Below, piece after piece: positions 1 through 64,000 of a DNA stretch of 64,000 nucleotides. This DNA is from Escherichia phage phiEC1, in the sequence record KY608965.1. One strand, 5' to 3'. Every line of letters begins with the position of its first letter. Position 1 is the stretch's first letter. Under the pieces are notes generated by a model. It was given only the letters and a program-made list of their open reading frames with translations, was not told the DNA's origin and did no database searches. Both the position numbers and the translations under genes were made by a program.

Positions 1-441
1 AAGACCTATACCAGAGATTTTACCATTAATGCTTTTGTATTTGATGAAACCATTATCATTAGCATTACTAAGTGCTTTATCCAGAGAATACGTCTTACCA
101 ATACCAGCTGCACCTGAAATAATGAGTGAACGAATTTTGCCATCGATAATGCCATTCGTCATCATGTTCATTACTTTAAAGCGTTTGTTGATACGAGTTT
201 TCATATCTTCAGTGCTTTCAACAACTGCAACTGGTGATGTCTCAACTCCTTCCATTACGATGTCTGATTTGAAGACCCATACTCCACGTTCAGAACCATC
301 AATCATAACGAAAATTTTACCATCACCTAAGTGGGAACATTCAGGATTAAGCTTTGCCGGGAACCATGTCTTTGTGGCAACATAAGAACCAGAGATTTCG
401 TTATTACGATAGATACCTTTTTTGATTTGAACGTTGAACAT
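1..441 (-). CDS. P-loop NTPase, N-terminal part only (C-terminus lies beyond window start)
   Basis: Manual minus-strand translation from ATG at 441: MFNVQIKKGIYRNNEISG...; Walker A GAAGIGKT; not in ORF track because truncated by window edge. Confidence 0.5.
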   Translation of the reverse strand, partial: MFNVQIKKGIYRNNEISGSYVATKTWFPAKLNPECSHLGDGKIFVMIDGSERGVWVFKSDIVMEGVETSPVAVVESTEDMKTRINKRFKVMNMMTNGIIDGKIRSLIISGAAGIGKTYSLDKALSNANDNGFIKYKSINGKISGIGL

Positions 442-458
442 TTTATTCTCCTCTTGTT

Positions 459-500
459 TTGATAGGTCTATAATAACATATCCTAAAAGCATGTACACTA
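459..500 (-). promoter_or_regulatory. Early promoter cassette (PeSL-like), degenerate copy
   Basis: gataggtctataataacatatcc then gtacac; same layout as the other copies but weaker -35; sits just upstream of the gene starting at 441. Confidence 0.35.
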
Positions 501-549
501 CTTTTTAAAAATATTTTGACCCCCTAAAGGGACCCGAAGGTCCCCACAT

Positions 550-816
550 TTACTTATCGCACTTAGCAACATAATTAGGCATATCACAGAATACGGAGCG
601 TGTAACTACTCGACCCTTTGACCATGCTTCAGTTGCTTGTCCGGCTGTGCTATTAATATAGCTTGATTTAATGTTCTCAATACCCTGAGAATGTGATGCA
701 TTTACCGAACCGTTGGAAGGTGCAGAAGACTGGTTACCACCAGCTCCTGTACCTATGGTAGCACCAACAGAGAATGCCATCATTACTGCGAATAAACCAA
801 TTGCTAATTTTTTCAT
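550..816 (-). CDS. Small secreted protein, unknown function
   Basis: 88 aa ORF; N-terminal signal-peptide-like MKKLAIGLFAVMMAFSVGA; Gly/Ser/Asn-rich mature part. Confidence 0.45.
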   Translation of the reverse strand: MKKLAIGLFAVMMAFSVGATIGTGAGGNQSSAPSNGSVNASHSQGIENIKSSYINSTAGQATEAWSKGRVVTRSVFCDMPNYVAKCDK

Positions 817-843
817 ATTTACCTCAAGTTAAGGGTTATTTAT

Positions 844-1830
844 CTATTTATAGTAAGAATTATGATTTTCGAGATAGACTTGCTCAAGGAAGTCATCCCA
901 GAAACTCATATCTACTTTTTGCTGCATACCGTTCTTAGCGGCTTGTTCTGATGCTTGTTCAACTTGGTCAACAATATCTTCTAGGAATTCTTGTACAGTT
1001 TTAAACGTATGTTTACCAAGCTTAACATCGAGAATAAATGGAGCATCCTGAAGTGGGTAAACCAGGTCGCCGGTTTTGTAAATTTCCAATAATTGAAGTC
1101 CACCACGACATGCATGACTCAATGCTTTCCAGTCAATACCTTCGTTGGCTTCTGCCTTACGAGCACGTTCGCCATAGTTCTCTTCAAGTTTAACCAGGAT
1201 GGCATTGAACTCTTTATTGGTTAACGTGTCTTGGAATTTACGGTCTAACAGACTATAGAATGTTTGCTTACCTGTTTTCTCGTTTTCGGTTTCAACCCAT
1301 GAAGCAAATTCACCTACAGGCAGAACATTCTTCATATGTGATAAACGAATTACTGCACCGTTATCAAAGTATTGTCCCCATTCATTAGAACGTTTAAGGG
1401 CTTGACGAAGAACAGCCAGTCGAGAACCCTTGACACCGTATTTAGAAGCTTGCTTACGGACATACCCTAAATAAGATTTCATGTTAGTGGTATAGAAACG
1501 AGACCTGTTATCTTGAATATACTTCCATACATCAGGCAAATCAGATTTAACTACTAGACTTGGTGGAGTGTGAAGCATATCTAATGCGACGGTTTCACCA
1601 TCCGCAGCTAGTTTAAAGAAATATTTGAGACTATATAACTCATGGTCCACGTCGTCTTTTGTGTTCTTAGAAGATGTGTTATTCGTGTTCTTGCTCATAT
1701 GTTCTTTAACGTTACCGGTCAAAATATCACGAGCATGAGGGACATAAATTTCTTTAAAATCGACGTCAGATTCAGGAGTAGACGTTCCATAAAGGTGGCT
1801 ACCAAAGTAAGCCTTAACAATCGTTTTCAT
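844..1830 (-). CDS. Nucleotidyltransferase-fold protein (Pol-beta superfamily motif)
   Basis: 328 aa; N-terminal G-S x10 D-V-D (FGSHLYGTSTPESDVDF) plus a later acidic VALD; start codon overlaps stop of upstream membrane-protein gene. Confidence 0.5.
   Translation of the reverse strand: MKTIVKAYFGSHLYGTSTPESDVDFKEIYVPHARDILTGNVKEHMSKNTNNTSSKNTKDDVDHELYSLKYFFKLAADGETVALDMLHTPPSLVVKSDLPDVWKYIQDNRSRFYTTNMKSYLGYVRKQASKYGVKGSRLAVLRQALKRSNEWGQYFDNGAVIRLSHMKNVLPVGEFASWVETENEKTGKQTFYSLLDRKFQDTLTNKEFNAILVKLEENYGERARKAEANEGIDWKALSHACRGGLQLLEIYKTGDLVYPLQDAPFILDVKLGKHTFKTVQEFLEDIVDQVEQASEQAAKNGMQQKVDMSFWDDFLEQVYLENHNSYYK
845..852 (-). promoter_or_regulatory. T4-type late promoter motif TATAAATA
   Basis: tatttata on plus = TATAAATA on minus, about 29 nt upstream of the ATG at 816. 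Confidence 0.4.
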
Positions 1831-2303
1831 TATTTAGCCTTATATTCAAGAGTAGGACAGATTTTTTCTTTACGAGCTTTAAGGTATTCACCTATTAATG
1901 ATTTCTTACGTTCAATAGGCTCAAGTCCATTTTTAATTCGTTCTTGGTTTTGTGCAATGAGCTCAATTTCTTTATAATATTTTCTGTCGTTATATTTGTC
2001 TAACAACCAAGACGGACCAATTATCAACCCAACAGAAATAAGAGCCATGACTGCTACAATTAAAATGCCTACGCCAATTGAGGCTGGAACTAATGTCCAT
2101 AGACTGCTAAAAACAAAGAATTTAGTTAAAATTTCATGGCCGATGATTATGACTGCTGCTAAAATCGCAAATCCAATAATTGAAACAGCCAATGCCGGGA
2201 TTAACGTTTTCCAAAAATAAGCACACAACGTTTTCGGACGATTCCATGTACTATTAAACGCGGCATAAATTTTAAAGTGCCAAGAGTTTTCATTGATAAT
2301 CAT
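1830..2303 (-). CDS. Membrane protein (two predicted TM helices), unknown function
   Basis: 157 aa; hydrophobic stretches LIPALAVSIIGFAILAAVIIIG and VPASIGVGILIVAVMALISVGLIIG; basic C-terminal tail. Confidence 0.5.
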   Translation of the reverse strand: MIINENSWHFKIYAAFNSTWNRPKTLCAYFWKTLIPALAVSIIGFAILAAVIIIGHEILTKFFVFSSLWTLVPASIGVGILIVAVMALISVGLIIGPSWLLDKYNDRKYYKEIELIAQNQERIKNGLEPIERKKSLIGEYLKARKEKICPTLEYKAK

Positions 2304-2312
2304 AATAATTCC

Positions 2313-2855
2313 TTATTTCAAAGTTGGGATAATAGAATCGAGATAAGCTTTAAGAGCAACTGCTTCATCTTTGTCTAATGTAACGATATGTTGACGAAGG
2401 TCATCAATTTGGCGAATAACTACAACATCGCCATCTTCATAAGAAGGATTAACGCCTAGGACTGTTGTATAGTCAGGGCGGTCCTGATTTGTAATAAAAG
2501 CATTACGGCATTTAGCCCATTGAAGTTTGGCCTTTTTGGCTGTTTCAGATTCAATGAATTCTTTCACCTTAGTGACGAATGTTTTCCAATTATTAATAGA
2601 AAAACATTCGTCTTCAGTTTCGATATTAACCCCACTATAAAGTCCGTGATAAAAACGAACTTGAAGGTCTTCATTAATGTTAATTACAGATGCATGGCCT
2701 GGTGGATTGAGTTTCAAAATCTTGTCCAGTTCCATAGGAAGAATAGTAGCAGCATCATCTTCTTGTGTCAGAACATACACATAACCACGTTTTTCGATAC
2801 ATAAATCACCAAACAACTCGGTTGTTTCAATTACAGTTTTCATATTATTCACCAA
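2313..2855 (-). CDS. Hypothetical protein
   Basis: 180 aa ORF in tightly packed minus-strand early array. Confidence 0.45.
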   Translation of the reverse strand: MVNNMKTVIETTELFGDLCIEKRGYVYVLTQEDDAATILPMELDKILKLNPPGHASVININEDLQVRFYHGLYSGVNIETEDECFSINNWKTFVTKVKEFIESETAKKAKLQWAKCRNAFITNQDRPDYTTVLGVNPSYEDGDVVVIRQIDDLRQHIVTLDKDEAVALKAYLDSIIPTLK

Positions 2856-3146
2856 TTAAAGTTTCAACAAAATTCACCAAATCATTCAGACAAGCATCAA
2901 CCTGATTTTCATAAAAGTCTTCGTTATCATTTACTGCATGATAAGCTACATCATTCAAATCTGAATCGGCTTCACGTAAGTCACTGATAAGGTCCATCAA
3001 TTTATTAGCTTGTTCACGGGTCATTTTACCATACTCGTTTCAATAAGATTCACTATGCCGTTTACCATGTTATAAGTAAACATCGGATAATTGTATTGTA
3101 CTACAACATAAGCGATAAGCAAAAGTTTCATTTTGTTCTCCGTTCG

Positions 3147-3190
3147 TTTTGATAGGACTACTATAACATAGTCCTACCAAGATGTAAACT
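3147..3190 (-). promoter_or_regulatory. Early promoter cassette (PeSL-like)
   Basis: Inverted repeat gataggactactataacatagtcctac containing a -10-like TATAGT (minus), with GTTTAC -35-like box (gtaaac at 3184-3189 on plus). Confidence 0.5.
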
Positions 3191-3425
3191 ACCGATTGTG
3201 TTTTAAATGTTGATAAAGTTCTTCAACTTGTTTAGGGTCCAAAACAATTAAGTCATTTTCTTGGCGAAGATAAATCCATCCCTTATCCCCAGGGCCATTT
3301 TTACAAAACATCACCGTCGTCATATCATCATCTTCAGCGCTTTCAGGTAAAAGTTCAAGTACACCGTCTTCAGATTTTCCAGTATAATCGTAAAGCATAA
3401 TGTCCTCACATAATCTCGTTAACAT
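3189..3425 (-). CDS. Hypothetical protein
   Basis: 78 aa ORF, acidic. Confidence 0.4.
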   Translation of the reverse strand: MLTRLCEDIMLYDYTGKSEDGVLELLPESAEDDDMTTVMFCKNGPGDKGWIYLRQENDLIVLDPKQVEELYQHLKHNR

Positions 3426-3585
3426 ACATTTGCAATTCGGTGTGGGCGTCGGCCATCTTTTTCATAGCTCTGTTAATGTCGATGTCTCCATCTTCGCAAC
3501 CATGAGCATTTTCCCAATCAGATACCGCATTAGCGTACTCTTCAATCAAAAACATCAACTTAGAAATCTTTTCTTTACGTGTCAT
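3406..3585 (-). CDS. Hypothetical protein (rI.-1 position)
   Basis: Start moved to internal ATG at 3585 (MTRKEKISKL...) with GAGGAG Shine-Dalgarno; the longer ORF-track start would read through the upstream promoter cassette. Confidence 0.4.
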   Translation of the reverse strand: MTRKEKISKLMFLIEEYANAVSDWENAHGCEDGDIDINRAMKKMADAHTELQMYVNEIM

Positions 3586-3604
3586 AACGTTCTCCTCTAG
3601 TAAG

Positions 3605-3641
3605 TAAGGACTACTATAACACAACCTGAGGAAAAGTAAAC
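3605..3641 (-). promoter_or_regulatory. Early promoter cassette (PeSL-like)
   Basis: aaggactactataacacaacc followed by gtaaac at 3636-3641. Confidence 0.45.
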
Positions 3642-3651
3642 TGCTAAATGC

Positions 3652-3680
3652 CAAAAAGCCCCAACCATAAGGAAGGGGCT
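3652..3680 (-). terminator. Rho-independent terminator after rI
   Basis: On minus strand GCCCC-loop-GGGGC hairpin followed by TTTTTGG. Confidence 0.55.
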
Positions 3681-3686
3681 AGTAAA

Positions 3687-3989
3687 TTAGATAGATGTAG
3701 GCTCTAATTTTATTTTCATGAACTCGGCAAATTGTCTGGCAGTTTTTATGCCTTGTTCATGACATTCAAATGCATCATCACAGGGGCTATTTTTGTAATG
3801 CTTTGCCATATACTTATAGAATTTTTCAGAATTCTCGACATTTTGAATTTCAAACAAAGTATATACGTTTTTAATCCCTGATTCCATAAAGTTATCAAAA
3901 TATGGGTCAATATGTGCAGTACCAACGATAGGAGTTGTTGCTGCAAAAAACCCCAGCATCGCCATGACAGCTATCGCTCTTAAGGCCAT
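3687..3989 (-). CDS. rI: Lysis inhibition regulator RI
   Basis: 100 aa with signal-anchor MALRAIAVMAMLGFFA and DPYFDNFMESGI...PCDDAFEC, matching remembered T4 RI; lies next to tk as in T4. Confidence 0.8.
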   Translation of the reverse strand: MALRAIAVMAMLGFFAATTPIVGTAHIDPYFDNFMESGIKNVYTLFEIQNVENSEKFYKYMAKHYKNSPCDDAFECHEQGIKTARQFAEFMKIKLEPTSI

Positions 3990-4001
3990 ATAGGCCTCCT
4001 G

Positions 4002-4214
4002 TTAATTTTGGCCAGTATTTATTTTTCGCCTTTGGACGGCCTTAACATCTGTGAGGTATTTTTCCAGCTTGCGCTTGCGTGTATAATCAGCTTTAGAACC
4101 AGTTTGACGGATATCCTCGTTTAAATGAGAAATAGAATGTCCTAATTCTCTTCGGATTTCATCCAATTGGGTTACAGTAAGATTACGAAGTTGTCTTTCG
4201 TTTAATTGCTGCAT
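4002..4214 (-). CDS. Hypothetical protein (rI.1 position)
   Basis: 70 aa basic ORF between tk and rI. Confidence 0.45.
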
Positions 4215-4237
4215 ATATACCTCTTGGTTAGATATTA

Positions 4238-4245
4238 GTATTTAT
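4238..4245 (-). promoter_or_regulatory. T4-type late promoter motif TATAAATA
   Basis: tatttata on plus, about 24 nt upstream of the ATG at 4214. Confidence 0.4.
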
Positions 4246-4823
4246 AACAACCCTGTCAAATCATTCCAATGCTTCCGGCATAATGACACGTATCTATCGG
4301 TATCACCAATTTCAATTTGACTGCCATCTGTAATTGGAAGTCCATCTTCCGTGACTCTAGCTACCATTGTGGCCTTTTTACCGCAATGACAGACACCTTT
4401 AAGTTCAACAAGCTTATCGGCAATAGCCATTAATGCTTGAGAACCTTCAAATAGATTACCTTTAAAATCTGTTCGTAGTCCATATGCCATTACCGGCACA
4501 TTGTATACGTCAACAATACGACTAAGTTGATACACCTTTTCAGTAGTTAAGAACTGAGCTTCGTCAACAAATACACAGTGAATATCCTTTTGTGCTGCAG
4601 CCCATTTATAGAATTCAAAGATATCCATGTCTTTTGTAATTATATTGGCATCTTGACGAATACCAATACGAGAGACTATTTCACCTTTTGAATCACGAGT
4701 ATCAATAGCCGGTTTAAGAACTAATACACCCATGCCACGTTCTTTATAGTTATGTGCGGCAGTAAGTAATGAAGCAGACTTACCAGCGTTCATAGCGGCA
4801 TAGGTAAAAATTAAACTAGCCAT
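4242..4823 (-). CDS. tk: Thymidine kinase
   Basis: 193 aa; MASLIFTYAAMNAGKSASLL P-loop and C-terminal CHCGKKA...SLCRKHW zinc motif, near-identical to remembered T4 Tk. Confidence 0.95.
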   Translation of the reverse strand: MASLIFTYAAMNAGKSASLLTAAHNYKERGMGVLVLKPAIDTRDSKGEIVSRIGIRQDANIITKDMDIFEFYKWAAAQKDIHCVFVDEAQFLTTEKVYQLSRIVDVYNVPVMAYGLRTDFKGNLFEGSQALMAIADKLVELKGVCHCGKKATMVARVTEDGLPITDGSQIEIGDTDRYVSLCRKHWNDLTGLL

Positions 4824-4831
4824 AAGAGTCC

Positions 4832-5017
4832 TTATTCGGTAATTCGTTCTAGATAATCATCTAATGCCCTTTGAGCATCTTCCAGTTCTTGTGTTGCGAG
4901 CTGTTTTGCCAGTTTAGACGAGAAATACGATGAATGTTCCCATTCATAAGCTTGTTCAGCCAAACGTATTTCATTAGACAAATAAATTATCTCTTCTTTC
5001 TGTTGACGAGTAATCAT
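4832..5017 (-). CDS. Hypothetical protein
   Basis: 61 aa ORF. Confidence 0.35.
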   Translation of the reverse strand: MITRQQKEEIIYLSNEIRLAEQAYEWEHSSYFSSKLAKQLATQELEDAQRALDDYLERITE

Positions 5018-5196
5018 AATGAGTTCACATAATTAATGAGTTCTTGTTCTTTCCTGTCAAATGATTCCAACAATGCTTGATATTCTTCATCTGTTAAAGG
5101 AGCATATTCATCGTACGCATTGGTGGCTGCTTGCTCATCCAATAGGTCATGGATAAGTTCGAACAGTTTAGCTTTCTCTTCTTTAGTCAATTTCAT
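5014..5196 (-). CDS. Hypothetical protein
   Basis: 60 aa ORF, overlapping stop/start with neighbour. Confidence 0.35.
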   Translation of the reverse strand: MKLTKEEKAKLFELIHDLLDEQAATNAYDEYAPLTDEEYQALLESFDRKEQELINYVNSL

Positions 5197-5224
5197 TTAG
5201 CACCTGTAAGAATTTTTGTTTGAC

Positions 5225-5452
5225 TCATAACCATGTCACCTTTAAGCAATATTCTTCTACATGTTGTTTACGACCTTTCTTATCAATAAAGGTATATTCA
5301 ACGAATGTTCCGATGTAGTCTTTATCTACGTCATGTGGACTATTAATTGGACATTTAGTACGACAAATGCGTTCCCATTGACGAATAATTACTGCTTTAT
5401 TTTTAGGATCAAACGGATGTGGGTAATGTACTTTCATAGCAATGGTTCCCAA
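5225..5452 (-). CDS. Hypothetical protein
   Basis: 75 aa ORF. Confidence 0.4.
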   Translation of the reverse strand: MGTIAMKVHYPHPFDPKNKAVIIRQWERICRTKCPINSPHDVDKDYIGTFVEYTFIDKKGRKQHVEEYCLKVTWL

Positions 5453-5931
5453 TCAACAATCACAATTTCTAGTTTAGTGGAATACGTATCTAAAATTTCT
5501 TCGATGACATCCCAGTTTCCACCACCAATACCTGCACCAATTCTTGGCATATAAATTACAGGCTTTGTTATCTTATTCTTTCCGAATTTATTTAATTCTA
5601 TTATACAATTCATTAAAGCAGAGTACTCAAAATTAGGTCCCGGCTCAAACTGTGTATAAAGATTAAAGCAATAAGCTTTATGGGTCTTAAAATATTTTTC
5701 ATAAACCGAATAAGTCCCGAGTTTAGACTCGTCTCCGAATTCGGTTTGAAGTTTATCGGCTTCCAGAATTTTTGGATAAGCCTTTGCTAATTGACCTGCT
5801 ACACCAGCGCCCATTGTATGAAAACAATTACACCCATGAGCAATATTATTACCTTTAGAAAACAGGGCGACAATATCGCCCTTGATATAGTTTTTAATCA
5901 CTTGCTGCAAGTCCTCTAGTATAAGAGTCAA
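5434..5931 (-). CDS. Macro-domain protein (OARD1/TARG1-like ADP-ribose hydrolase family)
   Basis: 165 aa; IVALFSKGNNIAHGCNCFHTMGAGVAGQLAKAYP and later RIGAGIGGG resemble the TARG1-type macro-domain signature. Confidence 0.5.
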   Translation of the reverse strand: MTLILEDLQQVIKNYIKGDIVALFSKGNNIAHGCNCFHTMGAGVAGQLAKAYPKILEADKLQTEFGDESKLGTYSVYEKYFKTHKAYCFNLYTQFEPGPNFEYSALMNCIIELNKFGKNKITKPVIYMPRIGAGIGGGNWDVIEEILDTYSTKLEIVIVDWEPLL

Positions 5932-6241
5932 CTAGACGGTCCACCATAGAATTGCATGCTGCCTTATCTTTAGGTTCCGCCACCGAGCATTCTAATATTT
6001 GCCATTTTTTATAGTATCTTTTAATTAAAGTAGACGCCTTGAACCTACTAGACGCCCCATCTTTTTCTCCGTCTTTATACGCGTATAACAATTTTTGTGA
6101 AAAATCTACTTTACACTCTTGACTTTTACCACAGTAATCAGACGCCGTTCTGTTTGTATACTCCGTTACATCAGTATATGTAGTATTAGCAAGAGCGTTA
6201 AATGAAACCAAGCCAACTATTAAAGCCAACATTTTGGTCAT
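5894..6241 (-). CDS. Secreted protein, unknown function
   Basis: 115 aa; signal-peptide-like MTKMLALIVGLVSFNALA; four Cys. Confidence 0.45.
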   Translation of the reverse strand: MTKMLALIVGLVSFNALANTTYTDVTEYTNRTASDYCGKSQECKVDFSQKLLYAYKDGEKDGASSRFKASTLIKRYYKKWQILECSVAEPKDKAACNSMVDRLVDSYTRGLAASD

Positions 6242-6780
6242 TCTTTTATTTCCAGTAGTTTATTTGATTTAAGGTAATTAGCCTTTTCTAGGACTTCAGA
6301 AGCATATTTACTTCCAGCACTTGTCTTCCATCCCGCATTATATGAGGATATAGCTTTTCTTATATCCCCGTTATGTATATTTAACCAATAAGAAAATTCG
6401 ATATAAGCCCATCTGGCTGAATTAGACCGCTTAGATAGCATTTTCTTAATTTGGGCATCAGTCATATTATAACCAAGCTGGTTAATTCTTGCCCTCATTG
6501 TTGGTAGATAATTTTGGAACATTCCATACGCATGGTGACCTTTCTTATCTTTAAGATTAATACCGGCAGATGATTCCTGCCATAGTATTGCGGCCATTAT
6601 GTATCCAAGTCCTTTCTTATGCATATTTTCATGCGTTTTAAATTTTCCATCCTTAGAAAACTGTTCCCCAAACTGATAAGCATAATTCAAGTTATCGAGT
6701 TGGACATTACTAAAAGTATGCTCGGAGCTATGTGCTGATAACGAAAGAGCAAATAGACCAGCGAGTAGTGCTTTTCTCAT
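6238..6780 (-). CDS. Secreted lytic-transglycosylase-like (SLT-domain) protein
   Basis: 180 aa; signal peptide MRKALLAGLFALSLSAHS; SLT motif triad ES (WQESSAG), GMFQ (AYGMFQNY), YNAG (SSYNAGW). Confidence 0.55.
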   Translation of the reverse strand: MRKALLAGLFALSLSAHSSEHTFSNVQLDNLNYAYQFGEQFSKDGKFKTHENMHKKGLGYIMAAILWQESSAGINLKDKKGHHAYGMFQNYLPTMRARINQLGYNMTDAQIKKMLSKRSNSARWAYIEFSYWLNIHNGDIRKAISSYNAGWKTSAGSKYASEVLEKANYLKSNKLLEIKE

Positions 6781-6788
6781 GTTTACCT

Positions 6789-7247
6789 CTAGATTTTAAT
6801 CACTGCTTTAGAAGCTTTTCCTGGTAGTCGTTTACTGTTAATAATAGCCATTCTACATTGAAGAGTCTTCATTTTGAATGCTGGATTTTCGCGACAAACT
6901 GTAAGTCCTAACCAAAGATTTCCGTCAGTTATTTCTAAACGGCCTGGGCGATATTCGACACCTTCGACAAAATCTTCATCAACATCTGGACGTGCCGGCA
7001 TTGATAAAAATTCTGCAACTTCTTTAACATGATTTTTTACTTTATGAAATAATTCAAAAACGTAATTCTCATCTATTTCTCTCTGGATGGCACGATCTAA
7101 GAGATGTTGAGAATACTTGATATGAAAGCCTGGTAGCCCAAGAGACTTTGCAGCATCTTTTATACCGGCATTTATTTTGCGGAACTCCGTTTCAAAGATT
7201 CGACGAAGTTTATTACGGCGGATAAAAACGTCTGAATTGATAGTCAT
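6789..7247 (-). CDS. regB: RegB-like endoribonuclease (by length and synteny)
   Basis: 152 aa basic protein between the vs-region genes and denV; T4 RegB is of this size and position. Confidence 0.45.
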   Translation of the reverse strand: MTINSDVFIRRNKLRRIFETEFRKINAGIKDAAKSLGLPGFHIKYSQHLLDRAIQREIDENYVFELFHKVKNHVKEVAEFLSMPARPDVDEDFVEGVEYRPGRLEITDGNLWLGLTVCRENPAFKMKTLQCRMAIINSKRLPGKASKAVIKI

Positions 7248-7265
7248 TTTGATTTCTCCTCTAGC

Positions 7266-7304
7266 TGACAGGTCTATAGTAACACAACTAGAGGAGAAGT
7301 AAAC
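7266..7304 (-). promoter_or_regulatory. Early promoter cassette (PeSL-like)
   Basis: ggtctatagtaacacaac with gtaaac at 7299-7304; immediately upstream of the regB-like start. Confidence 0.45.
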
Positions 7305-7308
7305 TACT

Positions 7309-7524
7309 TTATTGATAAAATGGAGTTAAAGCCCAAGATTCTTTAGATACCATATCGGCGAAACGCCTCATCTCTTCGATTTGGCGACGACGCTGGTCAG
7401 CATAGTCTTCTTCGCCTTCTTCCTTACAATCTTCAAGGTCTTCTTCAAGATACTTTAAGTATTCACTACAAATTTTGTTGACCTTTTCTTGGAAGTCCAA
7501 TAACCCAGTAATAGTAGAAGCCAT
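7309..7524 (-). CDS. Hypothetical protein
   Basis: 71 aa acidic ORF. Confidence 0.4.
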   Translation of the reverse strand: MASTITGLLDFQEKVNKICSEYLKYLEEDLEDCKEEGEEDYADQRRRQIEEMRRFADMVSKESWALTPFYQ

Positions 7525-7790
7525 TAGTATTTTTCCTCAGGTCGAAATACTGCACGACAGGCCCACATGCTGGCTTCTTTTAGATGTTGCTTAGCATACT
7601 TAAGAGCCTGCACTGCATCCATATCTTCTTTGGTTTGTTGCTCTGTTTCATTTTCTTTCAAGATATATGCTTCTTCAATCAGAGCATCAAACAGCAATCC
7701 AAGACGGACTTCTGCATCTTTAATAGCGTTCACTTTACCGATTTTATCGTCGGTATGCGGCTTGTAGCCTTTGATGTCTTCAATCGACAT
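7524..7790 (-). CDS. Hypothetical protein (T4 vs.4 position)
   Basis: Start set at internal ATG 7790 (MSIEDIKGYK...) to avoid a 178-nt out-of-frame overlap with the upstream ORF. Confidence 0.4.
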   Translation of the reverse strand: MSIEDIKGYKPHTDDKIGKVNAIKDAEVRLGLLFDALIEEAYILKENETEQQTKEDMDAVQALKYAKQHLKEASMWACRAVFRPEEKY

Positions 7791-8004
7791 AAGGAATTTC
7801 CTCATCGGTGGCAAGGTCATATTCGACCAATTGGATAGGCTCATTAATACCATATCCACGTACAGTGATATCAGTTGTCGGATAGCTTCCAGTAATATCA
7901 CCCATTCTAAATGCTTCAATGAATGATTGCTCGCCTGAGCAACTAAACCAGGCGGCAAAACATTTTAAAACATCTTCAGAACCTTCAATAATTATTTTAG
8001 CCAT
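7780..8004 (-). CDS. Hypothetical protein
   Basis: 74 aa ORF. Confidence 0.4.
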   Translation of the reverse strand: MAKIIIEGSEDVLKCFAAWFSCSGEQSFIEAFRMGDITGSYPTTDITVRGYGINEPIQLVEYDLATDEEIPYVD

Positions 8005-8366
8005 TATAGACTCTCAGTAAAGGTACGAGCGATAACGTCGCGCTGCTGTTCCGGAGTCAGAGAGTTAAAGCGAACTGCATAACCGGATACACGGACGGTC
8101 AGCTGTGGATATTTTTCCGGATGCTTAACTGCATCTTCCAGAGTTTCGCGACGCAGAACGTTAACGTTCAGGTGTTGACCACCTTCAATTTTAACTTTAG
8201 GTTGATGTTCAATTTCAATTTCACGGGCATTCAAACCGTAGAAAATTTCCGGGTCTACAATAGCGTCTTCTTTAAAAGTCTTAGAGACAATAATCCGGGC
8301 TTGAGTACCATCTTCAAAATAAATAGTGCCTTTATGTGCACCTTCAAGAATTTGATATGCTTTCAT
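8004..8366 (-). CDS. Autonomous glycyl radical cofactor (GrcA/YfiD-like)
   Basis: 120 aa; C-terminus [60 protein letters not shown] carries the RVSGY glycyl-radical motif. Confidence 0.8.
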
Positions 8367-8372
8367 ATAACC

Positions 8373-8681
8373 TCAATTAGAAAATAAATTTATCCAAGTT
8401 TTTTCTTTAATCAAAAATGGGTCGGAATTAAACGCCATTAAACTTTGAGTGATTAATCCCTTAAATGGCCCATCAATAAATTCCATTTTGAAATGTGGAA
8501 TACTAGTCATCAACCGCGCATTAGGAGCAGTACAAAGAACCTGCTGCCCTGAGAACGGACCTTTAGTCAAACGATATCGTTTAGGTTTAAAATGGTAAAT
8601 CTCGTAATTTTCTACAAGAGCCCTTTTATTGCATACTGGGCTGTTATAACAATATTCAAAAACTTCAATAGTGGTCATCAT
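8373..8681 (-). CDS. Hypothetical protein
   Basis: 102 aa ORF. Confidence 0.4.
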   Translation of the reverse strand: MMTTIEVFEYCYNSPVCNKRALVENYEIYHFKPKRYRLTKGPFSGQQVLCTAPNARLMTSIPHFKMEFIDGPFKGLITQSLMAFNSDPFLIKEKTWINLFSN

Positions 8682-9217
8682 TGCATTCCAATCACAAAAA
8701 ATTGAGGACGAGCGTTACCGCCGATGCAATATTTGCTTTTGCAGCAGGGCTGTACTGTTTTAATGTGGACATTGTAAATCTTATCCATATCAGGAGCTTT
8801 AATAGGCTCGTCAATTATATACAGAATACGAGAAAGCGTTAATCCACGGAATTTAGAACCTTCATTGCCAATAAAACTACGAACAGAATCGGTAAATAAA
8901 CGGAATCGAATATCGTCGCTAGAATAACGCGAAAATTCTTTTTCAATGTTGCCAGCAGAAATTTTAGCATAAGCTGAAGTATTAGAAAGAACAATAACTG
9001 TTCCACCATCATACAGCCAATTAGCAGCAAAGTTAGTCACAGCAATTGATTTACCTGATTGTCGGCCGCCATCTAAACGAAGTGTACAGTACTGCTTGAG
9101 TACGTCTTCAAATGGTGGGACATAACCGTTCTTACAAATTTCTTCTACTCTAGCATCAGAATGGTGTGTAAAAGCATTCATCAGGGATAGATAAGGTCCA
9201 GTTAAAAATGTTCTCAT
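8678..9217 (-). CDS. Hypothetical protein with Walker-A-like motif
   Basis: 179 aa; GGRQSGKS. Confidence 0.45.
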   Translation of the reverse strand: MRTFLTGPYLSLMNAFTHHSDARVEEICKNGYVPPFEDVLKQYCTLRLDGGRQSGKSIAVTNFAANWLYDGGTVIVLSNTSAYAKISAGNIEKEFSRYSSDDIRFRLFTDSVRSFIGNEGSKFRGLTLSRILYIIDEPIKAPDMDKIYNVHIKTVQPCCKSKYCIGGNARPQFFVIGMQ

Positions 9218-9394
9218 TTAGTTTCTCTTAAGGTTGGGCCATTCCATGGCGCATGAATTGTCCGTTTCTGTATTTACCCATTACCGCACTTGGGCTCGAC
9301 CTTATTACAGGTTGGCGGGAATCCCTCATAGAATAATGAGGTCCAGGTTGTTCCCATTTTATTTAAATGTAAATAGGCCTATACTTAGGCCTTA

Positions 9395-9973
9395 TTAATT
9401 ACCACGGGCTGCATTAGCAACGGCGTAAGCGTACTGAACATTAGCGTCTTTAAACGTACCTTTAGAGGTATCTATTTCTGCCTTAAAGCCGCCTTTAGCC
9501 ATAACATCAGCAAATTCTTTACGGAAAGCCATTGCGTCAAGACCTTTCCATGATGATTTATGCTTGGCAAATTCAAGACCTGCGAAGTTGACAGCTTTAG
9601 CCAATTTATTATCAATGACCCATTTACCTGCTTTAGGCACAAACTTCGGGCCTTTTTGTTTAGAGAACAGTTTTAAATTCCAGCGACGAAGGTCACTGTC
9701 GGCTTTAACAAAAGCTGCGTCTAAGTTACTAGCAACAACATCTTCAATATGAGCAAATTTAAGACCATCAACTTCAATATTTAGATCGTTACGCCAGCGA
9801 AGTCCTTCCCAAGCGAAGGCTTTAAAGTCGGAAGCCTTTGTAGCTAAGTACCGTTCAATAGGAGCAGTTTTAGGGTCAAAGCCGTTTCCGCCACGATAAT
9901 TCCACTCGTCCTTATTAATGCCTTGAGCTTTTCCTGCAAAGGCCTCGGCGATAAATTCTTTATATGTTTTCAT
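9395..9973 (-). CDS. ipIII: Internal protein III-like capsid-targeted protein
   Basis: 192 aa; N-terminal capsid targeting sequence MKTYKEFIAEA; size and position fit T4 IPIII. Confidence 0.65.
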   Translation of the reverse strand: MKTYKEFIAEAFAGKAQGINKDEWNYRGGNGFDPKTAPIERYLATKASDFKAFAWEGLRWRNDLNIEVDGLKFAHIEDVVASNLDAAFVKADSDLRRWNLKLFSKQKGPKFVPKAGKWVIDNKLAKAVNFAGLEFAKHKSSWKGLDAMAFRKEFADVMAKGGFKAEIDTSKGTFKDANVQYAYAVANAARGN

Positions 9974-9999
9974 TTTTGTTCCTATTCTTTTAATTTATG

Positions 10000-10314
10000 T
10001 TATTCTTTAGGGAAGTTTTTAGAGTATGCGTCATAAAGTTTATTACCGATGCGACGGAAGACTTTAGCTGCAAAACGGTTTTCAGGGTTTTTAATCATGA
10101 TTTGCATCATGTAAGTTCCTGCATCCGAAAGAGCTTCTTCATAGTACCCATTAATTTCTTTAAGAGTCCTACGTTTACCACCAGGACCATCAACAGTAAT
10201 TTTCCATTTACCTGTAGAAGTGCGGCTCGGTGGCTCAACTTGTTCAATCCAAATATAACCACCTTCAACGCGTTGGTTGGCGGATTCTGCAATAAATTCT
10301 TTATACGTTTTCAT
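10000..10314 (-). CDS. ipII: Internal protein II-like capsid-targeted protein
   Basis: 104 aa; N-terminal MKTYKEFIAES leader. Confidence 0.55.
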   Translation of the reverse strand: MKTYKEFIAESANQRVEGGYIWIEQVEPPSRTSTGKWKITVDGPGGKRRTLKEINGYYEEALSDAGTYMMQIMIKNPENRFAAKVFRRIGNKLYDAYSKNFPKE

Positions 10315-10334
10315 TTTTGTTTCCTTGTTTGTTT

Positions 10335-10374
10335 TGATAGAGTAATTATACCATATTAATACTTAAGCGTAAAC
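10335..10374 (-). promoter_or_regulatory. Early promoter cassette (PeSL-like), degenerate
   Basis: gatagagtaattataccatatt with gtaaac at 10369-10374, upstream of the ipII-like start. Confidence 0.4.
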
Positions 10375-10377
10375 AAT

Positions 10378-10494
10378 TTAAGCTTTACCGCCAGAAATAA
10401 TTCCGAAGTTGTTAAAATCGTATCCAATATCGTCAACATCTACTTTAGGACCTTTGGCATCTGCTTCAATGATAAATTCTTGATACATTTTCAT
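10378..10494 (-). CDS. Small capsid-targeted-like protein (38 aa)
   Basis: Manual translation MKMYQEFIIEADAKGPKVDVDDIGYDFNNFGIISGGKA; CTS-like leader; AAGGA Shine-Dalgarno; below the 60 aa cutoff of the ORF track. Confidence 0.4.
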   Translation of the reverse strand: MKMYQEFIIEADAKGPKVDVDDIGYDFNNFGIISGGKA

Positions 10495-10500
10495 TTTTCC

Positions 10501-10914
10501 TTAGTAAATTGATTTACCATAGTATTTGTACCAAGTCGGACGTTGAGCAATTTTTTCATCTAAGCGTGCTTGACTTATCGCAATGGACGCTTCGGACGGG
10601 ACATAATTATTACGAAATTCGGCAGGAATGTCGGAAATATCCTGGACAGTCGTGTCCTTGATTTTGAAACCACGTTTCAAGCATTCAGCTATTAGCTCGA
10701 TTTGACGTAAACGTAAAAATTCGAGTTTGTCATAAAAGAATGTTACGTGACCTGTGCCTAAGATAAATGTTGGAGAGATTTTAAAATCCTTTACACGTTT
10801 ACCATTTTGAACATGTTTACGGACTGCACCAAATACGCGTGGTAATTCACGATACTCAGCCATAAGATGTTGGTCGGTCAGTTCAGAAACAAGTGTTAAA
10901 TTGATACGAGTCAT
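10501..10914 (-). CDS. denV: Endonuclease V (pyrimidine dimer DNA glycosylase)
   Basis: [12 protein letters not shown]...[10 protein letters not shown]...TWYKYYGK, matches remembered T4 DenV; start taken at MTRINL rather than the upstream MEEIM. Confidence 0.9.
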
Positions 10915-10930
10915 AATTTCCTCCAAGTAG

Positions 10931-10971
10931 TTGATAGATGTATAGTATCAAAACCCTTGGAGGAAGTAAAC
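10931..10971 (-). promoter_or_regulatory. Early promoter cassette (PeSL-like)
   Basis: gatagatgtatagtatcaaaac with gtaaac at 10966-10971, upstream of denV. Confidence 0.45.
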
Positions 10972-10972
10972 A

Positions 10973-11254
10973 CTATTTTTCTGAAGCGCCTGAAATATAT
11001 TTTTCAAGACGTTGTTTCATCAGCGAGCCGTTCTTAGCGATTTCTTCCGGTTTATCGCACATACGCAACAGTGCTTCAAGCTTAGCGATATCGCTGGTAC
11101 GTTCAAATTTGCGAGTATCTATCTTACTGGCAAGTTCAGAAATACGTGCTAATAGACTTTCAGCTTCAACCAAAGCTGCACCTAGCTTAGTTGCAAATGT
11201 GTCAGTAGCTTCGTTAAGAATAGATTCTGATAAAAATTCACTATATGTTTTCAT
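10973..11254 (-). CDS. Capsid-targeted internal-protein-like protein, no T4 counterpart recognised
   Basis: 93 aa from ATG 11254: [11 protein letters not shown] leader; start abuts the stop of lysozyme e. Confidence 0.5.
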
Positions 11255-11739
11255 ATATACGCTTTCCAAGTTCCTGTTTTAAATGTTGAGATTACGCGTT
11301 TTGCGCGATTAGGTGTCTGACGATACCATTTAGATTGGGCGAGATTTACTGCCGCTTCATCCCAACGTTTCTGTTGAAGCATACGAAGAGAATTAGTAAA
11401 ACCGGCGACGCCTGATACGCCCATTTGGAAGACCATATTGACTAATGCACATCGACGAACCGCGTCTAAAGAATCATACACCGGTTTAAGTTTAGCATTA
11501 CCCAAGATTCCGCGAACGGCTTTATCGACGTCTTCATTAAATAGCTTTTCAGCCTCATCAAGGGTAATTGTACCGTTGCATTTACGACCGATCATTCTGT
11601 CAAGTTCAGCTTTAGCTACGGCTAAAGACGGGTTCTTTGTTACTAAATGGCCTATGCCAATCGTCCAAAAGCCTTCAGTGTCTTTATATAAAGTCAGTCT
11701 AAGACCTTCATCATTACGAAGCATTTCAAATATATTCAT
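11251..11739 (-). CDS. e: Lysozyme (endolysin)
   Basis: [28 protein letters not shown] with Glu-Asp-Thr catalytic arrangement; clear homolog of remembered T4 lysozyme; start taken at MNIFEML. Confidence 0.95.
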
Positions 11740-11773
11740 AATACCTCCCACGTTTATAGGAGGTATTTATTAC

Positions 11774-12232
11774 TTATAGGAGGGTAGTGAGCACCTTATA
11801 TAATGATTTGCCCATTACATATTCCCATTGAGAAGGTTTAATTAAAGCGAATGCATCAAATTCAGGAATTTGTCGTCCGTCTGGGAATGTATGATAGGAA
11901 TTACAAACACTGTTTCTGAATTGCTCGTGCTCTACAGGGATGGTATATAGGAACAGATGAATATTCTTATTGTCTGAGTAATGATGTTCACCTAGGTCTT
12001 TCAGGAAGGCAGGGTCATATTGTGTAAACCCAGTTTCTTCTTCGCATTCACGAATAGCGGCTTCAATAGGAGATTCGCCAGGTTCGACACGGCCTTTAGG
12101 AATATCCCACCGATGAGCTAATGCACCTTTAGAACGAGAACCAGTTACACGACCCATGAATAATTCTTTATCTTCGGTAAGGAAAATAATACCGGCTGAT
12201 AGTTCTTTCACTTTATTTTTCTTACTCATCAT
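11774..12232 (-). CDS. nudE: Nudix hydrolase
   Basis: 152 aa; Nudix box GRVEPGESPIEAAIRECEEETG; downstream of e as T4 nudE. Confidence 0.75.
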   Translation of the reverse strand: MMSKKNKVKELSAGIIFLTEDKELFMGRVTGSRSKGALAHRWDIPKGRVEPGESPIEAAIRECEEETGFTQYDPAFLKDLGEHHYSDNKNIHLFLYTIPVEHEQFRNSVCNSYHTFPDGRQIPEFDAFALIKPSQWEYVMGKSLYKVLTTLL

Positions 12233-12473
12233 CTCGGTCCCATGATTTGGCCATTAATTCGGACATAAATTCTTCAATGCGTGTTTCTTTAGATGGACTT
12301 TCACTATTAGAGACCGCAAGTTTGTAATCTGCAATAGGACGGAACAAATCAAGGTCCATATTAAGATCGTCTTTGATTTTTTCTTCTGACACATCTTTAT
12401 CGTATGTGTATAGATAACTATCACATGATTCCGATTTAATGTAAATTGCTATACTCATCTCAAATTCCTGCAT
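12222..12473 (-). CDS. Hypothetical protein
   Basis: 83 aa acidic ORF. Confidence 0.4.
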   Translation of the reverse strand: MQEFEMSIAIYIKSESCDSYLYTYDKDVSEEKIKDDLNMDLDLFRPIADYKLAVSNSESPSKETRIEEFMSELMAKSWDRDDE

Positions 12474-12946
12474 TCGGTAATAAAACGTTCAACTTCGTTA
12501 TTCTTGGCCTTTATCTTGTCTTTACGTTCCTGTAAACTACTTTTAACAAGATTAATAATGATGCCTATAGTACCTCCACCAATTATACCACCAATTATAC
12601 TTACGATAGTAGATGCCAATAAGATAGCGATAATATCTGGTATGGCAAAGGCACTTACTTTAGTACTAAAAAACCATACCGACGGTACAAATATAATCCA
12701 TCCTGTTATCCATTGGCACTTATTGAAAAACTTTTCAAGATCAGCTTGAGTTGTTCGTATTACTTCATCGATAGGTTGATATCCATTAATGTATCTGTTC
12801 ACGATAATACCTGCTGGCTGGTCGATTTTAAATTCTTGGCAAATACGTTTCACTAAGTAGGATGGACATCCTGTCCAATCCACCGAATAGTACGAAATAC
12901 CTTCATTGCCGTCGTCAATATTAGACCAATATGTTTTGTTAATCAT
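12455..12946 (-). CDS. Membrane protein with conserved FITECR C-terminal tail
   Basis: 163 aa; hydrophobic segment plus Gly-rich IIGGIIGGGTIGII; C-terminus ERFITECRNLR. Confidence 0.45.
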   Translation of the reverse strand: MINKTYWSNIDDGNEGISYYSVDWTGCPSYLVKRICQEFKIDQPAGIIVNRYINGYQPIDEVIRTTQADLEKFFNKCQWITGWIIFVPSVWFFSTKVSAFAIPDIIAILLASTIVSIIGGIIGGGTIGIIINLVKSSLQERKDKIKAKNNEVERFITECRNLR

Positions 12947-13632
12947 TACCAGCCTTCCATAGGGAATTCCAGATAAACTTGGGCATTGACACGAATTTCA
13001 TTGGTAATCTTTTTAACTCGGTCTGTATTACGAGATACACGTCCGAACCAACGCCATCCATTACTAATTGCACGAGAACCAGTGTGCCATGTTTGCCAAT
13101 CAAACTGAAGAAGAGTACGGTCCGGAGCTTCCCATTTCTCTAGTTCACCTTTTTCAATTTTTTCGAGGACTTCTTTGTGCCACTGGCGATAGATAAGTTC
13201 GCCATCAGGAATCTGACTGAACTCTGCAGTTCCTGTTGCAAAATGAGTAGGACACACGTCAGCGTTAACAAGACCAAGAATATGTTCAGAATGGTAACGA
13301 GGGTTGTCATAATCAGGTTGTCCTGCAGTAATAAAATGTTGACCAACCGGAATATCCGGGCGTGGTACATCATCATGGTGATAACCTGGGATAGCAGGAT
13401 ACCAACCAGGCATCAGCATGTGGACTCGTGAATCAAATACAACCTGGTCTGTGTTCCAATCATCTGGCAAGTTCATGATGAAGCTGCGAGTAATAGGACC
13501 GCCGTTATTATAAGCAAATTCTAAACTACAGTTGAAGAACATAGGCTCGTTCTTGATTTTATCATTAGAAATACCGCCGGCAAAACCACCTACTGCACGA
13601 GCTTGACTATTAAACACTTTAGAACTATTCAT
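12946..13632 (-). CDS. Hypothetical protein
   Basis: 228 aa; His/Trp-rich, no motif I can assign. Confidence 0.45.
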   Translation of the reverse strand: MNSSKVFNSQARAVGGFAGGISNDKIKNEPMFFNCSLEFAYNNGGPITRSFIMNLPDDWNTDQVVFDSRVHMLMPGWYPAIPGYHHDDVPRPDIPVGQHFITAGQPDYDNPRYHSEHILGLVNADVCPTHFATGTAEFSQIPDGELIYRQWHKEVLEKIEKGELEKWEAPDRTLLQFDWQTWHTGSRAISNGWRWFGRVSRNTDRVKKITNEIRVNAQVYLEFPMEGW

Positions 13633-13633
13633 A

Positions 13634-13939
13634 TTATTTTCCTCGACATTCTTTAATGAAATTTTCTAGATTGGTAGATTCAATAGCTTTTTTACGAGCT
13701 TCTGCGTGTTCTTCTTCAGACAATTTACATTTATAATTAACCCAGACGTTATGGTCAAAACTAGTCGTGGCATATAATAACAAAGCCCCGACGAATAATA
13801 AAAATGGTGATAAGAATACAAAACCAGGAACACCATCCATATCGTAAGCCTTTTGTAATACTGCAACAGAAAGAGCTGCGTAAAAAGGTGATGCAAATAT
13901 TGTTAAAAGACCAATTCGGTTGGTTTCGCCTAATTTCAT
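13634..13939 (-). CDS. Small membrane protein with FIKECR C-terminal tail
   Basis: 101 aa; two hydrophobic segments; C-terminus ENFIKECRGK. Confidence 0.45.
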   Translation of the reverse strand: MKLGETNRIGLLTIFASPFYAALSVAVLQKAYDMDGVPGFVFLSPFLLFVGALLLYATTSFDHNVWVNYKCKLSEEEHAEARKKAIESTNLENFIKECRGK

Positions 13940-13959
13940 AATATTCTCCTCATGTTTTA

Positions 13960-13997
13960 ATAGGACTACTATAACATAGTCCTATAATTGGGTAAAC
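13960..13997 (-). promoter_or_regulatory. Early promoter cassette (PeSL-like)
   Basis: ataggactactataacatagtcctat with gtaaac at 13992-13997. Confidence 0.5.
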
Positions 13998-14009
13998 AGT
14001 TTTGTGAAG

Positions 14010-14966
14010 TTATTTGAAAGGTTTCACCATATGAAAATTTTCTTTAAACCGTTTGATGTAATCATTTTTGCCGAGCTTATGATACATAGCCACTACTTCA
14101 TAATAGTTCTCGTATGCGTACTCACGGAACCATCCTGACGTGATTGAAGTACAGACTTTTTCTAATGCCATCATGAAACTGGCTTCAGGGTTAATTTCAA
14201 AGTTATTAGGAATCTGAGAACGTTCTAATGCTAGTACACATGATTCTTCGTATACACCGGCCAATTTGACCATTTCCGGTAATGATTCGAACTTCTCGCG
14301 TGAGGTCATGACTTCAGAACCATCTTTCATGTAAAATGTATACGCTGGACGGTCTGTTAGTGCAATGGCTTCGTGAATAGTATCATGGTCATACGTATAG
14401 ATGTCATCTTTAAAGAATGCGCTTTTAGAAGTGTCAAGAACTGGGTGAGCATAGTTCAAGGTTTCTTTCTGGCGTTTCAGCATAATTTCAGTAAGTTCAT
14501 CGTTCAGTGTAACACCTTTACCACGAAGATACTGAATATGGTTCATAGTCTTTAAAAAGAATGGATTATTTTTCTTGAAACGATGGGACATCTTAATTGC
14601 AAGGCACATCTCAGGAGTTGCCCAGTAAAACCCGTTCAAACGGTCTTTAGTCAAATTTTTCTTGGCGTATTTTAAAAGGTCATAAGAAGACGTGAAATCT
14701 TCAGGAGTGAGTTCACCGACTAATTCACGGACATTAGTGATTGCCGGAACAATATATGCTTCAAAATGAGTTTCGCGTCCGTTATGAAAACATTTGAAAA
14801 CCTGGACGTCAGGGTTATCTTGGTGAACATATACACCCATCATTTGATTTTTGAATGCATTCCAAGAACCTTGGTCCGCAATAAAGTCCCAATCGCTATT
14901 TTTGATAGCGCTAGAATCAATAAGGCCGTGATAGTGAAGTGCACGAGAACCAATAACTAACATCAT
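14010..14966 (-). CDS. Hypothetical protein
   Basis: 318 aa ORF. Confidence 0.45.
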   Translation of the reverse strand: MMLVIGSRALHYHGLIDSSAIKNSDWDFIADQGSWNAFKNQMMGVYVHQDNPDVQVFKCFHNGRETHFEAYIVPAITNVRELVGELTPEDFTSSYDLLKYAKKNLTKDRLNGFYWATPEMCLAIKMSHRFKKNNPFFLKTMNHIQYLRGKGVTLNDELTEIMLKRQKETLNYAHPVLDTSKSAFFKDDIYTYDHDTIHEAIALTDRPAYTFYMKDGSEVMTSREKFESLPEMVKLAGVYEESCVLALERSQIPNNFEINPEASFMMALEKVCTSITSGWFREYAYENYYEVVAMYHKLGKNDYIKRFKENFHMVKPFK

Positions 14967-14991
14967 AATATTTTCCTCGAATTTAGATTAC

Positions 14992-15243
14992 TTAAATTTC
15001 ACGACATGCGATATTATATTCATCCCAGAGGTCGTCATGTGAAGCCTCTACCAAAGGAACGATTGTACCGTTTATGTCTTCATTATAAGGACAAATTGTA
15101 CAGTGCGCATCTTCGAATCGGATGCCTTTGTGTTCAGATTTTTTATAACGCATATCGAATATCTTTGCAAACTTTTCACGACTAATAGTTTTAGCAACTA
15201 CTTCGGTTCCGATACTTTCGTAATAAATCATTGTAGACTCCAT
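14992..15243 (-). CDS. Hypothetical protein
   Basis: 83 aa ORF. Confidence 0.4.
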   Translation of the reverse strand: MESTMIYYESIGTEVVAKTISREKFAKIFDMRYKKSEHKGIRFEDAHCTICPYNEDINGTIVPLVEASHDDLWDEYNIACREI

Positions 15244-15250
15244 TTAATTT

Positions 15251-15290
15251 GATAGGACTACTATAACATAGCCCTATCTTGTTGTAAACT
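15251..15290 (-). promoter_or_regulatory. Early promoter cassette (PeSL-like)
   Basis: gataggactactataacatagccctatc with gtaaac at 15285-15290. Confidence 0.5.
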
Positions 15291-15293
15291 GTT

Positions 15294-15491
15294 TTAGCAA
15301 GAATAACTAGATGATACCCAGCCTTGAACAGTAATACTATTATTTGATAACGAGATTGCGTCCTGGAGATTCAGACCTGCGTTATCTTCAATCCACAATG
15401 TAACTTCTTCACGTTCTTCGGTTGCAATTTGGAACAGGTTTTCCAGGGCAGCTACTGCCGTACGTACAGCACAATCTAATTCACGAGACAT
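15294..15491 (-). CDS. Small protein, member of tandem WVSSS..C-tail family
   Basis: 65 aa; C-terminus QGWVSSSYSC. Confidence 0.45.
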   Translation of the reverse strand: MSRELDCAVRTAVAALENLFQIATEEREEVTLWIEDNAGLNLQDAISLSNNSITVQGWVSSSYSC

Positions 15492-15500
15492 ATTATTTCC

Positions 15501-15773
15501 TTAACAAGTGTGAGAAGATGCAACCCAACCGCCATCTTCAAGGCTCAGGTTGTAGTCGTATTGGTAAACGTCGGCCCATTCAGCATAGCCGTTTTTTGTA
15601 CAACGTTCAAGATCGGCTTTAAGCTGTCCGGGTGAATGATAGGTTCCACCCATACCATAAGCTGGATACAAGTCGAATGTTGTGTTTTGTTTATCAGCAA
15701 TTTCTTTGGCAGCCTCAATAGCTGCATAGATTTTTGCTACAGCTTCAGCCAGCTCGGTTTGTTCTTTAGACAT
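15501..15773 (-). CDS. Small protein, member of tandem WVSSS..C-tail family
   Basis: 90 aa; C-terminus GGWVASSHTC; shares G.GGTY/GRTY core with next gene. Confidence 0.45.
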   Translation of the reverse strand: MSKEQTELAEAVAKIYAAIEAAKEIADKQNTTFDLYPAYGMGGTYHSPGQLKADLERCTKNGYAEWADVYQYDYNLSLEDGGWVASSHTC

Positions 15774-15782
15774 AATGATTCC

Positions 15783-16088
15783 TTAGCACAACGCAGAAGA
15801 CGAAACCCAAGCACCTTCAGTAATAACGTAACCATTACCTTCACGCTTAACATCGCCACCATTATTTTCAATTTCATTTTTCATCCACTGAGATACGATT
15901 TCACCCTTAGGATAATAAGTACGACCGCTACCATAATCACCTACAGAAAATGATACGGCATATTGGTCTGCGATCTTTGTTGCTTCTTCTTCGATACGTT
16001 CAGCTTGATTTAGAAGTTTATAAATTGCATCTGAAGCGGATTTGGCATCATTAAACTCTGGTACTTTAATTTCAATAATCTTACTCAT
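15783..16088 (-). CDS. Small protein, member of tandem WVSSS..C-tail family
   Basis: 101 aa; C-terminus GAWVSSSALC. Confidence 0.45.
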   Translation of the reverse strand: MSKIIEIKVPEFNDAKSASDAIYKLLNQAERIEEEATKIADQYAVSFSVGDYGSGRTYYPKGEIVSQWMKNEIENNGGDVKREGNGYVITEGAWVSSSALC

Positions 16089-16444
16089 TTTCTACATTCC
16101 TTAATAAAGTTTTCGATTGTTTCATTTTCACGTCTAGCTAGGAGTTCATTATAACTAATCATTTGAGAAGCGTAAACCTTTTTATTTTTCTTGTTATGGT
16201 TTATAAAATCGTAGTAAAAATAGACTACAGTACAAAAGGATGCTATTGATGCAAAGGCTTGGGTATACCGTAAGTCCTGCCATTGGTCTGTGAATCCACC
16301 AGTGTTACCTATAAATCCTAACACAACGCCGTCAATAAGAAATCCAACTAATCCAAAGGCAAATCCCATGCCGGCGCTCATGATAAAAATTAAAATATTC
16401 TCACCAAGAGAAGGCCATACGGTTAAGAGTTGAGGCTTTTGCAT
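16085..16444 (-). CDS. Small membrane protein with FIKECR C-terminal tail
   Basis: 119 aa; hydrophobic N-terminal half; C-terminus ENFIKECRK. Confidence 0.45.
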   Translation of the reverse strand: MQKPQLLTVWPSLGENILIFIMSAGMGFAFGLVGFLIDGVVLGFIGNTGGFTDQWQDLRYTQAFASIASFCTVVYFYYDFINHNKKNKKVYASQMISYNELLARRENETIENFIKECRK

Positions 16445-16848
16445 CTTATTTCCTTAACGAATTCCATAGCTTCTTCATATTCATACTTTTTAACAGCTTC
16501 ATCATACTGAGCTTGGGCTTTTGCGCACTGAACTTTCCACTCGCGAACTCGAGCTCTGTGATGACGGCCTTGGTGCCAATATCCTGCCCAATTAATAGGC
16601 ATTAATAAAAACGGTACAATAAGTGGTGCGACGAACATTAATGAAAACGCTGCATCAGACGATATAACTTTATTGGAATCTAAAATAGCTCCTATAATCA
16701 TAAAGATTAAAAATGCTAAAGCTAAAATAGGGCCAAATAGTACTTCGTTTGGGATTAATTTACGTTTGTATTCGTATGCCCAGGGCTTAATTGGCATGTA
16801 CAGGGTTGGCTTTGACATATTCTCTACATTCCATAATAAATTGCTCAA
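16423..16848 (-). CDS. Small membrane protein with related C-terminal tail
   Basis: 141 aa; two hydrophobic segments; C-terminus EFVKEIRCKSLNS. Confidence 0.45.
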   Translation of the reverse strand: MSNLLWNVENMSKPTLYMPIKPWAYEYKRKLIPNEVLFGPILALAFLIFMIIGAILDSNKVISSDAAFSLMFVAPLIVPFLLMPINWAGYWHQGRHHRARVREWKVQCAKAQAQYDEAVKKYEYEEAMEFVKEIRCKSLNS

Positions 16849-17410
16849 GGATTAAATTGTTAGTGAAATTAGGACTAACAACCATAGTTTCATAAAGCGC
16901 ATCAATAGCACTTAAAGCATCAACTCTTTTAAGCAAAGGCTCGCCTTCATACATAGTTTCAGAATCGACGATTAACGTAAAGTAATATTTTTTATTATCG
17001 ACTAGAACTTCAGTATCGATATAAAACATATTAGACCTCAGAAGCTTATCTCTAAAACCATAATAATCTTCAGAGCGTTCGCTGATATATTCCCATTCAG
17101 TGTTTAAACAACAAACAGACCATGTAGGAGCAACAAAATCGGTGAATCTAATATCATGGTCTGCAACTAGTTTAGCAATAGCTCCGATATCATGAATCAT
17201 AATACCTGGGGCTAATAAAGATTTTCTGCTATGGCCAGCCGTTTTCTCAGTGGTCTCATAAGAAGCTGACCAGTACCATTTACGTCCAGTTGCAACATAT
17301 CGTAATGAATCAACTAAAGACGTAGGTGGATTTACCTTATTTCGGAACTCTTCGAACATTGAGTCAATATCATTATTTTGGTTTCGCATGTTAACTCCTT
17401 TATTATCCAA
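16787..17410 (-). CDS. Hypothetical protein
   Basis: 207 aa; contains QFIMECREY near C-terminus. Confidence 0.45.
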   Translation of the reverse strand: MDNKGVNMRNQNNDIDSMFEEFRNKVNPPTSLVDSLRYVATGRKWYWSASYETTEKTAGHSRKSLLAPGIMIHDIGAIAKLVADHDIRFTDFVAPTWSVCCLNTEWEYISERSEDYYGFRDKLLRSNMFYIDTEVLVDNKKYYFTLIVDSETMYEGEPLLKRVDALSAIDALYETMVVSPNFTNNLILEQFIMECREYVKANPVHAN

Positions 17411-17438
17411 AAGGAGGACAAAAGTCCTCCGTATTATT

Positions 17439-18047
17439 TTATTTCAAAGAGTTAATATATTCTTGTACATCAGCAGAAGTGGTTTCGACACCAGCTGGAG
17501 TGCCATTGAACGTTTCAACACGAGTCAGAGTGTCTTCGATATCAACCTTAGTCAGTGCAGCGATTTCAATTACATCATCGGCCGTAGAGATACCAAGGGC
17601 ATTAGCTGCTCGAGTTTCACGAATGTATTCGAGTTTGATTGCCAGATTCTGACGAGCATCGTCAAGTTCAACAACCTTACGAGCAATTTCAATTCGCATA
17701 GCGGCATACCCGTCAGCTTTTGTATTAAGTTGTTCGGCCGTTCGACGATACAGAAGACCAAGCTTAGCATGCATGGTAACATCTTGTCCTTCAGCCAGGA
17801 GCTTACGAATTTCACGTTCCTTAGAAGCGGCTTGCTTGTTCTTTTCATTAACAAGTTCGCGAATACGTTTTTCTTCATTAATAGATTTAACAGAAGCCGT
17901 TTTTAGTTCTTTGATTTGGGTAATCAACTTATCTGCAGCTGCGTTATACTGTTCTTCGACAGTCAGATTTTTAGCCATAGCAGTACTCAGTTTAGTGCGG
18001 ATGAATTCAACAAGTTTCTTCAGTGTGTTCATATTATTACCTTTCAA
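17439..18047 (-). CDS. Coiled-coil protein, possibly PspA/IM30-like
   Basis: 202 aa; heptad-rich charged sequence of PspA-like length; no diagnostic motif. Confidence 0.4.
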
Positions 18048-18102
18048 TTGGTGGTTTATTATCCAATGAGAGCATTATACTCTGCTCTCAAGAGTTTGTA
18101 AA

Positions 18103-18330
18103 TTATTTTTTAATCAAATTGACATAAAACTCGGCGTCTTCCGGGTGCATGCCTTCACAGTATTCTTCAACCATGAACTTCTTAACGGCTTCATAAGGAC
18201 CACTCAGATTAAGCTCAGTTGTCCAGAACTTGGAATCTTGGACTGAATCGATACGAACTTCAGGGTGACGGTTGCGAATAACTTCTTCGGTGTATTCATA
18301 ATCAACAACATCAATACTAACTGTAGCCAT
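18103..18330 (-). CDS. Hypothetical protein
   Basis: 75 aa ORF. Confidence 0.4.
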   Translation of the reverse strand: MATVSIDVVDYEYTEEVIRNRHPEVRIDSVQDSKFWTTELNLSGPYEAVKKFMVEEYCEGMHPEDAEFYVNLIKK

Positions 18331-18349
18331 TTTGTTTCTCCTCTTGATT

Positions 18350-18389
18350 TGATGTGATTACTATAACATAAACTTACTTAGATGTAAAT
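18350..18389 (-). promoter_or_regulatory. Early promoter cassette (PeSL-like), degenerate
   Basis: gatgtgattactataacataaac with gtaaat at 18384-18389. Confidence 0.4.
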
Positions 18390-18542
18390 TATTTCAACGT
18401 CACCTTTAGCGGCTTTATAACCTTCAGCCCAAGATACAACAGAGTTTTTATCTGAGGATTCAAATTCAGGCATTGGACTTTCACCAATATTCACACAATA
18501 TGTTTCTTCATTTTCATCGAACCAAATAATTAAAGTAGTCAT
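18378..18542 (-). CDS. Small hypothetical protein (54 aa)
   Basis: Manual translation MTTLIIWFDENEETYCVNIGE...; leader and first codons identical to the ORF at 55176. Confidence 0.35.
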   Translation of the reverse strand: MTTLIIWFDENEETYCVNIGESPMPEFESSDKNSVVSWAEGYKAAKGDVEIIYI

Positions 18543-18554
18543 TTTGTTTACTCC

Positions 18555-18600
18555 TCTGTAGTTGATAAGTTTATAGTATCACCGTCCTTGGTGCTTGTAC
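18555..18600 (-). promoter_or_regulatory. Early promoter/leader cassette, duplicated at 55195-55236
   Basis: gtttactcctctgtagttgataagtttatagtatcac nearly identical to 55183-55222. Confidence 0.45.
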
Positions 18601-18610
18601 ATCATTATTT

Positions 18611-18943
18611 TTAATTTTTCCAACTTAACAACTTGTAGTGTCCTTCATTAACACGTGGTTTATCCCAAGAAATACTAATATATGATTCACTGTCAATAGA
18701 AGTCGCCGGGTTTTTCTCTACCGTAAGACCTTCACTTTCCAGCCATTCAATAGTATTTGCGCATAAATCAGAAGAACACCTCATTGGAAACCGGCAAGAT
18801 TTTTCACCTTTAGCTGCAGTGTTATACATCTTTTCTAAAATACGCTTTTGCACGTTTTTAAAAATAGTTTCAGCAGATTCTTCAGATTTTTTATTCAGTT
18901 CGGTATAAAGACTCATAACATTCTTCTCATTAATAGTGCTCAT
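18611..18943 (-). CDS. Hypothetical protein
   Basis: 110 aa ORF. Confidence 0.4.
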   Translation of the reverse strand: MSTINEKNVMSLYTELNKKSEESAETIFKNVQKRILEKMYNTAAKGEKSCRFPMRCSSDLCANTIEWLESEGLTVEKNPATSIDSESYISISWDKPRVNEGHYKLLSWKN

Positions 18944-18973
18944 AATATCTCAATCATAAGCCCGTGTAAACAA

Positions 18974-19249
18974 TTATTTCATATTATTGAAATAATCTTC
19001 CGCATCAAAATCGTTATCATGGTAAACTTTGGTAGACGATTTGGCGTAGCCTTCAGCAGAGAACATATTAATCACAACTTTAATTGTATACCACTGTCCA
19101 TCTTCATTACCCATTACTGCATAGGTTTCATACACCGGGTGTTCAGGTCCAATAACTTTAATATCATTCACTGTACGTCCGAAATCTTCTGGAACGCATT
19201 TCATAAAGAAGTTGAACAGTTCACCGTAATTATCCATTTCATTCTCCAA
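18974..19249 (-). CDS. Hypothetical protein
   Basis: 91 aa ORF. Confidence 0.4.
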   Translation of the reverse strand: MENEMDNYGELFNFFMKCVPEDFGRTVNDIKVIGPEHPVYETYAVMGNEDGQWYTIKVVINMFSAEGYAKSSTKVYHDNDFDAEDYFNNMK

Positions 19250-19270
19250 GTTTTTTCTGTATCGGTAGTT

Positions 19271-19309
19271 GATAGTTGTATAGTACCACGGAAGAACAGG
19301 GATGTAAAC
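19271..19309 (-). promoter_or_regulatory. Early promoter cassette (PeSL-like)
   Basis: gatagttgtatagtaccac with gtaaac at 19304-19309. Confidence 0.45.
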
Positions 19310-19443
19310 AGTTTTGTGAAAAAATTTTTAAAAAGTTTTGTGGAATTCTAGGGCAGGGAGAGGAAATTAAAAAGTAGGATAATATATTATAAAGGGTATA
19401 AACTAAATGATGTGCCTAGAGAGGCCCTGAAAGGCCTAGATAC

Positions 19444-19472
19444 CAAAAAGCCCCAACCTTTCGGAAGGGGCT
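19444..19472 (-). terminator. Rho-independent terminator downstream of tRNA-like region
   Basis: Minus strand AGCCCCTTCCGAAAGGTTGGGGC hairpin followed by TTTTTGG. Confidence 0.55.
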
Positions 19473-19511
19473 ATACCTTGTCGGGGTTCCACCTGCAAGG
19501 CAAGTGTTTGT

Positions 19512-19603
19512 ACGAAACGCCGGGATTCGAACCCGGTTATTGAGTAGTTGACGCTACTCAATATTTTTAAAAGGCCATATCTCGACCATATCCGAACATT
19601 CCG
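19512..19603 (-). ncRNA. tRNA-like element (canonical T-arm, non-canonical body)
   Basis: Minus strand has CCGGG-TTCGAAT-CCCGG T-arm (19520-19536) and a possible 7-bp acceptor pairing CGGAATG/CGTTTCG, but no convincing anticodon stem; T4 encodes tRNA-like stable RNAs in its tRNA cluster. Confidence 0.3.
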
Positions 19604-19771
19604 TCAAAAACGCTACTCGGCTTACGGCAAAGATATTTCCTCGAATCGATAATTCGGTGCGCCGTTTCTGCTGTGATGTAAGGGGATATTAACGAATCAT
19701 AAAGATTTATTAAGACCAGTCCTTAATCAGGGAACATCAGTCCGACGACTTGCCGGTAGCGACCCGGCTTC

Positions 19772-20116
19772 TTATTTTGACATATCATCAATTTGTTCTC
19801 TACGTCTACGCCATAGATTAATTACTTCATCAACACATTCGGCGTTTGATATATGACGGCAATAATATAATGATTCGCGTTTCTGGAACCGATGTTGCAA
19901 TGGGATTTCGTTTAAAAGGTCTTTACGGTCAAAGTATTCAAAACTAGTTAACCCAGAACGGTTTTTAAGGAACTTCCAATGACCAAATTCATTTTGAACA
20001 TAGACGTAATCGGCATGCTGATACAGCGAATTAATTAACCTATTGGAAATAACTGTTTCACGTTCGTTAAAATAAAACGTTAAATCATGAACTACCAGAT
20101 AAACATTGCCTTTCAT
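19772..20116 (-). CDS. Hypothetical protein
   Basis: Start moved to ATG 20116 (MKGNVYLVVHDL...) with GAGGA Shine-Dalgarno, because the longer ORF would overlap tRNA-Arg. Confidence 0.4.
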   Translation of the reverse strand: MKGNVYLVVHDLTFYFNERETVISNRLINSLYQHADYVYVQNEFGHWKFLKNRSGLTSFEYFDRKDLLNEIPLQHRFQKRESLYYCRHISNAECVDEVINLWRRRREQIDDMSK

Positions 20117-20134
20117 ATTTTCCTCACTTAAAGT

Positions 20135-20211
<77 letters not shown>

Positions 20212-20217
20212 AATATA

Positions 20218-20291
20218 TGACCCAGACCAGATTCGAACTGGTAACCTTTCCCTTATGAGGGGACTGCTGCTAACCATTGAGCTACAGGGCC
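20218..20291 (-). tRNA. tRNA with CAU anticodon (Met or Ile-type)
   Basis: Minus strand: anticodon loop CTCATAA, T-arm ACCAG-TTCGAAT-CTGGT, acceptor GGCCCTG/CTGGGTC with one mismatch; 6 nt from tRNA-Arg. Confidence 0.7.
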
Positions 20292-20370
20292 TAAATAACT
20301 TTCTATTATGAAAGGCACTTTAGAGCACCTTTGGTAATAGAGGGTATGAATTAATAATAACACATAATTC

Positions 20371-20886
20371 TTAAAGCAAATCAACCATTTTAACGGTCGG
20401 CAAAACGATTTCTTCTTCAATATAAGCAAATTCGACACGTTCAACTACACGCAAGAAATCGTAATCATAGTATTCAGAAGCATAGCCAAGAATATCAATA
20501 AGACCTTGAGATATCTCATCGCCTTTCACAAAGAACAGGTCGAATACACGTGATTCATCTTCTTCAGATTTATTACCGAGGTCGACTTCGATACCAAAGA
20601 CCTTTTTAATGAATTCCGGATAAAGCTGGTCTGAGAACAGTCCTTCAACCAAGTATTCATAGATTAAAAGCGAGCAATCACTGAATGGTGTATTACCACA
20701 ATAACGTTCGGCTTTGGTGCTAGAATGACGGCTCTTAAATTTCTTCAAGAGATATTTAAACTGTTGGAGCTCATGCTCTTCCACTTCAAACAATGTTTTG
20801 GTTTTATAGTTGTCACCATCATTTTCATAGGTAGTGACATCAATTACGTAACCCTTAGGAATTGTACTGCCTAAACAAATATTCAT
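20371..20886 (-). CDS. Hypothetical protein
   Basis: 171 aa acidic ORF. Confidence 0.45.
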   Translation of the reverse strand: MNICLGSTIPKGYVIDVTTYENDGDNYKTKTLFEVEEHELQQFKYLLKKFKSRHSSTKAERYCGNTPFSDCSLLIYEYLVEGLFSDQLYPEFIKKVFGIEVDLGNKSEEDESRVFDLFFVKGDEISQGLIDILGYASEYYDYDFLRVVERVEFAYIEEEIVLPTVKMVDLL

Positions 20887-20890
20887 TTAC

Positions 20891-21181
20891 TCACCGTACC
20901 ATATTAATGTAATTATATTCAATGCAACGTAATTTCAAAGGATTCTTGAAAATATCATATTCAAGAGGACCTTTTTCTGTTTCAATAAAGAAATCAAAGT
21001 TCACACTATTAAATTTGCGGTCTTCCCAAAGTAATTTAACCTGTGAAGATGAACGGTCGATGTAAACCTTTTCAACTTCAAAGTGGGTCAAAATACCATA
21101 GTAATCGACTAGTGCTTTAGCTGCAGCTCGGTCGCTTTCATATCCATTCTCAACGGATTTTACCTTAGCATAAAGAATCAT
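20891..21181 (-). CDS. Hypothetical protein
   Basis: 96 aa ORF. Confidence 0.4.
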   Translation of the reverse strand: MILYAKVKSVENGYESDRAAAKALVDYYGILTHFEVEKVYIDRSSSQVKLLWEDRKFNSVNFDFFIETEKGPLEYDIFKNPLKLRCIEYNYINMVR

Positions 21182-21558
21182 GAATGTTCCACCATTTCAA
21201 AGGTATGAGCATCAACAATATGATACCAGTCAAAATTTTCTTCTGCGTTTTTATAAATTTCGCGAAGAGCCTCAACAGTTTTTCCTGTAGCAACAAGGTC
21301 GTCAATACCACCAAGAGGATAACAGTCATAACCAGCAAACAGAAGGAAATTAATAGTTTCTGTAGGTTCTGGATACAGAACTCCGTTATCGTCTACCACT
21401 TCAAAGAAAGTGTAAGAAGGAGTACAAGTTTTAATCCAGGCCCATGCTTGAGCTGCTGAATCAAACGGATTACGGAATAAACGACAATCCGGGTCTTTAG
21501 AAGGATTTGCTTCAAAATCAGCATATACATGATATTTCATTTTACTCACCTTTTGCAA
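21178..21558 (-). CDS. Hypothetical protein
   Basis: 126 aa ORF, overlapping start/stop with neighbours. Confidence 0.45.
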   Translation of the reverse strand: MQKVSKMKYHVYADFEANPSKDPDCRLFRNPFDSAAQAWAWIKTCTPSYTFFEVVDDNGVLYPEPTETINFLLFAGYDCYPLGGIDDLVATGKTVEALREIYKNAEENFDWYHIVDAHTFEMVEHS

Positions 21559-21748
21559 TTTTATCCATAACGATAGCGATTAAGCCGATTAGAAATGCTA
21601 CTACCAATGAGATAGAATTTTCTGTTGTTGTCAGTAGTCCACAAATGAATCCTACAAACATCGAAAAACTAAAAGCCATTGAAGCAATTACTACAGCAAC
21701 ATTACGAATCAGTTCAGCGCGTTTCATTTTATTTCTCCATTTACTCAT
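21542..21748 (-). CDS. Small membrane protein
   Basis: 68 aa; two hydrophobic segments. Confidence 0.4.
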   Translation of the reverse strand: MSKWRNKMKRAELIRNVAVVIASMAFSFSMFVGFICGLLTTTENSISLVVAFLIGLIAIVMDKIAKGE

Positions 21749-21755
21749 TTGATTT

Positions 21756-21794
21756 GATAGGACTACTATAACATAGTCCTATCAGCATGTAAAC
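21756..21794 (-). promoter_or_regulatory. Early promoter cassette (PeSL-like)
   Basis: gataggactactataacatagtcctatc with gtaaac at 21789-21794. Confidence 0.5.
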
Positions 21795-21797
21795 TAC

Positions 21798-22085
21798 TTA
21801 TAGAAGAGTTTTTGCAATAATTTTAAGCTGAGCTACAGAAATATGCTTAGCTTTAAACAGTGCAGTCTCTTCAGCCGGAGAGATAACAATAGTAGCGCCA
21901 TCTTTCTTAGCAGACCATCCATCCCCTAAGTAAACAGTACCTTTTACTTCTTCACCATCAACCAGACTAATCATTGGTTTACCCTCACGTCCTTTATTTG
22001 TTTTAATAACTTCAGAAGTAAGGGATGCTTCGGTCAGAGTAGAAACGTTAGCAACAGGTGATATAAATTCTTTATAGGTTTTCAT
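21798..22085 (-). CDS. ipI: Internal protein I-like capsid-targeted protein
   Basis: 95 aa; MKTYKEFI leader; adjacent to 57B as T4 ipI. Confidence 0.65.
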   Translation of the reverse strand: MKTYKEFISPVANVSTLTEASLTSEVIKTNKGREGKPMISLVDGEEVKGTVYLGDGWSAKKDGATIVISPAEETALFKAKHISVAQLKIIAKTLL

Positions 22086-22110
22086 TTTATTTCCTTGAGG
22101 CTGTTTATTT

Positions 22111-22149
22111 GATAGGATGATAGTAACACACCATCATCCTTATGTAAAC
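22111..22149 (-). promoter_or_regulatory. Early promoter cassette (PeSL-like)
   Basis: gataggatgatagtaacacaccatcatcc inverted repeat with gtaaac at 22144-22149, upstream of ipI. Confidence 0.45.
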
Positions 22150-22162
22150 TGTTTTGTAAAAA

Positions 22163-22848
<686 letters not shown>

Positions 22849-22852
22849 TTTA

Positions 22853-23587
22853 TTACCTTAAGATTGTTTCAATTTTAGAATAAAGCTCTTCTAAAGAGCT
22901 GTCGTTTGTAATAACTAAATCGCCTTCTTCAATAGGCAACCCAGCTTCTGTAATATGTTTATCGGTGGATTCCGTACCAGAGCGAACCACATGAATAACT
23001 GTAGCACCCATCGCTCTAGCGGTTTCCATTTCATGGACTTGACGTGTATCGGTTACGACATAGTAATCGAAATCACTTCCAATATAATCCATATAGTTTA
23101 ATGCAAAAAGTTTAACCCAATACATACGGTCAAATAAATTAACGACAACATCCGTACCGAGGGCTTGCATAAGACGGCGGATTGACCATGTGTCGTTGAT
23201 ATTATTTATAGCTTCACGCAGGGCTTCATATGGTTTAATATCTAGATACGAATATCCACCTTCTAACGATGATAATACTTTAACATTATTAATTGGTAAA
23301 TATTGACTTTGCAAATAAATTAGCGCTTCTTCCAATAATTCAATAACATCCAACTTATTGAGATTTAATGGTGTTTCACGGTCATATCCAACGCCTTCAA
23401 AGTATTCATATTTCAACTCTGTGAATACATCAGGATTTTCAGCATGCCTACGTCCCCAGGCTATTGCTAGAGCGTCTTTAATCGGATATGCCAATTGATA
23501 TTTTACGGATTTAAAGTTTGAATTGATGTAATCAGCAGTGGTGTCTTTACCACTACGTTTGATGCCGCTTAAAAAGATTAGCTCCAT
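22853..23587 (-). CDS. 1: Deoxynucleoside monophosphate kinase
   Basis: 244 aa; FLSGIKRSGKDTTADYI P-loop and ...ARAMGATVIHVVR... matching remembered T4 gp1. Confidence 0.9.
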   Translation of the reverse strand: MELIFLSGIKRSGKDTTADYINSNFKSVKYQLAYPIKDALAIAWGRRHAENPDVFTELKYEYFEGVGYDRETPLNLNKLDVIELLEEALIYLQSQYLPINNVKVLSSLEGGYSYLDIKPYEALREAINNINDTWSIRRLMQALGTDVVVNLFDRMYWVKLFALNYMDYIGSDFDYYVVTDTRQVHEMETARAMGATVIHVVRSGTESTDKHITEAGLPIEEGDLVITNDSSLEELYSKIETILR

Positions 23588-23640
23588 AGGTTTTCCTCAT
23601 ATAATTTATGAGTGATTATAACATACGGAGCTAGAAGCGA

Positions 23641-24231
23641 TTAACGCAAAGAAGGGTGTCTAGAAATGGATTTAGATTCGACCGCTTGACGTGGTTGTTG
23701 AGATACAATGACTTCACCATCTTTTTCTATCGTCATATACGCGTAATGAATAGTTGCTACGCAAGTAACGGCAGGGTCAGAGTCTTCAGTGTAACTAAAT
23801 TCAATTTCACTCAAATCAGAAATCCATGGTTTATAGAAATTTGCTGTCAAAACTACTTCTGTTTTATTGTTGTTTAAAATGTGCAAAGTAACAAACTCAG
23901 GACCATCAGAGTGGGCCGTATTATGGCCGGTTATATAGTTATTAGTGCTGAGCATCCATTTATACATGTTCATCCAGGACGTCATGTCTTCATCAACTAT
24001 AAATCGTACAATAAAAGGGTCATATTCAAATGTGGTGCCTGCACGCATTGCACGTCCTAAACCCATTGTGCCTGTCACAGTTTCAACAACAGGAATTCTC
24101 ACACCTGGCAATGGTGCCGTTTGGGCATTGAGCACAAAACCTGAAGTTCGTGTACTATCCGGGATATCCACAACAAAGTTTGTTATATTTGTTTGGTTAA
24201 AAATCTGTCTCGCTGGACGAGTCATAAGCAC
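23641..24231 (-). CDS. 3: Tail completion / sheath stabilizer protein (gene 3), by synteny
   Basis: 196 aa ORF between genes 1 and 2. Confidence 0.55.
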   Translation of the reverse strand: MLMTRPARQIFNQTNITNFVVDIPDSTRTSGFVLNAQTAPLPGVRIPVVETVTGTMGLGRAMRAGTTFEYDPFIVRFIVDEDMTSWMNMYKWMLSTNNYITGHNTAHSDGPEFVTLHILNNNKTEVVLTANFYKPWISDLSEIEFSYTEDSDPAVTCVATIHYAYMTIEKDGEVIVSQQPRQAVESKSISRHPSLR

Positions 24232-24327
24232 CTCAAAAACGCTTTAATAAAAATGCAGTATAATGGTTTTAGGTCTCTTCCATTAATCCGGTTCAACAGA
24301 ATATCAGACGAACGGAAGAGAATAGAA

Positions 24328-25149
24328 TTAAGATTTCCAAACAGTATTTGCAGAGAAACGTTTTCCTTTTGACATAAACTGTTGAGTAGGTAACATGATT
24401 ATGTTAGCCCAGTCTTTAGGAGCTATTTCTGTTATTGTTCCTCTAATGTGACCTGGCAGGTATGCTTTAATCATTTTGTCAGCACCTTGAAATCCTTTCA
24501 CCTTACTCCAGTCTATTTTCAACTTTGTGTTATTAGTAATAGTAGTTGTGCTAGCATATTGCTTCAGCAATTCTTCAAGAAACTGTTGACGTGCTTTAGG
24601 TGGGATATAGTGCAAGTTTAACCCATACATCAAATTATGTTTACCTAATCCTAAATAAATAATCAAAGGATATCGGTCCCAGTATGGCAGAGTATCTTTA
24701 TGTTTAGCATCATAAACGTAAGTATAAATTTTGCCTGGCGTAGGCTTGACTACTTTATGGCCTTTTACACTTTTCTTAATTGTTTCAACAAACCACTTAG
24801 ATGATTTGTTGTTTACTGCTGCGCCTTCATTTCTAATCTTTTCTCGTATTGAACTGCGAAACGAGTTTATCATCAGAAGTTGACGTTCTTGCTTATTGAG
24901 TTTATTTTTAGGTTTAGATTCAAGCGTTTCAATTTTCTGTGCAGTCTTAATAGATGATGCATATCTAGACATTGCAGATGTAAACGACGAGTATTTTATT
25001 CCTTTTGATTCTGCAAATGCTTTTGCAGTGATTCCTTTCTCTTTAGCTTTCTTGTATTCTAATCCTATCTCAATCCATTTTCTTTCATTCATAGACTGAG
25101 CAATCTTAGGGGCTTGTACGCCTTCAGATATAATTTGGAATATGCTCAT
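24328..25149 (-). CDS. 2: DNA end protector protein (gene 2), by synteny and length
   Basis: 273 aa basic protein between genes 3 and 4. Confidence 0.7.
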
Positions 25150-25151
25150 AA

Positions 25152-25601
25152 TTACCCCTTGTATCCGAGTTTTCTAAGTCCGTCTTCGGTTAGAACTCGA
25201 AATTTTATATTTCTCTTTTCAGCAACAGCTGAGGCAGCTTTCCATTTGTCACAGTTCACAGACCACGTGTAGATTTCATTCATATAACGTTTCTTAGCCG
25301 CAGTTGTAAGATTCACCGGTTTAATAGGTGGCTGAGTTTCTTTCTTTGGTTTTATTTCTACAAAGAACTCTTGACCTGATGCATCTTTCATCCATATGTC
25401 CATATAGTATCGACGTTTCTTACCTTCAGCATTACAAAAATATGGAATTACTGCTGTTTCACTACCCCATGCAATAATTTCTGGATTTTTATCCAACCAT
25501 TCGAAAAAGAATTTTTCCCAGTTTGAACGATACGTTATTTTGGTATGGTCTCCACGGTATTTTTTTAAATTTTTTGGGACCCATTTACCAGAGTAGGCCA
25601 T
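25152..25601 (-). CDS. 4: Head completion protein (gene 4), by synteny and length
   Basis: 149 aa; divergent from gene 53. Confidence 0.7.
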
Positions 25602-25612
25602 GTTGTCCTCCT

Positions 25613-25620
25613 TATAAATA
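25613..25620 (+). promoter_or_regulatory. T4-type late promoter TATAAATA for gene 53
   Basis: TATAAATA about 43 nt upstream of the gene 53 start. Confidence 0.55.
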
Positions 25621-25627
25621 GTATTAT

Positions 25628-25635
25628 TATTTATA
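25628..25635 (-). promoter_or_regulatory. T4-type late promoter TATAAATA for gene 4
   Basis: tatttata on plus, 27 nt upstream of the gene 4 ATG at 25601. Confidence 0.5.
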
Positions 25636-25662
25636 CCAATTTCATATTGGAAGGAGACTATC

Positions 25663-26238
25663 TTGTTATTTACATTCTTCGACCCAATAGGATATAGTGC
25701 TAAAACAGTTGATAAGAATGCACCTACTATTCCTATGACAGATATATTTCGTAACTATAAAGAGTACTTTAAGCGTGTTGCTGCCAATTATAGATTACGT
25801 TCTTATTACATTAAAGGCTCTCCACGTCCTGAAGAACTAGCAAACATAATTTATGGAAACCCTCAATTATACTGGGTCCTTTTGATGTGCAACGATAACT
25901 ATGACCCGTATTATGGTTGGATTACATCTCAGGAAGCAGCGTATCAAGCTTCTATTCAGAAATATGCAAATGCCGGCGGAGACCAAATTCTTTATCATAT
26001 TAACGAGAACCGTGAGAAATTTTACAATTTGGTTTCATATCCGGACGAGCCTTTAGTGTGGTACGATAAAGGTGATGAAGCTCGTAAGTATCCGCAATAT
26101 AAAGGACCTTTAGCTGCAGTAGATACTTATGAAGCGGCAGTATTAGATAATGAAAAACTTCGTAAAATAAAAATTGTTGCAAAAGAAGATATAAACTCGT
26201 TTATCACAGATTTGATTCGAGAGATGGAGATTGCATAA
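25663..26238 (+). CDS. 53: Baseplate wedge protein gp53
   Basis: 191 aa MLFTFFDPIGY...GNPQLYWVLLMCNDNYDPYYGWITSQEAAYQ matches remembered T4 gp53; apparent TTG start after AAGGAG. Confidence 0.85.
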   Translation: MLFTFFDPIGYSAKTVDKNAPTIPMTDIFRNYKEYFKRVAANYRLRSYYIKGSPRPEELANIIYGNPQLYWVLLMCNDNYDPYYGWITSQEAAYQASIQKYANAGGDQILYHINENREKFYNLVSYPDEPLVWYDKGDEARKYPQYKGPLAAVDTYEAAVLDNEKLRKIKIVAKEDINSFITDLIREMEIA

Positions 26239-27971
26239 TGGAAATGATTAGCAGTAGCCTTAATTGGTTCGTGGGTGTTGTCGAGGACAGAATGGACCCA
26301 TTAAAACAAGGGCGAGTTCGAGTTCGAGTCGTTGGTCTTCATCCGGCACAGAGGGCACAAGGTGATGTACAAGGTATTCCTACAGAAAAACTTCCATGGA
26401 TGACTGTTATTCAACCTATTACGTCTGCGTCAATGTCAGGTATTGGTGGTTCTGTTACAGGTCCTGTTGAAGGAACTCGAGTATATGGTCATTTCTTAGA
26501 CAAATGGAAAACAAACGGGATTGTACTTGGTACATACGGTGGAATCGTACGTGAAAAGCCTAATAGACTCGAAGGTTTTTCCGACCCTACAGGTCAATAT
26601 CCACGACGTTTAGGTAATGATACGAACGTATTAAACCAAGGTGGTGAAGCTGGTTATTATTCGAACTCTAACGTAATTCAAGATAACAACTTGGATTATG
26701 GTATAAACCCAGATGATACAGATTTAGCAAATATTCCAGAAGATGATGACCCTAATTTTACAATAACAGAAATGTTACGTCGTGACGAAGGTCTTCGTGA
26801 TAAAGTGTATTGGGACCATCTCGGATATCCTACGGTAGGTATTGGACACCTTATCGTAATGGAAAAGACCCGAGATATGTCTCGAATTAATAAATTGTTA
26901 TCTGATCAAGTAGGGCGTGAAGTAACAGGAAATCCCGGGACTATTACATTAGAAGAAGCAACAGCGTTATTTGAGAAAGACCTTGCTAAGATGCAGAAAG
27001 ACATTCGTTCTAATTCTAAAGTGGGTCCTGTTTATGCTAAAATGAACAGATCTCGCCAAATGGCATTAGAAAACATGTGCTTCCAAATGGGCGTTGGTGG
27101 TGTAGCAAAATTCAATACTATGCTTAAAGCAATGGCCGAAGGTGATTGGAAAACTGCATACAAATCTGGGCGCGATTCATTATGGTTCCAACAGACTAAA
27201 GGACGCGCTTCACGTGTAACAACAATTATTTTAACAGGTAATATGGAATCATACGGTGTTCCTGTTAAAACACCTCCTTCACCAGGAGTTGGTGCCGATT
27301 TAGTTACTAGAAATACCGATTCAGAAGACCCGGCTGGTCCTCCTGTTCCATTAGATTCACGCATCCTTTTTAAAGAACCGGAATCAAGTTATCGTGGTGA
27401 GTATCCATACGTTCATGCTATGGAAACAGAAAGTGGTCATATTCAAGAATTTGACGATACTCCAGGTAATGAACGTTATCGCTTAGTTCATCCAACAGGG
27501 TCATATGAGGAAGTTTCTCCGTCCGGGCGTCGTACTCGTAAAACTGTAGAAGACCTTTATGACATCACTAATGGTGATGGGAACTTCTTGATTTCTGGCG
27601 ATAAGCTTGTTAACGTTGGTGCTAATGAAATATATTATAACATGGCAGACCGCCTCCATCAAATAGACGGCAATGACACAATCTTTATTCGTGGTAACCA
27701 AACTAAAACTGTTGAAGGCGATGGAACTCTTTACGTTAAGGGGAATATCAAAATAGTTGTTGACGGAAATGCAGATATTCTTGTTAAAGGTGATGCTAAA
27801 ACTCAGGTCGAAGGGAATCATGATTACACCGTCAACGGAAACGTTAAATGGACCGTTAATGGTAATGTTGATATGACTGTTGCCGGGGATTGGGCAGAAA
27901 CAATGTCTACAATGAGCTCAGTAGCTTCAGGACAATACACTGTTGACGGATCTCGTATTGATATTGGGTAA
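26238..27971 (+). CDS. 5: Baseplate hub / cell-puncturing protein with lysozyme domain (gp5)
   Basis: 577 aa; central lysozyme domain RRDEGLRDKVYWDHLGYPTVGIGHL; C-terminal VxGxxxxx beta-helix repeats. Confidence 0.95.
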   Translation: MEMISSSLNWFVGVVEDRMDPLKQGRVRVRVVGLHPAQRAQGDVQGIPTEKLPWMTVIQPITSASMSGIGGSVTGPVEGTRVYGHFLDKWKTNGIVLGTYGGIVREKPNRLEGFSDPTGQYPRRLGNDTNVLNQGGEAGYYSNSNVIQDNNLDYGINPDDTDLANIPEDDDPNFTITEMLRRDEGLRDKVYWDHLGYPTVGIGHLIVMEKTRDMSRINKLLSDQVGREVTGNPGTITLEEATALFEKDLAKMQKDIRSNSKVGPVYAKMNRSRQMALENMCFQMGVGGVAKFNTMLKAMAEGDWKTAYKSGRDSLWFQQTKGRASRVTTIILTGNMESYGVPVKTPPSPGVGADLVTRNTDSEDPAGPPVPLDSRILFKEPESSYRGEYPYVHAMETESGHIQEFDDTPGNERYRLVHPTGSYEEVSPSGRRTRKTVEDLYDITNGDGNFLISGDKLVNVGANEIYYNMADRLHQIDGNDTIFIRGNQTKTVEGDGTLYVKGNIKIVVDGNADILVKGDAKTQVEGNHDYTVNGNVKWTVNGNVDMTVAGDWAETMSTMSSVASGQYTVDGSRIDIG

Positions 27972-27974
27972 CAT

Positions 27975-28490
27975 ATGGCACAAATACTTCCTTTAAATAC
28001 CGACTTAGGAGAAGACATGGAAGGGGCGTCTATTGACGTCCTTTTTACTCCACAGTTAGAAACAACCGAAACTTTAGTGTCAATAAATATAACAGATTAT
28101 GAACCGACACAAGGCATTACGGTAGATGGTAATCGTTTATACGGAACATATGAAAGTGTGTTTAGCTTTTCTTCGGATGCATTGAAATACCGATTAAATG
28201 ATGATTTTGAAACCGCATCTTCATGGGATGATTTACCAAAAGATGAATCCACGCAGTTATATTTGTGGAGAGCTCCTCAGAATCTTCGTAAAGTGTTTAG
28301 TTATACGGTTGAAATGATTTATAACTACCAAGAAGAAAGTTCATCAGGCGGTTCTAGAAATGACTCTGGTACAGAACCTCCACCGGCTCCAGTACAAAAA
28401 ACTCTTACTAAGGTTTATACAAAAACTATAGTAGGAAATTGGAGCAAATGGGCTCATCAATTACGAAACTACGTTTATGTGAGGCCGTGA
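27975..28490 (+). CDS. 5.1: Gene 5.1 protein
   Basis: 171 aa ORF directly after gene 5. Confidence 0.6.
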
Positions 28491-28492
28491 AA

Positions 28493-28786
28493 ATGTCTGG
28501 CTTAAGTTACGACAAGTGCGTTACATCAGGTCATGAAGCATGGCCTCCTACTGTAATAAATGCTTCCCAATCTAAAGTGTTCACCGGCGGTATTCCTGTT
28601 CTTGTGGCAGGAGACCAAATAACACCTCATACAGAAATTAAAAAACCATACGAGACTCATGGAGGTGTTACTGAACCTCGTACATCTAAAGTATACGTCA
28701 CTGGTAAAAAGGCCGTTCAAATGGCTGACCCAATTTCATGCGGGGATACTGTTTCTCAGGCCTCGTCAAAAGTCTTTATAAAATAG
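28493..28786 (+). CDS. 5.4: PAAR-type spike tip protein gp5.4
   Basis: 97 aa from ATG 28493 ([15 protein letters not shown]...); Cys/His-containing small protein between 5.1 and 6. Confidence 0.65.
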
Positions 28787-28794
28787 GAATTAAA

Positions 28795-30768
28795 ATGGCA
28801 AACACTCCTGTAAATTATCAATTAGCCCGAACAGCGAATGCTATTCCCGAGATTTTTATCGGGGGCACATTTGCCGAAATCAAACAAAACATTATCGAAT
28901 GGCTCCATGGACAGAATGAATTTCTTGATTATGATTTTGAAGGTTCACGCTTAAACGTATTGTGCGACCTTTTAGCATATAACACTCTTTACATCCAACA
29001 GTTCAGTAATAGTGCAGTGTATGAAAGTTTTATGCGTACTGCAAACTTGCGTAGTTCTGTTGTACAAGCGGCTCAAGATAATGGATATCTGCCTTCATCT
29101 AAATCCGCAGCACAAACAGAAATTATGCTCACATGTACGGATGCATTAAATAGAAACTATATCACCATTCCACGTGGCACTCGTTTCTTAGCATACGCTA
29201 AAGATACTTCTGTTAACCCATATAACTTTGTTTCTACTGAAGATGTCATTGTAGTTAAAGACAAAAATAACCAATATTTTCCACGTCTTCGATTAGCTCA
29301 AGGACGTATTGTTCGCACTGAATTAACCTTTGATAAATTAAAACCTATCATTATTCGTGATAAGAATATTGACCGTAATTTGGTTAAGTTATACGTTGAC
29401 GGAGCAGAATGGATTAACTGGACTCGTAAGTCTATGGTTCACGCTGGTTCTACGTCAACAATCTATTATATGCGTGAAACAGTTGACGGGAACACCGAAT
29501 TTTATTTTGGTGAGGGCGAAATCTCTATTAACACATCAGAAGGTGCGTTAACATCTAACTATATTGGCGGCCTTAAACCTGTTCAGGGTTCTAAAATCGT
29601 AATTGAGTATATTTCTACTAATGGTGCAGATGCTAACGGAGCTGTAGGATTTTCTTATGCTGATACATTAGCTAATATCACGGTAATCGATATTAACGAG
29701 AACCCTAGCAATAACCCAGACTTTGTTGGGGCTGACGGTGGTGGTGACCCTGAAGATATTGAACGTATCCGCGAATTAGGCACAATTAAACGCGAAACTC
29801 AACAACGTTGTGTAACCGCTTCCGATTATGACACATTCGTCTCTGAGCGGTTTGGTTCTATTATTCAAGCCGTTCAAACATTCACAGATTCATCTAAACC
29901 AGGGTACGCATATATTGCTGCTAAGCCTAAATCTGGATTGTATTTGACTTCTGTCCAACGTGATGATATCAAAAACTATTTGAATGATTATAACTTAGGA
30001 ACTATTACTCCTGTTGTTATTTCGCCTGATTATTTGTTTATCAAAATGAATATCAAAGTTACATATGCTTTGAATAAGCTTCAAGAATCAGAACAATACC
30101 TTGAAGGGCAAATTATTAATAAAATTGACCGATATTATATTGAAGATGTAGAAATTTTTAACTCATCGTTTGCAAAATCTAAAATGCTAACTTATGTCGA
30201 TGATGCAGATATTTCTATTATTGGTTCTTCGGCTACTATTCAAATGGTTCGCGAAGTACAGAACTTTTATAAAACGCCTGAGGCCGGTATTAAATACAAT
30301 AATCAGATTAAAGATAGATCGATGGAATCTAATATATTCTCGTTTGATTCGCACAGACCTAATCCAGAAAATGCAAACGAAACTATTAAATACGGTGTTC
30401 GCATAGTATCTTCTGACCGTAATGACCGTGGCATAGGTCAAGTTATTATTGGTCCATTCGCAGACGGTGATGTTGTTGAAAACGAAAATATACAACCTTA
30501 TACAGGTAATGATTTTAATAAACTTGCTGTTACTGACGGACGAAACAAATACTATTCAATTGGTGAAGTGAATTATCCTGCCGATTCGATTTATTGGAAC
30601 ATTGCTAAAATTGACCTCACTTCAGACCGTTTTGAAGTTCAAACAATTGAACTTTATTCCGACCCTGCAGATGATATTATTTTTACAAAGGACGGTTCTT
30701 TAATCGTATTTGAAAATGACTTACGTCCCCAGTACTTAACTATAGATTTGGAGCCTATTTCACAATGA
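28795..30768 (+). CDS. 6: Baseplate wedge protein gp6
   Basis: Start at ATG 28795 (MANTPVNYQL); about 657 aa; colinear with T4 gene 6. Confidence 0.85.
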   Translation: MANTPVNYQLARTANAIPEIFIGGTFAEIKQNIIEWLHGQNEFLDYDFEGSRLNVLCDLLAYNTLYIQQFSNSAVYESFMRTANLRSSVVQAAQDNGYLPSSKSAAQTEIMLTCTDALNRNYITIPRGTRFLAYAKDTSVNPYNFVSTEDVIVVKDKNNQYFPRLRLAQGRIVRTELTFDKLKPIIIRDKNIDRNLVKLYVDGAEWINWTRKSMVHAGSTSTIYYMRETVDGNTEFYFGEGEISINTSEGALTSNYIGGLKPVQGSKIVIEYISTNGADANGAVGFSYADTLANITVIDINENPSNNPDFVGADGGGDPEDIERIRELGTIKRETQQRCVTASDYDTFVSERFGSIIQAVQTFTDSSKPGYAYIAAKPKSGLYLTSVQRDDIKNYLNDYNLGTITPVVISPDYLFIKMNIKVTYALNKLQESEQYLEGQIINKIDRYYIEDVEIFNSSFAKSKMLTYVDDADISIIGSSATIQMVREVQNFYKTPEAGIKYNNQIKDRSMESNIFSFDSHRPNPENANETIKYGVRIVSSDRNDRGIGQVIIGPFADGDVVENENIQPYTGNDFNKLAVTDGRNKYYSIGEVNYPADSIYWNIAKIDLTSDRFEVQTIELYSDPADDIIFTKDGSLIVFENDLRPQYLTIDLEPISQ

Positions 30769-33700
30769 CAGTAAAAGCGCCAGCAGTCACAAGTCTCAGA
30801 ATATCCAAGTTGTCCGCTAACCAAGTTCAAATACGCTGGGATGACGTTGGTGCTAATTTCTACTATTTCGTAGAAATCGCTGAGACTAAAACGGCAGACG
30901 GGGAAATAATTCCCCCTGCCAGCTACAGATGGATAAATTTAGGATATACTCCTAATAGCAACTGGTTCGAAAGTAGCTTAGACCCATTAACTTCTTATAT
31001 TATTCGTGTATCAACTGCCGCTGAAGGCTTCGAGAGATCCGATTGGGTATATACCGAAATATTTGAATCATTTCAGACTAACGCGTATACATTTCAACAT
31101 ATGATTGAAATGCAATTGGCTAACACTTTTATTAGAGAAAAATTTACAAATAACAACATGGCTTATGTCGATTTTAATAACGACACTATAATGGCAGCTC
31201 TAATGAATGAATCGTTCCAATTTAGCCCTGCTTATGCGGATATTTCATCTATTAAAAATTTCATTATTGGTGAAAATGAGTATCACGAAATTCAAGGTTC
31301 GATTCAACAGGTGTGCCATGATATAAACCGTGTTTATTTGATGGAATCTGAAGGAATTCTTTATTTGTTTGAACGGTATCAGCCTGTAGTTAAAGTCTCT
31401 AATGATAAGGGACAAACCTGGAAATCGGTTAAATTGTTTAATGACCGTGTAGGATACCCTGTATCAAGAACAGTGTATTACCAGACAGATTACACCACGT
31501 ATGTTCTTGGGTATGATAAATTATTTTACGGCCGTAAATCAACAGATGTTCGTTGGTCTGCTGATGATGTGAGATTTAGTTCTCAAGATATAACATTTGC
31601 TAAAATTGGTGACCAGTTAAATTTAGGATTTGATGTAGAAATATTTGGTAACTACGCATCATTACCTGCTAACGTATCACGTATTGCAGAAGCTATCGTT
31701 TGCAATGACGATTATGTATATGTTGCTGCTCGAGATAAAGTTCGTTTTATTAAAACTAGTAATGCCCCTATTGATTCAGACCCGTTATCTCCGACATATT
31801 CCGAACGTTTGTTTGAACAAGAAACATTTAACATCACAGGTAACCCTAAGGCAGTTTGCTATAAAATGGATTCTGTCGGTGGTAAAATATTTGCACTGAT
31901 TATCGGTGAAGTTGTTAATCTTAATGACGACCCAAGGACCACTCCTATTGTTGATTCTGCTGATAAGGGTGTTTACGTTCTAGACCATGATGCTGGCACA
32001 TTTAAACGTGTGTTTGGTAATACTGAAGAAGAACGCCGTCGTATTGAACCAGGGTACACCAGTATGTCTACTGATGGTGTTGAGTTATCTATTTCATCTA
32101 GTAATTTTAAATTTCTAGAATCAGATATTGTTGATGACCCAAAAACACAAGTCAAGTACGGTTTAATCGGTGCTGTTAAATATGAGTATCCTCGTGAATG
32201 GCTGGCTGATAAACATTATCATATGATGGCATTTATTTCAACTGAAGACTCTCAATGGGAATCGTTCACTCCTCAACCTATGGAATACTACGCTGAGCCA
32301 TTCTTTAGTTATTCTAGAAAGTCTGGTACTCGTTGTTGGATTAATAACTCAGACAAGGCCGTTGTAATTTATTCTGATTTACTTTACACTAAGGTTATTG
32401 AGAATCATCCACTTAGTTCTTCAGACCGTGAAGTTCATGAATATTGGAAGGACGGTGACTGTACAATAGTGATGCCTAACGTAGATTTCACCGGATTTAA
32501 AAAATATGCATCCGGCATGATTTTCTATAAATCATCAGGTGAGATTATTTCTTATTATGATTTTAGTTATCGTGTTAGAGATAATGTTTCTATAATTTGG
32601 AAGCCTACTAATATATTCTTAACAGCATCATTACAAAACCAAGAAAAAGATACCACATGGACTCCTGTAGAAGAGAACGGTATTGCAGACCCAGATTTAC
32701 GACCATTGCTCACTACAATGATGCCGGAGTCTTATCTTTTAGATAATACAAACTTCGAAGCATTCTGCGAGGCTTATATTCAGTATCTTTCTGACGGCTA
32801 TGGGACCCATTATAACAATCTTTTAAATCTTATTAAAAATCAATATCCACGCGAAGAACATGCGTGGGAATACTTATGGTCTGAGATTTATAAAAGAAAC
32901 ATTTACTTAAACGCCGAAAAACGCGATTTAGTGTCTCGTTTCTTTGAATCAAGAAGTTATGACTTCTATTCAACTAAAGGAACTGAAGCATCATATAAAT
33001 TCTTGTTTAAAGTGCTTTATAACGAAGATGTTGAAATTGAAATTGAATCTAGTTCCGGGACCGAATATGATATCATCATTGAATCTGATTCGTTGACAGA
33101 AGATTTGGTCGGACAAACCATATACACCGCGACAGGACGTTGTAATGTGACGTATATCGAGAGAAGTTACTCTAAAGGTAAATTACAATGGACCGTAACA
33201 ATTCACAACCTCTTAGGTCGTTTAATCCAAGGACAGGAAGTTAAAGCTGAAAGACTCCCTGGTTTTGAAGGTGAAATTGTTCGTGGTATTAAAGGTAAAG
33301 AGCTTTCTCAGAACAACATCGATTACATAAATCGTGGTAGAGCATACTACGTAATGAAGATTAAATCTAAACTTCCATCGTCTCGTTGGAAATCAGACGT
33401 ATTACGTTTTGTTCATCCAGTTGGATTTGGATTTATCGCAATTACACTTCTCACAATGTTTATTAACACTGGATTAACACTTAAACATGTTGAAACCATT
33501 ATTAATAAATACAAAAACTATAAGTGGGATTCTGGATTACCGACTAAATACGCAGACCGAGTGGCTAAATTAGACCCACAAGGAAATGTTGAGTTTGACC
33601 CTATTACAGGTAAAGCTATATATGAAATAGGCCCTATGGCTGGTCAAGATTATCCATTGCCTGAAGATTATAACGCTGAAAACAATAACTCTATATTTCA

Positions 33701-33863
33701 AGGTCAGCTTCCATCAGAACGACGTAAACTGATGAGCCCGTTATTTGATGCGTCCGGAACAACATTCTCTAGATTTAGAGATTTGGTTGAACAACGGTTA
33801 ATCGATAATGTAGGAAATCCAAGAGACCCCGTGAATCCACCACAGGTTAAATTAGATGAATGA
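30765..33863 (+). CDS. 7: Baseplate wedge protein gp7
   Basis: 1032 aa, same length as T4 gp7; overlapping stop/start with 6 and 8. Confidence 0.85.
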   Translation: MTVKAPAVTSLRISKLSANQVQIRWDDVGANFYYFVEIAETKTADGEIIPPASYRWINLGYTPNSNWFESSLDPLTSYIIRVSTAAEGFERSDWVYTEIFESFQTNAYTFQHMIEMQLANTFIREKFTNNNMAYVDFNNDTIMAALMNESFQFSPAYADISSIKNFIIGENEYHEIQGSIQQVCHDINRVYLMESEGILYLFERYQPVVKVSNDKGQTWKSVKLFNDRVGYPVSRTVYYQTDYTTYVLGYDKLFYGRKSTDVRWSADDVRFSSQDITFAKIGDQLNLGFDVEIFGNYASLPANVSRIAEAIVCNDDYVYVAARDKVRFIKTSNAPIDSDPLSPTYSERLFEQETFNITGNPKAVCYKMDSVGGKIFALIIGEVVNLNDDPRTTPIVDSADKGVYVLDHDAGTFKRVFGNTEEERRRIEPGYTSMSTDGVELSISSSNFKFLESDIVDDPKTQVKYGLIGAVKYEYPREWLADKHYHMMAFISTEDSQWESFTPQPMEYYAEPFFSYSRKSGTRCWINNSDKAVVIYSDLLYTKVIENHPLSSSDREVHEYWKDGDCTIVMPNVDFTGFKKYASGMIFYKSSGEIISYYDFSYRVRDNVSIIWKPTNIFLTASLQNQEKDTTWTPVEENGIADPDLRPLLTTMMPESYLLDNTNFEAFCEAYIQYLSDGYGTHYNNLLNLIKNQYPREEHAWEYLWSEIYKRNIYLNAEKRDLVSRFFESRSYDFYSTKGTEASYKFLFKVLYNEDVEIEIESSSGTEYDIIIESDSLTEDLVGQTIYTATGRCNVTYIERSYSKGKLQWTVTIHNLLGRLIQGQEVKAERLPGFEGEIVRGIKGKELSQNNIDYINRGRAYYVMKIKSKLPSSRWKSDVLRFVHPVGFGFIAITLLTMFINTGLTLKHVETIINKYKNYKWDSGLPTKYADRVAKLDPQGNVEFDPITGKAIYEIGPMAGQDYPLPEDYNAENNNSIFQGQLPSERRKLMSPLFDASGTTFSRFRDLVEQRLIDNVGNPRDPVNPPQVKLDE

Positions 33864-34860
33864 TTCAAGTGTTATCTATCGTGCAATAGTTACATCAAAA
33901 TTTAGAACAGAGAAAATGCTGAATTTTTATAATTCGGTTGGGGATGGAGATGATAAGAACTCCATTTATATTACGTTTGGACGTTCAGAGCCTTGGGCGT
34001 CAAATGAAAATGAGGTGGGCTTCGCCCCACCTTATCCTACAGATTCTGTTCTTGGTGTTACTGATATGTGGACCCATATGATGGGCACCGTTAAAGTTTT
34101 ACCTTCAATGTTAGATTCTGTTATTCCTAGGCGTGATTGGGGAGATGTGCGATATCCAGACCCTTACACGTTTAGAATTAACGATATAGTCGCATGTAAT
34201 ACTGCTCCGTACAACGCGACAGAAGTTGGAGCCGGTTGGTTAATTTACCGTTGTTTAGACGTCCCTGACGTAGGGCTCTGTTCAATAGAATCTTTAGATA
34301 ATAAAGATGAATGTCTTAAATTAGGTGGTAAATGGACCCCGTCTGTTCGTTCTATGTCTCCTCCTGAAGGCAGAGGCGATGCTAATGGGGTTATCGAAAC
34401 CGGTGATGGATATATTTGGGAATACCTTTATGAGATTCCTGCCGATGTGTCAATTAACCGTTGCACTAATGAGTATCTTGTAGTTCCATGGCCGGAAGAA
34501 ATTAAAGAAGACCCTACGCGTTGGGGATACGAAAATAACTTAACTTGGCAACAAGATGACTATGGCTTGATTTACCGTGTTAAAGCCAATACGATGCGGT
34601 TTAAAGCATATTTTGATTCTGTTTATTTCCCTGAGGCAGCTTTGCCTGGTAACAAGGGTTTTAGACAGATATCAATTATCACAAACCCATTAGAAGCTAA
34701 GAAAAATCCAAATGACCCTAATGTTAAAGCAGAAAAGGATTATTACGACCCTAGAGACCTGCAACGTCATTCTGGTGAAATGATTTATATGGAAAACCGA
34801 CCACCTGTTATTATGGCAATGGACCAAACAGAAGAAATTAACATTTTGTTTATGTTTTAA
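33856..34860 (+). CDS. 8: Baseplate wedge protein gp8
   Basis: 334 aa, same length as T4 gp8. Confidence 0.85.
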   Translation: MNDSSVIYRAIVTSKFRTEKMLNFYNSVGDGDDKNSIYITFGRSEPWASNENEVGFAPPYPTDSVLGVTDMWTHMMGTVKVLPSMLDSVIPRRDWGDVRYPDPYTFRINDIVACNTAPYNATEVGAGWLIYRCLDVPDVGLCSIESLDNKDECLKLGGKWTPSVRSMSPPEGRGDANGVIETGDGYIWEYLYEIPADVSINRCTNEYLVVPWPEEIKEDPTRWGYENNLTWQQDDYGLIYRVKANTMRFKAYFDSVYFPEAALPGNKGFRQISIITNPLEAKKNPNDPNVKAEKDYYDPRDLQRHSGEMIYMENRPPVIMAMDQTEEINILFMF

Positions 34861-34863
34861 TTA

Positions 34864-34888
34864 GGGAGCCTTCGGGCTCCCATTTTTG
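34864..34888 (+). terminator. Rho-independent terminator after gene 8
   Basis: GGGAGCC-TTCG-GGCTCCC hairpin followed by ATTTTTGT. Confidence 0.6.
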
Positions 34889-34892
34889 TATC

Positions 34893-34900
34893 TATAAATA
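34893..34900 (+). promoter_or_regulatory. T4-type late promoter TATAAATA for gene 9
   Basis: TATAAATA 33 nt upstream of the gene 9 ATG. Confidence 0.55.
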
Positions 34901-34932
34901 GAATATAATATCGGACAACAAAAGGCAGAATT

Positions 34933-35805
34933 ATGGCATTTTTTAAGCAAACTCCTAAACAATTAATCGATACCGGCGAAATTGGTAATGCCTCAACAGG
35001 TGATATCTTATTCGACGGTGGTAATAAAATAAATGACGATATCAACGCTATTTACAATGCATTTGGCGATCAACGTAAAATGGCCGTAGCAGATGGAACC
35101 GGACCTACAGGTCAAACTATTCATGCCACAGGTTATTATCAAAAAGGAAAGGCAGCTGATTATCAAACTCCTATTAAACCAGGCACTATGCATGATATTG
35201 ATGCTTCTGATGGTGGTGTGATTGTTATTATTGACCGTCCTGAATTAGGTGACTCTGTAGAATTCATAAACTCTAATGGGTCTATTTCTGTTAACAATCC
35301 TTTAAGTATCCAAGTAACCGATGGTTCGATTAAAGGTGTTCTTAATAATCTTGTTATTTCCACACCTTATACCCATGTTGTTCTTCGTTGTGTTGAAATT
35401 AATGGGCCGACTTCAGTATGGAATTATTCTACTGATAGCATGTTTGGACAGAAAGAATCTCCTGTTGATGGGACTTGGAGTCTTACAGGAAACACAGTTT
35501 CTATTCCTCTGTTTTATCGCACGGATTATAACATGGCTAAATTGCTTGTTACATGTCAATCCGCTGATGGTAGAAAAATAAAAACATGCGAAATAAATAT
35601 TCTAATAGATACAATTAACTCAGAAGTTCTTTCTACCGAATTTGCAGTAATGCGAGTTGGTAATGTAGATGAAACCGACGAGATTGCTAATATTAGCTTT
35701 AGTATTATTAACAACTTTGCTACTATGACGATTACATCCGATATTATTGGATTACGTTCAGCAGTTAAAATTATCTCAACTCAGAAAATTGGGGTCGCTC
35801 AATAA
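34933..35805 (+). CDS. 9: Baseplate wedge / long tail fiber attachment protein gp9
   Basis: 290 aa; colinear with T4 gene 9. Confidence 0.8.
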   Translation: MAFFKQTPKQLIDTGEIGNASTGDILFDGGNKINDDINAIYNAFGDQRKMAVADGTGPTGQTIHATGYYQKGKAADYQTPIKPGTMHDIDASDGGVIVIIDRPELGDSVEFINSNGSISVNNPLSIQVTDGSIKGVLNNLVISTPYTHVVLRCVEINGPTSVWNYSTDSMFGQKESPVDGTWSLTGNTVSIPLFYRTDYNMAKLLVTCQSADGRKIKTCEINILIDTINSEVLSTEFAVMRVGNVDETDEIANISFSIINNFATMTITSDIIGLRSAVKIISTQKIGVAQ

Positions 35806-37610
35806 TGAAACAAAATATTAAAATTGGTAACGTCGTTGATGACGGACAAGGCGATTACCTTCGTCGAGGTGGTGAAAAGATAAATGAGAACTTTGACGAA
35901 ATCTATTATGAATTAGGTGATGGTGAAGTTCCTTATGCCGCTGGTGCATGGAAGACTTATGATGCGGCTGATGGTCTTAATCTTAAGGCTGCTTGGGGTA
36001 AATCTTATGCAATTAATACTACTTCTGGGCGAGTTTCGGTAAATCTTCCTAAAGGGACAATTGCAGACTATAATAAAGTTATTCGTGCTCGTGACGTATT
36101 TGCAACTTGGAACATTAACCCTGTTACTTTAATTCCGGCAAACGGAGACACGATTAAAGGTTCTTCATCTCCAGTAGAAATTAACGTTCAGTTCTCTGAT
36201 TTAGAATTAGTTTATTGTGCTCCTGGACGTTGGGAATACATCAAGAACAAACAAATTGATAAAATAGTTAGCTCTGACATTAGTAACGTTGCTCGTAGAG
36301 AATATCTGGTTGAAACCCAAGGTCAGACCGATTTCATGGATGTTTTTAACGGGACCTCTTATAACGTTAACAACATTCGCGTAAAACATCGTGGCAACGA
36401 ATTGTATTATGGTGATGTATTCAGTGATAATAGTGATTTTGGTTCCCCAGGCGCTAATCCTGGTGAACTGGTTGCACTTGATGGATTTAATATTAGATTA
36501 CGCCAACCATGTAATGTTGGGGACACTGTACAAATTGAGACATTCCTAGATGGTGTTTCTCAGTGGCGTAGTTCATATACTCGTCGCCAAGTTCGCATTT
36601 TAGATAGTAAATTGACTGCTAAAAAGTCTATTGATGGAAGTATTTACGTCACTGATTTGAGTACGTTCCGATCTATTCCATTTACAGCATTTGGTATTAA
36701 TCCTACAGAACCACCTAACCCGAATTCGTTAGAAGTTCGCTTCAATGGTATTCTCCAAGAATTAGCTGGTACTGTTGGAACTCCTATTTTCCGTTGTGAA
36801 GGTGTGGATGCTGATTCTGAAGAGTCATGCGCTAATCTCGGTGGGACATGGACTCAATCATATACAGATTATGCGATTGAATATACTGATAATATCCCTA
36901 GCGCAATTCTGTTTGACCGTCAATTTGAAGACCAGGACATTATTACCATCACATGGTTTAATAACGATTTAGGAACTCTTCTTGAAATGGAAGAAATCCT
37001 TGATGTCGCTGATGAGAAATATGTTTCTCAAGGGTCTAACATTGAAATTACCGGTGACGTTGCATTAACCGATTTCGATAAAATTGGATGGCCTAATGTA
37101 GAACCTGTTCCTAAGTACGAACGTGAATTCTCGACTATCTCAGCAATATTTGATACAATTTATCCTGTCGGGACTATTTACGAAAATGCGGTTAACCCTA
37201 ATAATCCGGCCACTTATTTAGGTTTTGGTTCGTGGAAAATTTGGGGACAAGGCAAAGTATTAGCAGGTTGGAATGATGACGCGTCGGATCCTAATTTTGC
37301 ATTAAATAATAATGACCTTGACATCAACGGTAACCCTACTCATACCGCAGGTGGTACTGTTGGTGTAACAACTATCACATTAGAAAATGCCGATTTACCA
37401 GCTACACAAACAGATGAAAAGGTTCTTATTTCTGATGATAATGGTACGGTAATTATAGGCGGTTGCCAATATGACCCAGATGCAGAAGGTCCTATTTACA
37501 CTAAATATCGTGAAGACCATGCAAAGACTAACGGATCTCATGTTCCAGCGCGTTCTATAACTAATATTCAGCCATCTATAACTGTATACCGTTGGGTAAG
37601 GATTGCATAA
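35805..37610 (+). CDS. 10: Baseplate wedge / short tail fiber attachment protein gp10
   Basis: 601 aa; colinear with T4 gene 10. Confidence 0.85.
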
Positions 37611-38269
37611 TGACTGTACTTAATACAAAGGCGGGAGTTATTTCCCGTCATGCTGATTTTTTGAATTACAGAAAAAATCCAGCTCAAATTGATGTTTTAA
37701 ACAACCAAGCTGTAGGTTCCGTGACTATTTCTCAGTTAGCTCGTGGTTTTTATGATGCTAACGTAGAATCTGCAATAAATGATGTCCATAATATGGCACG
37801 AGCTGATATTGGTACTGTTGTAACAAACACTTCAGGCATATCGCCTGAAGGTACAGCACAAGTTGATTATTGGACTTTTTCTGGTGATGTTCTCGACGAT
37901 ACTTTGGCCCCTGGAACGCCGGTCGTTATTAACGTATTTGGACTTGCTGTTAAAGCAACAATTGGTATGACTGATAACGAATTAACTGCACAAGTTCGTA
38001 TAGCTTTACAAGAAGCCATTGCTAATCAAATCGCTATTTCTTCTTATAAAGACCATCCATCCGAAGGTAATAAACTTCAGGTGACATATTTAGATAACCA
38101 ACGTCATGTGTTGCCAACATATGCTTCGTTTGGTGTAACAATTTCGCAAGAAATTTTGTCTGAAGCAAAATCCGGATACGGAACATGGAATTTATTGGGT
38201 GCCCAAACGGTTACTCTTGATAACCATGATACTCCTACCGTTTTCTACCACTTTGTGAGAGCCTCATGA
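37610..38269 (+). CDS. 11: Baseplate wedge protein gp11
   Basis: Start at ATG 37610 overlapping gene 10 stop (TAATG); 219 aa as T4 gp11. Confidence 0.8.
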
Positions 38270-39849
38270 GTAATAACAATACATACCAACACGTTTCAAA
38301 CGAATCCATTTACGTTGAATTCGACCCTACGGGGACGAATTTTCCAGATACAGTCACTAATGTCCAAGCCGCATTAGCTGCTATTTCTCCTTCAGGTGTT
38401 AATGGTGTACCGGAAGCAACAACTACTACACCAGGAATTATTCAAATAGCTACTCCACAAGAAGTTATTGATGGATTAGATAATAATAAAGCTGTTACTC
38501 CAGCATCACTGAATGCTCGTCTACAATATCCTAATGCAACCGAAACTCAATATGGCTTAACTCGTTATGCTACTGAAGATGAAGCAGTAACCGGAACTAT
38601 TGACGATGCATCAATTACTCCGCTTAAATTGAATCAAAAAATAGACAATGTATTTCAGACAAAAGTGTCAACAGAAGCAACAAATGGTGTAATTAAAATT
38701 TCAACTTCTGCTGCCGCATTAGCTGGTTCTGATGATACAACGGCAATGACTCCGTTAAAAACGCAACAATTAGCAATTAAACTTATTTCACAAATTGCTC
38801 CAAATAATAGTGACGCCACCGAATCTATTACAGGTGTTGTTCGTTTGGCTACAGTTGCTCAAGCACAACAAGGCACCCTGCGTGAAGGCTATGCAATTTC
38901 GCCTTATACCTTTATGAATTCAGTAGCATCAGAAACTAATAAAGGCGTCGTTAAACTAGGGACACAGACTGAAGTAAATAGTAACAACTCTTCAGTTGTA
39001 GTGACCGGCGCAACATTAAACGGGCGTGGGGCTACAACTTCTTTACGTGGAGTTGTTCGTTTAACTACACAAGCGGGTAGCCAATCAGGTGGTGATGGTT
39101 CTTCTGCTCTTGCTTGGAATGCTGATGTTATCCACCAACGAGGCGGACAAACTATTAATGGCACACTTCGCATTAATAATACGTTGACGGTTGGTTCTGG
39201 CGGCGCTAATATAACTGGTAATGTCAATATGACAGGTGGTTATATTCAAGGCAATCGTATTGTGACTCAAAATGAATTAGACCGAATTCTTCCAGTTGGC
39301 GCTATTACAATGTGGGCTGCAGATAGTTTACCGAGTTCCGACTGGCGCTTCTGTCACGGTGGGACTGTTTCTGCTTCAGAATGTCCAGTATATGCTTCCA
39401 GAATTGGGACACGATATGGTGGTAGTTCTTCTAACCCAGGCTTGCCTGATATGCGTGGATTATTTGTTCGTGGCTCAGGTCGTGGCTCTCACTTAACAAA
39501 TCCAAATGTTAATGGTAATGACCAGTTTGGTAAGCCTAGATTAGGTGTAGGTTGTACTGGTGGATATGTTGGTGAAGTACAGAAACAACAGATGTCTTAT
39601 CATAAACACGCTGGCGGATTTGGTGAGCATGATGATTCTGGAGCATTCGGTAATACCCGTAGATCAAATTTTGTTGGTACACGTAAAGGACTTGACTGGG
39701 ATAACCGTTCATACTTCACCAATGACGGATATGAAATTGACCCGGCATCACAACGAAATTCCAAATATACATTAAATCGTCCTGAATTAATTGGAAATGA
39801 AACACGCCCATGGAACATTTCTTTAAACTATATCATTAAGGTAAAATAA
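38266..39849 (+). CDS. 12: Short tail fiber protein gp12
   Basis: 527 aa, same length as T4 gp12. Confidence 0.85.
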
Positions 39850-41297
39850 TGGCTGATATATCTCTGGTAGATTTACCATATGTTGACGGCCCGCCAGACG
39901 CGGGTCAGAGTCGTATTGAATGGATTAAAAACGATGAAGAAATAACAGGTGCCGACACAAAATACGGTTCTGAAGGTGTAATGAACCGTCCTATTGTTGA
40001 AGTTCAACGTAACGTAGAAGCGTTAGATGTTAATATTAAAACTATAGCATCTTCTTTGAATACGGCCAATGAAGATATCAAAGTTATTCAAGGTATTTTA
40101 GATGTTTCTGGGGATGTTGATGCTCTTGCACAGATAGGCCAGAACACCCAAGATATCGATGTCATTAAAGTCACAGTTCAAACTCATGCCAGTGAATTGA
40201 ATGATTTGAATGAACATATTGATGCGAATACTGATGATATTGGTGTTTATAATCAGGAAACAGATTCAGTTTATAGAACGGTTCGTAATGACCTGCTTTG
40301 GATTAAAAATGAATTAGGACAATATACTGGTCAAGATATTAATGGGGTTCCTACTCCAGGAAATGATAGCACTGGTATGAAACGCCGTATTATGACTAAT
40401 AGCTCCGTAATTGTTGACCACGGCGTTCGATTAACTGATTTAGAAACTAAATTTGCTGATTCTGACGTCGGCTCTTTAACTATTGAAGTCGAACGCTTAC
40501 GCGAAGAAATGGGACCTCGTACTTCTTTCACTACTCCAGTGTTTAGTCGTCTTTCCGGTATTGATTTAACCTTGTCGCGTCAAAATGCTGACTTGGACGG
40601 CATTAAACAGTCTATTGGATATCCTAATACGACTTCTATTATTACTACCACTAATGCAAATAGTTCAGCAATAAATGACATTAATCTTGAGCTCAATCAA
40701 TCAGGTGGTATTAAACCTCGTTTGACTACAGTAGAAACTGCCATTGGCGCTGATGATTTGCCTACTACAATCCAAGGTCGTATTAAACTCAATACTGATG
40801 CTATCGGAGCATTGAACACTGTTGTCGGCTCTGATTCTTCGTCAGGATTGCGTTTTAATGTGTCATGGTTAAATAACGTAGTTGGTGTTGACGCTTCAGG
40901 TGGGAAACCGGAACCAGCCGGCTCTTTGCTTTATCGTACTCGAGAGCTTGAAGGAACTATCAGTGGGATGAGTAATGACATTCAGAACATTCAAACTGAT
41001 GTTGGGACTACTACCACAGGAATTAAGGGTTCTGTAAACACATTAAATACTCTTATAAATGGCACCAACCCAAATGGTTCGACTGTTGAAGAACGCGGTA
41101 TATTGCCTACAGTTAAAAGTCATGATACGACAATTAATAGTTTAACTTCTAGAATTGCTACTCTTGAAACTGATTTGGCCGCTGCAGAAGCTGAAATCCA
41201 AACTCTTAAGGAAGCTGGATATATTGAAGATGCTCCTTCAGACGGTAAATTCTATGTTCGCAAAGATGGTGCATGGGTTGAACTTCCTACAGCTTAA
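39849..41297 (+). CDS. wac: Fibritin (whisker antigen control)
   Basis: 482 aa; N-terminus like T4 fibritin and C-terminal foldon GYIEDAPSDGKFYVRKDGAWVELP. Confidence 0.9.
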   Translation: MADISLVDLPYVDGPPDAGQSRIEWIKNDEEITGADTKYGSEGVMNRPIVEVQRNVEALDVNIKTIASSLNTANEDIKVIQGILDVSGDVDALAQIGQNTQDIDVIKVTVQTHASELNDLNEHIDANTDDIGVYNQETDSVYRTVRNDLLWIKNELGQYTGQDINGVPTPGNDSTGMKRRIMTNSSVIVDHGVRLTDLETKFADSDVGSLTIEVERLREEMGPRTSFTTPVFSRLSGIDLTLSRQNADLDGIKQSIGYPNTTSIITTTNANSSAINDINLELNQSGGIKPRLTTVETAIGADDLPTTIQGRIKLNTDAIGALNTVVGSDSSSGLRFNVSWLNNVVGVDASGGKPEPAGSLLYRTRELEGTISGMSNDIQNIQTDVGTTTTGIKGSVNTLNTLINGTNPNGSTVEERGILPTVKSHDTTINSLTSRIATLETDLAAAEAEIQTLKEAGYIEDAPSDGKFYVRKDGAWVELPTA

Positions 41298-41303
41298 TGA
41301 AAA

Positions 41304-41326
41304 GGGCCTTCGGGCCCTAAAGGATT
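41304..41326 (+). terminator. Hairpin / weak terminator after wac
   Basis: GGGCC-TTCG-GGCCC hairpin followed by TAAAGGATTT; T-run is weak. Confidence 0.35.
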
Positions 41327-41329
41327 TAT

Positions 41330-42256
41330 ATGTCAGGTTATAATGCACAAAACCCTAAAGAATTAAAGGACGTAATATTACGTCGTTTAGGCGCTCCTAT
41401 TGTAAATGTTGAATTAACTACAGACCAAATTTATGATTGTATTTCACGAGCGTTAGAACTTTATGGCGAATACCATTTTGACGGGTTGAATAAAGGTTTC
41501 CATGTATTTTTTGTTGATGACGAAGAAAAATACCGTCACGGCGTATTTGATATGCGTGGTTCTAACGTATTTGCTGTAACAAGAATTATAAGAACAAATG
41601 TTGGCTCTATTACTTCAATGGATGGTAATGCAACTTATCCATGGTTCACTGATTTCCTTTTAGGAATGGCAGGTGTTTCAGGTGGTATGGGTAGTAATTG
41701 TGGTAAATTCTACGGCCCTAACGCTTTTGGCGCTGATCTCGGGTATTATTCTCAATTAGTATCTTATATGGGTATGCTTCAAGATATGATTGCTCCTCTT
41801 CCAGATTTTTGGTTTAACTCTGCAAACGAGCAATTAAAAGTAATGGGTAACTTTAGACAAAAAGACGTCATTATCGTTGAATCGTATGTTCGCTCTTATA
41901 TCGAGACCCATAAGATGGTAGGAAATACAGTAGGGTATGGTCAGGTCGGTCCTCGTGATTCATGGTCTATTTCTGAACGTTATGACAACCCAGACCATAA
42001 TTTGGTCGGACGACGAGTCGGTGAAGATCCTGCAACCAAACAAGGCGCATATAACAACCGTTGGGTTAAAGATTATGCGACTGCATTAGCTAAAGAGCTT
42101 AATGGACAAATTCTTGCTAAACATCAAGGTATGATGTTACCTGGTGGTGTCACTGTTGACGGTGTTCGATTAATTGAAGAGGCTCGTTTAGAAAAAGAAG
42201 CTTTACGAGAAGAGTTATATTTACTGGACCCTCCTGCAGGTATTTTGGTAGGTTAA
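41330..42256 (+). CDS. 13: Neck protein gp13
   Basis: 308 aa; colinear with T4 gene 13. Confidence 0.8.
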
Positions 42257-42257
42257 T

Positions 42258-42893
42258 ATGGCGACATACTACAGATTGTATATTACAACATTTGAAACAT
42301 CCACTGGTATAAAGATTTATGGTGGTAAACACAAATCAGTTTACGAAGACCCTTCAAAAGACCCTTATACTGGGTCTGGTACCTTTATACGAAGGGCCAA
42401 AAGAAAATACGGTCCGTCTTGTATAAAAGAAATTATATGGTCTAAGCCATTTGAATCTAAAGCTCTAATGGATGAAGCTGAAGAGTTACTGGTAGATGAA
42501 TTATCCATTTTAGAAAATTGCGCAAATCTTGTTAAAGGTGGTGCAGGCGGAAGGTCGTATATTAACCCAGAAGATAATCCATCTATAGGACAAAAACGTT
42601 CAGCCCAATCTAAAAAGAAAATGTCTGACGCCGCAAAATCAAGAAAATGGACTGAAGAAGGGTTAAGAAAACGTAAAGAATCTACAGCAAGAATGTGGAA
42701 AGATTTCAAACATAGACATCCTGATTTTTCTGGTTCAAAAAATCCAGCAGCTCGAAAAGTTAGTGTAAATGGTAAAATATTTAACACCTGCAAAGAATGT
42801 GGTGAAGAATTTAATATCACATCAAGCGCGGTTATAGGCCGATGCAAAAACAACAAACCTAAATGGGCAGGATGGAATTATGTCGACGTATAA
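42258..42893 (+). CDS. GIY-YIG homing endonuclease (Seg / I-TevI-like)
   Basis: 211 aa; N-terminal YRLYI-(x12)-KIYGG GIY-YIG-like motif; basic linker; C-terminal [39 protein letters not shown] resembles the I-TevI DNA-binding tail. Confidence 0.75.
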
Positions 42894-43644
42894 TTCAAAT
42901 TTATTTGCAAAGTTAGAAACCCGAGAAGGCTATTCTAAAACTAATGAAACCGAGATTTTAAACAAATACGTGAACTTCAACAAATACGAAAATAGTCAAA
43001 CCCTAGCTGATGTGTTAGTAGCAGAAAGCATACAGATGCGCGGTATTGAGTGTTTTTATGTTCCACGTGAATATGTTGCCGTGGACCTTATCTTTGGTGA
43101 GGACCTTAAAAATAAATTTACTAAAGCATGGAAATTTGCTGCATATCTGAACTCTTTTGAAGGTTATGAAGGAGCGAAATCGTTCTTCAGCAACTTCGGA
43201 ATGCAAGTTCAAGACGAAGTTACATTATCTATTAACCCAGGTCTTTTCAAACACCAGGTCAACAATCAGGAGCCCAAGGAAGGTGATTTAATATACTTCC
43301 CAATGGACAACAGTTTGTTTGAGATTAACTGGGTTGAACCATATGACCCATTCTATCAAGTAGGTAAAAATGCGATTCGTAAAATTACTGCAGGCAAGTT
43401 TATTTACTCTGGCGAAGAAATCAATCCGGTGCTTCAGAAAAACGAAGGTATCAATATACCTGAATTTAGTGACTTGGAACTTAACCCTGTTAGAAATCTT
43501 GACGGTATCCATGACATTAATATCGATGAATATTCTGAAGTTGAGCAAATCAATTCAGAGGCAAGTGAATACGTTGAGCCGTATGTAGTAGTTAACAACC
43601 GTGGTAGACAAAATTCACCATTTGACGATGGGTTTATGAATTAA
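42880..43644 (+). CDS. 14: Neck protein gp14
   Basis: 254 aa; start lies within the last 14 nt of the endonuclease ORF. Confidence 0.8.
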
Positions 43645-43693
43645 TAAATAGATAAGATAAAGCAAACACCGGTCGAAAGGCCGGTTAGGAGAA

Positions 43694-44518
43694 ATGATGT
43701 TTGGTTATTTTTACAACTCGTCGTTCAGGCGATATATCACAATGATGGGCGATTTGTTTTCAAATATCCAAGTTAACCGTCAATTGTCTACAGGCAATAA
43801 ATTAATTAGAGTTCCTATTACGTATGCATCTAAAGAGCACTTTATGATGAAACTTAATAAATGGACCTCTATAAACTCACAAGAAGATGTGGCTAAAGTC
43901 GAAACTATTCTACCACGTATAAATCTCCAAATGGTAGATTTCGTTTATAACCCAACGTTTAAAACGAATATATTGAATAACTCTCTTTTGAGTAAATCGA
44001 CTAAGGATATTGTAGACCAATACAACCCATCACCAATTAAAATGATTTTTGAACTGAGCATCTTTACTCGTTATGAAGATGATATGTTCCAAATCGTTGA
44101 GCAAATTATTCCATATTTTCAGCCGCATTTTAATACGACTATGATTGAGCAATATGGGCAGGATATTCCATTTGAAAGGGATATTAAAGTCGTATGGATG
44201 GCAGCAGCAATGGATGAACAAATAGACGGTGATAATTTATCCCGTCGACGTTTAGAGTGGTCATTAACATTTGAAGTAAATGGATGGATGTATCCTCCGG
44301 TAGGCGCAGCTGAAGGCCTTATTAAAACGACTTATCTTGATTTTCATGCTAATGAACGAGACCTTCAAACAGCCGCCAGCGTTTTTGAATCAGTTGATAC
44401 AGAAATTAAACCGAGAGACGTTGAAGCACAAGATTGGAATGGTGAAGTTGAACAAACTTATACTCATGATATTCCAATCCCGACTCCACCAACCCCTCCT
44501 GGTCCTAGAAAACAATAA
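43694..44518 (+). CDS. 15: Tail sheath stabilizer / completion protein gp15
   Basis: about 272-274 aa; colinear with T4 gene 15. Confidence 0.8.
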   Translation: MMFGYFYNSSFRRYITMMGDLFSNIQVNRQLSTGNKLIRVPITYASKEHFMMKLNKWTSINSQEDVAKVETILPRINLQMVDFVYNPTFKTNILNNSLLSKSTKDIVDQYNPSPIKMIFELSIFTRYEDDMFQIVEQIIPYFQPHFNTTMIEQYGQDIPFERDIKVVWMAAAMDEQIDGDNLSRRRLEWSLTFEVNGWMYPPVGAAEGLIKTTYLDFHANERDLQTAASVFESVDTEIKPRDVEAQDWNGEVEQTYTHDIPIPTPPTPPGPRKQ

Positions 44519-46841
<2,323 letters not shown>

Positions 46842-46871
46842 ATAAAATAAAGCAAATTAAGAGGAATTAAA

Positions 46872-48854
46872 ATGTCACTTCTCTCTCCGGGCGTTGAGCT
46901 CAAAGAAACTACCGTACAGAGTACTGTAGTTAATAACTCCACTGGTACTGCTGCCTTGGCTGGAAAATTCCAATGGGGACCTGCATTCCAGATTAAACAA
47001 ATCACTGATGAAGTTGCATTGGTTGATATGTTTGGTACTCCTAATACGGATACAGCAGATTATTTCATGTCTGCTATGAACTTCCTTCAATATGGTAATG
47101 ACCTTCGTGTTGTACGCGCAGTTGACCGTGATACTGCTAAGAACTCATCTCCTGTAGCAGGCAATATTGAATTCACAATCTCTGCTGCTGGTAGTAACTA
47201 TGCAGTTGGTGATAAAATTATCGTTAAGTATTTGACCGAAACTGTTGAAGCAGATGGTTATGTCACTTCAGTTGATGTCGATGGTAAAATTCTTAACATT
47301 TATATCCCAACCGGTAAAATTATTGCTCGTGCAAAAGAAATTAATGAATATCCGGCATTGGGTTCTAACTGGACCGCCGAAGTTGCCAGTTCTTCTTCTG
47401 GACTCTCTGGCGTTATTACAATTGGTTCTATCGTAACCGATTCGGGTATTCTGTTAACTGAAGTTGAAACTTCTGAAGAAGCTATTACTTCTCTAACTTT
47501 CCAAGAATCTATTAAAAAATATGGTGTCCCAGGCGTAGTTGCTCTTTATCCTGGTGAACTTGGCGACCAGCTCGAAATTGAAATCGTATCTAAAGCAGAC
47601 TACGACAAAGGTGCTTCAGCCCAGTTAAAAATTTATCCTGATGGTGGTACTCGCGCATCTACTGCTAAAGCAATCTTTGGGTATGGCCCACAAACTGATG
47701 ACCAATATGCAATTATCGTTCGTCGTAACGATGCTGTAGTCCAGAGTGTAGTTCTTTCTACTAAACGCGGTGAACGCGATATTTATGGTAGTAATATCTT
47801 TATTGATGATTTCTTTGCTAAAGGCGCAAGCAATTATATTTTCGCTACAGCACAAGGTTGGCCAAAAGGTTTCTCTGGCGTAATCAAACTTGGCGGTGGC
47901 TTATCATCTAATGAAACGGTTGACGCTGGCGATTTAATGGAAGCTTGGGATTTGTTTGCTGACCGCGAATCTGTTAATGCGCAGTTGTTTATTGCAGGTT
48001 CTTGTGCAGGTGAATCTTTAGAAGTTGCTTCTACAGTTCAGAAACATGTTGTAGCAATTGGTGATTCTCGCCAAGATTGCTTGGTTCTTTGCTCACCGCC
48101 ACGTGCAACTATAGTCGGTATTCCTGTTAATCGTGCAGTTGATAATCTGGTTGATTGGCGTACTGCGTCAGGAACTTACACTGATAATAACTTTAATGTA
48201 AGTTCTACTTATGCCGCTATTGACGGTAACTATAAATATCAATATGATAAATATAATGATGTGAATCGTTGGGTTCCATTAGCTGCTGATATTGCTGGTC
48301 TTTGTGCTCGCACAGACAATATTTCTCAGCCTTGGATGTCTCCTGCCGGTTATAACCGTGGACAAATTCTTAACGTTATTAAGCTTGCGATTGAAACTCG
48401 CCAAGCACAACGTGATCGTTTGTATCAGGAAGCTATTAACCCTGTTACTGGTACCGGTGGTGATGGGTATGTTCTGTACGGTGATAAAACTGCCACTTCC
48501 GTTCCTTCACCATTTGACCGTATTAACGTTCGTCGTTTGTTCAATATGGTTAAAACGAACATTGGTTCAGCATCTAAATATCGCCTGTTTGAATTGAACA
48601 ACGCATTTACCCGTTCTTCTTTCCGTACAGAGACTTCTCAATATCTACAGGGTATTAAAGCTCTCGGTGGTGTATATAACTTTAAAGTTGTTTGTGATAC
48701 TACCAATAATACCCCAGCAGTTATCGACCGTAATGAATTTGTAGCTACTTTCTACTTACAACCTGCCCGCTCGATAAATTATATTACGTTGAACTTTGTA
48801 GCAACAGCAACTGGTGCCGATTTCGACGAACTGATTGGTGCTGTAGGTGGTTAA
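46872..48854 (+). CDS. 18: Tail sheath protein gp18
   Basis: 660 aa; MSLLSPGVELKETTVQ N-terminus typical of T4-type sheath. Confidence 0.9.
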   Translation: MSLLSPGVELKETTVQSTVVNNSTGTAALAGKFQWGPAFQIKQITDEVALVDMFGTPNTDTADYFMSAMNFLQYGNDLRVVRAVDRDTAKNSSPVAGNIEFTISAAGSNYAVGDKIIVKYLTETVEADGYVTSVDVDGKILNIYIPTGKIIARAKEINEYPALGSNWTAEVASSSSGLSGVITIGSIVTDSGILLTEVETSEEAITSLTFQESIKKYGVPGVVALYPGELGDQLEIEIVSKADYDKGASAQLKIYPDGGTRASTAKAIFGYGPQTDDQYAIIVRRNDAVVQSVVLSTKRGERDIYGSNIFIDDFFAKGASNYIFATAQGWPKGFSGVIKLGGGLSSNETVDAGDLMEAWDLFADRESVNAQLFIAGSCAGESLEVASTVQKHVVAIGDSRQDCLVLCSPPRATIVGIPVNRAVDNLVDWRTASGTYTDNNFNVSSTYAAIDGNYKYQYDKYNDVNRWVPLAADIAGLCARTDNISQPWMSPAGYNRGQILNVIKLAIETRQAQRDRLYQEAINPVTGTGGDGYVLYGDKTATSVPSPFDRINVRRLFNMVKTNIGSASKYRLFELNNAFTRSSFRTETSQYLQGIKALGGVYNFKVVCDTTNNTPAVIDRNEFVATFYLQPARSINYITLNFVATATGADFDELIGAVGG

Positions 48855-48886
48855 TAAGACGCCTGATGGGCTATTTCGGTAGCCCA

Positions 48887-48894
48887 TATAAATA
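48887..48894 (+). promoter_or_regulatory. T4-type late promoter TATAAATA for gene 19
   Basis: TATAAATA immediately after the TGGGCTA-TTTCGG-TAGCCCA hairpin, 73 nt upstream of gene 19. Confidence 0.5.
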
Positions 48895-48966
48895 TACTAT
48901 ATCGTTTAAAAATTAATTCTATGGGCGTCTGGTTAATCCTAAGCCCATATTACTACAGAGGCTAAT

Positions 48967-49458
48967 ATGTTTGTAGATGACGTAACTCGCGCCTTCGAAT
49001 CTGGTGATTTCGCTCGCCCTAACCTGTTCGAAGTAGAAATCTCTTATCTTGGGCAAAACTTTAGCTTCCAGTGTCGTGCTACGGCTCTTCCTGCTGCAAT
49101 CGTTGAAAAGGTTCCTGTTTCTTATATGAACCGTAAAATTAACGTGGCCGGTGATCGTACATTCGATGATTGGACTATTACAGTAATGAACGATGATGCT
49201 CATAGCATTCGTCAGAAATTTGTTGATTGGCAAGGTATTGCAGCAGGACAAGGTAATGAAATTACCGGTGGTAAACCTGCTGAATATAAAAAGACTGCTA
49301 TCGTTCGTCAATTTGCTCGTGATGCTAAAACGGTCACTAAAGAAGTTGAAATTGTCGGCTTGTGGCCTACTAACGTTGGTGAAGTATCTCTTGATTGGGA
49401 TTCGAATAACGAGATTGAAACGTTCGAAGTAACTCTTGCTCTTGATTGGTGGGAATAA
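48967..49458 (+). CDS. 19: Tail tube protein gp19
   Basis: 163 aa, same length as T4 gp19. Confidence 0.85.
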   Translation: MFVDDVTRAFESGDFARPNLFEVEISYLGQNFSFQCRATALPAAIVEKVPVSYMNRKINVAGDRTFDDWTITVMNDDAHSIRQKFVDWQGIAAGQGNEITGGKPAEYKKTAIVRQFARDAKTVTKEVEIVGLWPTNVGEVSLDWDSNNEIETFEVTLALDWWE

Positions 49459-49506
49459 TCCGGTTGGGGAGAAATCCCCAGCTTCCCGTGATGACGGAGA
49501 AGTCCA

Positions 49507-49514
49507 TATAAATA
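49507..49514 (+). promoter_or_regulatory. T4-type late promoter TATAAATA for gene 20
   Basis: TATAAATA 29 nt upstream of the gene 20 ATG. Confidence 0.55.
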
Positions 49515-49542
49515 TAACTATAATTCCCATTTGGAGAATACA

Positions 49543-51114
49543 ATGAAATTTAATATCTTAAGTTTGTTTGCTCCATGGGCAAAAATGGACGAACGTGATT
49601 ACAAAGACCAAGAAAAAGAAAATTTAGAATCTATCACCACACCAAAATTAGACGATGGCGCTAAAGAATACGAAGTATCTGAAAATGAAGCACAGCAAAC
49701 ATATAATGCTATGTTTCAGAGAATGTTCGGTAGTCAAGAACCAGGGCTCAAATCAACCCGTGAATTAATCGATACGTATCGAAATTTGATGACGAACTAT
49801 GAAGTGGATAACGCGGTCTCTGAAATAGTTTCTGATGCTATCGTATATGAAGATGATACAGAAGTCGTTTCTATAAATTTAGACAACACAAAATTTAGTC
49901 CAAATATAAAATCAATGATGTTGGATGAATTTAACGAAGTGTTGAATCATTTATCTTTCCAACGTAAAGGTTCAGACCATTTTAGGCGTTGGTATGTAGA
50001 TTCTCGAATTTTCTTCCATAAAATTATTGACCCTAAACGCCCTAAAGAAGGTATTAAAGAGCTTCGTCGTTTAGACCCACGCCAAGTTCAATATGTCCGT
50101 GAAGTTATTACAACCACTGAAGCCGGTGTTAAAATAGTCAAGGGTTATAAAGAATATTTCATTTATGACACATCACACGAATCTTATGCTTGTGATGGTC
50201 GCATATATGAAGCTGGCACAAAAATAAAAATCCCTAAAGCCGCGATTGTTTATGCCCATTCTGGTTTAGTTGATTGTTGTGGTAAAAATATCATCGGTTA
50301 TTTGCATCGGGCTATTAAGCCGGCGAACCAATTAAAACTTCTTGAAGATGCCGTCGTAATTTATCGTATTACTCGTGCTCCCGATCGTCGTGTATGGTAC
50401 GTTGATACAGGTAATATGCCTTCAAGAAAAGCAGCAGAACATATGCAACATGTTATGAATACGATGAAAAACCGTATTGCATATGATGCTACTACAGGCA
50501 AGATTAAAAACCAGCAGCATATTATGTCGATGACCGAAGATTATTGGTTACAACGACGTGATGGTAAAGCAGTAACAGAAGTTGACACATTACCAGGTGC
50601 AGATAATACTGGAAATATGGAAGATGTACGTTGGTTCCGTAATGCGCTTTATATGGCTTTACGTATTCCTATTACCCGTATTCCAAGTGACCAAGGTGGT
50701 ATACAGTTTGATGCTGGTACTTCTATTACACGAGATGAATTATCATTTGGTAAATTTATTCGTGAGCTGCAACATAAATTTGAAGAGATATTCCTAGACC
50801 CGCTTAAAACTAATTTAATTCTTAAAGGAATTATTACAGAAGATGAGTGGAATGATGAAATAAATAATATTAAGATAAAATTTCATCGGGATAGTTATTT
50901 CTCGGAATTAAAGGATGCTGAGATTCTGGAGCGTCGAATTAATATGCTTCAGATGGCCGAACCATTTATTGGTAAATATATTTCTCACAGAACAGCTATG
51001 AAAGATATTCTTCAGATGTCTGACGAGGAAATTGAACAAGAGGCTAAGCAAATTGAAGAAGAGTCGAAAGAGGCTCGTTTCCAAGACCCCGACCAAGAAC
51101 AAGAGGATTTTTAA
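49543..51114 (+). CDS. 20: Portal vertex protein gp20
   Basis: Start at ATG 49543 ([18 protein letters not shown]) rather than the TTG at 49531; about 523 aa. Confidence 0.9.
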
Positions 51115-51350
51115 TGGACGATTTAATTCAAGCTATTAAATCAAACGACCTCGTTGCTACTCGAAAGTTTTTTGAAAGTGCAATGGCAGAAAAAGCGGTT
51201 CGTTTGATTGAAGCGCGTAAAGCAGAAATCGCTTCTCAATTTTTGATTGAAGGCGAAGAACCTGAAGAAGAAAAGAAAGCTAAAGCTTCGGAAGACGACG
51301 CTGATGAAGGCGATGACGACGAAGACGAAGATGATGAGGACGATGAATAA
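51114..51350 (+). CDS. 67: Prohead core protein gp67
   Basis: 78 aa with acidic C-terminus [11 protein letters not shown]; position 20-67-68-21 as in T4. Confidence 0.7.
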
Positions 51351-51775
51351 TGTATCTTATCCCTGAATCTTATGAATTGGTACTCGAAAATGTCGAAGCA
51401 CTTATTCCTGAAGCACAGGGCCGAATCGATGCATTGTCTTCTGCTCTCGATATTGACGATATAAATACTATTATCGAGAACATGCTTGAAACTGAAACGG
51501 ATTTAGCTGTTGCAATGGCTTCCATTATTAATGAAGAACAGTTAAATGAGTTTATCGTTAAACATGTTTCTTCTCGTGGTGAAGTCACCCGCACTAAAGA
51601 CCGTAAAACTCGTGAACGTAACGCGTTCCAAACCACTGGTCTTTCTAAAGCAAAACGTAGACAAATCGCTCGTAAGGTCGTTAAAGCTAAAAAAGCTAAC
51701 CCTTCAGGCCAAGTTAAAGGCTTGCGTAAGCGTAAAAAGGCTCTTAAACGTCGTAAAGCATTAGGATTAAGCTAA
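51350..51775 (+). CDS. 68: Prohead core protein gp68
   Basis: 141 aa, same length as T4 gp68; basic C-terminus. Confidence 0.7.
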
Positions 51776-52422
51776 TGAATAAACCCGAGTTACTTATTGA
51801 AACTTGGGGTCAACCCGGTGAGATTATTGATGGCGTTCCAATGTTGGAATCTCATGATGGAAAAGATTCTGGCTTAAAACCAGGGCTTTATATAGAAGGT
51901 ATTTTTCTTCAGGCAGAGGTTGTTAACCGAAATAAACGTTTATATCCTAAACGCGTTTTGGAAAAAGCAGTAAGTGACTATATTAAAGAACAAGTCGCAA
52001 CCAAACAAGCCCTTGGAGAATTAAACCATCCACCTCGTGCAAATGTTGACCCTATGCAAGCCGCTATCATTATTGAAGATATGTGGTGGAAAGGAAACGA
52101 TGTATATGGACGTGCTAGAATTATTGAAGGCGACCATGGTCCCGGCGATAAATTAGCTGCTAATATACGAGCTGGTTGGATTCCGGGTGTTTCCTCTCGT
52201 GGTCTTGGTTCTTTAACCGACACCAATAAAGGGTACCGTATCGTGAACGAAGGATTTAAATTAACCGTCGGCGTAGATGCCGTATGGGGACCTTCTGCTC
52301 CAGATGCTTGGGTTACTCCTAAACAAATATCAGAATCAGAATCAGAAAATTCGGTGGAAATCACCAAAAACAGTGCTGACGAAGCATTTAAAGCTCTCGC
52401 AGAGAGTTTAAAAGCATTATAA
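51775..52422 (+). CDS. 21: Prohead core protease gp21
   Basis: 215 aa; colinear with T4 gene 21. Confidence 0.85.
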   Translation: MNKPELLIETWGQPGEIIDGVPMLESHDGKDSGLKPGLYIEGIFLQAEVVNRNKRLYPKRVLEKAVSDYIKEQVATKQALGELNHPPRANVDPMQAAIIIEDMWWKGNDVYGRARIIEGDHGPGDKLAANIRAGWIPGVSSRGLGSLTDTNKGYRIVNEGFKLTVGVDAVWGPSAPDAWVTPKQISESESENSVEITKNSADEAFKALAESLKAL

Positions 52423-52425
52423 ATA
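52418..52425 (+). promoter_or_regulatory. T4-type late promoter TATAAATA for gene 22
   Basis: TATAAATA overlapping the gene 21 stop, 31 nt upstream of gene 22. Confidence 0.5.
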
Positions 52426-52455
52426 ATAATGTAATCTAAACCACAGGACACTAAA

Positions 52456-53268
52456 ATGATCAAAGAACAACTTTTGAAAGAAGCTCAGAACATCGAGACT
52501 TCAGTTGCTCTTAATAGTGTTTTCGAATCAGTAGAACTGTCTCCGGACGTTAAAGCTAATTTCAGCACTGTATTCGAAGCCACCGTTAAGCAGGAAGCAG
52601 TCAAACTGGCTGAATCTCATATCAAAGCCATCGCCGAAAAGGCTGAAGAAGAAGTTGAAAAGGCTAAAGAAGATGCTGAAGAGAAAGCTGATAAAAAATT
52701 GGCTGAACAAGCTTCTAAATTCCTGGACCATCTTGCAAAAGAATGGCTCGCAGAAAACCAAATCGCAGTTGATAAAGGCATTAAAGCTGATTTGTTCGAA
52801 TCCATGCTTGGTGGTCTGAAAGAACTGTTTGTTGAACATAACGTTGTTGTTCCAGAAGAATCTGTAGATGTTGTAGCAGAAATGGAAGAAGAGCTGGCCG
52901 AACATAAAGAAGAAACCGCTCGTTTGTTCGAAGAAGTTACCAAACGTGATGCATATATCAATTACGTTCAGCGTGAAACCGCTATTAATGAAAGCGTAAA
53001 AGACCTGACTGAATCTCAGAAAGAAAAAGTTATTGGCCTGGTTGAAGGTATGGATTATTCTGACGCATTTGGTACTAAGTTAACTGCTATTGTAGAAATG
53101 GTTAAAGGTTCTACTAAAGAAGAAGCCGATATTACCGAAAGTATAAATACAGTTGACAATGACGCTGCCGGTCTTAATTTTGTTGCCGAAGCAGTTGACA
53201 CTACCACAACTCAGGTAGAACAGAATTCTAATGTAAGTTTATATGCGAAAGTCGCATCTCGTTTCTAA
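52456..53268 (+). CDS. 22: Prohead core scaffold protein gp22
   Basis: 270 aa, Glu/Lys/Ala-rich helical scaffold-like. Confidence 0.8.
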   Translation: MIKEQLLKEAQNIETSVALNSVFESVELSPDVKANFSTVFEATVKQEAVKLAESHIKAIAEKAEEEVEKAKEDAEEKADKKLAEQASKFLDHLAKEWLAENQIAVDKGIKADLFESMLGGLKELFVEHNVVVPEESVDVVAEMEEELAEHKEETARLFEEVTKRDAYINYVQRETAINESVKDLTESQKEKVIGLVEGMDYSDAFGTKLTAIVEMVKGSTKEEADITESINTVDNDAAGLNFVAEAVDTTTTQVEQNSNVSLYAKVASRF

Positions 53269-53285
53269 TTTAAAGGTTAACACAA

Positions 53286-54854
53286 ATGACTACTATCAAA
53301 ACTAAAGCTCAGCTCGTAGACAAATGGAAAGAACTGCTGGAAGGTGAAGGCCTGCCGGAAATCGCTAATAGCAAGCAGGCTATTATCGCTAAAATCTTCG
53401 AAAACCAGGAAAAAGATTTCGAAGTATCCCCTGAATATAAAGACGAGAAAATCGCTCAGGCATTTGGTTCTTTCTTGACCGAAGCTGAAATTGGTGGTGA
53501 CCACGGTTATAATGCTCAGAATATTGCAGCAGGTCAAACCTCTGGTGCAGTAACCCAAATTGGGCCGGCAGTTATGGGTATGGTTCGTCGTGCTATTCCT
53601 AATCTGATCGCTTTTGATATTTGTGGTGTTCAGCCTATGAACAGCCCGACCGGTCAGGTATTTGCTCTCCGTGCAGTATATGGTAAAGACCCTATCGCTG
53701 CTGGCGCTAAAGAAGCTTTCCATCCGATGTATGCCCCAGACGCGATGTTCTCTGGTCAGGGTGCTGCTAAGAAATTCCCAGCTCTGGCTGCTGACACTAC
53801 TACTGTTGTAGGTGATATCTATACTCACTTCTTCCAAGAAACTGGTACTGTATATCTGCAAGCTTCTGCTATCGTAACACTTGATTCTGGTGCAACTGAT
53901 GCAGCTAAATTAGATGCAGAAGTTAAGAAACAAATGGAAGCTGGTGCACTGGTAGAAATCGCTGAAGGTATGGCTACTTCTATCGCTGAACTCCAGGAAG
54001 GTTTCAACGGTTCTACCGATAACCCATGGAATGAAATGGGCTTCCGTATCGATAAACAAGTTATCGAAGCTAAATCTCGCCAGCTGAAAGCTGCTTACTC
54101 TATCGAATTAGCACAAGACCTCCGTGCAGTACACGGTATGGATGCTGATGCTGAACTGAGCGGTATTCTGGCTACAGAAATTATGCTAGAAATCAACCGT
54201 GAAGTTGTTGATTGGATTAACTACTCTGCACAGGTTGGTAAATCTGGTATGACCCTGACTCCGGGTTCTAAAGCTGGCGTATTTGACTTCCAGGACCCGA
54301 TTGATATCCGTGGTGCTCGTTGGGCCGGTGAAAGCTTTAAATCTCTGTTGTTCCAGATTGATAAAGAAGCAGTTGAAATTGCTCGTCAAACCGGCCGTGG
54401 TGAAGGTAACTTCATTATCGCTTCCCGTAACGTAGTTAACGTACTGGCTTCAGTTGATACTGGTATTTCTTACGCTGCACAGGGCCTGGCTTCTGGTTTT
54501 AATACCGACACTACTAAATCTGTGTTTGCCGGTGTACTTGGTGGTAAATACCGCGTATACATCGACCAGTATGCTAAACAGGATTACTTCACCGTTGGTT
54601 ACAAAGGCGCTAACGAAATGGATGCAGGTATTTACTATGCTCCTTACGTTGCACTTACCCCACTGCGTGGTTCCGATCCTAAGAACTTCCAGCCGGTAAT
54701 GGGCTTTAAAACTCGTTACGGTATCGGTGTTAACCCGTTTGCTGAAAGTTCCCTGCAGGCTCCAGGTGCTCGCATCCAGTCCGGTATGCCGTCTATCCTG
54801 AACAGCCTTGGTAAGAACGCTTACTTCCGCCGTGTATATGTAAAAGGCATCTAA
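53286..54854 (+). CDS. 23: Major capsid protein gp23
   Basis: 522 aa; colinear with T4 gene 23; strongly biased codon usage typical of a highly expressed gene. Confidence 0.95.
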   Translation: MTTIKTKAQLVDKWKELLEGEGLPEIANSKQAIIAKIFENQEKDFEVSPEYKDEKIAQAFGSFLTEAEIGGDHGYNAQNIAAGQTSGAVTQIGPAVMGMVRRAIPNLIAFDICGVQPMNSPTGQVFALRAVYGKDPIAAGAKEAFHPMYAPDAMFSGQGAAKKFPALAADTTTVVGDIYTHFFQETGTVYLQASAIVTLDSGATDAAKLDAEVKKQMEAGALVEIAEGMATSIAELQEGFNGSTDNPWNEMGFRIDKQVIEAKSRQLKAAYSIELAQDLRAVHGMDADAELSGILATEIMLEINREVVDWINYSAQVGKSGMTLTPGSKAGVFDFQDPIDIRGARWAGESFKSLLFQIDKEAVEIARQTGRGEGNFIIASRNVVNVLASVDTGISYAAQGLASGFNTDTTKSVFAGVLGGKYRVYIDQYAKQDYFTVGYKGANEMDAGIYYAPYVALTPLRGSDPKNFQPVMGFKTRYGIGVNPFAESSLQAPGARIQSGMPSILNSLGKNAYFRRVYVKGI

Positions 54855-54878
54855 TCTTAATTGATTAAATCTTATTTT

Positions 54879-54910
54879 GGGAGACTTCGGTCTCCCATTT
54901 TTGGTTTTAT
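54879..54910 (+). terminator. Rho-independent terminator after gene 23
   Basis: GGGAGAC-TTCG-GTCTCCC hairpin followed by ATTTTTGGTTTT. Confidence 0.7.
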
Positions 54911-55176
54911 TTCTGTGCAATTTCGATGTAAGTTTTCAAAATATTTTGCCAATTAGGCATACCTTCTTGGACATATGCCGGAGAACCGTCTTTGTTTTTG
55001 AATGATGCAAGTTTATCAGTGGCCCAATAACCTTTAGCTCGAGCTTCAGAATCAACTTTCATCCATACTTTGTTGAAGGCATTACCATTAACTTTTGCAC
55101 CATATTTTTCTACTAACTTAACTGCTTCAGCTTCCAGAACTTTTAAAGTATCTCGTAAGAAACGTGCTTTAGTCAT
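54907..55176 (-). CDS. Small hypothetical protein, antisense-oriented in the 23-24 intergenic region
   Basis: 89 aa; occupies the position where T4 carries segD but shows no endonuclease motif; own early-type promoter cassette upstream. Confidence 0.45.
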   Translation of the reverse strand: MTKARFLRDTLKVLEAEAVKLVEKYGAKVNGNAFNKVWMKVDSEARAKGYWATDKLASFKNKDGSPAYVQEGMPNWQNILKTYIEIAQK

Positions 55177-55194
55177 TTTGTTTACTCCTCTGTA

Positions 55195-55236
55195 GTTGAT
55201 AAGTCTATAGTATCACATACCAAATACGTTGTAAAC
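55195..55236 (-). promoter_or_regulatory. Early promoter/leader cassette, duplicate of 18555-18600
   Basis: gtttactcctctgtagttgataagtctatagtatcac with gtaaac at 55231-55236. Confidence 0.45.
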
Positions 55237-55242
55237 AATCTT

Positions 55243-55250
55243 TATAAATA
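55243..55250 (+). promoter_or_regulatory. T4-type late promoter TATAAATA for gene 24
   Basis: TATAAATA 27 nt upstream of the gene 24 ATG. Confidence 0.55.
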
Positions 55251-55276
55251 ATCTATATCACATAAGGAAAAATGCA

Positions 55277-56560
55277 ATGAGTAAAATCCAAAAATTATTG
55301 CGTGAATCTACAACGTCTACTAGCAACTCAATCGGTCGCCCAAATCTCGTTGCTTTGACTCGCGCTACGACTAAATTAATATATTCTGACATTGTGGCAA
55401 CACAAAGAACTAATCAACCTGTTGCTGCTTTTTATGGTATTAAATATCTTAACCCAGACAACGAATTAACATTTAAAACTGGTGCTACTTATGCAGGCGA
55501 AGCTGGATATGTAGACCGAGAAAAAATTACTGAGCTCACAGAAGAATCAAAAGTCACACTAAATAAAGGTGATTTTTTCAAATATAATAATATCGTCTAT
55601 AAAGTGTTAGAAGATACGCCGTTTGCAGATATTCAGGAAAGTGATCTAGAATTAGCTCTTCAGATTGCGGTCGTTCATTTAAAGGTACGGCTATTTTCAG
55701 ATGCAGCGGTAACAAGCAAATTTGAAAGCTCTGGTAGCGAAATTTCTGATGCAAGATTCCAGATTAATAAATGGCAAACTTCAGTCAAATCTCGTAAACT
55801 TAAAACCGGCCTCACGGTTGAATTAGCGCAAGATTTAGAAGCGAATGGATTTGATGCCCCTAACTTCTTAGAAGATTTGCTTGCTACTGAAATGGCTGAT
55901 GAAATTAATAAAGATATTCTTCAGTCTTTAATTACTGTATCTAAACGTTATAAAGTTACTGGAATTACTGACACCGGATTTATTGACTTGAGTTATGCAT
56001 CTGCTCCGGAAGCAGGTCGTTCGTTATATCGAATGGTGTGTGAAATGGTTTCGCATATCCAAAAAGAGTCAACTTATACTGCAACGTTTTGCGTAGCTTC
56101 AGCTCGTGCAGCTGCTATTCTTGCTGCTTCTGGTTGGTTAAAACATAAGCCGGAAGATGATAAGTATCTTTCACAAAATGCTTATGGATTCTTGGCAAAT
56201 GGATTACCTCTTTACTGCGATACCAACAGTCCGTTAGATTATGTTATTGTGGGTGTTGTAGAAAATATCGGCGAAAAAGAGATTGTAGGGTCCATCTTTT
56301 ATGCTCCATACACTGAAGGAATGGATTTAGACGACCCGGAACATGTCGGTGCATTTAAAGTTGTAGTTGATCCGGAAAGCTTACAACCGTCTATAGGTTT
56401 ATTGGTTAGATATGCTTTATCAGCAAATCCTTACACAGTAGCAAAAGATGAAAAAGAAGCGAGAGTAATTGATGGCGGGGACATGGATAAAATGGCAGGA
56501 CGTTCAGACTTGTCTGTTTTACTCGGTGTTAAATTGCCTAAAATTATTATAGATGAATAA
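55277..56560 (+). CDS. 24: Capsid vertex protein gp24
   Basis: 427 aa, same length as T4 gp24. Confidence 0.9.
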   Translation: MSKIQKLLRESTTSTSNSIGRPNLVALTRATTKLIYSDIVATQRTNQPVAAFYGIKYLNPDNELTFKTGATYAGEAGYVDREKITELTEESKVTLNKGDFFKYNNIVYKVLEDTPFADIQESDLELALQIAVVHLKVRLFSDAAVTSKFESSGSEISDARFQINKWQTSVKSRKLKTGLTVELAQDLEANGFDAPNFLEDLLATEMADEINKDILQSLITVSKRYKVTGITDTGFIDLSYASAPEAGRSLYRMVCEMVSHIQKESTYTATFCVASARAAAILAASGWLKHKPEDDKYLSQNAYGFLANGLPLYCDTNSPLDYVIVGVVENIGEKEIVGSIFYAPYTEGMDLDDPEHVGAFKVVVDPESLQPSIGLLVRYALSANPYTVAKDEKEARVIDGGDMDKMAGRSDLSVLLGVKLPKIIIDE

Positions 56561-56563
56561 ACG

Positions 56564-56590
56564 AAAAAGGGACCGTAAGGTCCCTTTTTT
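56564..56590. terminator. Bidirectional rho-independent terminator between gene 24 and rnlB
   Basis: AAAAAGGGACC-GTAA-GGTCCCTTTTTT; A-run and T-run flank the hairpin. Confidence 0.65.
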
Positions 56591-56591
56591 G

Positions 56592-57590
56592 TTATGATAC
56601 TAATTCAATCCATGCAGGACGCAGAACATCTTGCACCATTCTAATTAATTCTTTCTTAACAAGACTCGGGTCATTGGATGATGTTAATACAATACCTTCA
56701 CGAGAAGTTTCTTCTAGAATATCTTTAACAGTCAATCCAGTCACTTTACCGAAATCTTTTGGCGTTACAGTCCCAATCTTAGAAATCACATTGTTAACAC
56801 GATTTAGTGTAACATAACAAGCTAGAACATCAAGCAAGTTTTTGTCAATTTCAGTTAATTGAACCTTAGTTTTAATAGGCTTATCAGACTTTTTCTTTTC
56901 ACTGAATTTAGAGTTCTTGCACTTAATCGCTACACGAGTACCGTTTGGCAGCCATTTAGGGAAACAAGGCTTCAGAACATAACCTTCTGCAGTATTATCA
57001 CCAATAACATTAGCATCAAATACACAATTATTTGCTTCGACAAGGTCTTCCGATGCCGTAGCGTTATAAGCGGCTAAGACGGAATCAAGGTCATTTGGAA
57101 TCATGATAAGAGAATCAAATGTTCCACGTCCAAGCATTGGTGCCATTTTAAAGCCGAATTCATTACAGAAATCTTGCATTTCGTAATCGGTCAAATACGT
57201 ATTATCACCACTTTCTGTATTGATAATGATATCGAACACATAAAAATCTTTTTCACCGTAGTCAACACCTTTCTGGATTCCACCACCAGCGAATTCACCG
57301 AATACTTGATATGATACGGCTCGAGCTGTGTACATGACTTCTTGAACGGCTTTAATAGCCTTATCATACTTCTTGAGTACGATTTCATAACCATAAAAAT
57401 CTTCTGCTGGAAGAATAGGGCCTGTGCGCTTGGCGCATGTGACGTTGTCACGTTCAATTATTAACGAGAAGTTGGTCCCGTGGATTTTCTCACGTGCTAC
57501 CCAAACACCAGTAGTCAAACCATTAGTGTAGAGTTTTTCAATAAACTTAGAGTTGTAGTGGTTTTCAAGACTGCTGTATTTCTTAAACAT
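56592..57590 (-). CDS. rnlB: RNA ligase 2
   Basis: 332 aa; [12 protein letters not shown]...[14 protein letters not shown] ligase motif I; matches remembered T4 Rnl2. Confidence 0.9.
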
Positions 57591-57709
57591 AAATCACCAT
57601 TATAAATAATAATATCAAAATAATTAGCAGAGACTCTATCTCCGACCCGATGTTTAATTTGAATGGATAGAACCTAGATTCATTATACCATCAAAAAATG
57701 TAAAGCATA

Positions 57710-57961
57710 TTAGAACTTGATTTCTATCCAATGTCCATCACGTTGGTCGTGATTAATTTTGTACTGAAAGCCGTTATCACGAAGCCATTGACCGATTTGC
57801 TCGGTGATAGTTAAATCATTCTTTGACGGATAGTACGTGAATTGTGTCTGGCCTTTGTCAGCGGCTTTCTCTGCCATCACAGAGAAGTTAGTAATAAAAT
57901 CACTCAACAAATTGGCCTTAGTGGCCAGAGCCCTTTCTCTTAATTCCTGTGCAAAACTCAT
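57710..57961 (-). CDS. Hypothetical protein
   Basis: 83 aa ORF between rnlB and hoc. Confidence 0.4.
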   Translation of the reverse strand: MSFAQELRERALATKANLLSDFITNFSVMAEKAADKGQTQFTYYPSKNDLTITEQIGQWLRDNGFQYKINHDQRDGHWIEIKF

Positions 57962-58152
57962 TTCTTCACCTTTTTGTTAATCAAACGTTTACGGTATACA
58001 ACTTTTTCTTTTGCTTTAAACTTTGACCGAGCTGTCTCGGCTTTAGTCCATAGTAATCCAACTTCTTTAGGTTGTAAACCAATTTTTTGAGCAATTTCTA
58101 CGAATGAAAATCCCGCCTCATGTAATGTATAAACTTCAACTTCAGCTCTCAT
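57958..58152 (-). CDS. Hypothetical protein
   Basis: 64 aa basic ORF, overlapping start/stop. Confidence 0.4.
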   Translation of the reverse strand: MRAEVEVYTLHEAGFSFVEIAQKIGLQPKEVGLLWTKAETARSKFKAKEKVVYRKRLINKKVKK

Positions 58153-58215
58153 AATCGATCCCGTATTATTTGGTTTGTGCCATTATATACATCAATCTCA
58201 AGTTGTGTTTTGTAT

Positions 58216-58248
58216 GCTTTAAAAACGAAGAAAGGGGCCGAAGCCCCT
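58216..58248 (-). terminator. Rho-independent terminator after hoc
   Basis: Minus strand AGGGGC-TTCG-GCCCCT hairpin followed by TTCTTCGTTTTT. Confidence 0.55.
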
Positions 58249-58253
58249 TACGA

Positions 58254-59384
58254 TTATGGATATGTATAGATGATACCAGTTTCTAAAGCAGTTTTATTGA
58301 TGACGTATCCATTACGTGATTCTTGAACATCAACTTCCGGATAGTCTTTCATCATCTTCTGAAGCGTATAACGATGCAGGTAGTATTTACTATCTAGATC
58401 GTCAATTTTCCAATCTTTACCTTCTTCAGTCATTTTTTGGATTTCATCCATAACCCACCAACCGCACCAGATGTAAGCTGAAGTACGATGTGGAAGAGGA
58501 TGAACATAAGGTAATTCACCTTCTGGTTCCGGAGCAACTTTATCAGTCACTTGAACTTGACCTTCTGCTGTAATAGTTTTGCTATCATAGTCATCTGCAG
58601 TAACGATGGCAGTCACTTCAATAGTTTGACTTCCAACAGATGAAGTATCAACGGTATATACATTAGTTGACCCTTCTACAGGAGAAGAATCTTTCTTCCA
58701 TGAATATTCAATTTGCGCTTCTTCTGGGGCATCAGTGACATTAACAGTAAATGTAGCTGAAGCATCTTGCTGAACGTTAATAGAAGGAGGAGTCAATGTA
58801 ACCTGTGGATTCATTGTCTTCTTATTAACCGTTAATGATACTTCATTCGAAGTAACTTCCTTTGCATCATAATCTGTCGCAGTTACTTGAGCTACACATT
58901 TAATTCTTTTTACTCCACTTGTAGTTGGAGTATAGCTAAATGTAGAGTTAGTTTCTCCACCAACCTGTGAATCATCTACATACCACTGATACGTAGCAGA
59001 CGCTCCAGCCGGTTGAGAAGCTAAGGCAGCAGTAAATTGAACTGGGGTTCCAATTACTCCAGCTGAAGGACTATTGGGAGTTACTGCCAACGTAGTTGTC
59101 TGAGTTTTATTTTTAACCGTGATAGTCGTAGTAATTTCTGCCGTTTCAGCGTCAGTATCAGGAATAGTATTTGTTGCAACAACTTTAATTGTTTTTGTTC
59201 CGGCAGGTCCTTTTAACACATAATCAAAAGTTTCTGCCGATCCTACTTGAGGAGCATCATCCACAGTCCAAGCATATGTAATAGTTCCACCTTCAGTTTC
59301 ACCACTGGGAGTGGCAGTAAACTGCTTAGTCTCATCTATAACTCCAGTAGGTGTTTTAGGAGTTATATCAACTGTAAAAGCCAT
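58254..59384 (-). CDS. hoc: Highly immunogenic outer capsid protein Hoc
   Basis: 376 aa; tandem Ig-like repeats and C-terminal capsid-binding region, very close to remembered T4 Hoc. Confidence 0.95.
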   Translation of the reverse strand: MAFTVDITPKTPTGVIDETKQFTATPSGETEGGTITYAWTVDDAPQVGSAETFDYVLKGPAGTKTIKVVATNTIPDTDAETAEITTTITVKNKTQTTTLAVTPNSPSAGVIGTPVQFTAALASQPAGASATYQWYVDDSQVGGETNSTFSYTPTTSGVKRIKCVAQVTATDYDAKEVTSNEVSLTVNKKTMNPQVTLTPPSINVQQDASATFTVNVTDAPEEAQIEYSWKKDSSPVEGSTNVYTVDTSSVGSQTIEVTAIVTADDYDSKTITAEGQVQVTDKVAPEPEGELPYVHPLPHRTSAYIWCGWWVMDEIQKMTEEGKDWKIDDLDSKYYLHRYTLQKMMKDYPEVDVQESRNGYVINKTALETGIIYTYP

Positions 59385-59393
59385 AAGTTATCC

Positions 59394-60062
59394 TTATTTT
59401 AATGTTACGAAAGAAGAATTACGAGTTTCACGAATTAGGACTGATCCATCGCGATTAATATAATAAATTAAGCTAAATAATGTTTGGTGAGCAGAAGCAT
59501 GCACAAAACTAGTTGGGCGGGATTTCCAATCAGGTGTTTCGGCTATCCATTGATAAATCCACCAAGGAACAGTAACATACCCTGGGCCTTTGCCTAATTT
59601 AATAAGTGTAGGACTAAAATTTTCAGGCAGAACAAATTTTACTTCTTTATTTACCTCTGACTCAGGCTCTTTTTCAGATTCAACAACCTGAGTAATTGCT
59701 TCTTCGAATATATCATGGTCGAATTCTTTTTCTTGTTCGACAACTTCTAATACTTCAACTTGTTCTGTTGGAGAATCAAACAACAGAATAGCTTCTTCTT
59801 TAACCTCTTCGTTGGTGAAATTAACACCGTCCACATCATCTGCGGCAGTAATTAAATCGGTGATAGATAATCCATCAGTTTCAGGTAACGGTTCATCAGC
59901 CAGTGCGTTAAGAGCTTCTTCAATATCAATAACAATATTATCGAATGATTTTGTTTTCTTAACACTAATGCCAAATTGTTCCGCATATTCAAACAGTTTA
60001 GCTTTGGCTTCCTTTTTATCGGAAAGAGCACGTAACTCTTCAATATAGTCTTTATCGATCAT
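59394..60062 (-). CDS. inh: Inhibitor of prohead protease (inh), by synteny
   Basis: 222 aa acidic protein between hoc and uvsW. Confidence 0.65.
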   Translation of the reverse strand: MIDKDYIEELRALSDKKEAKAKLFEYAEQFGISVKKTKSFDNIVIDIEEALNALADEPLPETDGLSITDLITAADDVDGVNFTNEEVKEEAILLFDSPTEQVEVLEVVEQEKEFDHDIFEEAITQVVESEKEPESEVNKEVKFVLPENFSPTLIKLGKGPGYVTVPWWIYQWIAETPDWKSRPTSFVHASAHQTLFSLIYYINRDGSVLIRETRNSSFVTLK

Positions 60063-60075
60063 AGTATTTCCTCAT

Positions 60076-60083
60076 TATAAATA
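60076..60083 (+). promoter_or_regulatory. T4-type late promoter TATAAATA for uvsW
   Basis: TATAAATA 30 nt upstream of the uvsW ATG. Confidence 0.5.
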
Positions 60084-60112
60084 TAACTATATTTATTACA
60101 TGGTAATTTGAC

Positions 60113-61627
60113 ATGACTGACATTAAAGTACATTTTCATGATTTTAGTCACGTTCGCATTGAATGCGACGAAAGTACGTTTTACGAACTTCGTGACTTTT
60201 TTAGCTTTGAAGCTGACGGGTATAAATTTAACCCAAAATATCGCTATGGGCAATGGGATGGTAGAATTAGACTTTTAGATTACAATCGTTTGTTACCATA
60301 TGGACTTGTAGGTCAAATAAAAAAGTTCTGTAACAATATGAGTTATTCTGTATGGATTGACCCTAAAATCTTTGAGACTGAAGACCTTACCAGGGAAGAT
60401 TTTGACGCATGGCTTTCTAAACAAGAAATTTATTCGGGCAACACCAAAATCGAACCACATTGGTATCAAAAAGATGCAGTATATGAAGGACTAGTTAATC
60501 GTCGTCGAATTTTAAACCTTCCGACATCAGCAGGTAAATCACTAATCCAAGCACTTTTAGCTCGGTATTATCTAGAGAACTATGAAGGTAAAATTCTCAT
60601 TATCGTCCCTACAACAGCATTGACAACCCAGATGGCTAATGATTTTGTTGATTATAGCTTGTTTAGTCATTCGATGATTAAGAAAATTGGCGGTGGTGCT
60701 GATAAAGCGGACAAATCTAAAAACGACGCTCCAATTATTGTTGGCACATGGCAAACGGTAGTTAAGCAGCCTAAAGAATGGTTCTCTCAGTTCGGTATGA
60801 TGATGAATGATGAATGCCACTTAGCAACAGGCAAAAGTATTTCTTCAATCATCTCAGGATTAAATAATTGCATGTTTAAATTCGGTTTATCTGGCTCATT
60901 AAGAGACGGAAAAGCCAATGTAATGCAGTACGTAGGTATGTTCGGCGAAATCTTCCGTCCTGTTAGCACGTCTAAATTAATGGAAGACGGACAGGTAACT
61001 GAGCTTAAGATTAATAGTATTTTCCTTCGTTATCCGGACGAATTCACGGTTAAATTAAAAGGTAAAACATACCAAGAAGAAGTTAAAATTATTACCGGAC
61101 TAAAACGTCGTACAAAGTGGATTGCTCAACTTTCGGTCAAATTGGCTAAGAAAGACGAGAACGCCTTTGTAATGTTTAAACACGTTACACACGGTAAAGA
61201 AATATTTGAAGCTATTAAAGAGCTTGGATACGAAAAAGTTTATTACGTATCGGGTGAAGTTGATACTGAAACACGTAACGCGCTTAAAGTCATGGCAGAA
61301 AATGGTAAAGGCATTATTATTGTCGCATCATATGGAGTATTCTCTACTGGTATTTCAGTCAAGAATCTTCATCATGTTATTTTTGCCCATGGTGTTAAAT
61401 CAAAAATTATCGTACTTCAAACCGTAGGTCGTGTGCTTCGTAAGCACGGTTCTAAAGCTGTTGCTACAGTTTGGGATCTCATCGATGACGCAGGTGTAAA
61501 ACCTAAATCATTAAATACTAAAAAGAAGTATACTCATCTTAATTACTTGTTAAAACACGGTATTGATCGTATCCAGCGTTACGCTGATGAGAAATTTAAC
61601 TATGTAATGAAAACAATTAATTTATAA
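60113..61627 (+). CDS. uvsW: UvsW DNA/RNA helicase (SF2)
   Basis: 504 aa; Walker A LPTSAGKS, DECH box MMMNDECHLATG. Confidence 0.9.
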   Translation: MTDIKVHFHDFSHVRIECDESTFYELRDFFSFEADGYKFNPKYRYGQWDGRIRLLDYNRLLPYGLVGQIKKFCNNMSYSVWIDPKIFETEDLTREDFDAWLSKQEIYSGNTKIEPHWYQKDAVYEGLVNRRRILNLPTSAGKSLIQALLARYYLENYEGKILIIVPTTALTTQMANDFVDYSLFSHSMIKKIGGGADKADKSKNDAPIIVGTWQTVVKQPKEWFSQFGMMMNDECHLATGKSISSIISGLNNCMFKFGLSGSLRDGKANVMQYVGMFGEIFRPVSTSKLMEDGQVTELKINSIFLRYPDEFTVKLKGKTYQEEVKIITGLKRRTKWIAQLSVKLAKKDENAFVMFKHVTHGKEIFEAIKELGYEKVYYVSGEVDTETRNALKVMAENGKGIIIVASYGVFSTGISVKNLHHVIFAHGVKSKIIVLQTVGRVLRKHGSKAVATVWDLIDDAGVKPKSLNTKKKYTHLNYLLKHGIDRIQRYADEKFNYVMKTINL

Positions 61628-61652
61628 GGGCTTCGGCCCTTAGGAGATAAAA

Positions 61653-61886
61653 ATGGTACTTGAATTTAAACAATTTTTATACGAAGCATCTATTGACGAA
61701 TTCATGGGTAAAATTGCTAGTTGTCATACCTTAGAAGGGCTTGAAGAATTGGAAGCTTATTATAAGAAACGTATAAAAGAAACGGAATTAAAAGATACAG
61801 ATGATATTTCTGTCAGGGATGCCTTAGCAGGTAAGCGTGCCGAACTTGAAGGCGACGATGATGAGGATGAGGAAGAAGACTTCTAA
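61653..61886 (+). CDS. uvsW.1: UvsW.1 small acidic protein
   Basis: 77 aa with acidic C-terminus DDDEDEEEDF directly after uvsW. Confidence 0.6.
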   Translation: MVLEFKQFLYEASIDEFMGKIASCHTLEGLEELEAYYKKRIKETELKDTDDISVRDALAGKRAELEGDDDEDEEEDF

Positions 61887-61918
61887 TTAAAAAAAGGCCC
61901 GACCTTTTTGGAAGGGCC
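61886..61918 (-). terminator. Rho-independent terminator (minus strand), end of uvsY operon
   Basis: Minus strand GGCCC...GGGCC hairpin followed by TTTTTTT. Confidence 0.45.
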
Positions 61919-61944
61919 AAAAACCATAGGCAAAAAAGGTAACA

Positions 61945-62112
61945 CTATAGTAAAAGTTGGGTTTCGTTCAATTGCTCTTCTGAACTTTCTGAAACCGGCA
62001 ATTGTTGTACATAATTATAACAAGGACCAGGATGTGCTGGACCTTTGTCTGTTTCAACAACCAATGCAGAATCGATTGGAGTTTTACAGACAACACAAAT
62101 CTTATCTGACAT
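61945..62112 (-). CDS. Small Cys-containing protein (uvsY.-2 position)
   Basis: Manual translation MSDKICVVCKTPIDSALVVETDKGPAHPGPCYNYVQQLPVSESSEEQLNETQLLL; AGGAGG Shine-Dalgarno; replaces the plus-strand ORF 61908-62114. Confidence 0.5.
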   Translation of the reverse strand: MSDKICVVCKTPIDSALVVETDKGPAHPGPCYNYVQQLPVSESSEEQLNETQLLL

Positions 62113-62144
62113 GATTGCCTCCTAAGTTGAAATTACATATCTAT

Positions 62145-62369
62145 TTATACCATTCGCATGCACATATCGATACCCATATCTTTTGTATAAAAATACTCGT
62201 CGATGTACCCAGCAAACTTCCCTTTAATATAAAGGACGTCTTCGCCACAAGGATGGTCTGCCAGGATACGAATATCCTGACGACGTAGATGATACTTTTC
62301 CATTAAGAATTTAATTTCAGTTTCAAATTCTTCATCATTATTAAAGGCATCTTCAATTGAATAACGCAT
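62145..62369 (-). CDS. Hypothetical protein (uvsY.-1 position)
   Basis: 74 aa ORF, stop overlaps uvsY stop region. Confidence 0.5.
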   Translation of the reverse strand: MRYSIEDAFNNDEEFETEIKFLMEKYHLRRQDIRILADHPCGEDVLYIKGKFAGYIDEYFYTKDMGIDMCMRMV

Positions 62370-62782
62370 TATTGCCCCGCTTCAAATTCTCGCATATCTT
62401 GGATATGTTTAAGTGCAAAACTACGAGACTTAACTGCGTCAAGTGCACCACTACAGAACTCAAGTAAAATTCCCCAGTATTGTAAAGTAGTCTCTATTTT
62501 AAGCACATCTTTATCTGCGGCCAGGACAGTTTTCATTTCAGATTTCTCATATCGGTCCATACTGAATTCATCACCATCACCTCGTCCCGAGTAGTAGTCT
62601 AATCTTGCTTTTAGAGCAGTTTTCTTCTGAGTCTCTATACGCAACATTTCTTTACGAATAAATGAGTGCTTACGTAGCCATTTGCTGTATAACTTAACAT
62701 TATTCGCCGTCTCATATTGCAACTTTGTCGTATCAATAGCTAAGTCTGCGTCTAACTCTTCCTGTAAATCTTCCAGCTTCAT
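62369..62782 (-). CDS. uvsY: Recombination mediator UvsY
   Basis: Start at ATG 62782 (MKLEDLQEEL); 137 aa; LKARLDYYSGRGDGDEFSMDRYEKSEMKTVL matches remembered T4 UvsY. Confidence 0.9.
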   Translation of the reverse strand: MKLEDLQEELDADLAIDTTKLQYETANNVKLYSKWLRKHSFIRKEMLRIETQKKTALKARLDYYSGRGDGDEFSMDRYEKSEMKTVLAADKDVLKIETTLQYWGILLEFCSGALDAVKSRSFALKHIQDMREFEAGQ

Positions 62783-62862
62783 AATGTTCTCTCTTTTAAC
62801 TAATAATCTCCCGGCTGTATCGGAAGGACCTAAAACCATTATACATAGGTTGCCTTGAAGCA

Positions 62863-63261
62863 TTACACTCTATTGCTTGATGCTAACTGAAGTTTGATTT
62901 GTTCGATATCATCAGGGTTATCTACGACCGAAAATCTAATCTCTACTATAACTGTATAGTCATCATATACTGGCATTACACTTACAGAAAGTTTGTCGAT
63001 GCGCGGCTCATAGTTACGGACGGCTGCCTGGATATTACGCTCAATCGTATCAGCTGTAAGTGGTGTCATGTTCTCGAAAAGTTCATCAACCAAATCGCAT
63101 CCAAATTCAGGGTCGAAGGGGCGTGAGCCTTTTCTAGTTGTCACTATACCAAGAAGACTATTTTTAATAGAACGAAGTCCTACAGAACGAGCAACGTCCT
63201 TGTTCCAATCCATACGCATTTCTGGGTCGATATCTGAATAAAGTTTATTGATATTAGACAT
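62863..63261 (-). CDS. 25: Baseplate wedge protein gp25
   Basis: 132 aa; MSNINKLYSDIDPEMRMDWNKDVARS...IEQIKLQLASSNRV matches remembered T4 gp25. Confidence 0.9.
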   Translation of the reverse strand: MSNINKLYSDIDPEMRMDWNKDVARSVGLRSIKNSLLGIVTTRKGSRPFDPEFGCDLVDELFENMTPLTADTIERNIQAAVRNYEPRIDKLSVSVMPVYDDYTVIVEIRFSVVDNPDDIEQIKLQLASSNRV

Positions 63262-63887
63262 TATAGTAACTCAAAGAATTCTTTGAGGCCTCGTATTGTG
63301 TGAACGTGTGACGCCCCACATTTGGGACATTTAATAGGCGTTGCCAGATAAATTGATGGCGATACCAAAAGATTTTTAATATTGATCATGTCATCTTCTG
63401 TTATAAGGCCGTAAAGGTCGTTTATTTCGGCTTCAGTTAAATCTTCAACAGGGATGGACTCTCCATTGACAAAAACGGCCTCAATACATGAAGCAATCAT
63501 TAATGCGATATTTTTATCGTCAAATAATTTAGGTTGGCGGAACTTAATTTTAATACCACTAAACGAATACCAGGGATCGGCCTGTTCATCCAATTGAGTA
63601 TGCAATAAATTCATATAGACTTGAAATGAATGCCCACAGGAACAATTCCAGGTGTGTTCTTGATTCACTTCACCTAACGAATGTGCCCACAGATTTACCA
63701 ACAATAGCTCGGCTTCTTGTTTAGTCAAGTTTTTAGCATTAGAGCAATTAGTGATAATATTGTTCACTGCTGATTCAATAGTACCGGTAGCCCGCGCACC
63801 TATGAGTCCTAAATATTCTTTTAAAGTAAAGGCTCTACAATTCACTTCTTTATCGCCTAAACGTACGGTAAACGTATATTTGTACAT
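63261..63887 (-). CDS. 26: Baseplate hub subunit gp26
   Basis: 208 aa, same length as T4 gp26; divergent from gene 51. Confidence 0.8.
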   Translation of the reverse strand: MYKYTFTVRLGDKEVNCRAFTLKEYLGLIGARATGTIESAVNNIITNCSNAKNLTKQEAELLLVNLWAHSLGEVNQEHTWNCSCGHSFQVYMNLLHTQLDEQADPWYSFSGIKIKFRQPKLFDDKNIALMIASCIEAVFVNGESIPVEDLTEAEINDLYGLITEDDMINIKNLLVSPSIYLATPIKCPKCGASHVHTIRGLKEFFELL

Positions 63888-63905
63888 GTTAACTCCTTTA
63901 TTGTT

Positions 63906-63913
63906 TATTTATA
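63906..63913 (-). promoter_or_regulatory. T4-type late promoter TATAAATA for gene 26
   Basis: tatttata on plus, about 20 nt upstream of the gene 26 ATG. Confidence 0.5.
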
Positions 63914-63917
63914 AATA
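63910..63917 (+). promoter_or_regulatory. T4-type late promoter TATAAATA for gene 51
   Basis: TATAAATA overlapping the minus-strand motif; 18 nt upstream of the gene 51 ATG. Confidence 0.5.
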
Positions 63918-63934
63918 ATAGAAAAGGAGTAATT

Positions 63935-64000
63935 ATGGCTAATATAATTCGTTGTAAATTACCGGATGGTGTTCATCGTTTCAAGCCGTTCACCGTGGCG
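63935..64000 (+). CDS. 51: Baseplate hub assembly protein gp51, N-terminal fragment (runs off window end)
   Basis: ATG at 63935 after AAGGAG; [22 protein letters not shown]; divergent from gene 26 as in T4. Confidence 0.7.

Follow-up and report, generated by a model that had tools for sequence, protein, structure and literature searches.

The gap between genes 23 and 24 of Escherichia phage phiEC1 harbours a conserved 89-aa gene on the strand opposite to both neighbours, which is probably to be read as an early gene with a leader copied from the RB69ORF145c (ORF145c) locus through modular shuffling of the kind described for promoter-early stem-loop (PeSL) cassettes. The stretch analysed (sequence record KY608965.1; 64,000 nucleotides), referred to as the window, belongs to Mosigvirus, the RB69-like T-even phages, and its 23-24 region is 99.0-99.8% identical to those of many Mosigvirus genomes (FP43, mogra, SHSML-52-1). 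The genes in this part of the window are as follows.

53286-54854, plus strand: gene 23, major capsid protein (522-aa ORF; annotation in 99%-identical records), the convergent neighbour upstream
54907-55176, minus strand: 89-aa ORF with an ATG start, phrog_6003, the intact form of RB69ORF188c/189c
55277-56560, plus strand: gene 24, capsid vertex protein (427-aa ORF; annotation in relatives), the divergent neighbour
56592-57590, minus strand: rnlB, flanking

An earlier note on this DNA had placed an 89-aa minus-strand ORF without an endonuclease motif between genes 23 and 24, and both the ORF call and the absence of any GIY-YIG Pfam match agree with it. The ORF matches the phrog_6003 profile over its full length (E=2.1e-45; residues 1-89 against positions 1-90 of 90). 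By tblastn, it is present at at least 95% identity in approximately 117 phage records and at 30-38% identity in approximately 119 further records, including Dhakavirus and Gaprivervirus. In WG01, VR20, and four uncultured T4-like contigs, a homologue likewise occupies the 23-24 gap, in the orientation opposite to both neighbours; the alleles of the four contigs are 61-71% or approximately 34% identical to the window ORF, and syntenic homologues span 30-71% identity overall. The family alignment contains 12 invariant residues, and dN/dS is 0.07 between WG01 and LF82 and 0.15 between the window and the P0006 gene. The AlphaFold2 model (pLDDT 89) comprises three helices with a β-hairpin between helices 2 and 3. 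Given this synteny, purifying selection, residue conservation, and confident fold, the ORF is a real protein-coding gene, conserved in position across several T-even genera.

In the RB69 reference (AY303349; L004 3792-4032), the ORF is split by frameshifts into RB69ORF188c and RB69ORF189c, and in phage mogra (L002 2808-3076) it is likewise frameshifted into mogra_94/95. These split ORFs are either pseudogenes or sequencing errors; hence, either the gene is dispensable in some hosts or conditions or the records contain errors.

The 10.1-kDa protein is basic (pI 9.6), hydrophilic, and soluble, with no hydrophobic segment. A Pfam search with it returned only DUF4859, below the cut-off; NCBIfam and PADLOC searches gave no match; a search against PDB sequences gave no lead (best E 0.08); and a Foldseek search of the model against BFVD returned only a member of its own family. 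An exhaustive profile search with the 89-aa family returned nine proteins. Two giant Big_2/filamin-repeat proteins (P0022 and P0024) were considered as remote homologues and rejected as repeat-summed noise (hhalign probability 1.2%). The gene is already annotated, as a hypothetical protein for which the annotation gives no function, and literature searches for RB69ORF188c, 189c, and 145c and for Mosigvirus together with segD found nothing. As a weak guess drawn from class alone (small, basic, soluble, early, and fast-evolving), the protein might be dispensable and act early as an accessory factor, binding a macromolecule of the host or of the phage.

In T4, the 23-24 gap carries segD, likewise on the strand opposite to 23 and 24. 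Four states of this gap were found among relatives.

Gap empty: most Tequatroviruses and Klebsiella T4-likes
Gap with segD only: T4, RB18, and others (53 records)
Gap with the small ORF only: most Mosigviruses including the window, Dhakavirus WG01, and Gaprivervirus VR20
Gap with the small ORF and segD: LF82-type Mosigviruses and IME08-type Dhakaviruses

The distribution of these states across genera implies that the long-term resident of the gap in Mosigvirus, Dhakavirus, and Gaprivervirus is the small ORF, not segD, and that the small ORF is no replacement for segD. Two tandem gene 24 paralogues adjoin the small ORF in Dhakavirus, Gaprivervirus, and uncultured relatives (L006, L007, L019, and L021); the window and T4 have one gene 24.

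The shared location raises the possibility that the 89-aa ORF is a decayed remnant of a SegD-type homing endonuclease gene, or encodes a partner of such an enzyme (a regulator or immunity factor). The ORF occupies the segD gap, and in approximately 31 Mosigvirus records and in IME08 and IME341 an allele lies immediately 5′ of segD in the same orientation, no separate promoter being identified between the two. Furthermore, a short motif of the protein resembles SegD residues 91-113. This resemblance is insignificant, being confined to a 17-aa match to T4 SegD at E=0.02, with hhalign probabilities of 0.3-1.2% and no GIY-YIG signal, and decay from segD was rejected on that account. The ORF also occurs without segD in more than 100 Mosigvirus records and in the WG01 and VR20 genomes, while T4 has segD without the ORF. 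T4 SegD and the LF82 homologue match GIY-YIG, HTH, and NUMOD families weakly, T4 SegD alone rising above a curated cut-off (SegE_GIY-YIG, 27.8 vs 25 bits); the 89-aa ORF has neither a GIY-YIG domain nor a C-terminal DNA-binding (HTH/NUMOD) region. Descent from, or partnership with, SegD is therefore extremely unlikely. Judged from these comparisons, the 89-aa ORF is no alternative to segD but the older resident of the gap, coexisting with segD in relatives. The motif in question, G.P..V...P.(W/Y)(Q/R)N(I/M)L, lies in residues 62-84 (E=0.02; hhalign at most approximately 1%) and is taken as chance.

The small ORF is preceded by putative early expression signals, which adjoin the late promoter of gene 24.

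55243-55250, plus strand: late promoter TATAAATA for gene 24, back to back with the early promoter, annotated in SA79RD and predicted in RB69 as Pl:109573 (PMC1524935)
55207-55235, minus strand: T4-type early (sigma-70) promoter, with -35 TTTACA at 55235-55230, a 17-nt spacer, and a TG-extended -10 TACTAT at 55212-55207
55185-55190, minus strand: Shine-Dalgarno (SD) sequence GAGGAG, containing GGAG, 8 nt before the ATG at 55176-55174

The promoter scan scored the element at 55235-55207 as 9/12 with TG, and an early promoter is annotated here in SA79RD. In RB69, early promoters were predicted in 2006 for the 89-aa gene (Pe:109605), ORF145c (Pe:72567), and frd.3 (Pe:72354) (PMC1524935, supplementary file 2). 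The position of the early-promoter element, adjoining TATAAATA, is conserved in all lineages examined including T4, and the block TATTTATAAAG-TTGTTTACA is kept at this position in every one of them. The expression "early-promoter-driven", used in the earlier note, thus stands here for consensus and conservation only, from which the 89-aa gene is inferred to be transcribed early. In the proposed mechanism, early transcription by host sigma-70 RNA polymerase would start at this promoter, which faces away from the late promoter of gene 24, and the leader of approximately 27 nt, predicted to be unstructured (z-score +0.3 to +0.4) and carrying the strong GAGGAG, would support efficient translation. 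RegB shuts off certain T4 early genes by cleaving their transcripts at a GGAG within the SD sequence. Because the SD sequence of the 89-aa gene contains GGAG, the transcript is a plausible target of RegB-type shut-off.

A promoter-like element was also seen in T4 at the homologous place (NC_000866, approximately 107253-107281, minus strand; L008 4254-4282), reading TTTACA-17-TATTAT with an upstream TG and scoring 10/12. It lies 21 nt upstream of the segD ATG and is flagged here, a review having stated that no segD-specific promoter could be identified (PMC2988022).

At its other end, the small ORF converges on the terminator of gene 23.

54878-54912, plus strand: gene 23 intrinsic terminator, consisting of an 8-bp stem with a TTCG loop (54878-54897) and a T-tract (54898-54912)

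The hairpin core GGGAGAC-TTCG-GTCTCCC at 54879-54896 is followed by ATTTTTGGTTTTATTT, and its stem is conserved through compensatory changes in T4 and VR20. The stop codon of the 89-aa ORF (54907-54909) lies within the T-tract, just as the earlier note had described, so that the hairpin is 10 nt downstream of the stop on the minus strand. The description of the gene as antisense is a loose one, since the ORF overlaps only the terminator tail and the coding sequence of neither gene 23 nor gene 24. The region 54861-54910 resembles the terminator of another late gene at 34846-34895 (GGGAGCCTTCGGGCTCCC followed by a T-tract), with 78% identity over 50 nt (family D7).

The folding z-score of the hairpin is -4.5 on the plus strand and -4.8 on the minus strand, and the terminator scan detected it on the plus strand only. 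On the minus strand, the tail of the hairpin is AAAAUAAGAUUU, with no U-tract, so that the minus-strand transcript has no Rho-independent terminator here. That transcript would enter the gene 23 hairpin, which, given the missing U-tract, would probably serve as a 3′ stabiliser or partial stop rather than as an efficient terminator. With the hairpin also unscored as a minus-strand terminator, it is plausible that some transcripts continue into gene 23 at its 3′ end.

This arrangement allows readings in which RNA, not protein, is the product that matters. In one of them, the ORF is non-functional, and the early promoter fires an antisense ("anti-late") RNA that extends into gene 23 from its 3′ end and holds down capsid mRNA made too early or in excess; the plausible read-through, the conservation of the promoter even in T4, where the cargo gene differs, and the frameshifted ORFs of RB69 and mogra, which fit an RNA-only role, all speak for it. 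An incidental reading frame would be difficult to reconcile with purifying selection (dN/dS 0.07-0.15), with residues that remain invariant across approximately 30% identity, with the confident fold, and with a strong SD sequence at optimal spacing. Furthermore, in most Tequatroviruses and Klebsiella T4-likes the empty gap has no room for the promoter, and antisense regulation therefore cannot be essential. Taken together, an RNA-only function is quite improbable, while an RNA role alongside the protein could exist. A broader version regards the 23-24 early promoter as the regulatory device itself, with the small ORF or segD as its passenger; antisense RNA from early transcripts that read into the 3′ end of gene 23 could then delay or trim major-capsid mRNA, and the shared leader would co-regulate two small early proteins. 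This version, which draws on the minus-strand hairpin without a U-tract and on the element upstream of T4 segD, is considered a long shot. The reading of the locus as an early protein-coding gene with a copied leader is preferred, and the evidence for copying is given below.

The leader of the 89-aa gene recurs approximately 36.6 kb away, in front of ORF145c.

55170-55216, minus strand: leader repeat copy A, GTGATACTATAGACTTATCAACTACAGAGGAGTAAACAAAATGACTA, 46/47 identical to copy B
18536-18582, minus strand: leader repeat copy B, with one private G-to-A change (TATAAAC)
18378-18542, minus strand: 54-aa acidic ORF, the RB69ORF145c homologue (phrog_5461, E=1e-35), served by copy B
18328-18343, minus strand: partial third copy, limited to the 3′ end of the leader (GAGGAGAAACAAAATG, then GCTA), before frd.3, found by regex scan; partner repeat in the PhAPEC2 deletion of ORF145c

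The repeat comprises GTG-ATACTAT (the TG-extended -10), the transcribed leader, the SD sequence GAGGAG, the 8-nt spacer, ATG ACT, and one more base. The earlier note had reported that the promoter, leader, and first two codons were nearly identical to those of a 54-aa ORF at 18378-18542, and had named substantial divergence between the two leader copies as grounds against its reading. The 54-aa ORF is present on the minus strand as reported, the copies do not diverge, and the near-identity applies to the -10, leader, SD sequence, and ATG ACT; the claim fails for the -35 hexamers and spacers, which lie outside the repeat and show no relationship between the loci. At 18.5 kb, the promoter (TGTACA-17-TACTAT) is below the threshold of the promoter scan, although its RB69 counterpart is Pe:72567.

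The two-match result was obtained in none of 100 dinucleotide-preserving shuffles, and no third site for the 43-nt core was found in the window within 14 substitutions. Identity rises to 47/47 between the two copies of one metagenomic Mosigvirus contig, OBCQ01000004 (L014/L018), and the copy at the RB69 ORF145c locus is identical to copy A of the window. Searches for the leader in IMG/VR (one locus) and JGI metagenomes (five loci) recovered only the same two ORF contexts; with the exact leader confined to these, it is no widely mobile cassette.

The likeness of the two leaders could alternatively reflect common selection towards an early-promoter and translation-initiation consensus, with no copying at all. 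T-even early promoters do share an extended consensus: the 86-nt promoter and leader yields hundreds of 76-83% matches before unrelated early genes in other phages, and seven early cassettes in the window form a family with 60-80% identity. Nevertheless, the leader pair is 98-100% identical over 47 nt, whereas other family members reach at most 83%. The identity has a sharp edge at the TG of the extended -10 and leaves out the -35, the element under the stronger selection. In sister lineages, the orthologous loci function with quite different leaders, and the same 47-mer was looked for before unrelated Mosigvirus early genes and found in two contexts only. Convergence on a consensus is thus very improbable as an explanation of the repeat, and copying is the reading retained here.

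As a separate observation, early promoter cassettes recur on the minus strand at no fewer than seven sites between 438 and 22155 of the window, in the e-tRNA-ipI hyperplastic region, with 60-83% identity. They share AGTTTACA...TATGTTATAGTAGTCCTATCAAA and the SD sequence (families D1/D2).

Orthologous loci in sister lineages provide the evidence for copying. At the 23-24 locus, the alleles closest to the 89-aa ORF (P0004, P0005, and P0006) and P0016 have a different leader, TGTTATTAT-GCTTCTA...GGAGA. In Tequatrovirus RB6 and EP01, ORF145c has a -35 and spacer orthologous to those of the window, and the leader there reads TATAGACTTATCAAAACAAATACAGAAAACGGAGAAATAAATGACTA. That leader shares TATAGACTTATCAA...TACAGA...GGAG...ATGACTA with the Mosigvirus leader, which is derivable from it by two small deletions. 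Since orthologous loci of sister lineages have different leaders, the comparison indicates that the stretch reaching from the extended -10 into the third codon has been homogenised between the two Mosigvirus loci, i.e., copied. The shared leader is accordingly a derived state at the 23-24 locus and a recent copy, and a short recombination or gene-conversion patch most likely copied it from the 18.5-kb locus into the 23-24 gap.

Of the two directions, transfer from the 18.5-kb locus to the gap is the likelier, albeit not proven. In the reverse case, the leader would be native to the 23-24 gap and would have been pasted before ORF145c; the 23-24 leader of Dhakavirus WG01 begins with TACTATAGACCTATCAA and has the same -10 TACTAT as the Mosigvirus leader, while Tequatrovirus ORF145c has TATTAT. 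Reverse copying agrees poorly with the GCTTCTA-type leader that P0016 and all of the nearest 89-aa alleles (61-71% identity) have, and with the distance of just two small deletions between the Mosigvirus leader and that of Tequatrovirus ORF145c. The native ATGACTA of ORF145c is moreover kept in the shared leader, and most 89-aa homologues start with MNK or MKK. An origin in the gap is accordingly unlikely, though less so than the other alternatives, and transfer from the ORF145c locus is preferred.

The ORF145c protein itself is 96-98% identical at the aa level in Tequatrovirus (T2, RB6, and PST), where it is located between e.8 and e.6 (RB6: L012 1501-1677). Recent horizontal transfer, which this identity might suggest, was rejected because Tequatrovirus and the window are approximately 86% identical over the ORF145c DNA, within the 80-90% of its neighbours; strong purifying selection appears to be the better explanation.

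Comparison among related genomes further indicates that the leader acts as a recombination joint. PhAPEC2 has no ORF145c, and the promoter and leader of that gene are fused directly to the start codon of frd.3 (L011 1269-1336). The joint falls within GAGGAG(T)AAACAAAATG(A/G)CTA, which is present in the window before both ORF145c and frd.3 (18328-18343). SF, CCU7, and ESh27 show the same gap of approximately 213 nt in the BLAST match as PhAPEC2. Among Mosigviruses, ORF145c is an insertion/deletion polymorphism.

For the 23-24 locus, the informative genome is that of the Mosigvirus LF82-5 (PV660449; L009 2569-3498). Followed from gene 24, its homology with the window extends across the promoter and leader and breaks directly after GAGGAG; it resumes at the terminator, only the last approximately 70 nt of gene 23 being divergent. 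The SD sequence and these last nucleotides of gene 23 form the two boundaries of the import. The insert codes for a small-ORF allele of the Dhakavirus type (32% identity) and, after it, for a 219-aa GIY-YIG protein with 57% identity to T4 SegD. This segD is found at a minimum of 95% identity in approximately 31 Mosigvirus records, directly downstream of the divergent allele in those checked, and Dhakavirus IME08 and IME341 have the same tandem of small ORF and segD with 88% SegD identity. Comparison with segD-containing relatives, which the earlier note had suggested, thereby places the LF82-type breakpoint exactly at the SD sequence, and the view of the duplicated leader as a footprint of recombination gains support from the sister-lineage leaders, the PhAPEC2 joint, and the LF82-type replacement.

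By these comparisons, the conserved promoter/SD leaders and the common terminator are the homology patches for deletion, insertion, and swapping of small early ORFs in this phage group. The same joints bounded the import of the divergent allele and segD into some Mosigviruses, and that import may have been driven by SegD cleavage or by ordinary homologous recombination. T4 SegD has been reported as non-homing, going by the reference-list entry for Sokolov et al. 2018 in PMC10448857. The locus is a clean natural case, with well-defined limits, of T-even phages moving small early genes by means of short identical leaders and a common terminator, and leader and terminator joints operate even within the otherwise rigid head-gene block.

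With respect to known systems, the gene is identical to RB69ORF188c/189c and to the phrog_6003 hypothetical proteins, from which it does not differ except that it is split by frameshifts in the RB69 reference; more than 100 GenBank Mosigvirus records contain the same gene as an intact 89-aa hypothetical protein. The locus resembles that of T4 segD in the gap, the orientation, the conserved terminator hairpin, and the promoter-like element near the gene 24 late promoter, and differs from it in that the cargo of the window is unrelated, with 89 aa and no GIY-YIG domain, and that both genes form a tandem in some relatives. The 89-aa gene further shares an early promoter, a GGAG-containing SD sequence, and an unstructured leader with the T4 early genes that RegB cleaves; unlike those genes, it lies in a window without regB, and it is a putative target by its sequence alone.

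The closest parallel is provided by the PeSL cassettes of T4-like phages (Arbiol et al. 2010, PMC2839356; Comeau et al. 2014, PMC4122927). As in PeSL cassettes, a unit of early promoter, SD sequence, and start codon is repeated before small non-essential ORFs, the repeats being patches for indels and replacements. The window promoter (TTTACA-17-TACTAT) fits the T4/PST consensus TTTACW-N17-TAYWAT (PMC2839356; PMC4122927), GAGGAG-8 nt-ATG lies inside the repeat at its 3′ end, and the element contains joints of both kinds, i.e., the PhAPEC2 deletion and the LF82-5 replacement. Unlike PeSL cassettes, neither promoter has a terminator-like hairpin upstream, as determined by scanning; the promoter at 55 kb is preceded by the late promoter of gene 24, in divergent orientation, and the only hairpin is downstream of the ORF. 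The near-identity is likewise restricted to the stretch from the -10 to +7 of the coding sequence, excluding the -35, and there are just two copies, one of which lies within the conserved head-gene block and not in a hyperplastic region. The leader repeat therefore works like a PeSL without being a canonical one and is best described as a -10/leader/SD patch. Current concepts are unchanged by the 89-aa gene and its leader, an ordinary case of regulatory-cassette shuffling; the event is a further instance of the published PeSL-type shuffling, at promoters that had already been predicted in 2006.
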